DNA of 64,000 nt from Octopus vulgaris. Lineage: Eukaryota. This document shows positions 1-64,000 of the stretch, piece after piece. The notes below the pieces were generated by a model. The model searched no databases, was not told the DNA's origin, and was given only the letters and a program-made list of their open reading frames with translations. Position 1 is the first letter of the stretch; each line of letters begins with the position of its first letter. Both the position numbers and the translations under genes were made by a program. Location: positions 26,598,001 to 26,662,000 of the forward strand of contig OX597818.1 in the NCBI GenBank assembly GCA_951406725.2, read 5' to 3'.

Positions 1-78
1 ACATGTTTATGACTATGACACAATGTAAAGCAAGAAGTCAAAATCACACACACATACCTATGCATACACATATGCATA

Positions 79-470
79 GGCGCAGGAGTGGCTGTGTGGT
101 AAGTAGCTTGCTTACCAACCACATGGTTCCGGGTTCAGTCTCACTGCGTGGCACTTTGGGCAAGTGTCTTCTACTATAGCCTCGGGCCGACCAAAGCCTT
201 GTGAGTGGATTTGGTAGACGGAAACTGAAAGAAGCCTGTCGTATATATGTATGTGTGTGTCTGTATGTTTGTGTCTGTGTTTGTCCCCCACCCCACCATT
301 GCTTGACAACCGATGTTGGTGTGTTCATGTCCCCGTAAGTTAGCGGTTCGGCAAAACAGACCAATAGAATAAGTACCAGACTTACAAAGAATAAGCCCTG
401 GGGCCGATTTGTTCGACTAAAGGCGGTGCTCCAGCATGGCCGCAGTCAAATGACTGAAATAAATAAAAGA
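79..470 (+). mobile_element. Full-length tRNA-derived SINE (dominant family, CORE-like body)
   Basis: A box TGGCTGTGTGG, B-box-like GGTTCAGTC, TTGGGCAAGTG core, internal microsatellite, tail ...AAATGACTGAAA...AAAAGA. About 20 full or partial copies occur in the window. Confidence 0.9.
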
Positions 471-1572
471 AAAAAAATATATATATATATATATATTCAC
501 ACACATATACATGTGTGTGTGTGTGTGTGTGTGTGTATGCATGTATGTATAAATGTATATATGTATATATATGACAGGTTTCTTTCAGGTTCCACCTGCC
601 ATATCCACTCATAAGGTTTTAATTAGCATGAGGCTATAGTTGAAGATGCTCACCCAAGGTGCCACACAATGGGACTGAACCTGGATCTATATAGTTGAAA
701 AGTAAACTTCTTAACCACACAGGCATGTCTGTATCTCAGTATTAATGTATTTTTGGTGTCGTTCTTGTCCAGAGAAATTAAGTTTTTGCTATGTTGATTA
801 AATTTAATTTTAGCCTTGTGGTTTTAAAAATATATGGTTGGGAATGATGCCAAGAGATATGTGTAGATATAGAAGCAATATCAATGAAAAACCATATATA
901 TGTGTTTATCTGTATAAACTCCATTTGAATGTACACATATAAACACACCAGTCACATGTGTATACCTGTTGATTATGTGTGTATGTGTATCTGTGTGTGT
1001 GTGTGTGCGTGTGCGTGCTTGTAGTTGTAGTAATATTTATAGTCTGGGTATTCTATGAAAAGCATTTAACTAAAATCAGTGCTGTTTATTGACATTCCCT
1101 CTCAACAAAATTACTCTTTGGCATTTCACTTTGAGAAATGTGTGTAATGAATAAAAAAAAAATTCCTTTACTTGAAAAACATGGAAGGGCTAGAAACAGG
1201 AAGGACATCAGACTGTAAAACAATTGGCTCAATATGTATTCATCCAGCTCATGTTAGCATGGAAAAATGAATATAAAATGGAGAACAGACAAACGTATGT
1301 TTGTATATATATGTGTGTGTCTGTGTAAAATATCATCATCATCATCAATATTTAATATCCATTTTCCATGCTGGCATAGACAGGAACTGTCTATATCTTG
1401 ACAAGAACTGGCAGGCCAGGGGCCACACTAGGCTCAATAGTCTGTTTTGGCTTGGTTTCTATGGGTGGATGCCCTTCCTAATGCTAACCGCTTTACAGTG
1501 TACTGGTTGCTTTTTACATATGTGTGTGTGTCTTTGTATAAATGTATATACGTGTATAAGTGTGTATGTATG

Positions 1573-1822
1573 TCAATGCTGTGTATGCCATAAGGTCTAC
1601 AAATCTAACAGAGGCCTCAAAAGACATTTTAAGATCCACAAAGATCAGAACTTAACTGTAGCTCTTGGTGGCCTAAATCAGATATGCAATCTATGTAGGT
1701 ATCTTTTCAGAACATTCTCTGGTTTAAAAGGCCACATCAGATGCCATGATAGATCTAAGGTGCAAGTACAAGAGGTTGTTAGACTCTGCATAAGGAGTAG
1801 ACAACCACCATGTATGTATGTA
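1573..1822 (+). mobile_element. Fragment with two C2H2 zinc fingers, probably the 3' end of an RTE-type LINE
   Basis: CCVCHKVYKSNRGLKRHFKIH and ICNLCRYLFRTFSGLKGHIRCH, followed by a short tail and (ATGT)n. Flanked by microsatellites. Confidence 0.55.
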
Positions 1823-2223
1823 TCTTTCATCTTTTACTTGTTTCAGTAATTAGACTATGTTGGGACATAGCCTTGCAATATGTAACCTGAACAAGTTAAT
1901 CCAGTACTTGTTATTTTTTTTTAAGCCTGGTACTTATTCTATTGGTCTCTCTGCTGAACTGCTAAGTTACAGGGATGTAAACACTCCAACATAGGTTGTC
2001 AAGCAGTTGTGGGGTACAAAAACATGCACACACATGCATTTTGATGGGCATCTTTCAGTTTCCCTCTTCCAAATCCCCTCATAAGTACAACCTTGGTCAA
2101 CCCAAGGTTGTACTAGAAGACACTTGCAAAAAGTTCCACACACTGTGGGACTAAACCTGGAACCATGTGGTCAGGAAGCAAACTTCTTACCACACTATGT
2201 CTATGTAAATATGTATATATATG

Positions 2224-2571
2224 CAGAAGAAGCGCTTCAAGGACAGTCTCAAGGTCTCTCTCAAAGACTTCTCCATCGGCACAGAGACCTGGGAGACACT
2301 TGCTGCCGACAGCTCATCCTGGCGCAGCGCAATCACCACAGGAGCAGGGACAGCCGAGGTGGGACGGATTCGGTCAGCAGAGCAGAAACGCCAGATGCGG
2401 AAAGCCAGAGCCGCCTGCACCAGTAGCACGGCCCCTACCCACTTCTGCCCCACCTGTGGGAGGGGCTTCCTTCCCCGGATTGGTCTCACCAGCCACCTCC
2501 GGTCTCATGGCGGCAGTTCCACCAGATGATGTCAGTGGTCATCTTCGAACCCGAAGGACGAACATTATTAT
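2224..2571 (+). mobile_element. Short 3' fragment of a BovB-like RTE LINE with C-terminal C2H2 finger
   Basis: QKKRFKDSLK...WETLAAD...W...CPTCGRGFLPRIGLTSHLRSH. GC-rich against the background, (ATT)n tail, candidate TSD TATATATGCA at 2216-2225 and 2572-2581. Confidence 0.85.
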
Positions 2572-3646
2572 TATATATGCACACACTCATAACTGCCTAT
2601 AAAATTTATCTAAGTGGAGAAGGAAACAAAAACATGCACTTCTTTTGTGTGGTTCATTGTTGTCTCTCGTATTTATACTGAGATTGGGTTTGTATTCTTG
2701 TATGCAACCTTATTCAGTTACTTGTCTTAGCATTTGGATCAGAGATGTGAAGATAGGATATCCATGTTGATTCCATTGACTAAACCATTGTATTTATTTT
2801 ACACATGTTAGGAAAAATGAAAGCGTACTTCTTTTTAATATAGCATTTCCAATGCTTACTGAAATTTTAACCAATATTCTTCAGCTGTCTCTCTTATGTA
2901 AGTTTCACATAGGTTTGTGCATGATCTTTCTTGGCACCCTATATGGTGTACTTTATTTTTTATATTTCTGTTTATATATGGATTTGTGGCACATGTTTTG
3001 TAACCATTTTTACTTGTGTCATTGTTACACTTATAGATCATTGACTTAAAATATTTATCTTCTAATTTTTCTTTTTTCTTTTTTACCAACATAGCAAAGT
3101 TTTAACCAATTACTAATGACTTTGCCATGAATTTTATATTAATGATTATAGAGTATAGAATAGCTCTGTTGCTGGTTAAACTCTCTTATGGTGCCTAGAG
3201 GAGTATTTAGCAGTGACATTTTATAATCTCTTGGATGGAATTTGTTGTGTGTTGTATAGTACACACTGTCAGCAGGATGAAAACGTACATATTTTGCTCT
3301 TGACTTTGATTTTGAAGTTAATACCAATGTTAGTTTCATTAACATACAGTGCCAATTTTTGTCTAAATTGCCTATCCTACCACACCATAAGTAAATTAGT
3401 AATGTCTCCAGCATTTTGGTACCAGGTGTGAATCATCATGATAATGGTAACACTTTTCCAATATCCAGGTGACTTCCAACCTTCCATGTCAGCTAACTTT
3501 TTCTCAACTACAAATTTAATCTTTATGCTCTCCGATGCCGTTGGCTGTTCACCAATTCATCAAGCTGTTCCTGAAAAAAAATATAAGAGACATACACAGT
3601 CATCAAGTTTAGCTGAATACTCTGCATATATATTTATATATATATG

Positions 3647-3660
<14 letters not shown>

Positions 3661-3680
<20 letters not shown>

Positions 3681-3976
3681 AGCATACATAATCTGATGAA
3701 GGCAAGCCAGTTGAAACTTTGAAGTCTATCAATATTTTCCTTGTAAAATTAATAAATATTCATACACACACACATGCCTACCTATATATATATATATATA
3801 GGTAGGTATATATATATATATATAGGTAGGCATATATATATATATATATATATATAGGTAGGCATGTGTGTGTATGAATATTTATTAATTTTACAAGGAA
3901 AATATTGACAGACTTCAAAGTTTCAACTGGCTTGCCTTCATCAGATTGTGTATGCTTGTGTGTGTGTATAAATATA
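3661..3976. repeat. Palindrome centred on (TA)n/GGTAGG repeats
   Basis: AAGCATACATAATCTGATGAAGGCAAGCCAGTTGAAACTTTGAAGTC...CATGCCTACC is mirrored on the right with two substitutions. Confidence 0.93.
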
Positions 3977-4847
3977 CTAGCTGAAGTACCCAGTAATACT
4001 TGAGAGCAGGGATATTCCCAGTACCCATTACAATGCCTAATTTCTCTCAAACGTAAAATGAAATCAATACATAGGACAGATAATAGAAGGCGTAAGCAAA
4101 TTCATTCATGAAACAATAATACAAATAAATATGTATGGAATTGGAAAATGACAATTGTTTGGTCAGATGAGTGGAAAGCTGCAAATATATAATCAATGGA
4201 AACACCAAGAAGGGAACTGTAAAGGAGTACTATGAAAAAAAGAACATAAAAGTTTGAAAAGTAAACAAAAAATTATTTGGAGAAAAGGCACTTAATTTGA
4301 TGACTGTGTTTCATGGGTATAGTTCCACTGATCGTGAGAATCAAATATTGATTGCAACGGTTAGAGCCAACAATTTTAAATGCAGGTGTTAAGAAAATAC
4401 TTGTTCCATGTTTTAGCATACAATGCTGCAACGTTTAGAATGCAGGTGTTAACAAAATTCCTGTTACAGCAACCTGAAAATGCTGAAATAAGTGAACATT
4501 TTAACCCCACAACAATTTAGGCCAAATTTCGTTAATCAAAAATCACCTTGTGCTTTGCTTGAGTGGCCTAGGTAAAAATTTGTCTCAACCCATCCATAGC
4601 ATATATTCCATGTGTGTATAAAATTTCAAGAAAATCAGTTGAAAACTTTAAAAGTCGTGGCAGAAAATTACATTCATATGAGAATTTGCATTGAAATGTC
4701 CTACTGATTTTTGAAAAATCGATGCTGATTAAAAATTATCGATTTTTTTTAAATATCAAGTCCAAAAGTGACTGCATGATACACGTTTCAAGTTTCATCA
4801 AGATTGGTTGGATAGTCTTGGAGGAGTCAAAGTAACAAATTCACAAA

Positions 4848-4879
<32 letters not shown>

Positions 4880-5740
4880 ACACAATGGTGGATAAGCAGT
4901 CCTGGCTTTCTTAAGTAAGTTGAGGCCCACATGAGAATATCCCTTGTCTTAAAAGACCTTCTATAAGAGTTAAGGTTCATGTAAGTAACTTAATGCAAAT
5001 CTGAACTCCAAAAGTATTTGCAAGTTAAGAGGGGGTATACTGATAAGTCAAACCTTGCATATAAGTAGTAGTTTGTATAAATGTTGTTTGATTGTCAGTA
5101 TATCTATGGTTATGCATGAAATGCTTGAGAAATAAAATGCACTTACCTATTTAAAACCTAGAACATTGGGGAATTAAATCAACGAATTGAAATAATAAAT
5201 TTTAGCAAATGAAAACAATTCGTATTGAAATGCAGAATTAGCAAATGCTAATAAGATTACCATTAATAGGATGTCTGTTTATACCTCTGAAACATTCTTT
5301 GTTGAATTTCAGCATTTTTCGTCAAATTGGAATCTATATTAATGGTTAGGACCAATTTGATGAAAAATGACCAGAGTCTGGTAGCGAACCCATGTTGTCG
5401 TCATTTTTGTGTATGTGTATAAATATTTTTATATGTCTCAACCCATCCTTAGTGCATATTCCATCTGTGTATAAAATTTCAAGAAAATTGGTTAAAAACT
5501 TTAAAAGTTATGGTAGATTATAACATTCATATGAGAATTTACATTGAAATATCCTACTGATTTTTGAAAAATCGATGTTGATAAAAAGTATCGATTTTTT
5601 GAAATTCCAAGTGCGTAAGTGATCGCATAGGCATAAGCCCCACATACATGTCAAGTTTCGTCAAGATTGGTTGGATAGTCTTGGAGGAGTTAAAGTAACA
5701 AATTCACCAACAGATAGAAATTGCCATTTATGTATATAGA
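3977..5740 (-). mobile_element. Non-autonomous Helitron-like element
   Basis: The minus strand begins A|TCTATATAC and ends TCAGCTAG|T, i.e. TC...CTAG between A and T. Internal ~260-bp direct repeat at ~4580-4845 and ~5434-5706. Confidence 0.65.
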
Positions 5741-8167
5741 TATATCAAAGAGAGGAATGGATAAGTGCAGTTAAGTATTCTGAGTGTTTTCAAAGTAGAA
5801 AACATTCATATTATGATTATTAAATACATCATAATATAAGCTGTAATTTGCCTTGTTTTCAGGTGCAAACTGTTAGGTATCAAACTTTATGCCACAATGA
5901 TCATCAAATTGTTATGAGAAAGAAGAAGAAAAAAAAACACATTGAGATATTCAGAAGGGGAGCAGTAACCAGTTTTAGCAAATAGCCAATAGTGTGCCTT
6001 CTTCATAGTCTACACAACAAACATAGAAGCAGATTATATGTATATTTGTCATCTTATCAGGATTACTCCATTAATTTTGATATGAAACCAACTGTATCTG
6101 ATACATTGATTAATGAATTTTATTGATTGATTATTTGTTCCTTCGAGTATCCTATACAAGGTGCTAGATGTTAACAAGCCATTGACCATGATTGACTGGA
6201 TCTTATTGAACATATATTTATATTTATATGTATGTAGTCTAAAAGAAAAAGCAGAAACATTTTTGGCATTTCAATAATAATAATAATATAATCAATTACC
6301 TATCACTTCTTTACATGACATATCAAAATATATTTCAGTATCTATCAAAATATAATGTTTTGATAACTAGATTGTGATATATTAAAATATATTGTGATAT
6401 GTTATCTGAAGATGTGAGAAGTAATTACTGAAAGCATATGTAATGAAGTATCTGAAGTATCAATGATTTGTTTTGTTCGTTGTTTTTCTTCAATAAATTT
6501 AGTTCTTGTTACCATACGATAGCCCAAATTCATATTGATACTCCATTGACAGCATTATACTCTGATATGGAAATTTAACATAGCAGAAAAATCAGGCCCC
6601 AGATTTTTATGGTAATTCGTCACACATTCAGTACATCAGTAACTATAAAAGTGCGTGTGTGCGTGGGTACAAACATACATGTACTGATGTGTGTGTGTGT
6701 GTGTGTAGATAGACAGTGAAAGTAGCCATGCATAGACATGTGTGTGTGAGTATATATAAAATGGCTCTACACATATACCACACATCCAGTCTATTCTGTG
6801 AAGCTTCAAAAGTACGAAAGTGTATTCATTCTTTCTGTTCTGAATTGAAATTGATATTAAATTGTAACAGATTTGCAGGTTCTCTTTTCTGTGTTTTTTT
6901 AATTCTTTTTTGGTTTTAAATTTTATATTAGCTCTACAAATGTGGACAAATTTCTTATTTATTTATTTGCTTATTTTTCCTTTCTCTGTTATACAGTGAA
7001 TTTTTTTTTTTATTATGAAATTTTTGTTATGTTACTGATATACTTAATTTGTTCTATGTTAGCCAATTTCCTGACTTGCCCATCAAATTTCACTTGATGG
7101 ATATTTATTTAACTCATACAGAAGTGAGTAAATGAATAACGTGAATAAATGAATAAATACTTTCTTCATTCTACTGCATACATCAAAAATGCTACTCCTA
7201 ATGTTTATTTGCTACATAAATAGGCGGACCATATTTTGGGAAGTGTGAGTGATTGTAAAAGTCAATTGAATCTGTTGTAACAACTTTTATTGGTAATCAG
7301 AATATCATTGGTATTTGGCATGATTGGTGGAACAGTAAACAAATTACTTAAGATTATTATTTTATGTCCCCTTACTTTCTGTTTTCTGACAAACAGAGAC
7401 TGCAGCTACATGAGCCATTAGAGTATGGGATTACTTTTTTTATGATATTCCAAATTTTGTTTCAAATTTTATATTAACTCTACAAATGTTGACAAATTTT
7501 TCTTTTTTTTTTTATTTATTTGCTTATTTTTCCTTGCTCTGTTATACAGTGAGTTTTTTTCTTCTTGTATCTAAGCTTCCAAATAAAGCCAGACAGAGTA
7601 GTGAAGTTTATTCTGTTTCTACATCCTAAAAGATGCAAATGTTAAGCCCCATATAATTTCTTGGATACTATTAAATATGATGATTGTCATTCTACATACC
7701 ACTGCTATGGAAAGACAGAATTTCCTCAGTAGAAAGGTGGCTTGATATTGTCAGTTGCAGGTAAATTCTGGATGTGGACTGTGGATGTATGTTTTCAACT
7801 GCAGTGTTTGATGCTAGAAGTGGTATTGTCGAGGCAGGGTTAACTCACTTCAATGCTGTACATTAAATAGCTTATGGTATAAGTGTTTATCATCATTATT
7901 GTTTTAACATCCACTTTTCTCTCCTTACATGGGTCAGACAAAACTTGGTGAGGCAAATTTTCTACAACCTGGTACTCTACATGTTGCCAACCCTCACTCC
8001 ACTTGTTAATTGAACAAAGAACAACCCAATGACCAAGCCTGGTTTCATGGAAAATTGTAAACAAATGATACCAGTTATATGAATGGTGTCTTTGTTTACA
8101 ATCAGCCTATTTAACTACAAGGAAAAGACACAAACATATACTCACACACATTCTCTCTCTCTCTCTC

Positions 8168-8209
<42 letters not shown>

Positions 8210-10409
8210 TTATAGTTTTTTTCTACAATTCACTCAGAAGGCATTTATCTGTCTGGAGTTGTAGCAGAGGACACTTATCCAAGGGGCCACATAGTGGGAC
8301 TGAACCCTAGATCACTTGTTCACAAAGTAAATTTTTAACCACACAATAGACATGATTGTGTGTGTGTGGCAGGAGTATGTTGTATTTTTCTGGAGGAAAG
8401 GTTGTAATAACTTAGATCAATCTAGTTGATTACATTTGTCCATGCAGGATTTTGATTTTGTATGTCAAAATATTCTTTTCTACTCTAGGCACAAGGCCTG
8501 AAATTTTGGGGGATGGGGCCAGTCAATTAGATCAACCCCAGTATGCAACTGGTACTTAATTTAAACTCAGAACGTTAAAAACAGATGACATACCACTAAG
8601 CATTTCACCCAGCGTACTAACGTTTCTGCCAGCTCGCCCCCCTTTTTGTATGTTAAAATATTGTGTATTTAATGTTGAACTATACTGTCTTGATCATCTT
8701 TACAACTTTAGCTTCAGTGCACTTCTGATGTGTATGTGTAAAACAAAATGCATCTAATAATTGTCATTTAGTCCCAGAGCCCAGAGTCAGTAGAACTTTG
8801 ATCAAATGCATTCCAAATGTAACCATTCCTTTTTTTTCTTTTCTTTTCTTTTTATCAAAGATTTCATGATGCAATGTCTCCTTTCCTTTTCTTAAAAGGA
8901 GATTTGGCTGTTATTTCTTGCAGATTAAGCAATGACATTGAAACTCACTCATTAGCTTATATATCTAATAGAATTTAAATAAAGAATTTCATTGAGTATT
9001 TCACTTTAAAAAAAACCAACATTCTATTTATTGAAATTCCTCTATAAAAATCTGCATGAGAAAAATTGTAACATTTTTCTCTTTGTTTCACACTGAATTG
9101 AGAAGTAAGCTTTACATACCTAACAATTTTCAAAACCTTATATTCATACCATAAACTACATGAACCATATAACATCGCACCAATAACAGCAAAATGTTGC
9201 ACATACAAAACTGCAACATCATCAGCAACTTTACATTTATTACTGAAAGCAGATATGTTTATATCCTGACATGACTTCCTATGAATTTGTCATCTTGTCT
9301 CTAGTGAGGATACATTGGAAAGTTTTCTTCATTATCTTCTCTAAGTGGGTAGCTTGAAGTTTTGTTAGTGCTGAGAAATACAAGGTCTGACATTCGTATT
9401 TTTTTCAAGGATGTTGTTATATGAATGACATGAAATAAGTGAAATTATTAGAAACTACAACCATGGAAACCAGTTTAAGAACTTTCGCTTTCTGGACGAT
9501 TATCTCTTGTTTTCTATTCTATAACACTATAAAGTTATACCATAAAGTTCAGAAGAACATGTCAGCTATAATATATCAGCTGAAAATAGTTCTAAATTAT
9601 AAAAAATATTTACTAGATCATTTTTACTATATTCCAAAATAAAAGTAACTCTTTTCTATTCCTTGCTGCAATGACAATATATGTCACCAGCTGTTGTGTC
9701 TTCATCAATGTAATACCACCACCACCAACAACAACAACCATTATCATCTGTCTCTTATTACTATTGATATTGGTTCTTCTTACCAATATGAATTCACTCA
9801 CTCACTTTCTCTTGCTCTTTCTCTCTCTTTTTCTCATCTTTTCTTTTCTTTGAGCTGTTGCCTGCTAATAAACCAATGTTGTGGGTGTTATTTGCTGTTC
9901 TATGTCACAGCTGTTCAATGATATTTCTATCCCCATCCACTCTCTCACTAGATTTGTTCATCTTGCATATCTCATTCCATTTCATTCATATTCTTCATAA
10001 ACACTTAAAAGAACAAAGACACATTATTTTTTTGTAAACATAGTAACACACATCTATTATGAGGTGTTTTCTTTTATTACTCATGTTTCATTAAAGAGTA
10101 CATCATGCTGTACACATTCCTGTTTCACATGTTTTTATACACATGTGTATTTGTATTAATCAATACTAATAGGTATGTATGGTGTGTTAGTTATGCTGTA
10201 TGCATAGCAACAAGCCTGTAGCTAGAAGATAACATGTCCAGATATCTGGCAGATCCACAACTATGCAAAAGTTTGGTTGTGTACATGGCTAGCCTAAATC
10301 GGAAAACATTGTTTCTAACAGATCTATTGACCATGTAGTGATTTCTTTGTTGGCTTACTATAATATTTGAACCATCAGTGATACTTTGCTCCTTATACAC
10401 AGTCAGATG

Positions 10410-10850
10410 TATTGAGCTAGGTACCTTACTAGGATGCAGGGTGGTTGGTTGCCTAAGCAGTTGTTTTATGAGGGGGTCACAACATGGTAAAAGGCAGACA
10501 TGAACCTAAGAAACATTTTAGGGATGCTGACAAAAATAACCTTAAGGCTTTTTGCGTGGATGTTGAAGATTGGGAGAAAATGACAGAAAAATCAATCAGT
10601 TTGGAAAGAAGTGGTCTACAATGGTTGTTAAGCATTTCAAAATGCAGAGAATCAAATGCTCCATCCTGAAATGAGCACTTTGTAGACAGGACTCCACTTC
10701 AATCCCAGACACTTTTCTACCTGAAAATGTTTGTAAAATCTGCAGTTGGGTCTATTTCTCAAGAGCTGGGCTTGCTAACCATTTGTGACCTCATGACAGC
10801 ATTTACTAATTGAAGAGATGACCTTCTTTCATAGATGGCAATCATCATGT
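10410..10850 (+). pseudogene. Decayed BovB-like RTE 3' fragment
   Basis: LPKQLFYE, PKKHFRDADKNNLKAFCVDVEDWEKM, terminal CKIC...GLANHL finger remnant. Confidence 0.7.
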
Positions 10851-13800
10851 GTGTCTGTGTGTGTGTGAATTATTGAGTGTATTCTGTTACATTACTTGGC
10901 ATTCTGATTTCAAATCCTATTGAAGATGCCTTTGCTTCCATCCTTCTAGGATCAATGAAATAAGTAATGGTCATAGAACTGGAATTTGGTATAATTAACT
11001 ATACTGTGTCACGTAAAATATGTGGTTCTATTGCCTGAGTTAGGAACCATTTCTATAAAATTTAGTCAATATTGAATCAGATTTTTCAAAATAACATATT
11101 TTAACCTATTTCACTTTAAAAACTAATTTGTCTGAGAAGATATGGCTGGATTTTCAAATAGTGGTTACTTTCTTAGAAACAAGAACGGTCTTTGCCAGGG
11201 AGAAAAACCACAAACTGAATTCACCCATGTATATTACTATTATGAAGTTTATTGAACCCTGAAATCTGGTTAGTGTGACCCATGACACAATACAGCAGAG
11301 CATCTAGGCCTGTTCTCTTGTATATAACTACATCTCCTGCCCTTTCAAATTTAATATTAATACCCTTTCAATCAATTCTCCCAGTTAAGTCTAGGAACTT
11401 TACTAAGTGAACCCTCAGCATACTAAATATAGTAAATAGATTGAAAATTAATAGATTTACTACATACATCTATGTTTATGTATGTGTATTGCAAATTTTC
11501 TTAAATCTCTGTAATTGTAGTTTCTTTCATTGCAAACTTCTTAAGCTGATCTTTGCCATAAATGCATGGAAATGTTGTACGCCATTGCAATTACAACAAT
11601 TAGTTTCAGGTATATACAATGCAGCATTTAAGTTTGCTCCTGCTCAGCATGAGATCAACTAACTCTAAACCAAAGCTGTTAACAAGTTCTATCCATTACA
11701 TTTCTATATCAAGGTGTGAATTTGTTTTTCTTTTGTTTCTTTCTTTTAATCCTTTTTTTCCAGTTATAGTCTTATAGGCTATCCACTTGAAATTAGACCT
11801 ACTACTTCAATTTTTTTCTTTTGTTTTTTTTTTCTTTTTGTTTTTATTAAATTTCAGCCTTTTACATGCTAACATAGAAGTGAAAGTTAAAATAATTGAA
11901 TGAATTGAAGGAACCATTATTTAGCATGCTTCTTCTGTTTTCTTGTACCAACTTATTAGAATTAGTTATTTTTCAGCAATTAATGTACTTCAATTAAGAG
12001 CATTATAATTGAAGTGAATTGTTATGATGTTCACTTTAAAAGGCAAAATTTTGAGTTCAGATAGTCACTACCAAAGTACAGTGAGCAATATCCTTGTTGT
12101 ATACTGGGAGGTATAATAGTTATACACTTTTCATTTATTCTCTGCTTCCCCTTCTCTTCATAAAACTGTTCATCATATTGAACAGTTTTATTCTCTGTAT
12201 GCATTTTTACCACTGTATAAGCATTATACATCATTGGCACACAAAGCAGTGTTTTGAAATAAACAAAATTTTAGATCAGTTCAAATATATTTGGGACATA
12301 TAACCTGTAAAAAGGCTTTTTTCACTGTAGTTTGCTATGGAGAAAAATCCTCACTTCAGGCAAAAGATGCAAAACACCAAAGTCATTTCAGAGCACCTCC
12401 TATGGACCACTATATGCATTTCAAGCTCTTCATGCTCTCACCAAGCAGAACAATGCACAAATAACTGGAAGCTTTCCCTTCCTTATAAGAAATCAGTAGA
12501 AATCATTCAGTAACTGAGAGCTGTGGCCACCACTCTGGATCAAAATTCATGATTGACACACAAAGACGGTAGGGTGTGATATGAAGGATATATGGCTGCT
12601 GTTTCTACCAGGTTGAATGACCACATATTTTTCTGCAGGTATGATAATGTGTTTAGTAAAAGAGCAATGAGCAGTAATGTCAAGATACCAATTTAAGTGA
12701 TGTGTGTGTGCGTGTGTGTGTATGTGTGTGTGTGTGTGCGCGCGCACGCATGCACGTGTGTGTGTTGAAATTTATTTAAAGTTAGCTGGCTTCTCACAAA
12801 GTAACAAATCTTCATGTTTCAACCAAGACATTCTTAGACATATTTGCATATCTTAGTACATGTGTACGTGTTTTTGTACATGTGTGTATGTAAGCTTTCA
12901 CCCTTGTAATTTGTAAAACACTTGAATTCTGAAGTAATCACAAACAACTACTTTTCAATGGTGCATCCTCAGATTTACTAACTTGTTTTTGTAAAATAAA
13001 CACTTTGTCATATATTTTGCTTAGAAGTCTTGACTTGCAAATATAATTAATAGCAAGTTATACATTGTCCGTTTTATGATGTACAACCATTTTACAATAT
13101 ATTCTTCACAAAGAGTGTGCTAACACGGCCAGACAGGACAAACTGGTATGCTGGAAGAAAAAGTTAGAAAGTCCCTGTTCTTGTGTATATGAGTATGAAC
13201 ATGTGTATGTATGCATATAAAAAGTGTGTATGTGTGTGTGTGTTCAGACATGGCTGTGTGGTTAAGAAGATTGCCTTGCAATCATATGGTTTCATATGAC
13301 TGTATGGCACTTTGGGCAAGTGTCTTCTCATACAACCTTTGTCAACCAATGCCTGGTAAGTGAAATTTGGTTGGTGGAAGCTCTACAACAACGCATGCAC
13401 ATGTGTGTGCTCATGTTTGTGTATGTATGTGTGTGTGTGTTTCATCATCATCATCATCATCATAACATCATTATCATGTAACATGTCATCTCTGCGCAAC
13501 ATGGGTTAGACACCACAACAGGGTCTGAAGGGTGAGAGGCTGCATCAAGCTCCAGTGTTTGTTTTGGAATGGTTTCTATATCTTGATGCCTTTCCTGATG
13601 CCAATCATTTTGAAGAATGTACATACGTTTGTATGCATGTGTATGTCTCTATGTGTCTTCATATTGACACCACCTGGGCAGCAGTGATGTTTGTATATGT
13701 CATACAGCTTGGCAGTTCAACATGCAAGGACCTTAAAAATGAGTAAAGGCTTGTGTAAGGAAGAGTGTTCAGCTGTGGAAAACTTTTTCAAAAAGTCTGG

Positions 13801-14829
13801 CACAACCCAGGACATTATGGAAAAAAGTAGACATAAAAAAAAACAATGGTGATGATGCATCTCATCTCAAGATTTGCATGAGGAATTTTTATGTATTGTG
13901 CGTGTGCATATGCATGTGCTTATGCATAATTTTGTTTGTATATTTGAACAACTATAAAGGTAAAAGCTCCAAAGGGAAAAGTATATAGAAATGTTAGTGA
14001 CAAACAATTACCGGACATGTTAAACTATAGCAAAGCAATATTGATGTAGGTTTCAATGATCATTATCTGACTTCTGCTCAGGTTTTAAATAACTCGATAA
14101 CAATGAGTTTACAGCACTTTTCATTTGCTATGCAAACTACATTTTCTCCTATTATCCTCTCAGTGTGGGTGGTTTACTTAAGCATTGATTGCTATAAAAA
14201 CATTTTACTTTACTCAGTGCAAATAATGGCTCTAAGAACAATTATCATGATTAACATTCTATGAGGCACTAACAATTTTAAATACTTTCACATTTACAAT
14301 GAAGGAACAAAAGTCAGAATGTTTCAGCAATTGCTAAGAATATTTTCTTTTGGTCAAGAACAAAGAAAGTTTGGTTAGAATGCCAATAGAGTCAACTTAA
14401 TATGTGACAAAACAATGAATTGATACAAATACATTTGAATAATTAATCTTGTTCCACTGCATTCTAAATTCACATCATTCCACAGCTACTGTTGCCTTTC
14501 CCTGAGTTGATAAAAATAAATACCAGCTATGTACTAGAGAATTAAATCTATTATGCTTCCTGCAACTGGAAACATTGGCATTTTGCCCAATCAGGAGAAA
14601 TTGTTTTTGGCTTATTCCCCTTTATGTCATAAATCTCCTCTGACCAGAGTTAACAGAGATAATTCTAATCAACTATTATAAATACACTCTGTTAAGAAAA
14701 TGATTTTCTTTAAAAAAAATGCAAAATAAAAATAAAAGTGAATTAAAAGTGAACACACACAGACAAACAAATTATATATATACATTTATGAAATGAATTA
14801 AAGTGATGAATTAGTAGAGATACTAGAAC

Positions 14830-15005
14830 AGGCTTGGGCAATCTTTTTCAAGAACCAGGCTGCATGCAACATGGCTCATTATCAGGTAGGCTACACTACT
14901 AAAATATATAAATAAATAAATAAAATAATAATAATAAATTCATGATAATTTTTTGTTAGGTGTGTCGTTCAGAAAGTCCCATGAGCTGCAGTTTGCCCTT
15001 CACTG
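14830..15005. mobile_element. Decayed hAT-like MITE
   Basis: CAGGCTTGGGCAA ... TTGCCCTTCACTG ends with imperfect 8-bp flanks TACTAGAA / CACTGGAC. Confidence 0.4.
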
Positions 15006-15415
15006 CACTGGACACAATGTTTTGTGGTATTTGTTTCATTTCTCTGTGTTCTGAGTTGGAATTCTTCCCAGATCAACTTTGTCTTTCATCCTTTTGGGGT
15101 CAATACAAAAAATGTACCAATCCAGGACGGTGACCAGGTAGAATTTGCTAGAGCATCAGGCAGGATGCTTTGCAGTTTTTGTTTAGGCTTTCTGAGTTTT
15201 GATAGCAATTCTTGTGACAATATTGACGGTATGCTGTATCAAACTTGCCATTCCCTTGAAAATATCAGCAATGTGCAGAGAAGAGACTTGAATATATGAG
15301 CAATTGTTAAATCTTTCACAAAAGAACATGGTCCAGGCTTGTGCCATAATACAAGTGCAAATATATGGTAAGTATTGACTTATAGAGACTTTAGATATGA
15401 AACAAATTAAACTAG

Positions 15416-15608
15416 ATTTATTTTCCAGTTCTATATTTAAGAGATGAGGAATTCTGTACATTATTTACGTTACTTATAGTTGACGGATATTTGTCCTCAT
15501 CTTGTTTGTTGTTAACACAACGTTTCGGCTGATATACCCTCCAGCCTTCATCAGGTGTCTTGGAGAAATTTTGAACCTGGGTTCTCATTCCTAAGGTATT
15601 TTTCAATG

Positions 15609-15647
<39 letters not shown>

Positions 15648-16107
15648 TCACTGCCTGAAATCAAACTTGGAATCTTGGGATTAGTATCTCGCACTCTTAA
15701 CCACTACGCCATATGCTCGTGGGTAATTATGGAGTGAATTTTAGGGCTTATAATTCTAATATTCTCTTATCCTTCCTTAATACTGGTCCCGATATGCTGT
15801 TCATATCTGCACTCGGTTTGCTTAGGAGGTTGTTGTGTCCTAGCATATGTACTGCTTCTTTTAGTTTTCATATTTTCCAGTGGTGTTCTCTGTCTATTAT
15901 CTTAACTTCATCCCACTGGAGGAGGTGGTCTTCATTTTTCCATACATGATCAGCTATACCCAATTTATCAATATCTCCCCATGTCACAGCTCTGCGATGT
16001 TCCTCTACCCTTTCGCCTTTGTATAACCTTTGTGTAACCTACCACAGCTGCATGGGATGAAGTACACGCAATTCTTAGTTATATTCTCTTCTATTGGTGA
16101 TTTTACC
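15416..16107 (-). mobile_element. Penelope-like element 3' end: GIY-YIG endonuclease remnant, tRNA-like module and hammerhead-containing pLTR
   Basis: The minus strand of 15748-16107 reads NCVYFIPCSCGR..YKGE..RVEEHRRAV...GIADHVW...WDEVKIID...KLKEA with frameshifts and stops. A hammerhead motif follows downstream. Confidence 0.85.
15514..15559 (-). ncRNA. Minimal type I hammerhead ribozyme (Penelope-type)
   Basis: GACAC-CUGAUGA-A-GGCUG[GAGGGUAUAU]CAGCC-GAAA-CG-UU^-GUGUU. Stem I GACAC/GUGUU, 5-bp stem II, palindromic ACGU stem III. Confidence 0.85.
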
Positions 16108-18639
16108 AAAACATCCAGACATTATTCACATAGAACAGGGCAAGACTTCCTTTTGATATGATTCGTAATTTACATAAGAAAATTTGTGTACTTTGAATGT
16201 ATAAGAATATATGCAAGCATAAAATAGAGTAAACAACTAAAATATAAGTATATCTAAATAACATTTTTTTCTTAATACCTTTTATGTAGTGATCAAAGGA
16301 AGCTTTGGCTTTTGTTTGGAGTGGAAAACATAACCATTCATGACACAGAGACTGGGAGCCTATTGCCTATTTCAGTTTGGGAGGGAATCGTCATCACATG
16401 TCACTTAGTTGCAAACACATGTTACATAGCTTCAATAGAATGCTATATCACCAACAATAATGTGATTTCTCTAAGACATCATCCAGTAATCTGTCAGGTC
16501 CATTTACACTTTTCTCAATGCATACTGCTGCAGTTATGACTTTCCTCTCTTATTTTATGCCTCCATCATAGATGGGTAGATTTGCTAGTAATAATAATAA
16601 TAATGATGATGATGATGATGCTGAAAACACGCAACAGAAACAACTCATTCTTTGTGAAATGAGAGAAAATATTGATCTACTTCTCAAATTACAAATAATT
16701 ATTACTACTAATTGATCGTAATTAACAATAATATAATTTTAATGCAATATTTCTTTATTTACATTTACTTTCATATTTAATTGAACAAAAATCATTGTTG
16801 CCGATTTCTTTTTTTAATATAAGTGAAAGTATAGCAATTAAAAATATCAACTAATAAGATTCACTTGTGCTGAAGGACTGGTGATGCCTGAGAAACTTCT
16901 CACTCCTACTGATAGATTTTACATAGGTGCAAATAGACAATAGAGGTCAATCAGAATCGCTTTTGCCAGAACCATTCATTAGAGTTATGGATTAATACAA
17001 AAGACAGTGAAAGGAATGAGATTTGCTTTAAAAGCAAGAGCTGTAGATTTGCTTTCTAACAACTTTGAATTACTCTAGTTGTAATGTATTCATTCTTATA
17101 TTTACTTTCAGGGCTTTTTTTTTTTTTTTTTGTCACATCCAGACATGTTTATTTCCATATCTAGGTGTGTGTGCATATATGCGTGTTCTAAATAATAGTT
17201 GCAGATAGTTTTCTGAATGTTAGATAAATATTTGGGTGTGATTTATTTATACTGTCACTTGCTTTTATTTCATTATTTTTGTTTTTGGTTTTGTTTTGTT
17301 TTGTTGTTTTTTTAATTGTAAACAATGTCAATTGTTTGTTCATTGGCTTACTCTTGTTCAGTTTCATTCACTTATGTCAGATATGTCCTTGAGAAAAGCT
17401 TGAATCACAACCACAACACAGCCTTCCCCTTCCCTTATAAATCTGTGCACTTATACTTATGTAAGAAATGTATTAACTTGAATAAATAAGGCAGCATTTA
17501 TCATGGTGTTTCGTCTACAGCCCTTCTAGAAGGGACAAACCTTTTAAGTGTTGAGATCATTGAGTTAATTTAATATTGAGTGAATTCACATGAATGATGG
17601 TTGTGTTAATGATGTTTGTTTATTTGATTTATTTTATATTGCAATTTGCGAAGAACAGTGTCACTAGCGACAGGTTTCCAGTGCTTTCATTCTGACTGTG
17701 AGAGTAACATATGAGTGTTTCTATGAGGTGGGAGGGTGTCTTTTCTTGCTGATTTATATCCTCTACAAATATATAGGCGCAAGCTTGGCTGTGCAATAAG
17801 AAGTTTGCTTTCCAACCACATGGTTCGGGGTTCATTCCCACTGCATAGCACCTTGGGCAGGTGTCTTTTCTTATAGCTTTGGGCTGACCAAAGTCTTGTG
17901 AATGGATTTGGTAGATGGAAAGTGCAAGAAGCTCATCATGTGCATGTGTGTGCATGTGTGTTTATCCTGCTGTCTAATGACTGAGACAAGTAAAAGATAT
18001 ATCTGTGAAAGAGAGAGAGTGAGAAGGAGAGACACACACAACTTTAATCGTATTATTGGTATTCAGTCCTTTCAGTAAATGTTTATTATTTGTCACTTGG
18101 CAACCCTAGTACTAAACATTAATTTATGCATCTCGATCACCACCACCACCACCACCACCACCACCATCATCATTGTCATCTTGATCATCATGATCATCAT
18201 TTTTATGTCCACTTTTCCGTGCTTACATGAGCTGGATAATTCTCCCCTCCACATGGTGTCTTGCTACATGCTGTATTTCTTTGTTGTCTCATTTCTGACG
18301 TTCAGCATCCTAAAATGGTGAAACACTGATTGATGACTTTACCATTTCTTCACTCTACTTTGTATTTTCTCTCCTTGTCTCATGTAATTTCTATTACAAT
18401 ACACTCACACACACACACACACACACACACAAAGAGCCAGTGTACCAGTTACATCTTTGATACATACTTGGATTTGCTGGATACCAGATACCAATGAACT
18501 ACCTTTACAACTCTACATTGACCACTGATTTGAAAGGTTAATTACCTGGAATATTTGGAATAAACTACTTAGCCAAAACATGTAGTGTGCTTTCATTGTT
18601 GATTGCCTTGATCTAACTTAACTGATCCCCTTGTTCGCG

Positions 18640-19406
18640 TGTGCTGTTTACAGCTGTGCTTGGAAGGTGTGTAGCATGTGATTGTTGCACTAACCACGTC
18701 AGAGAAAGTTGAGCAGATCATCTGCATCAAATTTTGCCAATAAATTGGTGATACCTGCTCAGAATCCTGTGCAATGTTTTTAAAATGTTTTCATTTTTCT
18801 CAACATGATCAAGAAGATCTTGTACAACTGAAACCTGAGTGTCTATTTGATCAACTGAAAGCAGTTTTGGTACAAACTTGGCAGGCACGTGTCTCCTACC
18901 CAAATCTTCAGTGATAATAGATGGAACTGAACCATCACTAATCTGCACAACCTCTGATAACTCACAGATGGTGATTTGACAATTTCTTCTGACTGCTGCA
19001 TGCACATCTGTGATGTTTTTCTCAGTTCTGCTGGTTGCGGGTCTCCCAGAACATTTGTCAATATCAACATTTTTTCAACCATCTTGGAAACGTCTGAACC
19101 ACTTGTACACTTGTGTGCGGTTTATATACTCCTCTCCATGCACTTTCTGCAACGTTGCATAGCCCTCTGAGCAGGTATTGCCATGACAACTTACTCTGTC
19201 ATGGTCGATGCGATGAACACACGCCACACACCTTTTTTCCAAGCACTGCTGTAAACAACAAACAACAGAAGTGAGCTAGAACGTTAAAACTTAGTGTGCA
19301 TGCATAGCACAGTTCAAGGTCAATCTGTGGCCTTGTGGTTTTATTCTGTGTGCTTTAGCTTCATTACTATGGCAACAGTCCGGATAATTATTGACCAGAC
19401 TTTGTA
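18640..19406 (-). mobile_element. Mariner-derived non-autonomous element made of two inverted 5' ends
   Basis: Minus-strand transposase remnant VRRNCQITICELSEVVQISDGSV..IITEDLGRRHVPAKFVPKLLS. Plus-strand N-terminus EKVEQIICIKFC. TIR-like end ...TTGACCAGACTTTG|TA. Confidence 0.8.
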
Positions 19407-19834
19407 CATATATACATACATATATGTATAGATAGTTAGATATGGTCGATTTATGGGATTACCCTGGGTTTCACACACACACAGACACATACACACACAC
19501 ACACACATTCATTCATTCATTCAGAGAGACAGACAGTTTGTTTCTATTAAATTCAACAGACAAGATATTGAATCTACCTGAGGGCTATGGTAGAAAACAC
19601 CTGTCTGTCGTCATAGTCATGTCCAATGGCATTGAACTTTGAGCCATGTGATTATAACATGAACTTCTTAACCACACAGCCATGCTTACACGTATGTTAA
19701 CTGGAGTGAATGACAATGCAGAGAGTTTACAAGCTAGGTTTATTTATGAAGCAAACATAAAATAACAAATGAATTATTGAGACAGCATTAACCAGTGTCT
19801 TTGGTGTACAAAGCGTATCAAAGTTTATGGTTGC

Positions 19835-19885
<51 letters not shown>

Positions 19886-20315
19886 AGGGAGAGAGGGAGA
19901 GAGAGAAGATAAATATTTATCCCAATTGCCATCTGAATATATCACCAATTACTTGACCTTTCAGGACCAGAGACAGTCATTAATACAGTAATAAGCAATG
20001 AGACTCATTTGTCTGGTGAGGAAAGAAATTTCAGGTTGTAGTTTTCATGCTGTTTCCAAAGACACCAGTAGAGGATGTAAAACATCCACTGCTGGAACTA
20101 TGGACTCTATTTACCAGAACATTACTGTGCACATGCATGTGCATGCACTCACACACACATACTCACCACCACCATCATCATTATCTTTGCTTTTTGTCTA
20201 CTTCCAAGTTGTGAAGGGCTGGGCAGAAGTGTTAGAAATTGTGTTTTAAGGCTGTGTCCTTCCTATCACCAATATACAATGGATAAATGTATAAATCCAT
20301 GCATCTATCTTGCAG

Positions 20316-20316
<1 letters not shown>

Positions 20317-20355
<39 letters not shown>

Positions 20356-20394
20356 ATCTAATCTGCCTACCTAATCTAATCTGTCTATCTATCA

Positions 20395-20447
<53 letters not shown>

Positions 20448-20567
20448 ATCTAATCTCATCTGTCTATCTAATCTAATCTGTCTATCTATCTATCTATCTA
20501 TCTAATCTAATCTGTCTATCTATCTAATCTAATCTGTCTATCTATCAATCTATCTATCTATCTAATC

Positions 20568-20621
<54 letters not shown>

Positions 20622-20625
20622 ATCT
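20317..20625. repeat. Complex (TCTA)n/(TCTAA)n microsatellite
   Basis: About 300 bp of TCTA, TCTAA and TCTG units. Confidence 0.97.
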
Positions 20626-21248
20626 TTATTTATTTATTTTGCAGTCAATCAAATTATCTAATAGAGTATAGTTAAAATCAGGTTGATAGTTAAGAAAAAC
20701 CAACTTTGAATGATGATTAAAGGAGAAATGCTTTTCATTTAATAATTGATAGCGTGCATGTGTGTGTGCATTTTTAGGTATGGAAAATGTGTTTATAGAT
20801 TTTGTATTCGTATCTTTTATTTTTATGTGATGCAAGGTGTTTGTGTTTGTCTGTGTGTCTCATTTCAGCTTTTTTTTTATGGCAGCAGAATGTTGTACTG
20901 AGATAACAGTCTTGGATGATTTGAGAAGACAGAGCAGCCATTAGTTAAATGCAACTCTCTTTAAGGGTCCTTGTTATTAATCGCTGGTTAACCAGATAAA
21001 ATGAACAAACAAGAACACCTTTATGTAGCTACACAATCTGTGAGAAATATCAACAAAATTCCCTGCTCACTTCAGTGGAAGAAAATGTCACAAGAGACGT
21101 AGCTGTGTGGAAAGAAGCTTGCTTCCCAGCCACTTGGTTCCAAGTTCAGTCCCACTTTGTAACACCTTGGATAAGTTTCTTCCTCAGGCTGACCAAAGCC
21201 TTGTGAGTAGATTTGGTAGACAGAAGCCAAAAGAAGCCTTCAAATATG

Positions 21249-21301
<53 letters not shown>

Positions 21302-21431
21302 TCCACTACCACTGCTTGACAACCAGTACACCAGATGGAGCAATTAAAAAGATGTTAAGCTTTACCTTGCAAGCAGATTAGGTAAATGCAATTAAAAGAA
21401 GCCTATCATGTGTATGTGTGTGTGTGTGTGT

Positions 21432-21471
<40 letters not shown>

Positions 21472-22104
21472 GATGATGTCACTTTGTCTTGACATTGCAT
21501 GATTGTTGTAAACTAGTGTCACTGATGTACAAGTGATGTCCTTCCCTTCCAAACATCTGTAAAAGCATGTCTGGACATGAAGAAATATCTTACTTGGAAA
21601 CAAGTGAGGGTCAGCAACAGAAAGGGTATTATGCTATAAAAAAATTTGCCTTGGCAAATTCATTCCAACCCATGCATGCATGGAAAAGTGGATGTTAAAA
21701 TAGTGATGATCATCATCATGATGATAATGATCATGATGACGAAAGTGTTTGAAAATTCATAATGTTATGATACATCACACTATAATGATGGTGGTAATGG
21801 TGCTGATGTTTGTGGTGATGGTGCTGGTACATGTGGTAATGTTGTCTTACACATAGGATGATGGCATAGTAATTTCCAAATACATTTCCCTTATTTCAAT
21901 ATTCTTTTATTACCTTACAGCTTTCAATCATTGAATCTCAACCCTGCTGGGGCACTGACTTCAAGAGTATATAGTTAATAATATTGTTCATAATATTGTA
22001 CTTGTTTGGTATTTATTTTTATGATGGATTAAAGAATTTAACTGTTGCATGATATGAACGAAAAACAGAACAGACTCACCTGCAATTAATAGTGTATTGA
22101 TATT

Positions 22105-22800
22105 TGGCAAGCTGGCAGAATCGTTACTGCAATCTGCACCGAGTTAAATGCTTAGTGGAAATTTCATCCATCTTTATGTTCTGAGTTCAAATGCCAGTGA
22201 GATTGAGTTTGCCACTCATCCTTTCAGGGTAGATAAAATAAATACCAGTCGAGCACTGGAGTCAACATAATCAACTTCTCTCCTTCACTGAAAATGGTGG
22301 CCTCGTGCCAAAATCTGAAACCAATATTAGGCGAGCTGGCAGAATTATTAGCACATTGAATAAAAGGCTCAACCAAATTTCTTCTGGCGCTTTATGTTCT
22401 GAGTTTAAATCCTGATCAGGTCAATTTTGCTGTTCATCTTTTTGGGGATCAATAAAATTAAGTACCAAGCAAGTACTGGGTGGCAGGGTCAATACAAATA
22501 AATACCAGTCAAGTACTGGCATCAATATAATCAACTTTTAAGGCAGCTAGGTGGCAGAATTGTTAGCGCTTCAAGTGAAATGCTTAATGGTATTTCATCT
22601 GCCTTTAGTCTGAGTTCAAATTCTGCTGGGGTTGACTTTACCTCTCATCCTATCGGGACTGAAAAACAAATACTAATTAAGTATTGATTAGGGTGTATGT
22701 AATTGACTTCCCCTCAAAATTGTTAACCTTCTGCCAAAATTTGAAATCAATATAACCAAGTCGCCCCCTACCCTCAAAATTCCTGGCTGGTGCAAAAATA
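22105..22800 (+). mobile_element. Cluster of three nested or tandem copies of a second tRNA-derived SINE family; also at ~8470-8640(-), 32880-33060(-), 33550-33930(-) and 36910-37105(+)
   Basis: GGCGAGCTGGCAGAAT.GTTAGC head, GAGTTCAAAT B box, TTTCATCCTTT.GGGG..GATAAAAT..GTACCAG body. Confidence 0.8.
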
Positions 22801-24099
22801 AATTTTTTTAAAAAAGTAATTAGAAAACATTATTCAAACATTAGGCAGTGGAAACTTACAAAAGAAAAGTAAAAAAAGCTTGCCAATTTATCTTGACACA
22901 AAAAAAAAGACAGGAAAATCATTTCTATATTGCTGATTAATCAAGATTAATAAAAGTTAATATGAATTATTAACTTGTTATGGATAGAATAAAGATTGAC
23001 AAGTCAGTGATGGAGCCTTGACCTACTAGCAGTAACAGCTAAATTCCACTCAAATTACACCTTACCATTTTAAAGAAAAAGTCATATTAGATGATGTGAT
23101 TCTTAGTTATTTTCACATAGAAAAAAGACAGGTTGGTTATAGTTGAATGCCTTTCATCATAGATTTGTTGGATTACGATGATCTGAGATTAGACATCAAC
23201 AATCAACCACAACTGATACAAATGGTTTTCTCAGTTTTTGCCAGTAGAGTAGTTTAGATGTAAAAATTATTAAAGAGAGTGATAGGGAGAATATTTGTTA
23301 GTAAGACTGTATTTTACACAAAAAATAGTTGTATAATACATCTGCTTAAATGTATTTTTAATGCATAATGCAAAAGTAAGATTTTGAAGCTGTACTTGTT
23401 TGGCAAGTGACTTGATCTGAGATCATGTGTTGAGACTGAAACTATTACATTATAGAAAAGTTGTGGTAGACATTTAAAACACGCACGTGTTGTTGTATTC
23501 ACTTGTATATCATTTCGTGATTGCATTGTATACTATAATGGTTTGTCTTGCAACTTTGAACTAGTCATTGACCCAATTCCTCTGTATCATCATGATTAAT
23601 ATGTTTTGAATATACAGACATGAAAGGAAATCTAAACTAGAAAAATCATGTGCCTAGAAAACCACTGCAAGTGTGGTTAATATTAATGCTACTGCTGCTT
23701 CTGCTACCACTACTACTACTGTTAATTTTACTTCTACTGTAACTGTTGCTGGTAATAGAATGAGGAAGCTTCTACACCAGTGGTTTCCGACCTTTTCACA
23801 CTGGTACCAACAGTGGTTCCCAACCCTTTTATTTAAATGTGTTTTCTTATGGACCCCTTAATATGCTTATCCTTATGTATATGTATGTATGTATATCATC
23901 ATCATCATCGTTTAACGTCCATTTTCCGTGCTAGCATGGGTTGGATGGTTCGACCGGGGTCTGGGAAGCCAGGAGGCTGCACCAGGCTCCAGTCTGATCT
24001 GGCACAGTGTTTCTACAGCTGGATGCCCTTCCTAACGCCAACCACTCCGTGAGTGTAGTGGGTGCTTTTTACATGCCACTGGCACATAAAAACCGGCAC

Positions 24100-24140
<41 letters not shown>

Positions 24141-24143
<3 letters not shown>

Positions 24144-27100
24144 GAGGTAATCAGAGTAAGTGACAGAATACTTAAGATTAGATTAGTGCTTCATCATAGT
24201 TTAGCAACCATTATATCAGCCTATGCTCCTCAGTCGGGGCTACCCGATGGACAGAAAGACCGATTCTATGACACTCTACTGCAGACTACCTCATTGACGA
24301 ACGACAGAGACCTTATCTTTGTGGCTGGTGACTTCAATGGTCACGTTGGACGACATGCTGGGGGCTTCCATGGCGTACATGGAGGCTACGGCTATGGCTC
24401 CCGCAACGAGGAGGGAACCAGGCTGCTGGAGTTCTGCGATGCAAATAATCTTATGATTTGCAACACTAACTTCAGGAAACCTACCAGCCACCTAGTCACT
24501 TACCAATCGGGCCAACATACCAGCCAAATTGACTACATCCTTACAAGGCAAAGGGAGAGATGGCTGCTTATAAATGCCAAAACCTTCCCAGGTGAAGAAT
24601 GTACCCCACAACATAGACTGGTAGTTAGTGACTTTAGGATCAGGACTAGGAGGACAACCAGAAGACGACAAATATGGAGAAGAAGGATCTGGAAGCTTAA
24701 AGATCCTGCAAATGGACAGAGATTTAGGGACATATTACTTGAAGCCTCTGACGAAGTAGAAGGGGATAGAGCATCACAGGGGGTAGAAGACAGCTGGACG
24801 TTTCTAAGGGACAACCTGCTGAGAGCCACTGACCAGATCTGTGGCTGGTGCAAAGTCCCCTCTCGACCTAGAATAACGTGGTGGTGGAACAATATTGTAG
24901 ACAGGGCTATTAGAGAAAAGAGACAGGCTTGGAAGGTCTGGAAAAATGGGGGTAGCAGGGAATTGTATCAGACTGCCAAAAGAGAAGCTAGGAGACAGGT
25001 TTATTTAGCCAGAGGGGAAGCAGATAAGAAAAAATTTGCCAATGTTCTGCGCCGTGAGGACCAAAGACTGGAGGTGTTTCGTGTTGCAAGACAGTGTGTG
25101 AGAGAGAATCGTGATGTGGTAGGAGAGAAGTGTGTTCGCATGGAAGATGGTTCACTTGCGCTAAATGAGGATGCAAAGAGAGAGGTTTGGAGATGCCACT
25201 ACGAAAGGTTGCTGAATGAAGAAAATGAATGGGATAAAGAGAGTCTGCCGAATGTTGACCCAACAGAGGGACCAGCTATCCGAGTTGATAGTTCTGTGGT
25301 AGCTAAGGCAATTAGAAGCATGAAGACAGGGAAAGCCCCAGGCCCATCAGGAATCACTGCAGAGATGCTCAAAATGTCTGGTAGTGTCGGCTATAGCCTA
25401 GTCACCCATATAGTTAATCAGGTGATACACAAAGGGGTCATACCCAATGACTGGTGTAGCAGTATAATAGTCAACTGCTACAAAGGTAAAGGTGATGCCC
25501 TAGATACAAACAACTACAGAGGTATCAAGCTGTTGGACCAGGTGATGAAGGTTACGGAGAGGGTCATAGCCCAACTAATTAGAGAGAGAGTTAGTTTAGA
25601 TGAGATGCAGTTTGGGTTTGTGCCAGGGAAAAGTACTACTGATGCTATATTCCTGGTAAGGCAGCTGCAGGAGAAATACCTAGCCAAAGATAAGCCCCTG
25701 TACCTGGCTTTTGTTGACATGGAGAAAGCCTTCGACAGGGTCCCCCGATCCCTTATCTGGTGGGCAATGAGAAAACTAGGGATAGATGAATGGTTAGTGA
25801 GAGCTGTGCGGGCCATGTATAGGGACGCCGCTAGTAGGGTGAGGGTTGGAAATGAGTACAGTGAAGAATTCCGGGTAGAGGTAGGGGTCCACCAAGGCTC
25901 AGTACTCAGCCCCCTCCTATTTATCATAGTCCTCCAGGCAATAACGGAGGAATTCAAGACAGGATGCCCTTGGGAGCTCCTCTATGCTGATGACCTTGCT
26001 CTAATTGCTGAGTCGCTATCAGAACTGGAGGAGAAGTTTCAGGTGTGGAAACAAGGATTAGAATCGAAGGGCCTCAGAGTCAATCTAGCTAAAACCAAAG
26101 TCGTAATCAGTAGGAAGGTAGACAAATCACAAACACCTTCAGGTAGATGGCCCTGCTCGATCTGTAGAAAAGGTGTAGGTAGAAACTCTATAAGATGCAC
26201 CAAGTGTAAGCTATGGACACATAAGAGATGCAGCAATGTCAAAGGAAGGCTAACTAGGAAGATGGTTTTTGTATGTGGCAGATGCTCAGGAACAATAAAC
26301 ACTGAAAATGCTCTGAGACCAACTTCTGTCACTTTCCAGGGAGAAAAACTAGAAATAGTTGATAGTTTCCGTTACCTAGGTGACCAAGTAAGCAGCGGGG
26401 GCGGGTGTGCTGAAAGTGTAACTGCTAGAGTAAGAATAGCTTGGGCAAAGTTCAGAGAGCTCTTACCTCTGCTGGTGACAAAAGGCCTCTCGCACAGAGT
26501 GAAAGGCAGACTGTATGATGCGTGTGTACGAACAGCCATGCTACATGGCAGTGAAACATGGGCCGTGACTGCTGAGGATATGCGTAAGCTCGCTAGAAAT
26601 GAAGCCAGTATGCTCCGATGGATGTGTAATGCCAGTACTCACACTCGGCAGAGTGTAAGTACCTTGAGAGAAAAGCTGGACCTAAGAAGCATCAGTTGTG
26701 GTGTGCAAGAGAGACGTTTGCGCTGGTATGGTCATGTGGCGAGAATGGATGAAGATAGTTGTGTGAAAAAGTGCCACACCCTAGCGGTTGAGGGAACCTG
26801 TGGAAGAGGCAGACCCAGGAAAACCTGGGACGAGGTGGTGAAGCACGACCTTCGAACTTTAGGTCTCACCGAGGAAATGACTAGAGACCGAGACCTCTGG
26901 AAGTGTGCTGTGCGCGAGAAGACCCGGCAGGACAAGTGAGTCCACAACCCGTGACCTTCTACATGGGATGGAGCCAGCCTACGTATGCATACCTTCCCTT
27001 CTTGGGACACAAAACTCTACTTGTGAAGACGTGTTGAGGCAAGTGAGGATCAGAATCGAAATCGATCAATGGAAATTGCGGATGTGCTACCAGTGCCGGT

Positions 27101-27545
27101 GGCATGTCGAAACTCTGCTTGTGAAGACCCGTTGAGGCAAGTGAGGATCAGAATCGAAATCGATCAATGGAAATCGATCAATGGAAATTGCAGATGTGTT
27201 ACCAGTGCCGGTGGCATGTAAGAGAACCTTCCGTTTCGCGACCGTTGCCAGCACCGCCCCGTTTCGTGTTCGTTGCCAGCCTCGCCTGGCCCTCGTGCCG
27301 GTGGCACATAAAAAACACCATCCGTTCGTGGCCGTTTGCCAGCTCTGGCTGGCACCAGTGCGGGTGGCACGTAAAAAGCACCCACTACACTCACGGAGTG
27401 GTTGGCGTTAGGAAGGGCATCCAGCCGTAGAAACATTGCCAGATTTGACTGGGCCTGATGAAGCCTTCTGGCTTCACAGACCCCAGCAGAACCGTCCAAC
27501 CCATGCTAGCATGGAAAACGGACGCTAAATGATGATGATGATGAT
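24141..27545 (+). mobile_element. Young 5'-truncated RTE LINE with 3' UTR and (GAT)n tail
   Basis: Starts abruptly mid-endonuclease at a (TA)n tract. The 3' UTR has a ~98-bp tandem duplication (~27012-27220) and ends in GATGATGATGATGA. Confidence 0.92.
24186..26939 (+). CDS. RTE-clade non-LTR retrotransposon ORF (partial AP endonuclease, reverse transcriptase, PHD-like finger); frame is open from 24141
   Basis: 917-aa uninterrupted ORF. APE motifs AYAPQ, GDFNGH, IDYIL, QHRLV. RT motifs KAPGPSG, NYRGIKLL, QFGF, FVDMEKAFD, GVHQGSVLSP, YADD. RTE-type C-terminus RLRWYGHV and GRPRKTW. Confidence 0.95.
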   Translation: MLHHSLATIISAYAPQSGLPDGQKDRFYDTLLQTTSLTNDRDLIFVAGDFNGHVGRHAGGFHGVHGGYGYGSRNEEGTRLLEFCDANNLMICNTNFRKPTSHLVTYQSGQHTSQIDYILTRQRERWLLINAKTFPGEECTPQHRLVVSDFRIRTRRTTRRRQIWRRRIWKLKDPANGQRFRDILLEASDEVEGDRASQGVEDSWTFLRDNLLRATDQICGWCKVPSRPRITWWWNNIVDRAIREKRQAWKVWKNGGSRELYQTAKREARRQVYLARGEADKKKFANVLRREDQRLEVFRVARQCVRENRDVVGEKCVRMEDGSLALNEDAKREVWRCHYERLLNEENEWDKESLPNVDPTEGPAIRVDSSVVAKAIRSMKTGKAPGPSGITAEMLKMSGSVGYSLVTHIVNQVIHKGVIPNDWCSSIIVNCYKGKGDALDTNNYRGIKLLDQVMKVTERVIAQLIRERVSLDEMQFGFVPGKSTTDAIFLVRQLQEKYLAKDKPLYLAFVDMEKAFDRVPRSLIWWAMRKLGIDEWLVRAVRAMYRDAASRVRVGNEYSEEFRVEVGVHQGSVLSPLLFIIVLQAITEEFKTGCPWELLYADDLALIAESLSELEEKFQVWKQGLESKGLRVNLAKTKVVISRKVDKSQTPSGRWPCSICRKGVGRNSIRCTKCKLWTHKRCSNVKGRLTRKMVFVCGRCSGTINTENALRPTSVTFQGEKLEIVDSFRYLGDQVSSGGGCAESVTARVRIAWAKFRELLPLLVTKGLSHRVKGRLYDACVRTAMLHGSETWAVTAEDMRKLARNEASMLRWMCNASTHTRQSVSTLREKLDLRSISCGVQERRLRWYGHVARMDEDSCVKKCHTLAVEGTCGRGRPRKTWDEVVKHDLRTLGLTEEMTRDRDLWKCAVREKTRQDK

Positions 27546-27685
27546 ATATTGTTTGATTTGCCTAATAGTGGTTTTATCTCTAATTTAATATAATATAATA
27601 TATTTATACTATAAAATTGGATTTAATCCTAAATCTGATTTTTCCCTGTAAGTTTGGATTTATTCCCTAATATTTTATTATTAAA

Positions 27686-27740
<55 letters not shown>

Positions 27741-28059
27741 GAGAGAGAAAGAGAAACAACTTGTTTTAAATCTCTGAGTGAGAGATATACATTAACAGTA
27801 CCGGATAGTAATGTTTATATGCCAACAGAATGTGGTAGTCTTATATAGAATGATGTTACTGTTGTTTTATATATGAAATTTTGAATTTAGTTCACAGACT
27901 CCCAGTACTACCTTTGCATACCACCAGGGGTCTGCAGACCCCAGGTTAGGAACCACTGTTCTACATAATCTCTCAACCTGTATTAAATAGAGCCAAATCT
28001 CACTTGACCTATACTTTACTGCCTTATAAAAGGTCATACACATTAGTGAATGTAACCAC

Positions 28060-28530
28060 AGGTGCAGATGTGGCTGTGTGGTAAGAAGTTTGCTTCCCAA
28101 CCATATGATTCTGGGTTCATTCACCCTCAATGTGTGGCACCTTGGTCATGTGTCTTCTATATCCCCAGGTTGACCAAAGCCTTGTGAGTGGATTTGGTAG
28201 ACAGAAACTGAAATAAGCCCATTGTGTGTGTGCATGTGTGTGTGTGCATGTGTGTGTGTGTATTTGTGTGTGTGTGTGTGTGCATGTGTGTGTGTGTGTA
28301 TTTGTGTGTGTGTGTGTATGTGTTGTGTTTGTCCCCCACTATCACTTGACAACTGGCGTTGATTTGTTTACATTTCCATAACTTAGGGGTTGGGCAAAAA
28401 GAGACTGATAAAATAAACACCAGGTTTTAAAAAATAAGTACTGTGATCGATTTGTTCAACTAAATCCTTCAAGGTGGTGCCTCAGCATAGCCCCAGTCTA
28501 ATGACTGAAACAAGTAAAAGATAAAAGATA
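28060..28530 (+). mobile_element. Dominant-family SINE, full length
   Basis: Head, microsatellite and tail homologous to 79-470. Confidence 0.88.
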
Positions 28531-28911
28531 GATACACTAAATCTGAAGAAGAGATGAAGTGGTCATGGCTGGAATATCTTGCTCATAGATCTACTTGATC
28601 ATAGCTGACTAAGAGCTAAACATCAACACCAACAACAGCATTAAGTCCTTCATGAACTATGTTTTGGTATCATCATTGTGGTTCTCTCAACAGACTATGC
28701 TTATTGTGGCTGTTTTAATTTCCAGTCAAAATCATCTCAACTTGGTTATACCTACAATATGTTGGAGGTGGGGGATGCCAAAACTTACATTCCTTTTCTC
28801 AAATGATTATATATTCTTTCAGTTTTAATTTGTACCCATTGGTCCTGTGGTGCAAACTTCCTGTTTTAAAGTGATCCTAAATTAAACCCTTCCATCAACT
28901 TATGTTCCATA

Positions 28912-29256
28912 TATAATGGAAGGCAAGGTTTATGATATTGGAAGAATATTGTCTTCCTCCATCGTCTTTTTGTTCTTCATGTAGTTCAGGCTTTCGGCAG
29001 ACGAAGAGAGAAGTCTTCAAATACAAATGCTATTTACAACTGGTTTATTTACAGGATTCACAGGATAGGTGAAGTGTGCTGCTCTCAGCTACCTTCTAAG
29101 CTGTGTGCGTTGTGTAGTAGCTCCATTAGTGTGGACGCATTGATCTAAATCACACATGGCAAATGGATGCAGGTGAGGTCTCGCTATAGTTTCAGAGATG
29201 GCAATGGCTTCTGCGAGATCTCATCCAATATGGCACTAGCTGCTTGTGCCGCTACA
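28912..29256 (-). mobile_element. Solo LTR (345 bp) with 4-bp TSD
   Basis: The minus strand reads TGTAGC...AATAAA...CATTATA. Flanked by CATA at 28908-28911 and 29257-29260. It interrupts an AT-rich MITE-like repeat. Confidence 0.65.
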
Positions 29257-31269
29257 CATACATAAGCTCAATAATGAAATTTTACTAAATTCTTCATCAT
29301 TTTCAAAATTAATTGAAACAAAAGCAACATATTTCAACAGGAATACAGTAACAAAAAGATTAAAGTCTTAAATTATAGAGGTCACATGCCTAGCAGAGAT
29401 TTATTTGGGGCAGAATTTTACGGATGGATTCTATTCTTGTCACCAACCCATACATATTTTTCAATTGAGGGATATCTTTATTCTATAGGTCTTCAAAAGT
29501 ACACAGCAACCAGTCATAATGTCAGTAACAAATGTCATCATCAACACTATTTCACCCAAGTGATGACAAGCATGGAACTTATAGACACTGGTGCACATTT
29601 GCATGCACAAATGCACACATGCATGCATACACATACACATATACAAAACAAAGTTCCTGCTGTTTCTGTCAACAAAATTCCTTAACATGGCATTGGTCAT
29701 CTGAGAACTATTAGTAGAAGACATCCAAGTTGCTGCTCTGTGGGACTGAACCTAAAATCATGTGGTTGCAAGATGGACTATTTAATTACATGGCTATACC
29801 TCCATCTATAACCATGCCTGTGTGACTATGGTTTGAATATTGTTTTATTATAGGTCTGCTTGATCTGGACCAACTTGGATCTAAGCGACAACAAGATACA
29901 AGTTATACAAAATTCTTTGCACACTTTAGCTGCTGCAGCTCTCTTGTGAAAGCTGTGTAACAAACACTAGCAGTGAATTCAGTAAGTCTAAAATAAAGGC
30001 CTACTTTTAGTTCCTACAGACACGTGAAAGCTTTGCCAAATAAACAAGGAATCAGTGATATCTTACAAATTTTACCAGTGTCAGCAATAACTGTAAACAT
30101 AACATATGCAACATTTTAATCACTATCTCTAGCCTGAATTTTTATAAATACAGGCTTGAGATAGTGATTAAAATGTTTTTTTGTTTTTTTTCTTTTTCTT
30201 TCTTTTTGTTTCAGTTTCTTAAAAATTATTTTGAAGTTTACTAGAATATATCTTAAAAGATATTCCATTTACTTTTCAGTGCTAAGTCAAATTCAAAGTG
30301 TTTATAGCATTCTTTAAAACACCTAACTTAATCTTCTCTCATGGAATACTTATTCAACACTTAAAATGATTTATTTGCAGTTTGTGCTTTGGAATATTTT
30401 ATATGCCTTACTTATTTGATTATTTTGTTGTTAATGCTGCCTCACTGGTTTCTTATAATAAATCTTGGGTAATGGCTAAGTTTCCAGAATATATAGATAT
30501 TTTTACATACAGTTTTAATTGTATTTCATGTGTTTTTGTTTGCGAGTATTATTATTTTCTTTCTTTCCATTATTGATAACATTGTTCAAAAAATATAGCA
30601 CCTTTCTTAAATATCCAGTTTTTAGTGTTCTTGAATAAGGAATTTTGTAAATAATGTCACACTGAAGAAAGAGAATTGCAGCTAACCAAGTTTGTTGTGT
30701 ATCTAGCTACAGTTTGAAGGAACATCCCATCATATCCTAGCAACACAGCTATCTCTGTGACATAGACCCTTAAGTTTTAATGACCCTATTCACTTAGTAG
30801 TATACAGGGACTACTGCTGTAAATAAGTAGCATGGGAAAGTACAACTTGCTACTGTAGTTTGTTGTAACCACAATTCCAAGGTGCTGGTATCTAACTACT
30901 GATGTACTTCGCACTTGAGAAATTAGTTGTCACCTATCAAAGTCATTTCATCCACATTTTGTATTGAATAGCAGCCATGCTTGTACATGAAACTCACAGG
31001 ATCTCACATAAATCTACTGTTAATAAACAATATAAGTGCAGGCATGGCCATGTGGTAAGAAATTTGCTTCCTAACCACATGGTTCCAGGTTAAGTCTCAT
31101 TGCATTGGACAAGTGTCTTCTACTATAGCCCTGGCTTGATCCAAACTGTGATGTGGATTTGATAGATGGAAACTGAAAGGCAATGACAAAAGACTGAGAC
31201 CTCTGGAGATATGCTGTGACTGCGAAGACCTGACAAATAATGTGAATTCATGGCTGTTTCCTGCACCAG

Positions 31270-31752
31270 CTTTACATAGCAGCCCCAGCCCATCCAAAGC
31301 ACCTTGGATTGCAGGATGGCCTGCTGTGCTTACCTTGGATCATAGGGCAACCTGCTGTGCTTGAAGAGACCTATTGAGTCAAGTACATCAACATCAAAAT
31401 AAAAATTAAATGGAAATTGTAGTTGTGATACCCGTGCCGGTGGCACGTAAAAAGCACCATCTGAATGCTGCTGATGCCAGCGCCGCCTTGACTGGCTTCC
31501 GTGCCTGTGACACATAAAAAGCACCAACCGATTGTGGCTGTTGCTAGCCTCCCCTGGCACCTGTGCTGGTGGCATGTAAAAAGCACCCACTACACTCACA
31601 GAGTGGTTGGTGTTAGGAAGGGCATCCAGCTGTAGAAACACTGCCAGATCAGAATGGAGCCTGGTGCAGCCTCCTGGCTTCCCAGACTCCGGTCAAACCA
31701 TCTAACCCATGCTAGCATGGAAAACGGATGTTAAACGATGATAATGATGATG
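31270..31752 (+). mobile_element. RTE 3'-UTR/tail copy; inverted relatives at 23896-24100, 35460-35630 and 35713-36155
   Basis: Homologous to 27180-27545 (AAAAGCACCCACTACACTCAC...AGGAAGGGCATCCAGC...GATGAT). Confidence 0.85.
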
Positions 31753-31853
31753 ATATATATATATAATAAATGAATTGCTGAAGTAAGAGAACTGGCATGT
31801 CCAAAAATCTTCAGTTTTCATAAAAAATTTAAATGCATGTTGGTTTCAGGAGC

Positions 31854-32073
31854 TTAGCATTTAAACCAACCATATCCGGCCTAAATATTCAACCAGTTTT
31901 ATGTTAAAACTGGGCAGATCTGGCCTCCCATGCCTATCCTACAATATCTTTCTAAAACTAAGCAATCATATCATGAAAATTTCTTAGCTACAAGGTAACA
32001 CATGATTAATTCAAAACAGTGTGAATAAATAAACATTACATTTGAGAAAATAATGTGATGGCTAAAGGGTTAA
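31854..32073. mobile_element. piggyBac-like MITE with damaged left end
   Basis: TTAGCATTTAAACC...GCTAAAGGGTTAA, same internal sequence as the 49.8 and 53.5 kb copies. Confidence 0.7.
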
Positions 32074-32669
32074 ACTGTAACCTACCTGTTCCCACCCCAC
32101 CATTGCAAATTAGGATGTGGTGATATAAAAGCATTTCAATCATGTGTGTCTTTTCAATTACTTGTCATTTCTGGTCCCAGAGGGGTTGCTAATGCTTTAG
32201 GCACAGCTCCTTCCTCCTGACTAAACAAAAAAAATAAAATAAAATAAAAATTACTTTCAATGACTTTTCCAAATTTTTTTTTAAATCACAAATCTAAATA
32301 CATTAGTAAATTATTTACATTATTTAATCAAAAATTGTATAAAAATAAAAGTTACTACAAGCCCATCCATACTGCTGCAACTGTTTCGCTAGTTATCCAA
32401 ATTTACTGAAACTTCACTCCACAGTGCATGTGTAGCCAACACGCACATTTAATGTAATTTTTTTCAGAAACAGAAATCTTTAGTCATCTTTCCATTTCTC
32501 ATTTTTCTTCCTTAAATTATGAAAATATTTAGAGTAACACTGTATTAACAATAAAAGATTGGAAAAATGTTTGAAATCTACAAAATTACTTTTTAATTAT
32601 ATACTCAATATATTTTCTATCATCAGCTTTCAAATTTAACTTACATGCTTCTTTTCTTTTTCTTTTTAG

Positions 32670-32700
32670 GGTTTTTAAGAAAAGCAGTCCCAATGGACAG
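32670..32700 (+). CDS. ARRB1: Beta-arrestin-like gene, internal coding exon (equivalent to ARRB1 exon 2), encodes (R)VFKKSSPNGQ
   Basis: Polypyrimidine tract and TTTTTAG| acceptor, GTATGT donor at 32701. The 31-nt exon translates to the arrestin N-terminal motif RVFKKxSPNG. Length and phase match the conserved beta-arrestin gene structure as I recall it. Confidence 0.93.
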
Positions 32701-33156
32701 GTATGTATTTATGTATTAAACACTTTGTACTTTTTGTCACTCGTTACATTATGAACGATGGATTTTCAGTTCTAGAAGGAAGCAAACTATTCCTTGTTGT
32801 TGTACTACTACTACTGCTGCAGCTAATGATGATGATAATAATAATAATAATAATAATAATAATATTGTTATATTTCGGAAGCTTTGGGGGAAGGGTCTAA
32901 TCGATTATGTCAACCCCAGTGCATAACTGGTACTTATTTCATTGACCCTGTAAGGATGAAAGGCAAAGTCAACCTCAGTGGAATTTGAAATTAGAGTGAC
33001 GGGCGAAATACCGCGAAGCATTTCGTCCAGCACGCTAAAGATTCTGCCAGCTCGCCACCTTAATAATAATAATAATGACGATGATGATGGACTCACCTGT
33101 CAGAGACAATGTGAGTGTTCAGCTGTTTGCCAAATGACCTACTACTACTACTAATA

Positions 33157-33192
<36 letters not shown>

Positions 33193-33199
33193 CTAATGG

Positions 33200-33486
33200 A
33201 TTCTCTCCTGTGAAAGACAACATATGAGTGTTCAGCTTTTGTTGAATGGCCTGCACAAATGATTTGTTTATAGTAATCAAATGTATGTGTTATACATTAG
33301 CTCACTCTCTCCATCAAATTGATGTTGCCTGAACAGGTGCACAGTCTATCATGCATCAGGAGTCAAAGTGATTGCAGAGCAACATGAGATGAAGTGCTTT
33401 GCTCAAGAACACCATGCACCACCTGGTCTAGGAACTGAAACCATGATCTTGCAATCATGAGTACAACACCCTAACCACTAGGCCAT
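33200..33486 (-). mobile_element. Fourth tRNA-derived SINE family
   Basis: Minus-strand TGGCCTAGTGGTTAGGGTG A box, GGTTTCAGTTCC B-box-like, TCTTGAGCAAAGCACTT core-like motif, (ATT)n tail. Confidence 0.65.
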
Positions 33487-35360
33487 ACTGCTGGAGCTTG
33501 TGAAATCAAGAGCTCTGAGAAGTGAAATGAACATAATAATAATAATAACCCTTTCTACTGAAGGCTTAAGGCCAGAAATTTGTGGGAAGGTGACTAATAG
33601 AATACATAGACCCTAGTGTTTCACTGGTACTTAATCTATTGATCACAAAAGGATAAAAGGAAAATTCGACCTCAGCAGAATTTGAACTTAGAACAAAGCG
33701 ACAGGTAAAATACCACTGAGCATTTTGTCCAGCGTGCTAATAATTCTGCCAGCTCACCACCTTACTACTACTAATAATAATAATCCTTTCTACTGAAGGC
33801 AGAAGGCCTGACATTTTGTGGGAGGGGACTAGCTGATTATGTAGACTGCAGTGTTTTACTGGTACTTAATTTATCAACTCCAAAAGCATGAAAGTCAAAG
33901 TTGACCTTGGTGGAATTTGAACTCAGAACGTCATTTGGCACACACAGCAATAGAAGAATATAGCCAACTTTATCATTGTGTATGTTGTATTGTGTAGACT
34001 GGGTTACTACCAGCACTAGAGAAGTTATCTGTGAAAAGACTGGCTTGGTTCTTTGAGTTAGGCTCATAGTTAGGTAGCCTTTGATACAGCTTGTGGAGTC
34101 AGTATCATATTTGTACATTCCATTTGTGACATATTTCTACATACAGCTAGATGAGCTTACTATCACCAACTACTTTAAAGCATGTTACTGGGGACATTTT
34201 ATCATGCTAAAGAGGTTATCTGCAACAGAACTAAAAAGACTTTCTACATCGTGTTAGTTCTTTATTGGAACTATGGCTCTCCAAGATGAGTAGTTCGTGA
34301 TATGCTTTCCACAGGCCATGTTTCATTTGCATGTTCTATTTTTGGCATGGTTTCTATGACCTGATATAATTTTATCATTTTATCATGCCAACCAACACTA
34401 TGAAGTCTGTCTACAGTCCTCTGTATCCTCTATCAGGTCTTAGTTACTTCCTGCCTCATAGGCAAGTAGCCTGTGTGCTCTATTTGGGTCTCTTCTTTGG
34501 CTAAGCTTTAACAATATTTCTTAAAGAGTCCATTACTATAAGTCTGAATTTGAGTGAGCTAATTTAACCAAATACTTCAGCTACTATGCTGTAAACTTGT
34601 CTTGTTTGTCCATCAGTCCTATATAGTTTTTAATGATATATTGAGACTGCATTTGTTTTGCTTATCTCATTAAGCATCATATTTCTGTATTGAATTTCAT
34701 GAATCTGTAACATGAATGTTTGTTGTAAATTCGATACAAGAGCATCTATCTTAGTATGGTTCTTGTTGCTAACAGTATTAAGTAAAAACAAAAACAATTT
34801 TTTTTTTAAATACTGTTTCACCTTCGGGCATGTTCTTGAGATATATGCTATACTTTTAATTATAATTATATAGTTTTAGAAATAAAATTTATTGAAACTA
34901 CAAATCTTTGAAAACATTTTTTAATATCTAAGATAAAAGAAGAAAGTAATAATAAGCAAAAGTAAAGTTCAGTAAAAATATAATTTACGAGATAAAATGT
35001 TGAGGTGCTAGAGAATTTTACTGCCAACATATATGGTTAGTTAATTAGACATGAGATCTTTTTTCAAGGAAAGTTGCGTTAAGCATCTACCTAGCAACTT
35101 CATCATTTTAACATCTGTTTTCCATGCTGGTTTATATTGGATATGTCTACTACAAAGTATTTGGTCAATAATTTCAGTGCTTTGGCATCTCTTCTGGAAA
35201 ACTCAACATTCTGAAGTTTCATTTCACCCCTCCTTCCTGGTTCTTCCTTATTGTCCCTCTTTACAAGTATCATCCACATGGCATTTTTCACCCAGAACAT
35301 GTTCAAACCATTATTGTCATCCTTTCTACATTCTTTGGCTGATGTTTCTAGTAGTCAACT

Positions 35361-35434
<74 letters not shown>

Positions 35435-37113
35435 TATGTGTGTGTGTGTATGCATGTCATCCACATCATCATTTAATCCATTGTCCATGCTGGCATGGGT
35501 TGAACGATTTGACCAGGGCTGGTAAGCTGAGGGGCTGCACCAGACTCTTGTCTGATTTGGCATGGTTTTCTCAGCTGGATGCCCTTCCTAATGCCAACCA
35601 AGAATGTAATGGGTGCTTTTACGTGTCACTGACACAGATGTCAATTTTCATGACATCAATATTTGTCACAACTATGATTTCACATGGCTTGATGGGTCTT
35701 CTTCTCAAGCACGTCATCATCATTATCGTTTAATGTCCACTTTCCATGCTGGCATGGGTTAGACTGTTTGACTGTGGACTGATGAGCCAGAAGGCTCAAC
35801 CTGATCTGGCAAAGTTTCTACAGCTGGATGCCTTTCCTAACACCAACCATTCTGAGAGTGTAGTGGGTGCTTTTACATGCCACCAGCCTGAGGGCCAGTC
35901 AGGCGGTTCTGGCAACGACCACGCTCAAAAGGTGTTTTTTACGTATTACCTGCATGGAAGCCAGTCTGGCGGCACTGGCAACGACCACACTCAAATGCTG
36001 TTTTTCATGTGCTGGTAAGGCGATGCTGGCAATGATCACACTCGAATGCTACTTTTTACATGCCACCAGCACAGGATCCAATCAGTGGCCCTGGCAACGC
36101 TCATGCTCAGATGTGCTTTTGACATTCCACTGGCACGAGTGCCAGTCAGGCGGTCTTAATAAGTAGTCTAATGAATAATATAAACAATATAAATATTATG
36201 TCCATAACAGATTATATCATTCCATAGGTTATAAGTCATTAGTCTTGATAATACAAATGCTATGTATATGATAGATTATGTCTTCAGTTTTGTCCCATAA
36301 TTAAATATTAACCTTGGTTGTGTCCAACACCCCTGGGCTCCACATTAATCACTATTGCCAGTCCCTTCACAAAACATCAACCTTCTCTGTTCATGTTTTT
36401 CCCCTTAGGAAAAGTGGAACATTAATGGCGTCAATCCCACCAGTCTAGAAGGGTTTGTAAGATCATAGGGACTGCCCCTTCCTTCAAATCCAGTAAGTTT
36501 AGAAGAAGAAAACCATACACAGGGCACAGAAGAACAGTATTATATATTAGACTAAAACAGATTGGATACAAAAGAAGTCTTCTTGATTCATTGCAGTCTT
36601 TAGTTTCATCTCTCTCAGTATTAAGTTTAAATTCTGTTGGAAAGAGTTAGTGAAAAAATGCTCTTTGTTATATAAGCTAGAGTTAGTTCTGATTGAGCAG
36701 TGTCCAGCTATGAACACCCTACCCTCATTTCAGACATTGTGTAATTTCCTTATTTTTTATGATGGTAGGATGTGATTTTGGAGAGATTTGGTTGCTATTT
36801 CTAGCTGATTGAACATCCACATAGAAGACCTCATTAGTTCAATACTCCCTGGGCTTTACCTCCTCACTTCAGTCTGCTGCTTCTTCTTATCATTATCATC
36901 ATCATCAAGATGGCTAGCTGGTAGAATTGTTAGCACACTGGTTGAAATGCTTAGTAGCATTTGGCCATTTTTATGTTCTGGGTTCAAATTCCGCCTAAGT
37001 TGACTTTGCCTTTCATCCTTATAATAAGTATCAGTTGAGTATTGGGAGCAATGTAATTGACATAACCCCTCCTTTGAAATTACTGGTCTTGTGCCAAAAT
37101 TTGAAATCATCAC

Positions 37114-37146
<33 letters not shown>

Positions 37147-38299
37147 CATTATTATTATTATTACTTGGCACACACACACACACACACGCATGCATGCACA
37201 CACACACACACACATACATGCATATATGATGGGTTTCATCACAGTATCCATCTACCAAATTCACTCACAAAGTATTGGTCAGCCTAGGAATATAGTAGAA
37301 CACTTGCCCAAGATGTGTGACACCTTGAACAAGTTTCAGGACTGAACCCTAGATCATATAGCTTCAAAATGTGCTTCTTAACCTCACAGCCATGGATTTT
37401 TTTGGTGTCATTTTCAACAGAAATTACAAGGCATAAACATATCTCTCAATGAATTATAACCTATATAAAAACAAACTGACAAAAATCAGTTTGATTCACA
37501 AGAGTTCATTTTATCAGCTCAGCTGAGTTTTATCAATGTTTTTTTTTTTTTTTTTTTGCCAATTATGCTACATCAGAACAACTCTGCTTTGAACTGAATT
37601 TTAAACTCATCTTGTGCTTAAAATTAATTTTTGTTTTTCTTTTTGTTGTTGATTCTCTTAGTTTTACTTCAATAAATGTCCTTGATACAAAATTTTTAAA
37701 AATCCTGAATGTCCTTGCAATTAACTTTGCAAGTTAAAATACTCACTTCCTTTAAAAAATTTTTAGAAATAAAAATTGCTTCAGTATCACAAGAAAATAC
37801 TATTTGATGGTGGTGGTGGTGTTGTTGTTGTTGGTGGTGGGGTGGTGGCTGCCACCTCCTTTTTGGGGAGGCAATACATTCTGTTACCTGGTTTAATATA
37901 AAACCTAGTCTGTGGGTCTCTTTACCCTCTTACAAATTTTCCAGCCTGGCTCCCAGCTTAGGGTTAGATATTGGGTTATCTTGGTCTCATGATACACCAA
38001 CGCCCTCTACATTAGATGCCAAAAACTAAAACTGAATCCACTGGAAAATTCTCCCTCATATACCCTGACATCTGTGGATTCTGTTCCAACCTAGAATCCA
38101 CGTATTACCTCTTACTAACATGAAAACCATATATTCCATTACTCTCCAAGACTAAAATCTCTTGTCACTTATAGTCCTTCTCTTCTATCCAGGCTACTAT
38201 CTGTACTCATAAGTGTCAATCTGAAAGGAGGTATCTATGCATATGAAGGTTTCATTCTCCATGCCTCATCTTTCTGGATATCAATAAAAAAGACTACAG

Positions 38300-39361
38300 T
38301 TCTCAATCCACTTCAGCTCTCAGCCAACTCTTATTCATTATAGTCCTCCAGAGCATAACAGAGGAATTCAAAACTGGATTCCCATGGGAACTACTTTAAG
38401 CTGATGACCTCACTCTTACTGCAGAATCTGTAGCAGAATTGGAGAAGGAATTCCAGGTATGGAAGCAAAACCTGAAATCAAAGGGCCTTAAAGTTAACCT
38501 GGTAAAGACCAAAGTTGTTGTTAGCAAGAAAGAAGATAAGACTCTCTTTCTGTCAGGTAAATGGCCCTGCTCAATATGTAGGAAAGGAGTTGGAAGTAAT
38601 TCCATTTTCACTGTACCCAGTGTAAGCTATAGACACATAAGAGGTGCAGTGGAATTACAAGTGGATTAACAGACAAAGTCGTCTTCATATGTGGCAGATG
38701 TGCAGGAATAATAAGCACTGAAAGCATATGGGACTTAGATTCTCTCAAATACCCAGAAGGCTCTCTTAAGGTTGTAGATAGTCTCTGTTATCTAGGTGAC
38801 CAAATTAGCAATGGTGAAGGTTGCTCTAAAAGTATTGTTTCTAGAATAAGAATAGGATGGAGAGTGTTCAGAGAGCTATTATCTCCGTTGGTAACAAAAG
38901 GACTCTCTCTCAGAGTGAAAGGTAGACTGTACGAGGCTTGTGTTGGAATGGCTATACTCCATGGTACTGAGACATGGGCTCTGAATGCAGAAGACATGCA
39001 TAGACTGGAGAGAAACAAATGTAGTATGCTCTGCTGGATGTGCAACATCAGTGTACATGTATGACAAAGTGCAAATGTGTTGAGGGAAAAGTTAGACATA
39101 AGAAGAATCAAATGCAGCATGCAAGAGAGAAGACTACGTTGGTTTGAGCATGTGATGCATGTGAATGAAGACAACTGTACAGAGAAGTGCTGGTCACTGA
39201 AAGTGGAGGGTACTCATGGCAGAGGGAGACCCAGGAAGATATGGGATGAAGTGATAAGGATCAATCTCAGGATGTTGGGCCTCACGGAGGAAATGACAAT
39301 GGACCAAGATATCTGGCAATATGAAGTTCTAGAGAAGACCCACCCATGTAAGCAAAACTGA
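38300..39361 (+). pseudogene. Decayed copy of a related RTE LINE (RT C-terminal half, PHD-like finger)
   Basis: Frameshifted fragments similar to the 24186 ORF: EFQVWKQNLKSKGLKVNL, WPCSICRKGVG, LHGTETWA, ERRLRWFEHV, GRPRKIW. A stop occupies the YADD position. Confidence 0.9.
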
Positions 39362-39736
39362 ATTCTAGAAGCTCTGTGTTCCACCCACATGTAATAAGAA
39401 AACTTTTCACACACCCTACTCCAATAAACCAAACTACATCTCTTCTCCACCTCACATCTCCTCTTTCATGCACTATGCTTATCTCTCACTCCCCAATCCT
39501 GTCCTCATAGCCCTATGCACTGTATCATTGCTATCCAGTAGCCCCCACTCTATATACCCAGGTTTTCACCACTCACTACATTCCACTCCGCCACTCACTA
39601 CTCACACTTCTTTGGCAATGCCCTGCCACTTATATTATGACCTCTGTACCTCAAGGGTATGCTCTGGCACTTGCCACCATCTAGCTCTCTCTTTTTTTAC
39701 TCGACCATCCTATTTCTGATCCCTGCTCCTTGTGAG

Positions 39737-40357
39737 TACGTGGTCTGATCAATAAGTAAAAAAGCTAAAGCACGCAGAGTGAAGCCGCTTGGCACAGATT
39801 GACCTTGAACTCTGCTGTGCATGTGCACTAAGTTTTAACATTCTAGCTCACTTCCGCTGCTTACAGCATTGCTTGGAAGGAAAGTATGTAGCATGTGATT
39901 GTCACATTGACCATGACAGAGAAAGTTGAGCGGAGAATCTGCATCAAATTTTGCCAAAAGCTTGGCAATACCTGCTCAGAGGCCTACACAAAGTTTGCAA
40001 AATGTTTTCATTGATCTCAACCCACTCAAGGAGATCTTGTGCAACTGGAACCCAAGTGTCTTTTTGGTCAGTTGAAAGTAGTTTTGTCACAAACTTGGCA
40101 GACATGTGTCTCCTATCCAAATCTTCAGTGATAATTCCTCTGATAATTCATAGATGGTGATTCGACAAATTCCCCTCACAGCTGCATGCACATCTGCAAT
40201 GTTTTTCTCAGTTCTGCTGGTTGTGGATCTCCCAGAATGTTCATCAATATCGACCTCTTTTTGGCCATCTTGGAAACGTCTGAACCTCTTGTACACTTGT
40301 GTGCAGCTCATACACTCCTCTCCATACACTTCTGCAACTTTACGTAGGCCTCTGAGC
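39737..40357. mobile_element. Second copy of the foldback mariner derivative
   Basis: TA|CGTGGTCTGATCAATAAG TIR. Plus-strand MTEKVERRICIKFCQKLGNTCSEAY is fused to minus-strand RFQDGQKEVDIDEHSGRSTTSRT. Confidence 0.8.
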
Positions 40358-40405
40358 TATAATTGGTTTTCCAATTACTTTTCTGTTTGTTTGTTTGTTT
40401 CCTAG

Positions 40406-40443
40406 TGATATCTGAAGAAGGAATTTTTATTCCGAAATATCAT
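40406..40443 (+). ncRNA. Hammerhead motif truncated at its cleavage site
   Basis: CUGAAGA-A-GGAAU[UUUU]AUUCC-GAAA-UA-UC^. The 3' strand of stem I is replaced by duplicated sequence starting at 40442. Confidence 0.6.
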
Positions 40444-40748
40444 CCAGTAGCCCCCACTCTATATACCCAGGTTTTCACCACTCACTACATTCCACTCCGC
40501 CACTCACTACTCACACTTCTTTGGCAATGCCCTGCCACTTATATTATGACCTCTGTACCTCAAGGGTATGCTCTAGCACTTGCCACCATCTAGCTCTCTC
40601 TTTTTTTACTCTTTTTTTACTACATGGATGATTAAATTACAACAGTTATTACAGTCCATTGTTTTTACTATAGTGCATTGTTGTGTCATTTAAAACATTT
40701 TATTCTTTACAAACAATACACAATGCTTCAAGCAAACTACAATACTCT

Positions 40749-40791
<43 letters not shown>

Positions 40792-41301
40792 AAAAAATGA
40801 AGTTTGAAAATGCTGCTATATTAGACAAATTTTAATTTTTAACATGTTTCGGTTCTTGAAATGACGAACCTTATAAAAAAAAATTATATATAATAAAGAG
40901 AGTTCGTGCTATATGTTTAAAGAGTATGATGTAATAGTTCATAATTGTGACATATATTCAATAGAGTCAAATATAAAAAATTCATGTTCTTGAAAAAGCG
41001 AGGAGTTCATTTTAGATTTTACCTTGTGTTCCAATGGGAGCAACAGTAATGATTTTTGGTTGGTGTCTGTTCGTATAATTTTGGTGAATTTTGTGATTGT
41101 TGGGTTTATATCAGCTCAGCTCAGCTTAGCTGTGGTCACTTGCACTTTTCACTGACATCATATAGTTCCAAACCAATCAAAACCCAGTCTCAACAAATAT
41201 ATCCTGTTAGGAAACCAACCAAGCGGAACGACAGTTTGGCCATGGAAGAAATACGTCATCATTTTTTTGACGAATCGAAATTAGATCTGACCCATGACTG
41301 T

Positions 41302-41693
41302 ATCCTGTTAGGTGGCTAGTCCAGCGGAACGAGACGTCATCAATGTTTTGACCAATCATCCTGTTAGGTGGCTAGTTCAGCAGAACGAGACGTTATCAAT
41401 GTTTTGACCAATCATCCTGTTAGGTGGCTAGTCCAGCAGAACGAGACGTCATCAATGTTTTGACCAATCATCCTGTTAGGTGGCTAGTCCAGCAGAATGA
41501 GATATCATCAATGTTTTGACCAATCATCCTGTTAGGTGGCTAGTCCAGCAGAACGAGACGTCATCAATGTTTTGACCAATCATCCTGTTAGGTGGCTAGT
41601 CCAGCGGAACGAGACATCATCAGTGTTTTGACCAATCATCCTGTTAGGTGGCTAGTCCAGCAGAACAAGACGTCATCAGTTTTTTGACGAATC
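41302..41693. repeat. 56-bp minisatellite, 7 copies
   Basis: Unit ATCCTGTTAGGTGGCTAGTCCAGCAGAACGAGACGTCATCAATGTTTTGACCAATC starts at 41302, 41358, 41414, 41470, 41526, 41582 and 41638. A diverged precursor lies at ~41201. Confidence 0.97.
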
Positions 41694-42037
41694 AGGATTA
41701 GATCTGCTCGTAGAGATCTCTTTATAAATTTTTCCTTCCCTAAGTCATATCTCTGTCAGTGTGAGTGACTGTTTAAGGATCTGAGAAATTGTAATTCGCC
41801 CCACTTCCATTATTATAATTCTCTCACTGTGGCCGTAGCAACAGTGACCACGGTGGTTGTAGTAGTAGTGCGAGTTGGGGCAGTCGTAGTGGTTGTGGTA
41901 GAATTTCGTTTCTCTTTTTCGGAGGACCAATGTTTTGTTTTAATATTCCTGGCCCAGGGTGTTCAAACTTGGTCTAAATTTTTTGATGAAATAAAGTTCT
42001 TTATTTTGGCGTTGCGTGAAGGTTACGCTGTCACTGA

Positions 42038-42060
<23 letters not shown>

Positions 42061-42071
<11 letters not shown>

Positions 42072-42340
42072 ACATATAAGGGATGGCCATAATAGGACAT
42101 CCGACTCACTAGAAAGAGCCGCCAAACTCCAAACCACTAATAGTTGTAATTCTGAAATGGAAAGAGAAATAAAAACGTTTACCCTTTCCTTTCTGATTGC
42201 AGAAACTATGCATAGTCCAGAAAGGAAAGGGTAAACGTTTTTATTTCTCTTTCCATTTCAGAATTACAACTATTAGTGGTTTGGAGTTTGGCTGAGTCGG
42301 ATGTCCTATTATGGCCATCCCTTATATGTTTGAATGTATA
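42061..42340. repeat. Near-perfect hairpin (~125-135-bp arms, 22-nt loop at 42196-42217)
   Basis: TTCAAACATATAAGGGATGGCCATAATAGGACATCCGACTCA...CCCTTTCCTTTCTG is mirrored at 42218-42340. The left arm carries a 12-nt extra segment. Confidence 0.95.
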
Positions 42341-42428
42341 TTATATAGTTTTTTGACTATTTTTCCTTTGTCACTTGACCGCTGGTAGCGGAGAATTTTT
42401 CGAGAATTTTTTGCTACCCTAAAATTTA

Positions 42429-42462
<34 letters not shown>

Positions 42463-43464
42463 TATTAATTCATTTTGTAAGATTTCTGATGTGAAATTGT
42501 GTGTTAAAACAAGTATTGTTGTATTTTGGGATGGTTATTTTTTTAATTCTTTGCCAAGTAAACACATGCACTATATATTTGTTCTTCACTCATTTATTAC
42601 TGTTCTTATTTTATTATTTTAACTCATATCTATTGTCCGAAAATCTTTTGTCACACATCTGTGACCTCTTTAGTGACACTTTTCGTTTTCATGTGTGTTC
42701 TTGCTCCATTTACTCCATTCTGTTCTTCTAAGATGTGTACTCTTATGTGCATGTGTGTGTGTGTGTGTGTGTATCTGTGTGTATCTGTGTATGCTTGTGT
42801 GTGTGTCATAGTTTTTAGCAGCAGTGTGGCCTTCCCTCCACCCCATCCTCTCACCCCATTGTGCTGCTACTGTCGCCCACCACCACTTGACAACTGGTGT
42901 TGGTGTGTTTAAATCCCTTTTAACTTCAAATTTCAGCAAAAGAGACCAATAGAATAAGTACTAAGGTTAAAAAAAAGTAATGGGGTCGATTTGTTCAACT
43001 ACCAATTCTTTTCAAGGTGGTACCCCAGCGTGGCCACAGTCTAAAGATTGAAACAAATAAAAAAAAAAAAGATAAAAGATATGTTTTATAGTACATTATA
43101 GCAAAAGAAATGAAAAATTATTCTAAAATACTTGTAAAAATAGGACTGATATGTTATTGAGTAGTTATTTTCCCTTCTGTGTTTCCTTTAAGGAAGTAAG
43201 CTATGCTGAAATGTAAAATGATTTTTTTTTCAAAGCATTATGATTACACAATCAAATCTAAACAAGCTTCTGTATTACTGTGTTTAATCAGTTTAGACTT
43301 ACAGATGGACAATTCACAACAGCTGAATGTTTTAAATTCACTGTTTTGTTTTTAAAATGTTTTAAATGCTTTATATATACTGTCATGAAATATTTGATTG
43401 TGAGCTGTACAATTTTATAATTTCCTTTTACTGGAAAGATACATGCAATGATTATAAAGAGGTT

Positions 43465-43495
<31 letters not shown>

Positions 43496-43862
43496 TGGCT
43501 TATGTAACTTCTGCGACTCTGTTTAGGGCCTTTGAGGTTAGTGGGAGGAATTTATACCCTGACCAGACACCTGATATGAATACCTACTACTAAGTGGATT
43601 CTGCACGTAACACCCTTAGATCAGATAGTGATGGTAAATGTTGCAGTGAATTATATCACCCATCTAAGAATAGAAACAGTCCCTGTGATAAGCTTCCACA
43701 TACTTACTATCTACCAAATTTCCCTTACATGTCTTTGGTGAATCAGGGGCCATAGTTGAACCATGGTTGAAGGCACCTGAGATATTATGCAGTAAGATCT
43801 GCAATGCTTGGAAAGAAATTAATTGAAAACTGTCTGCTTTATATATCTATTTGCAAAATCAG

Positions 43863-43911
<49 letters not shown>

Positions 43912-44581
43912 ACAGAGATAATTATGTTGAATTTAATGTCAGTTAATATTAGTTATAGAAATACAATGAGTAGACAATGGAAACTCTCCAGTTTATAGTT
44001 AGAACAATGATAAATTTAGATCAGGCAACCACTGAAATAATGCTCTAGCATGGTCTTGATGTAATAGCAAAAACAAGATAAGATGTTATATACTGTCTCA
44101 TACTATCTTGAAAAATTGGATGTTAAAACAATGAAACTAATATCTCTTTCATATTCATGAGTACAATATAGTGATTTTTCTATGTAGGCTCAAAGCAACA
44201 AATTATGGAGAAGTGTAAAGCATCATCATTATCATCTTCATCATTGTTTTAATGACCACATTTCCATGCTTGCATAGATCAGACAGAATTTGTTGAGGTG
44301 GATATTTTTATGGTTGATTGACCTTGTCCTCAACTTTCACCTGTTTCCAAGCAAGATAATGTTTCTCCATGGCCAGACTTGATTTTCATAGAAGACTGGA
44401 AACTAACAATGTTGCTTGTTTGACAGTGATGCTTACTTACAAACCTCAATGGAGGAGCTCTTGATTTTCATTCCCCATGTATGTGTTTGCTTTCTCACTA
44501 ATAATGCTTTTTCCTATATGTGTGTGTGTGTGTATGCATAAATGTAATTCATTTCCCAAATAAATTGCACTTCATATTTGA

Positions 44582-44662
44582 GGCTCTGATGAAGCTATAA
44601 GGTGTTACTCAGGCACTCAACTATAAGTCCACTGCATCTTATGGCAGAAACATCTGTAAGTT
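44582..44662 (+). ncRNA. Hammerhead ribozyme candidate with long stem II
   Basis: GGCU-CUGAUGA-A-GCUAUAAGGUGU...GCAUCUUAUGGC-A-GAAA-CAUCUG-UA^-AGUU. 12-bp stem II including G-U pairs, near-palindromic stem III, GUA triplet. Confidence 0.7.
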
Positions 44663-44718
44663 AATGAAGTTCATAAGACAATTGTTTATTACTTTGTTAT
44701 CTCATCTTGTTATATATT

Positions 44719-45112
44719 CTCTTTACTCTCTCTTTACTCTATTACTTGTTTCAGTCATTTGACTGCTGCCATGCTGGAGCACTGCCTTTTAATCGAGCAA
44801 CTCGACCCCGGGACTTATTCTTTGTAAGCCCAGTACTTATTCTATCGGTCTCTTTTGCTGAACCGCTAAGTGACGGGGACATAAACACACCAGCATCGGT
44901 TGTCAGGCAATGCTAATGGGACAAACACACACACACACACATATATATACGACAGGCTTCTTTCAGTTTCTGTGTACCAAATCCACTCACAAGGCTTTGG
45001 TTGGCCCGAGGCTATAGTAGAAGACACTTGCCCAAGGTGCCATGCAGTGGGACTGAACCCGGAACCATGTGGTTGGTAAGCAAGCTACTTACCACACAGC
45101 CACTCCTGCACC
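44719..45112 (-). mobile_element. Dominant-family SINE, full length and young; a partial copy follows at ~45125-45265
   Basis: Reverse complement of the 79-470 family. Confidence 0.9.
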
Positions 45113-47139
45113 TATATATGTATATATGATAAGCTTCTTACAGTTTCCATCTACTACATCCACTCACAAGGCTTTGGTTGGCCCAGGGCTATAGTAGAAA
45201 ACACTTGTCCAAAGTGCCAAACAATGGGAATGAACTCAAGACCACAAGGTTGGAAAGTAAGCTTATTGACCCCAGTACTTGATTGCTTCTTATTTTAAGA
45301 CCCATCCCTCCTGGAAAGAGACGGAGTAAAAGTGATCCTGGTGGATCTGAACTCAAAATGTGAAGTGATACCACCAGGTATTTTATCAAGCAATTTTCTA
45401 ACTCTACTAGTTGACCATCCATGATTTTAATATAATAACAATACATATAGACTATAACTCTTGTTATTGTTGTTTAACCTTAGTTCAAGCCTGATCAAGC
45501 AAACCTATACTCAAAGTCAATTCATCTATGACCACCTCATTTTTTTATCTAATTTTTCAAGGTGATAGAATATGATTTGAGAGAGACCTGGCTGTTATCA
45601 CTTGTTGCTAGAGAGATCATAATGAGATTCATCTGTTGGTTTAGGAATATAACTTTTCTGAAAATGGATTGTATTCATTTATCCAGGTGCTGTAGAAAAA
45701 AATAATGCTTTTCTGAAAGTTCAGCAGTTTGATTCAAACATCGGCTTTCACTGAACTGCTTCATCAACTTCCTTTCGTTCTATTCAAAAGACAAGAATAC
45801 ATGTAAACTTGTCTACTCTCACGTTGCTATCTATTTCCGCATATGGTCATCAGCTGTATGTTGTCTCGTATGTCAATTCTTTAAACTACAATCTCCTGTT
45901 GTTTATAATATAAATTTTCAATCTTTGTCTGTGTAGTATGTTTATATGCACACACACACACATACCCACTCTTACATTCATATTCATTCATTGCTTCATT
46001 CATTCTCTCTTATTCTTTCTTGATCTTACATTCATTCCCTGTATTTTATTGTGGTAACTTATGTCTCACTCTCTGATACATACATCTACGTATATACGCA
46101 TTTTATTCCATATCTACTTTCACTCTTGACTATTTGTCTCACTCACACACATATACACATTATGGTAGCTATGTATAAACTCAGTAAATGTATGATTAAC
46201 ATGAATATCAATCCAGTATTTACTGAATCCATATTACTACATATAATCTTATTTCAAAAATCAATATAATTGTACCTTTTAACACCTCATTAAAAATATT
46301 TCTAACTTTGATTTCATTTTAAATAATTCTTCTTTTAATGTCTCATTGTGATTTTGTTTTCTGTTTGTTTTTCGCTTGTTTTATTGTGGTAACTTATGTC
46401 TTTTTTTTTTCTGTCTAATTTTGAACGTTTCTATATCACTGAAGCAAGTGTATTTTTGCAACATAATCCTTTCCCTGCTCCTAATCTCACAGCTGTTATG
46501 TAAAAGTAAAACTTGTTGACAGTTATTGAGACTGAAACAAGCAGGGATCTATGCTAAATAAGTTTTGAATTCATTGCTGTATAACCAGGAAACCAAGATC
46601 TTAACTTCTTGGTAGTACAAATGAAGGATAGTTTACATCAGCTGAAAGAAGTCAACCACCTACTACATCAAATTTAAGAGCATTTGCCTACCACTGTAAT
46701 ACTGTAATACTTGCAAAATAATCACCAGGAAAGTAAAATGTGATTTTGTGCAGCACACAGCCAACTAATTTTTTTTTCATCCCAAATTGTAGCTGGATCT
46801 TCTGCTCTCTTGCCAATAGGGTCTCCATAAACTTTGCAGAATCAGCCATCTACCAAGCCTCAACCAGCATAGCTTCCTAAGCAACACATCTTATAAATAT
46901 ATTACATTTTGTGTTTGACTACACATGTGCATGCACCACACAAACACACATATGCACACACACACACATACATACACACGAACACACATGCACACAACAA
47001 AGCACTTCCTTAACTTACTGCCTTTAATCCACTGGTTTCACTATCTTATACATTCTGTCACTAAATTTTTAAAATTTGCTATTGATTCCGGTACACAAGT
47101 GATATACCTTGACATTATCTCTTCCATTACACTCAACAA

Positions 47140-47330
47140 ATATATGTCATAGCTAGCTCCTGTCCTCACCAAACTCTTAAATCTTTCTCTCTACAGGGAA
47201 CTGTTCCAGTAAATACAAAACCAACCTATTTATCTCATTTCCAAGAACAAGATTTCTGACTCTGAATTATCAATCATCCTATTGTCCTCACTTCTAATGT
47301 CTCAACAGTTTTGGAAACAGTAATAATAAT
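47140..47330 (+). pseudogene. Decayed LINE RT fragment
   Basis: APVLTKLLNLSLSTG ... HPIVLTSNVSTVLETVI resembles the RT N-terminal NYRPISLTS region. Confidence 0.5.
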
Positions 47331-48011
47331 AACAACAACAACAACCACCTTCTTTCTTTCTTTCTTTCTCTCTCCCTCCCTCCCCCACTATGTCATAAAC
47401 CAGTAGTAATCTGCTACTGAAAATTGCTGCAAAAGTAATGTTGTTGCCCTCAACAACACCAAAACCTTCAGCATTGCCTCTCAAAAGGTCTATCTTCCTA
47501 AATCACACACTCATAAGTTACAGCCATCTCACATGAGCCAATAAGCAAACTGAGATAATGAGGCAGCCTCTCCATTCTCATTCAACCTCCTAGAAGTAGC
47601 AGCCAAATCTCTCCTTCTTGCAACACATTTAGCTAAATGTCTACACTACCTCCTTTACTACAACATGCACAACTAATGTCTCAGCATCTGTTTTCTTCTG
47701 CTACTATATCTCCATTCCTCTGAATAGCAAATCGTATACCAACTTCATTTAAACCCACTTTTTTGCCTGTTATTCTTCGTACTTTGTTACACCTCCACCC
47801 AAATCTTATATGAAACACTTTGCCCAAGCATTTCTCCTTGGAATAGAAACTCCCTGAAATACCCTTTCTATCCACATTTTATTTGTGGTCATTGATCTAT
47901 AGAAGTTTCAGATAAGCATCAACTATATCAGTCTCACCAGGCTGAGATACTCTATAAAAGCCTTGAGCACTGCCCCCTCCTCTTTTTACTGATATATTTT
48001 AAAAAGTTAAA

Positions 48012-48392
48012 ATGAGTTTGAGTCTCATGGCTGGCTGCTAACAAATTTTTCTGCAATATAAGGATGTTCTATCCTATTTATGCCATTCAGCATTACTATT
48101 ATGTGTTTGAGAATAAAATATTTCCATATCTGTATATTTCAACATACATCGTAATTTCACAAATAGCATCTATAAAAGCTATATTTATAAGTTCAAAAAT
48201 TGCAAAGGAATTTGTTAGTAGGCAGTTTAGCTTAGAGGTAAAGCACTATGAATGGTAATCACAGGGATGTGAGTTTGAGTCTCATGACTGACTGCTAACA
48301 AATTTTTCTGCAACATAAGGATGTTCTATCCTATTTATGCCATTCAGCATTATTATTATGCGTTTGAGAGTAAAATATTTCCATACCTGTAT
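48012..48392. repeat. ~125-bp direct repeat (48012-48136 and ~48269-48392)
   Basis: TGAGTTTGAGTCTCATG.CTG.CTGCTAACAAATTTTTCTGCAA...TTTCCATA.CTGTATAT occurs twice. Confidence 0.9.
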
Positions 48393-48604
48393 ATATATAT
48401 ATATAAAAGTGGGGTGGTCAAAATTTTAGATAATTCTTTATCTTCAGATAAGTTTTACACTAAAATTTTTCTGTAAAACTTGTCTGAAGGGTGCCCATCA
48501 ATGACCAAAAGTGCTAATAAAGAATTGTCCAAAATTCTGACCACCTTCTTTTTCTTACTACACAAAATTTGTACATTACTTCAAACAATCTATACATATA
48601 TCTC

Positions 48605-48935
48605 ATGGTTCCAGGTTCAGTCCCATTGCATGGTAACTTGGGCAAGTGTCTTCTACTGTAGCCTCAGGCTGACCAAAGCCTTGTGAGTAGATTTGATAGA
48701 CAGAATCTGAAAGAAGCTTATCGTGTGTGTGTGTGTATTTGTCACCCCCATCACCATTTGACAACCAGTGTTGGTGTGTTTACATCCTCTGTAACTTAGC
48801 AGTTCAGTAAAAGAGACCAATAGAATAAATACTAGGCTTAAAAAATAAATCCTGGGGTCAATTTGTTCAACTAAAATCCTTCAAGATGATGTTCCAGCAT
48901 GGCTGCAGTGAAATGACTGAAACAAGTAAAAGAAT
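48605..48935 (+). mobile_element. Dominant-family SINE, 5'-clipped
   Basis: Homology to 79-470. Confidence 0.85.
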
Positions 48936-49800
48936 AACAGAATATATACATATATATATTTGGGTCACTTTTCTCAGCTGAAAGTTTACTGGATATAACC
49001 ACTACTGCAACTGCTGCAAGCTTTTCTGCTACAATTCTTGTTGAAACATCGATTTAAAGAGATAAATAGTTAATTTAATCTATTTTGCTCATTAGCATTT
49101 TATATCCAGCCATATTAAGCAACTTAATGGCTCTCACAATTCACACTCCTTAATCAAAATTTATTCCCTTCTTCATGAAATTTCTCTTATTTCATTCTTA
49201 CATTATTTATTAACACCCATCCCACTTCACTACCATCTTTTTACTTTTGCAAGTTATTTATTTATTATCATATTGATCAAAATGCTAGATTGATTTATTT
49301 TTAAGCTATCGAAAGCACAATAATATACACATCTAATCAGGCTACAGCTATTACTAACAATTGCAGTTCTTGTCATCTTTAGTCTGATCCTTCTATTTTC
49401 TGAGTTCACATCCAATTGTGATTGACTTTGCTTTTCGTTTCTCCAGTATTTGTAAAATAAGCACTAGGTGTGTTTGCCTCCACCCAATTCCTCCTCCCTT
49501 AAAATCAGTGTTTGTTTGTTTATAGACCCATATTTTAGTGGTTCAGCAATACAGACCAATAGAAAAAAATACCAGACTTCAAAAAAAAAAAGGAAAGAAG
49601 TCCTGGGGTCAATTTATTCAGTTGAACCCCTCAAGGTGATGTTCCAGCATGACCACAGTCCAATGTACACTGGGGAAAATAACCCAATTATTTGTGCAAA
49701 CTTGTGACCTTGAACTAGAAAGAAAGAAGTCACTGTTAACATCATTATCATAACTAATATAAAGGACTATGATTTTTGTAGATGCTTAATGAAAATGAGT

Positions 49801-50027
49801 TTAAACCTTTAGCATTTAAACCAACCATACCCAGCCCTGATACTCTACCTGTTTTATGTTCAAACCTGTCAAATCCAGTTTCTCACACCCACCCTACAAA
49901 ATCATTTAAAAAATAAAGAATCATCATTGAAATCTTGAAGCTGTGAGATAATGCATGATTAATTCAAAACAATGTGAATAAATAAATATTACATTTGAAA
50001 AAGCAATCTAAATTACTAAAGGGTTAA
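49801..50027. mobile_element. piggyBac-like MITE
   Basis: TTAA-ACCTTTAGCATTT ... CTAAAGGG-TTAA. Homologous to 53502-53729 and ~31854-32073. Confidence 0.75.
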
Positions 50028-50494
50028 TCTTACCATAGCCAGAATACTGTGCTTCAGTTTGTCTGGTTGACACTATAGTTTCCATTTCAGCTTCATAGTG
50101 AAATGTTCCAGATCAAATCCCTGTTCATTTCAGTTGCCTCATCTTTCAACTAGTCATACCCATCCATCTTCTATCATTACCTATGAAGCTTGCAAGCTAT
50201 GAACAATTAATTGCCCTGAATACTGCCCCCATCACTCTATACACACCCCTCTTTTACTAGATCTATGAATAAGAAACCATACTAGTTATTTTCTCTCTCT
50301 CCTCAAACATCACCCTATCAATCATATCTCTTGTCTCACCACTTGTAATGCTTGCTTGCCAGCTGCCATCCATCACTCCCTCTCTGCTTCTTTTTCTTTC
50401 ACTATTCACCCCATGCAGATTGACCATCATCTGAATCTGAACATGCTTTCATCTCTCTGGCTTATTCCTCATGACCTCTACACCTCTCTTTCAT

Positions 50495-50568
<74 letters not shown>

Positions 50569-51158
50569 TCTGGGACCCTGCCACCCTCATCTATTTTCTT
50601 TCTTTCTTGTTCCATTCCCCTACACCTTCCATCCATACTTGCCCTTATAATGTGGGATAGCTCTGGTCCCCATCTACATAATGCACCCCATTCCTCTGTC
50701 CCTTCATTACTCATCACCCTCATTACTGTCCCTTTCTAAGTAACACCTGACCCTAATCCTTTCCTTTTCTCCTGTTATTTCAGTACCCCCACCCCCAATA
50801 GTATCTACTCTGTTTCTCTCACCACCTTGCTTCAAATCTTCACTCTTCCCTTTCTTTCTCTCTCCCTCCCTAACTCTTTCTCTCATTCTCTTTCCTATTC
50901 TCTTCAAGTTGTAAGCTCTTTAGTCTTACAAGATTCAAAGCAACCTCACTAGAGCTAGTGCCATGAAAAAAAACACTCAGTACACTCTGTAAATGGGTTT
51001 GCATTTAGGAAGAGCATGCAGCCATTGAAACTATGCCAAAACAGACATTAGTCTATGATGTAGTCGTCTGACTCATCAAATCCTGTCAAGTCATCCAGCC
51101 CATGCCAGTGAGCAAATGTTTAATGATAATGATGATGATATAGATAAATACATATATA

Positions 51159-51606
51159 GGCACAGGAGTGGCTGATTGGTAAGTAGCTAATAGGTGTAGG
51201 AATGGCTGTGTGGTAAGTGGCTGTAGGCGCAGGAGTGGCGGTGTGGTAAGTAGCTTGCTTACCAACCACATGGTTCCGGGTTCAGTCCCACTGCGTGGCA
51301 CCTTGCACAAGTGTCTTCTACTATAACCTCAGGCTGACCAAAGCCTTGTGAGTGGATTTAGTAGATGGAAACTGAAAGAAGTCCGTCATATATATATGTG
51401 TGTGTTTGTGCATCTGTGTTTGTCCCCCCACTATTGCTTGACAACCGATGTTGGTGTGTTTATGTCCCCATAACTTAGCGGTTCGGCAAAAGAGACCAAT
51501 GGAATAAGTACTAAGCTTACAAAGAATAAGTCTTGGGGTCGATTTGTTCAACTAAAGGCAGTGATCCAGCATGGCTGCAGTTAAATGACTGAAACAAAAT
51601 AAAAGA
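51159..51606 (+). mobile_element. Dominant-family SINE with triplicated 5' head
   Basis: Head starts at 51159, 51193 and 51226, then the full body and tail. Confidence 0.88.
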
Positions 51607-51644
51607 ATAATATAAAAAATTAAAATATATAAAACATAAGTAGG

Positions 51645-52000
51645 GAGGGAGTTCCAGGTAGCCAACAACCTAGGAAAGAAGAGCCCCTAAGAGCAGAGGC
51701 CATTATAGAAGCAGAGGTGACATTATAGAAGAGAGGTAACAGCAAAGCAGTGAACCAGAAGCCAGAGCATGTCTGTGAGGGAATTTATACCAAGCAGTCA
51801 GATGGCCCTTTTCTATATATGGTCTAGAGTACCTGTATGCAGCAGCACCCTCCCAGATTTGAAAGGAAGATTCGCTTCTGGACCTCTTTGAGCTTTGTAG
51901 AAAGTGAATAGCTTTTGAGGGATGAAGAATCTTCTGACCATTAACAGAAGGGTTAGTTGTTGGTATACACTCCTACTTATGTTAAATATTTGTTTTTGTT
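51645..52000 (-). pseudogene. Decayed CR1/Jockey-group LINE C-terminal fragment
   Basis: Minus-strand translation LYKAQ...LDHI*KRAI*LL...FYNGLCS...FFPRLLATWNSLP. Confidence 0.65.
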
Positions 52001-53501
52001 AGGAAAAATTCTCCTTGATAGTGAGACCCAGCATTTGGAATGATTGTGAGAGCTCCAGCTGCATGCATGCTATTCATGTTTAAGTGGGGTATAAGATAAC
52101 AATGTTTTGTTGGTATAAGTACATATCTATGATTACTTGTTAAAGCACATGTGCATACATACATTACTAGTTGCTTCCCATGTCCATGAATGTCAAGTTT
52201 CCTCTCAATTAAGTGGGTACTCCATGTTGATAGTTTTAATGACTGACAAGGACAATCCTTACACAAAAGAGGCTAGAATAAAAATAGCAAAGAAGAGTTG
52301 TTGACAGAAGTCATGGTTGTGGCAACTTTAAAAGGGTCATTCCAGATGGTGATAGAGTGACACATTTGAAACACTTCTGAGCTTCTTTACCATGTTTTTG
52401 TCTCAATTTCAACCATTTTGAGGATTAACTGTAGCTTGTGTTTGTAATAGCAGAGAGGACAACCTTGTGGTCCGTTTCCGATGGTTAATTCACTAGAGAA
52501 AATCTGGCAGAAGAACCTCTCTTCTTTCATTCTAACCACATGCTCTGATCATCATAGCCAGTGTTTCACCATAGTGGGTTATATGCTTGAAGTAGTACTT
52601 ATGGTTTGTTACTAAAGCAATCATCATCATCATCATCATTTAATGTCCTGATTTCCATGCTCGCAGGGATCAGAGAGAATTTGTTGAGGCAGATTTTCTG
52701 CAGCTGGATGGCTTTCTAGTTGCCAACCCTCATTTTTTCCCATAGCTAAACATTTTTTACAAAGAAGACTGAAAACAAACAGCTTTGCTTGTACAATGAT
52801 AATGCTTATTTACAACCATTATGTGAAGCCTAGACAAGGGTACACACAAACACATATATACACATATGTATGACCAGCATTTTTCAGTTTCCATCTAATA
52901 AATCTACTCACAAGTTTGGTTGGTCAAGGGCTATAGTATAAGATATTTGCCCAAGGAACCACACAATGGAAGAATCCAAAATCACATGGTTCAGAAACAA
53001 GCTTCTTAACCATAAAGCCACATCTATGCCTTTGTGTGTGTGTGTGTGTCTGTGTGTGTGTGGTGGTGGTAATTGACAGAACAAAAACAAAAGTAGGAAA
53101 TGTAAACCACTGTATGCAGGAAACTGAAAAATTTAAGTTAGGTGATTGAAAAAACAATTATTTTAGTCTAAGCTATCTTCCAGAACAATTTTAATCAATT
53201 AAATAATAATCTAAAACCCACAATACTGCAATTTTAAGATGATAAAATATCCAGAAAATGCTGTTCAGAGATAATAAAATGATTTGTTATAAATTTACAA
53301 ACAAAAAACAATTGTCTAAAAAAACTGAAGTCATCACTAAAGAGGATGAATATAATACCAGTGTTGTTAAGATCAACAAAAATAGTTTTGTCTGCGAGAG
53401 GAATTAAAGTTAGAACCAAATACCTCCAAAACCTACTAGAGCTATCACTCAGCCTGCTAGAAATACCAGCTAAATTTCTCTGAAAGAACACTCTATCATC
53501 T

Positions 53502-53729
53502 TTAAACCTTTAGCATTTAATCTGGCCATGTCTGATCTAAATGTTTTACCTGGTTTATGTTAAAACTGACCTCATCCAGCCTCTCACCCCTACCCTACAA
53601 TGTTATTCTAAAAATATACAAACATACCATTAAAATCTTGAAGCTACGAGATAATGCATGATTAATTCAAAACGATGTATATAAATAAGCATCACATTTG
53701 ACAAAGAAATCTGAATGCTAAAGGGTTAA
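53502..53729. mobile_element. piggyBac-like MITE
   Basis: TTAA-ACCTTTAGCATT ... AATGCTAAAGGG-TTAA terminal inverted repeats with TTAA target. Confidence 0.8.
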
Positions 53730-54259
53730 GAAAAAGGAAGGTCACATTAGTATTGAATACCTGATGTCTATAAAAGATTGAATAAAAATGTCTGGAACAT
53801 CTTAATTCATAGGTTTGTTTGATCAAATCTGACCTATGCTAAATAATAGCATCTTTATTGATAATGGCTAAGATACTGAAAAGTATGCTAGAAATCTGAC
53901 GTGTTTGCCAGATAAAATTGTTTTGGTTAGTTTGAATTTATGCAGCAGTATATCTGTAATAATTTTTAAAGTAGTAACAATAGAAATTGTTGAATCTCCA
54001 TGAAATGTTGGTGTTGCTTGTTAACTGCTGCTACTCTTTACAGTCTGTCTGCAGATGTCAGTGGAATTTTTAGTAAATCATGGCCTGATTTAAATTGTCA
54101 TTTCTATTTAATTTACTAAAGATGAGACTGTTGTTAAGCAATGTACATTATGACCAGGAAATCTCACTGTTACGCCATCATCTTCTGGCGCTTCATGTAT
54201 GTACCTTTGAGAATTAACTCTTTCATCATCATTGTTATCATCATAGTCATCATTATCCT

Positions 54260-54725
54260 CATCATCATCATCATAACATTCACTTTTCCATGCTTGCACA
54301 GGTCAAACAGAGTTTATTGAAGCAGATTTTCTATGGCCAGATATTTTTTTTTGTTGCCAACCTTCACCCGTTTCCAAGGTAATATTTCCCAGACTCGATG
54401 TTTCAGACTATTGGAAATGAATGACACTGCTTGTATGGCAGTGATACTCATTTACAACTATCATGTGATGTGTAGACGAAGAGACACAAACATTCACTCT
54501 CTCAGACTCACACACACATATGTACATAAATACATACATACATACACACATATATGTATACATGCATACATGATGGGCTTCTTTCAGTCTCCATCTACCA
54601 AACCCACTCACAAGGCTTTGATTAGCTTAGAACTATAGTAGAAGACACCCAAGGTGCCAGACAATGAGACTGAGCCTGAAACCATGTTGTTAGAAAGCAA
54701 ACTTCTCAACCACACAGCTATGCCT
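54260..54725 (-). mobile_element. SINE with the dominant head and an RTE-like 3' tail; similar copies at ~7890-8345, ~29390-29800 and ~52620-53030
   Basis: On the minus strand the head is followed by a microsatellite and a tail ending ...GCATGGAAAAGTGAATGTT(ATG)n, which resembles the LINE 3' end at 27500-27545. Confidence 0.75.
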
Positions 54726-54774
54726 GTACCAATACACACGGTTACACTTGCAAGTTTATATAGTATAAAGGTAG

Positions 54775-55085
54775 TGTAAAGGTAACCAGTGGTTAAGGCA
54801 GCGGACTTGCGGTCAGGGGATCGCAGTTTCAATTCCCAGACCGGGCGTTGTGTGTGTTCATTGAGCGAAAACACCTAAAGCTCCACAAGGCTCCGGCAGG
54901 AGGTGGTGGCAACCCCTGTTGTACTTTTTCGCCCCAACTTTCTCTCACTCTCTCTTCCTGTTTCTTGAGTAATGCTTCGATAGACTGGATTCCCGTCCAA
55001 CTGGGGGAAACACATATGCCACAGAAACCGGGAAACCAAGCCCATGAGCCTGGCTAGGCTTGAAAAGAGCACATAAATAAAAAAT
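54775..55085 (+). mobile_element. Third tRNA-derived SINE family
   Basis: AGTGGTTAAGGCAGCGGACTTGCGGTC...GTTTCAATTCC tRNA-like head, GATAGACTGGATTCCCGTCCA central motif, A-rich tail. Confidence 0.7.
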
Positions 55086-58000
55086 AAATTTGAAGAAACT
55101 TATTTGATACTCTTGACAAACTCTGTTTCCGCAGAATATTTTGAAATTATTTCTGCTTTCATAAATGCTTTCATTCACTGGCTAATGAAGACATAAGGTG
55201 ATACAATCTTGACACATGTAAGCAATTAATAGTGTAGTCTGATGATGAATGCATGAGATCTCATCAGAAACTCAGCTTAGACTGTAACTTTAAAAGCTTT
55301 ACAGCTGACACATAAAGAAACCAAATATTTTTATAATTTATTCATAATTGGAATCTCTTCTTCCTATATATAGATCAAAATGGAGAAAACAAAGCACTAG
55401 CTTTAACTTCAGCTATACATCAGGATCATTTTTTTTTTGGAAATAACCCTGAAAGATTCTCTGACTTATGACTTTACTCTTCAGGTAGAAAATCATGCCA
55501 TCTCTCATCAGATTGATTTTAAAACTGTAATTATGAAATCTCAAATTTAAATTATCTGATCTGATGTATATTTTAGTGGAAGTGAATGGAATACTCTGAG
55601 ACTTTAAGGAACCCAGTAACTCAACCTGATGAGCACAGTATATCTTGCTGTCAGTAATAATTAATAAATTTACCTACTTAGACACTTATTTGTAGCCCAA
55701 CTTAGTCAACTTAGTTAACACAATGCTTTCCTACAAGTTATTTAGTACAATCAGCATATATACTCTGTACCATTATGTTGTGTTGCATTCTAATAAAGAA
55801 ATTATTCAGCACTTCCAAAATAGATGGCTTTTGTTTCAGTTAAAGTATTTTAGTTTCAGTCATAGAAATGTTAATTTTTAAGTTTATAATGAGATATATC
55901 ATCAGACCTAACTTCAGTTAAGGCTACAGTTAGGTATGATGAAAGTTCTGAAACTGAGAGAATCAATATTTCTGAAAATTGCCTTGACTTGTCAACCTTG
56001 GTTTCCGATAAAGTTCTATAATAGTAACCCAATCAAACACTATAAACTAATAAACCTCAACTAAGCTGACAACTTTGCAATAACTGGCAACAGGTATGTG
56101 GGTATCCAATTAGTCATTCAATGCATCTGTGTGTATGCATCGTATGCTGGCATGAAAATCAATGCTGCTAAGACAAAATTTGTACTCACTGGTAGCTCAC
56201 CTTCTTAAAGGGCCTCATCATACTCATTGGTGAGATTCTGAATGCATTTGATCAATTCAAGTGCTTTGTTGTTGCACTCTTTCATTATCAACAGCCAGCT
56301 TTAGACCAGGACACATTCATGTAGACACAAAATTTTGCATGTGTTGAGCATGATTTTGCACCATGCTAGTCTTGTGAAGCAAGACTATGAGAGTGGCAAA
56401 CATACATAAGCTGGAAGTATTTGACCAGTTTTACTCTTGCCAAATCCTTCATGTTCTTGCTTTGGATTTTGTCAAATTTTGAAGATTATTATGGCCATAT
56501 TGATTGTCTTTGCAGCTCTTGTTTAAAAAATACCTTTGCTGGTGTGATCATTCACTGTTATCCACAGAGCAAATTCATCTATGATGTAGCCATACCAAAG
56601 TGCCTTTTGGGACAGCATAAACAGCAAGTGAAGTAGTTGAAAACGTGGTTTAGTATGCTTAAGTCTGATGTTAAATTGATATCCTTGCATACATGCTATT
56701 CTCCATTAAAATCATGACTAATTGACATTCACTGTATCAGACATTTTGTGATCACTGAGCATAGTTGGCTTCTGTTTGCAATACTGTGGATTCATTGATT
56801 GGAACTAGTTCAATTGGGTGAACACCAACATAACTACAAATACACAAAACAATGAACCGTCTACTGACTTTAATCTGTGTTGTTCTACTCCCATCAAAGA
56901 CCTGTTCAAAGACACCGTTCATTTGAATATTTTGCATTATATGCTAACACTAAAAAATATTGGAATTTTGAAGCATCATTTTGATGATATTGTATGCATG
57001 CAGTTTCATATTGGGTTTAAAGAAGAATGTAAATAACTTTATACTATAATAACAATAGCAATGATTGAATCTCCATGAGGTACTGCGATTTGAAGGAGAG
57101 ATTTGGTTGCTTTTTTTTAGCAGCTTGAGGACCACATAGAGACCTCTCAGCACAGCAATTTTATTATTCCCAAACTATGAGGACTTATTCAGATTGCAGC
57201 ATTGCTATACTTTGGGAAATTATGATTTATTTAAGATCATTATCATTATTATTTCTCTGATATGTATAAGAGCCAAACATTGAGTTTATAAGCATTGCAA
57301 TAAACTCAAGACATTCAACTCTGTTAGCTTAAGGTTTCATGCCTAATTAAATTGTCCTCATATTCTAAGATTCCATGCCAGAGGTTTTGCACCTGCTCCT
57401 TCTTAACTACAGTATATCATGCATAATTAAGAAGTCATCAATTTTTAAAATCTTTTCTTTCTTACTGTTTTTATTTTATTTATTTATTTATTTTGTAATA
57501 CTGGCAGATATATAGGCAGACCATGGTTAGTTTTCTTTTGCTTAAGAAAAAAATATTAATATTTTATATTTTTAAATATATTTCTTAATTACATCATAAT
57601 TGATATTTCACAATTACCTTGCATGTTTTTTCATCTCCTTTCATCCAAATCATTTCTTATAAGTATATTGTGTGTATGACTGTGTCTGTACATGGACATG
57701 AATGTGCACCTGTGCATGTATGTTTGCTGAGGATTGTGTGTGTATGTGTGTGTGTGAGTGCATGCTTGTGCACGTGTGTGTGTTTAAAATGAGGCAGTCT
57801 ATTGTAACAGTTCTATGAATTTCTGTTCTTCCTGTAGAACTAATTCACCCCTAGGCTGCAGATTTTCTCCATTATTTGTTATTGTTAAAACTACTTTCAC
57901 CTAACTCTATTTAAACAAAGCCACAACACTGAGGTCATTTGAAGCCCATACTCTTTGCCTTGTGTACATACAGTGCATCCCTGATAGAATAGTAATTTAA

Positions 58001-58864
58001 TACATCTGATTCTGTTAGTTTCAATACTTATTTATAAGCCAAAGTTTCCACACTGAATGTTCACTGGTGTTACTTGAGAAACTGACATGCTGCTGTTAAT
58101 TATCTTTTTTTTTTAACTCTGGATTAGTTTTAATTGTGAAGATCTATAATCAAATGTATTCCATCCTTTTGCATCCCATCATTTTAGTTTCAGTCATCAT
58201 GTTCCTGACGCTACATTAACCAGTGTTGTCTTACATGTCATCAGTTTTAATGTAGATTCTAATGTAATTTAAGTGAAATTTGACTGCTGTTTCTAGCAGC
58301 TTGAGCAACCATATAAATTGTTTGGCTTGATTGGTACACATATGATGCTGAAGGTTTTTGTTTGTTTGTTTTTTATCTGTCTATCCAAACATCTACTCTA
58401 CCTTTTAAAGCATCCATTAGATATATTGTTTATATAATATTGAATTGCAAAGTACATTTTTTTTTACTGTAATGAACAAACTACTTTCTTATTTTCAAGA
58501 CTCCCTCAAGGTCATAATAAGTACTAATTGTTGTTTTTAGTGGTATTATTTTACCAAGATTCTATTGATATTTATGCTTGACATAATCACTAACAATTTT
58601 ATAAGGTACTATATAAATATTAACAATATTTGTTTGTGCTTGCACAGATATGTGTCTATACGTGTGTACATTCACTGTTCTGTGTACTTTCAATGTTCCT
58701 CATTCTTCATTTTCTTTCTAAGAATTTTTTTTTTTTTCCTTTATTGGGTTTATAACTTTTTATCTTCCTGTAAATGAAGATATTGAAAGTCATGAAAATT
58801 GCATGACTGCCCACATATTTACTTGTAAGTGCAATTGCGCACTACTGATTTAAGAGAGTTTTTT

Positions 58865-58898
<34 letters not shown>

Positions 58899-59739
58899 AT
58901 ATAAAGCTGTACTTGAAGTACATTGGAGGAAATATCATAGCAACTAGTATGTGACTAGTTTATTTCCAAGATAAATTCTGTTGCTACTGAATTACATTAG
59001 AGGATTTCAAATTAATTAATAACTTAGTATTTCTAGGAAATTCCTATGAGAATACTCGTTTTATATTCACACATTATTTTGATAACCAAACTGTTCCTCA
59101 TTATATATTTATCTGATAAGGGAAGCGGAGCTGGCCAAGAGGGAAGAACATCTACTAAAAAGTATTTCATTTTTCACCTGTTTCAGTATTTAATTTTTTA
59201 CTTGCTGAGACACTGCCTTGAATGAATCAACCTCAGGATTTATTTTTTTGAGTTTGATACTTATCCTATCGGTCACTAATGTCAAACTGTTCTAAGTTAT
59301 AGGGATGTAAGCAAACTGACACCAGTTGTTAAACAGTGATTGAGGACACACACACACACACACACACATGCACATATATATATATGAATATATACAACAG
59401 GTTTCTGTTATTTACTGCCTCCCACTCCAAGGTGCACTGGAATTGAACTCAGAACCATGTCATTGGGAAGCAAACTTTGTACTACACTGCCACACTTGCA
59501 CATTGCAGTTTTTAGATTTAATCCTTTCAGTTGCAAATTCAAATCTAATTCATTTTTTTTATTCACAATTGATAAAATGAAAGCAGTAATAAAATTGGAA
59601 TTAATTCATTGTTTTTTTTTTAATAAAAATTAGCCTTTTTTATCTTGTCTGGTTCAAAGAAATCCTTTCTTTACCTCAAAAGTAAACTTACCCATTGATA
59701 ACAAATTAAAAAAGAAAAATTTAAATCTTATATGAAAAT

Positions 59740-60075
59740 TTACCAACCACATGGTTCCAAATTCAGTCCCACTGTGTGGCACCTTGGGCAAGTGACTTCT
59801 ACTATGGCCTCAAGCCAACAAAAGCCTTGTGAGTAGATTTGGTAGATGGAAACTGAAAGAAGTCTATAGTATATATATATGTATATATATCTATCTGTGT
59901 CTTTGTGTCTGTTTGTCCTTCCACCACTGCTTGACAACTGGTGTTGGTGTGTTTACATCCATGTAACTTAGCAGTTCAGCTAAAAGAAACCAATAGAATA
60001 AATGCCAGGCTTAAAAAAAAGAAGTACTGGAGTTGATTGATTCATTCAACTAAAAATTTAGAGTGGTGCCCCAAT
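59740..60075 (+). mobile_element. Dominant-family SINE, partial
   Basis: Homology to 79-470. Confidence 0.85.
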
Positions 60076-60297
60076 ATTGCCTGAAAAGATTCATAGATCA
60101 ATATTTACAAAATATAAGTAGCTAGTGTAATTTTGCATTTCATATCCTAAGCATCTCTTATTGTAGGTTACCTGTGTAGTTCAATACTGTAGCTTAATAC
60201 ATCACCTTACTATATTTTAACCGTTATATCTTTACAACTCTTATATCTTGAAGAACATCTAATTTATTATTGCTTTTTATTTTCTCTTATTCTTCAG

Positions 60298-60358
60298 ATC
60301 ACAGCGTACCTCGGCAAACGGGATTTTATTGACCATCTTTCTCACATTGACCCTGTTG
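60298..60358 (+). CDS. ARRB1: Beta-arrestin-like gene, next coding exon (equivalent to ARRB1 exon 3), encodes ITAYLGKRDFIDHLSHIDPV(D)
   Basis: TTCTTCAG| acceptor and GTAAGT donor. The 61-nt exon is in frame with the 32670-32700 exon and carries the arrestin signature YLGKRDF.DH....DP. Confidence 0.95.
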
Positions 60359-60714
60359 GTAAGTCATTAAAGACAGTGATAAATTTTTCATGTATCTGTA
60401 CTTGTGATGAAGCAATCAATTCATTTGTTGTAAGATACCAGAGTTCTAGTCCATACTGATTTAATTGTAGAAAAATATCATTACATAAATAGAAATATTA
60501 CATTTCTAAACCTCCCAGAGATATCTATCTATACAGTAGCAGCATGATAAAGTGATGGTATGTTGTCAACTTAATGTGACAGTCCCATGAAAGGGAAGAA
60601 TGCTACTGCTATTTAGCCCCAGGAAACACCATTTCCTATTGGCCATGACACATTTTCTCTGTCCTTATATTTTCAAAGGGGGATATAAGCACCCCCACCC
60701 AGCAAAGCCAGCAA

Positions 60715-60755
60715 CCAGAGACTAGTTTCAGAGTCATTGCTCATCATCAGTCTGG
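60715..60755 (-). ncRNA. Minimal type I hammerhead ribozyme in the left arm of an inverted repeat
   Basis: CCAGA-CUGAUGA-U-GAG[CAAUGA]CUC-U-GAAA-CUAG-UC^-UCUGG. Perfect 5-bp stem I, palindromic ACUAGU stem III, GUC cleavage triplet. Confidence 0.8.
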
Positions 60756-61345
60756 AGTAGCATGGCTTGTTAGCTGAATTTTTTATTAAGAAAATAAATG
60801 TCACACATACATGGTACAGCACAAAACAACACATACAAAGGAAGTTAATGTGAGTTCAAATGAACCTTATTTAAAAGAAGGAAGGTGAGGTGTGTTTTTT
60901 CTGTACAGTTGCTGTGCTGAAAGAATATATGTGGAAGACTAGAATGCAAGGACTCATGATGGGATCCTTCCTCTCTAGCTCTGGTTTGCTACAATTCTTC
61001 AGTTATCATCTGAAGAGCAAGATAGAGCTGGAGAGAAGGATCCTGTTGCAAAGTGTGTTTGAGGAAAGATGGAAGGCTGTTTTAAGAAAGGTGGGTGCAA
61101 GTAACCTTACTTAATCTGCACTGGAAAAAAAAGGAAAGGGGTAGTCACTGGACCTTTTTAGGCAACCAGGTATAATCCCCTCCCCAAAAGGAAAAAGACT
61201 ATAAATTAAAATTAATCATTAAAATTTTTAAATGAGGATCATTTGAACTCCTATTAACTTTTTTGTATGTGTTGTTTTGTGCTGTACCATGTATGTGTGA
61301 CATTTATTTTCTTAATAAAAAATTCACCTAGCAAACCATGCTACT

Positions 61346-61386
61346 CCAGACTGATGATGAGCAATGAGTCTTAAACTAGTCTCTGA
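61346..61386 (+). ncRNA. Mutated hammerhead copy in the right arm (GAAA changed to UAAA)
   Basis: CCAGA-CUGAUGA-UGAGCAAUGAGUCU-UAAA-CUAGUC-UCUGA, the inverted counterpart of 60715-60755. Confidence 0.7.
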
Positions 61387-61630
61387 GTGCTGGCTTTGCT
61401 GGGTGGAGGTGCTTATCTCTCCCTTTGAAAACATAAGGACACAGAAAATGTGTCATGGCCAACTGGAAATGGTGTTTCCTGGGGCTAAATAGCAGTAGCA
61501 TTCTTCCCTTTTGTGGGACTGTCACATTAAGTTGACAACATACCATTACTTTATCATTACATAATAATCTTTATAATGATTTTTTTTTGGGGGTTGGGGG
61601 GATCAACTATAGTTTATATAATTCTACAGT

Positions 61631-61750
61631 GCTTACGGCCATATCAAGTTGAAAACACCGGTTCTTGTCCGATTACCGAAGTTAAGCAACATCGACCCTA
61701 GTTAGTACTTAGATGGGTGACCGCTTGGGAAACCTAGGTGCTGTAAGCAT
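61631..61750 (+). rRNA. 5S rRNA: Dispersed 5S rRNA gene or pseudogene copy
   Basis: GCTTACGGCCATATC...CCGATTACCGAAGTTAAGC...AGTACTTAGATGGGTGACCGCTTGGGAA...GCTGTAAGCAT, 120 nt, 5' and 3' ends pair, followed by a T6 Pol III terminator. It has a few non-canonical substitutions. Confidence 0.93.
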
Positions 61751-61759
61751 ATTTTTTAA

Positions 61760-61924
61760 GGCGTAGGAGTGGCTGCGTGGTAAGTAGGTTGCTTACAAAC
61801 CACATGGTTCCGGGTTCAGTCCCACTACGTGGCACCTTGGGCAAGTGTCTTCTACTATAGCCTTGGGCTGACCTTCTGAGTGGATTTGGTAGACGGAAAC
61901 TGAAAGAAGCCTGTCGTATATATG

Positions 61925-61957
<33 letters not shown>

Positions 61958-62195
61958 GTTTGTGTGTCTACGTTTGTGTGTCTGTGTTTGTCCCCCCAAC
62001 ATCGCTTGACAACTGATGCTGGTGTGTTTACGTCCCCGTAACTTAGCGGTTCAACAAAAGAGACCGATAGAATAAGTACTAGGCTTACAAAGAATAAGTT
62101 CTGGGGTCAATTTGCTTGACTAAAGGCGGTGCTCCTGTATGGCCACAGTCAAATGACTGAAACAAGTAAAAGAGTAAAAAGAGAGTAAAAGAGTG
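61760..62195 (+). mobile_element. Dominant-family SINE, full length, abutting the 5S copy
   Basis: GGCGTAGGAGTGGCTGCGTGG head through the (AAAAGAGT)n tail. Confidence 0.9.
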
Positions 62196-64000
62196 ACTTT
62201 TTTCATACTCATAAGAAATTTTGTTTCACTAGCAAGACTGTTGACCTTAGAAAAACTCATATATATATATATATATATAAGCTTTGTTTTTGTAATTTGT
62301 TCTTTTACTGTTTGTCCTTTATAACTTTAAAAATGTGTAAAGATTTCATAAAAATTTAATAAGATCTTTGTCATACTTGTTCTTTGACAAGTTTCAGAAA
62401 ATTAGATTGGAATGTTGAAACTGAATTATATAACTCATTTTCTAAATTCTCATCAATGCATGAGATGAGTTTATTAATGTACGAATTCTAACAGTAGAAA
62501 ATGTTCATTCTCATGCCCATAGTGGTATAAGTTAACAATTCCAATTGTCACAGTTAGAAAAGTTCAATCAATTCTTATTTGTCTTTTTTTTTTTAAATTC
62601 ATTAAAAATTTAATTTATGGGAGAAACAGATCTGTTATATTTTTCTTGAAATTTATCACATGAATTTCATCTGGTTAGTTAAAAAAGGGGGTTTCATTTA
62701 CCTTGAAGTTCTTTTTTTTTTTTTTTTTGTATGTTGAAGCAGACTACATCTGCATAATAGACTTTAAATTTAGAAATATTTAACCAATCTTTTATTGTGT
62801 ATTGCATATTTCCAATATTATCGTCACCATCAACAACATCACCAACTGTGGTGCCTGATACACTCTGCTAAAAGCTTTTGCGTCAGCATGCTGTTCAGAA
62901 ATATTAATTTGCCTCTTGGTATAAAGCTCTATACTTCACTAGCAACAGCTTATGAAGTAACAGAGGTTATGTTGTCCTAAAGAAAAATATTAAGTAAATA
63001 TTGTAAATGTTTCAAATAAAGTGAATAAATATTTTAATTATTACAAATCGTGAATAGGGATAGGAGGAAAATTCTGATTTTGGATTTCAACGTCACTTTT
63101 ATGGATAGAATGCCTTTCTTTTCCTTTACTCTGTCCTTAGTTTTTTTTGGGTTTTTTTTTTTTGTATGTACTAAATTTATTGAGAGCTCAATTTAATCAA
63201 TCAAAAAACAGGAAATCAGATGAACTTGGTCAAGGACAAGAGTCATTCTCAGATCTAGAAGCCACTGTTACATCTAATAGGACTAACATGTCTGTGGCTA
63301 TCATTTTACTGCTAAACATCAGACACACTCCTCATTGCATTTAATTAATCAAATTTTGGAGTTGTCATCCCTTGCTTTTTCTTTTTTTTTTTTTTTTTTG
63401 CTTACCAAAATTAGTCAGGAAAAGATTTGTTCTCATCACTAATTAATTAAAATTACACAAAGGGTGTGATTTAAAATTTATTGGCATACTACATCAAGTA
63501 TGTCTGTGTCCACTTTACTATAATCTGCATGAAGTGGTCGAGTCACACAGCTACTGTCCAAAGTAAAAAGGATGAAGTAATCAAGAGAGATGGTGAATAG
63601 AACAGATCTCAGCACTGTTTTTAAAGTCAATTGACCAGTTAACATTAATAGATAGATTTCCTGTTCAGTGGATAGGAAATAGCTAAGTAAAGAATCAATA
63701 CTGTATTATTGGTATAACTCAGAAGTATAGTAGTAGCAATAACATTTGATATAGAAGTTCAAGTTTCATAATCATGGATTACAATGAAAAGTCACATTGT
63801 GTCAACAGATTTGATATTGGTTAAATTAAGTTGTTATTATTGTTGTTCTTTAGCCGTAGGTCAGTCCTGATTAAGACAATGAATGACCAAGACAACCAAT
63901 AATCAAAGGCTTTACCTCCATGAACAGCTTATCTTTTATTCAGGTATAGTGTGATATATCCTAAGGACCTTTCTTAGTAGCATATCATTTGAGGAAGATT

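Follow-up and report, generated by a model that had tools for sequence, protein, structure and literature searches.

A tRNA-derived head, probably once a Pol III promoter, in the terminal repeat of an octopus Penelope-type retrotransposon

Introduction

SINEs are normally parasites of LINEs, and, to our knowledge, the terminal repeats described as having Pol III promoters all belong to non-coding elements (Cassandra, Helenus, Ajax; Sm-alpha). What, then, should be made of a tRNA-like module found in octopus DNA between the stop codon of a Penelope-like element (PLE) and a hammerhead motif? Here, "the window" means the whole stretch of DNA that was analyzed, 64,000 nt in length, and bare coordinates are positions within it. 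The original prediction was that the autonomous element had captured a Pol III promoter and could produce a short self-cleaving RNA from its own terminal repeat.

The answer matters beyond this locus. A tRNA head fixed in an autonomous Penelope would show a route from Penelope elements to SINE-like hammerhead repeats, and thousands of Penelope ends in such genomes may carry a SINE annotation. If the head was also the promoter, this would be unusual for a protein-coding transposon, and the pile-up of copy 5' ends described below would be a fossil map of the transcript start in a class of elements about whose promoters and RNA templates little is known. Were the ORF also read by Pol III, the family would provide one of the rare Pol III transcripts that encode a protein, and cap-independent translation could be tested on it.

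What does the window contain?

The stretch in question is the 3' pseudo-LTR (pLTR) of a defective retrotransposon copy whose family, of the Penelope/Poseidon type, is abundant. This copy is truncated at its 5' end and occupies ~16106 to 15426 of the minus strand; BLAST finds no second copy of the element within the 64,000-nt window. Its features are as follows.

15751..16106, minus strand: endonuclease domain at the 3' end of the only ORF (from translation and genome matches)
15719..15750, minus strand: stop codon TAA (15750-15748) and 29-nt spacer (27 of 30 loci)
15644..15718, minus strand: tRNA-derived head (best match tRNA-Arg(TCG), z 8.2; copy 5' ends clustered at 15725-15710)
15711-15701, minus strand: A box
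15668-15657, minus strand: B box (B-box-like stretch at 15666-15657), damaged in the window copy
15612..15643, minus strand: (AAT)n tract, highly variable in length among copies
15586..15588, minus strand: ATG, candidate start codon, in frame with the ORF when the repeat sits upstream
15514..15559, minus strand: minimal type I hammerhead, predicted cut 15519/15518, within the predicted coding frame
15426..15513, minus strand: remaining pseudo-LTR with an optional 30-40-nt tail; insertion 3' end at 15426

The order originally read from this strand (stop codon, about 30 nt, tRNA-like module, (AAT)n, hammerhead) is correct, with a spacer of 29 nt, and re-inspection likewise revealed no target-site duplication around the tRNA head. 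The module is present where it was placed, at 15716-15643, except that it starts at 15718. Please note that the window copy itself is inert. A frameshift near 16020-16030 and an in-frame stop codon at 15870 interrupt its ORF, and its B box departs from the family majority at three positions, the C of GTTC among them. ARAGORN and Rfam, run on the window region, detected neither the head, which is too degenerate for them, nor the hammerhead.

To which family does the copy belong?

The surveyed genome comprises 2.8 Gb in 227 contigs. Exact 17-22-nt pieces of the spacer, head, and tail occur 780, 3503, and 5641 times, respectively, and reversed controls 0 times; these counts, together with the alignment to tRNAs (z up to 8.2 against shuffles), argue that the head is not a chance sequence. 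A protein search with the endonuclease end scored 150 matches, with identities of 74-85%. In a set of twenty copies that extend from endonuclease to tail, with the window copy counted twice, identity to the set's own majority is 91-95% (92.6% for the window copy), which indicates that the family expansion is old.

In other copies a reverse transcriptase (RT), with a match to RVT_1, lies upstream of the endonuclease. The majority sequence of 32 long copies (45 found, 13 duplicates dropped) has one open frame of 787 codons, RT then endonuclease, without a Cys-rich linker. Homologues carry PF00078/PF26215/PF28514, and the closer ones (P0001-P0007), known as protein only, are 51-69% identical. The endonuclease part had no match in Pfam, its GIY-YIG profile included, or in PDB; we take it to be a GIY-YIG endonuclease from its motif and its position in the ORF.

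Pseudo-LTRs flank the ORF, as the order pLTR-ORF-pLTR in L264 and L243 demonstrates. Among 30 of the 145 matches to the repeat-ORF junction, 21 run on into the ORF, 8 break off roughly ten bases after its start, and 1 is an inversion. An inverted piece, that is, a 5'-truncated partner, accompanies 47 of 90 copies selected by their heads, and insertions have two alternative 3' ends about 35 nt apart (~15426 or 15457-15475). Both traits fit Penelope-like insertions as described in PMC8557442. Domain order and the absent Cys-rich linker between RT and endonuclease suggest that the family is of the Penelope/Poseidon type.

A second, young Penelope-like family is present at L301-L304 (G000:C8, C11, C17, C16), with intact ORFs of ~990-1080 codons, a Cys-rich linker, and ~18 near-identical matches; it has a hammerhead-like core starting with U. 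We presume from the linker that it is Neptune-like.

Is the head a fixed part of the element?

A one-off SINE insertion would leave other copies of this PLE without the tRNA module. No such copies appeared among the best 30 of the 150 scored endonuclease matches: the head directly follows the endonuclease stop in 30/30 loci, the window copy included, and the hammerhead is also present in 21/30. The one-off insertion is thereby ruled out. The autonomous PLE itself carries the head, as originally claimed, and the bridge from stop codon to head recurs in contigs from sequencing runs of three other organisms (C, D, and E). The head is fixed in the family between endonuclease stop and hammerhead.

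Which tRNA was the parent? The majority head has intact A and B boxes. Against 25 distinct genomic tRNA sequences, with z scores taken against shuffles, the best matches are Arg-TCG (8.2), Arg-TCT (7.6), Ala (6.5), and Thr (6.4), so we tentatively name tRNA-Arg. By alignment to the genome's tRNAs, the first base of the head, 15718, corresponds to tRNA +1. A tRNA-Thr(AGT) parent was considered and rejected, with an empty pattern search and z of 5.5-6.4 versus 8.2 and 7.6 for tRNA-Arg. A functional tRNA is ruled out: ARAGORN recognized none in 50 loci and Rfam none in 20 (E<=10), and the stems are unpaired in the alignments.

The second Penelope-like family has no such head, without A or B box in 4/4 copies. 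No A/B-box pattern was found downstream of ten long frames from distant relatives (25-42% identity), some of which have little downstream DNA; these ten were retained from 80 metagenome loci after 70 short, duplicate, or N-containing ones were dropped. A single capture probably brought in the head, in the form of a tRNA-Arg-like retrocopy ending in (AAT)n, and preceded the expansion of the family.

The last part of the spacer is a near-inverted copy of the first bases of the head, with which it can form a 9-bp hairpin at 15732-15709 (-9.3 kcal/mol in L125 and -6.7 in L182, absent from L168). This hairpin may be a relic of the fold-back junction by which the head was captured. As a separate observation, six spacer-head junction copies lie ~5.2 kb apart at G000:C4:129456886-129482990, probably as a tandem segmental array.

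Where do copies begin?

The head-selected sample consists of 90 of the first 100 head-motif matches listed, all on contig C1, out of the 3503 in the genome. Seventy of these copies begin at 15725-15710, with the mode (13 copies) at 15718, the tRNA +1 position. None begins at 15726-15731, and the other 20 extend further 5'. Among the 70 edge-starting copies, L187 in fact retains the spacer, shortened by a small deletion, and duplicated or paired loci make up about five pairs.

Loci selected by their tails (n=90, also contig C1, partly overlapping the head-selected set) gave a similar picture. Fifteen end in the hammerhead or middle, and 35 end in the (AAT)n tract or were lost there. Of the others, 8 stop within the head, 19 at 15710-15726, and 4 at 15727-15760; 9 reach the endonuclease. 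Hence, 19 of the 32 loci traced past 15709 end at 15710-15726. Per nucleotide, the rate of ending at the head edge is 0.053, versus 0.001-0.003 in the hammerhead, middle, and head body.

Longer copies can be read in the same way. The full-length pLTR-ORF-pLTR copy L264 starts at 15720; 0 of 21 ORF-linked upstream repeats extend 5' of the head in the same direction (only about four reach the head); and 5 of 30 junction loci show a fragment of the ORF start fused to a repeat whose first base lies at 15724-15712. The simplest reading of these 5' ends is a hard RNA 5' end at the head. Since copy 5' ends pile up at the head edge, as expected if transcripts began there, we consider it moderately likely that the tRNA head acted as the family's internal (type-2) Pol III promoter and marked the start of the transcript.

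Could the hairpin at the head edge account for the pile-up instead? The head might be a passenger, with transcription by Pol II and an RT that stops or folds back at this hairpin on a long RNA. The hairpin lies exactly at the 5' edge of the head and reaches -9.3 kcal/mol, several copies have perfect palindromic junctions centered on its loop, and 46 of the 70 short copies carry an inverted piece at the junction, often joined via 2-3-base microhomology. However, 22 of the 70 ends lie at 15717-15719, before the 5' arm of the hairpin is copied, and an enzyme that stalls should do so at the 3' foot. No inverted piece was detected in the remaining 24 copies, so the pile-up needs no fold-back. The passenger account also leaves unexplained the coincidence with tRNA +1 and the intact boxes. 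We regard it as quite unlikely as a full explanation; a structure-driven stop can nevertheless contribute, and this counts against the promoter reading.

Are the short copies a SINE in their own right?

For every endonuclease-linked copy in the head-selected sample there are about 3.5 short ones (70 versus 20), and the 300-nt unit is without a T4 run. One may ask whether the solo repeats are a self-propagating SINE, with Pol III transcripts of the 300-nt unit arising at scattered short copies and being copied by the Penelope enzyme; the small derivatives L415, L417, and L418 would also suit such a unit. We think this unlikely. Many short copies, like the long ones, stop just a few bases beyond the beginning of the ORF: of 71 spacer-less loci examined, 55 could not be scored, and 12 of the other 16 run at least 4 bases along the ORF-start extension. 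The templates therefore likely came from an upstream pLTR reading into the ORF rather than from a free-standing short unit. In addition, the protein of the anole element PAc, as described in PMC11167929, starts reverse transcription internally in vitro at two tail-defining sites and needs ORF sequence beyond its start site, which the solo copies are without.

It is also worth setting the unit beside what defines the known classes. Like a SINE, it has a tRNA-derived A/B-box head at its 5' end (with the B box damaged in the window copy). A SINE, however, is a non-coding unit apart from its autonomous partner, whereas this unit is the autonomous element's own repeat, with its 3' half in frame with the ORF. 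Non-LTR retrozymes are head-to-tail tandems with a hammerhead in each unit; the window copy is single, and tandems are rare among the loci fetched.

Some derivatives deserve separate mention. L415 is a three-unit tandem of a repeat piece plus 76 nt of the ORF start, and L417 and L418 have one common junction (repeat, 229 nt of the ORF start, repeat). Each is a candidate non-autonomous subfamily.

Is the full-length element compatible with Pol III transcription?

On its sense strand, the 2672-nt majority sequence is free of T4 runs. For its ORF, 2.67 runs are expected by synonymous codon shuffle (P 0.03) and 2.8 by a first-order Markov model (P 0.07). Control long frames from the metagenome loci that encode relatives all (10/10) contain 1-10 runs, and the second Penelope-like family has 5-6; it must be remembered that a family majority sequence is being compared here with single control copies. 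The control frame of an RTE element in the window is T4-low as well (2 versus 4.8 expected, P 0.08). As a sign that Pol III read the unit, the depletion is suggestive only. The control is an open frame of 949 codons at window 24090-26939 (plus strand), which reads, we presume, as an intact RTE-type LINE with an AP endonuclease followed by an RT.

A stronger proposal is that Pol III transcribed the whole 2.7-kb protein-coding unit from the captured head, with the ORF purged of T4 runs and the uncapped RNA translated through the ribozyme motif. We treat this as possible and lean against it.

Two points count against the promoter reading here. It leaves the translation of an uncapped Pol III RNA unexplained, and the Penelope element of D. 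virilis is described as using a LINE-like, TATA-less internal promoter (PMC2377424), which by analogy could apply to the octopus family. Transcripts might accordingly start at the head from an overlapping Pol II internal promoter, the tRNA origin being incidental; the D. virilis pLTR is the precedent, and if the RNA were capped, its translation from the ATG at 15588 would need no further assumption. Against this stand the start position, A box, and B box, all of which match the geometry of a tRNA gene, and the weak T4 depletion. We consider such a Pol II start very unlikely.

RNA data were available from three raw runs of organism B, of which about 6% each was covered. They yielded thousands of family reads on both strands, with no pile-up of starts or ends in these unstranded libraries, a result that speaks neither for nor against a Pol III RNA. 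Among the read joints listed, none is of the kind expected from a circular RNA. All three runs skip 45 nt with GT..AG borders at L038:1629-1675, on the strand that runs against the element; splicing of a host transcript or a genomic deletion may be the cause.

Does the hammerhead cut?

Helix I pairs 15559-15555 with 15518-15514 (5 bp), and is followed by the core CUGAUGA (15554-15548), an unpaired A (15547), and helix II (15546-15542 with 15531-15527); GAAA occupies 15526-15523, and the predicted cut lies at 15519/15518. G10.1-C11.1 is present, the unpaired A follows A9, and helix III is reduced to the loopless palindrome ACGU. The motif thus has the cores, unpaired base, G10.1-C11.1 pair, short helix I, and palindromic helix III of a minimal PLE hammerhead. 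Between 15562 and 15480 the window copy shows no difference from the family majority. The description of 15559-15514 as a complete hammerhead holds insofar as both cores are there and match the majority; the motif is, however, of the minimal dimer type and not a complete monomer. Dimer-type minimal hammerheads are described as having no activity as monomers (PMC4209133). Both cores are intact in 62 of 175 distinct segments, and extra conservation is not evident.

Do copies end where the hammerhead would cut? Most do not: 339 of 380 tail-bearing segments cross the predicted cut site or end beyond it, and 41 end at 15496-15518. By position, 30/380 end at 15503-15518 and 0 at 15519-15523, a weak hint of occasional cutting at a rate not clearly above that at 15545-15593. 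Together with the two insertion 3' ends and the dimer-type hammerhead, the 339 segments speak against the proposed short self-cleaving RNA ending at 15519/15518. The other half of the original prediction, capture of a Pol III promoter, fares better for the family, in which the head is universal among the endonuclease-selected loci and 5' ends lie at its edge, than for the window copy with its damaged B box and broken ORF.

The hammerhead also lies within a predicted coding region. For a repeat lying upstream of the ORF, the majority sequence keeps an open frame from the ATG at 15588 through the hammerhead and tail into the ORF, and L243 does so through hammerhead and tail. In anole PAc, too, the ORF is described as beginning at the hammerhead, with uncut RNA as the main template (PMC11167929). 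Within the tail, a 9-nt unit (window ~15480-15460, minus strand) differs in copy number among copies and keeps the predicted reading frame.

How might the copies have been made?

If the head did act as the promoter, transcripts would start at ~15724-15718 in the upstream pLTR and would run, mostly uncut, through the (AAT)n tract and hammerhead into the ORF. The element's RT would start inside this RNA near the beginning of the ORF and copy back to the RNA 5' end, and the cDNA would often fold back, giving the inverted junctions. The by-products would be thousands of ~300-bp copies that look like SINEs. Longer copies, the window copy included, would need a tandem or circular template in which ORF, head, hammerhead, and ORF start again follow one another; the lack of a T4 run across the whole unit would let Pol III make a template of this kind. 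Cutting by the hammerhead would require a dimer or the help of protein and would affect a minority of templates.

How does the family compare with known systems?

Endonuclease-positive Penelope/Poseidon elements such as PAc, as described in PMC11167929, PMC4209133, and PMC8557442, have in common with the octopus family a single RT-endonuclease ORF, pseudo-LTRs, a minimal dimer-type hammerhead overlapping the ORF start, an optional 30-40-nt tail, inverted 5'-truncated partners, and insertions that cross the hammerhead cut site. Unlike those elements as described, the octopus repeat opens with a tRNA-derived A/B-box head and (AAT)n, where most 5' ends lie.

The schistosome repeats Sm-alpha and Sj-alpha are, in the accounts of PMC6765202 and PMC2770079, high-copy repeats that also have a tRNA-related Pol III-type promoter followed by a hammerhead; they are non-coding, often tandem, and their hammerheads cut in vitro. 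The octopus unit, in contrast, is the terminal repeat, and in part the coding start, of an autonomous element, and its hammerhead is minimal. Cassandra, Helenus, and Ajax (TRIMp3) likewise hold a small-RNA-derived Pol III promoter in a terminal repeat, proposed to come from a SINE insertion. As PMC10886601 presents them, they are non-autonomous LTR elements of at most ~1.3 kb whose autonomous partners are argued to need Pol II, whereas the octopus head sits in an autonomous, non-LTR element.

Animal non-LTR retrozymes, as characterized in bioRxiv 10.64898/2026.07.22.740005, are short, non-coding, hammerhead-bearing derivatives of Penelope pseudo-LTRs, and one small octopus tandem (L415) resembles them; they are defined as tandems with a hammerhead per unit, whereas octopus copies are mostly single or in inverted pairs and run from the tRNA head.

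Are the known octopus SINEs related? Ohshima and Okada reportedly described the tRNA-derived SINEs OK, OR1, and OR2 from octopus in 1994, OR1 and OR2 being said to be of tRNA-Arg origin. The head may be of the same tRNA-Arg type. Identity with OR2 is unlikely: OR2 is given as a CORE SINE in PMC4758252, whereas (AAT)n directly follows the head of the octopus Penelope.

Full-text literature searches brought up no published description of a tRNA head in a Penelope repeat; a prior annotation in Repbase or Dfam is possible. The main text of an octopus repeat annotation (PMC13282606) does not mention hammerheads.

Other features of the window

Several further features of the window may be of use to others. 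On the plus strand, a tRNA-Thr(GGT)-like sequence in degenerate form (35.9 bits) lies at 48220-48295 and is probably a pseudogene or the head of a SINE; 61631-61749 gives a single 5S rRNA match (101 bits). Seven copies of a 56-bp unit, 94% alike, occupy 41302-41694. On the minus strand, ~18700-19250 resembles what we take to be a decayed mariner-type transposase.
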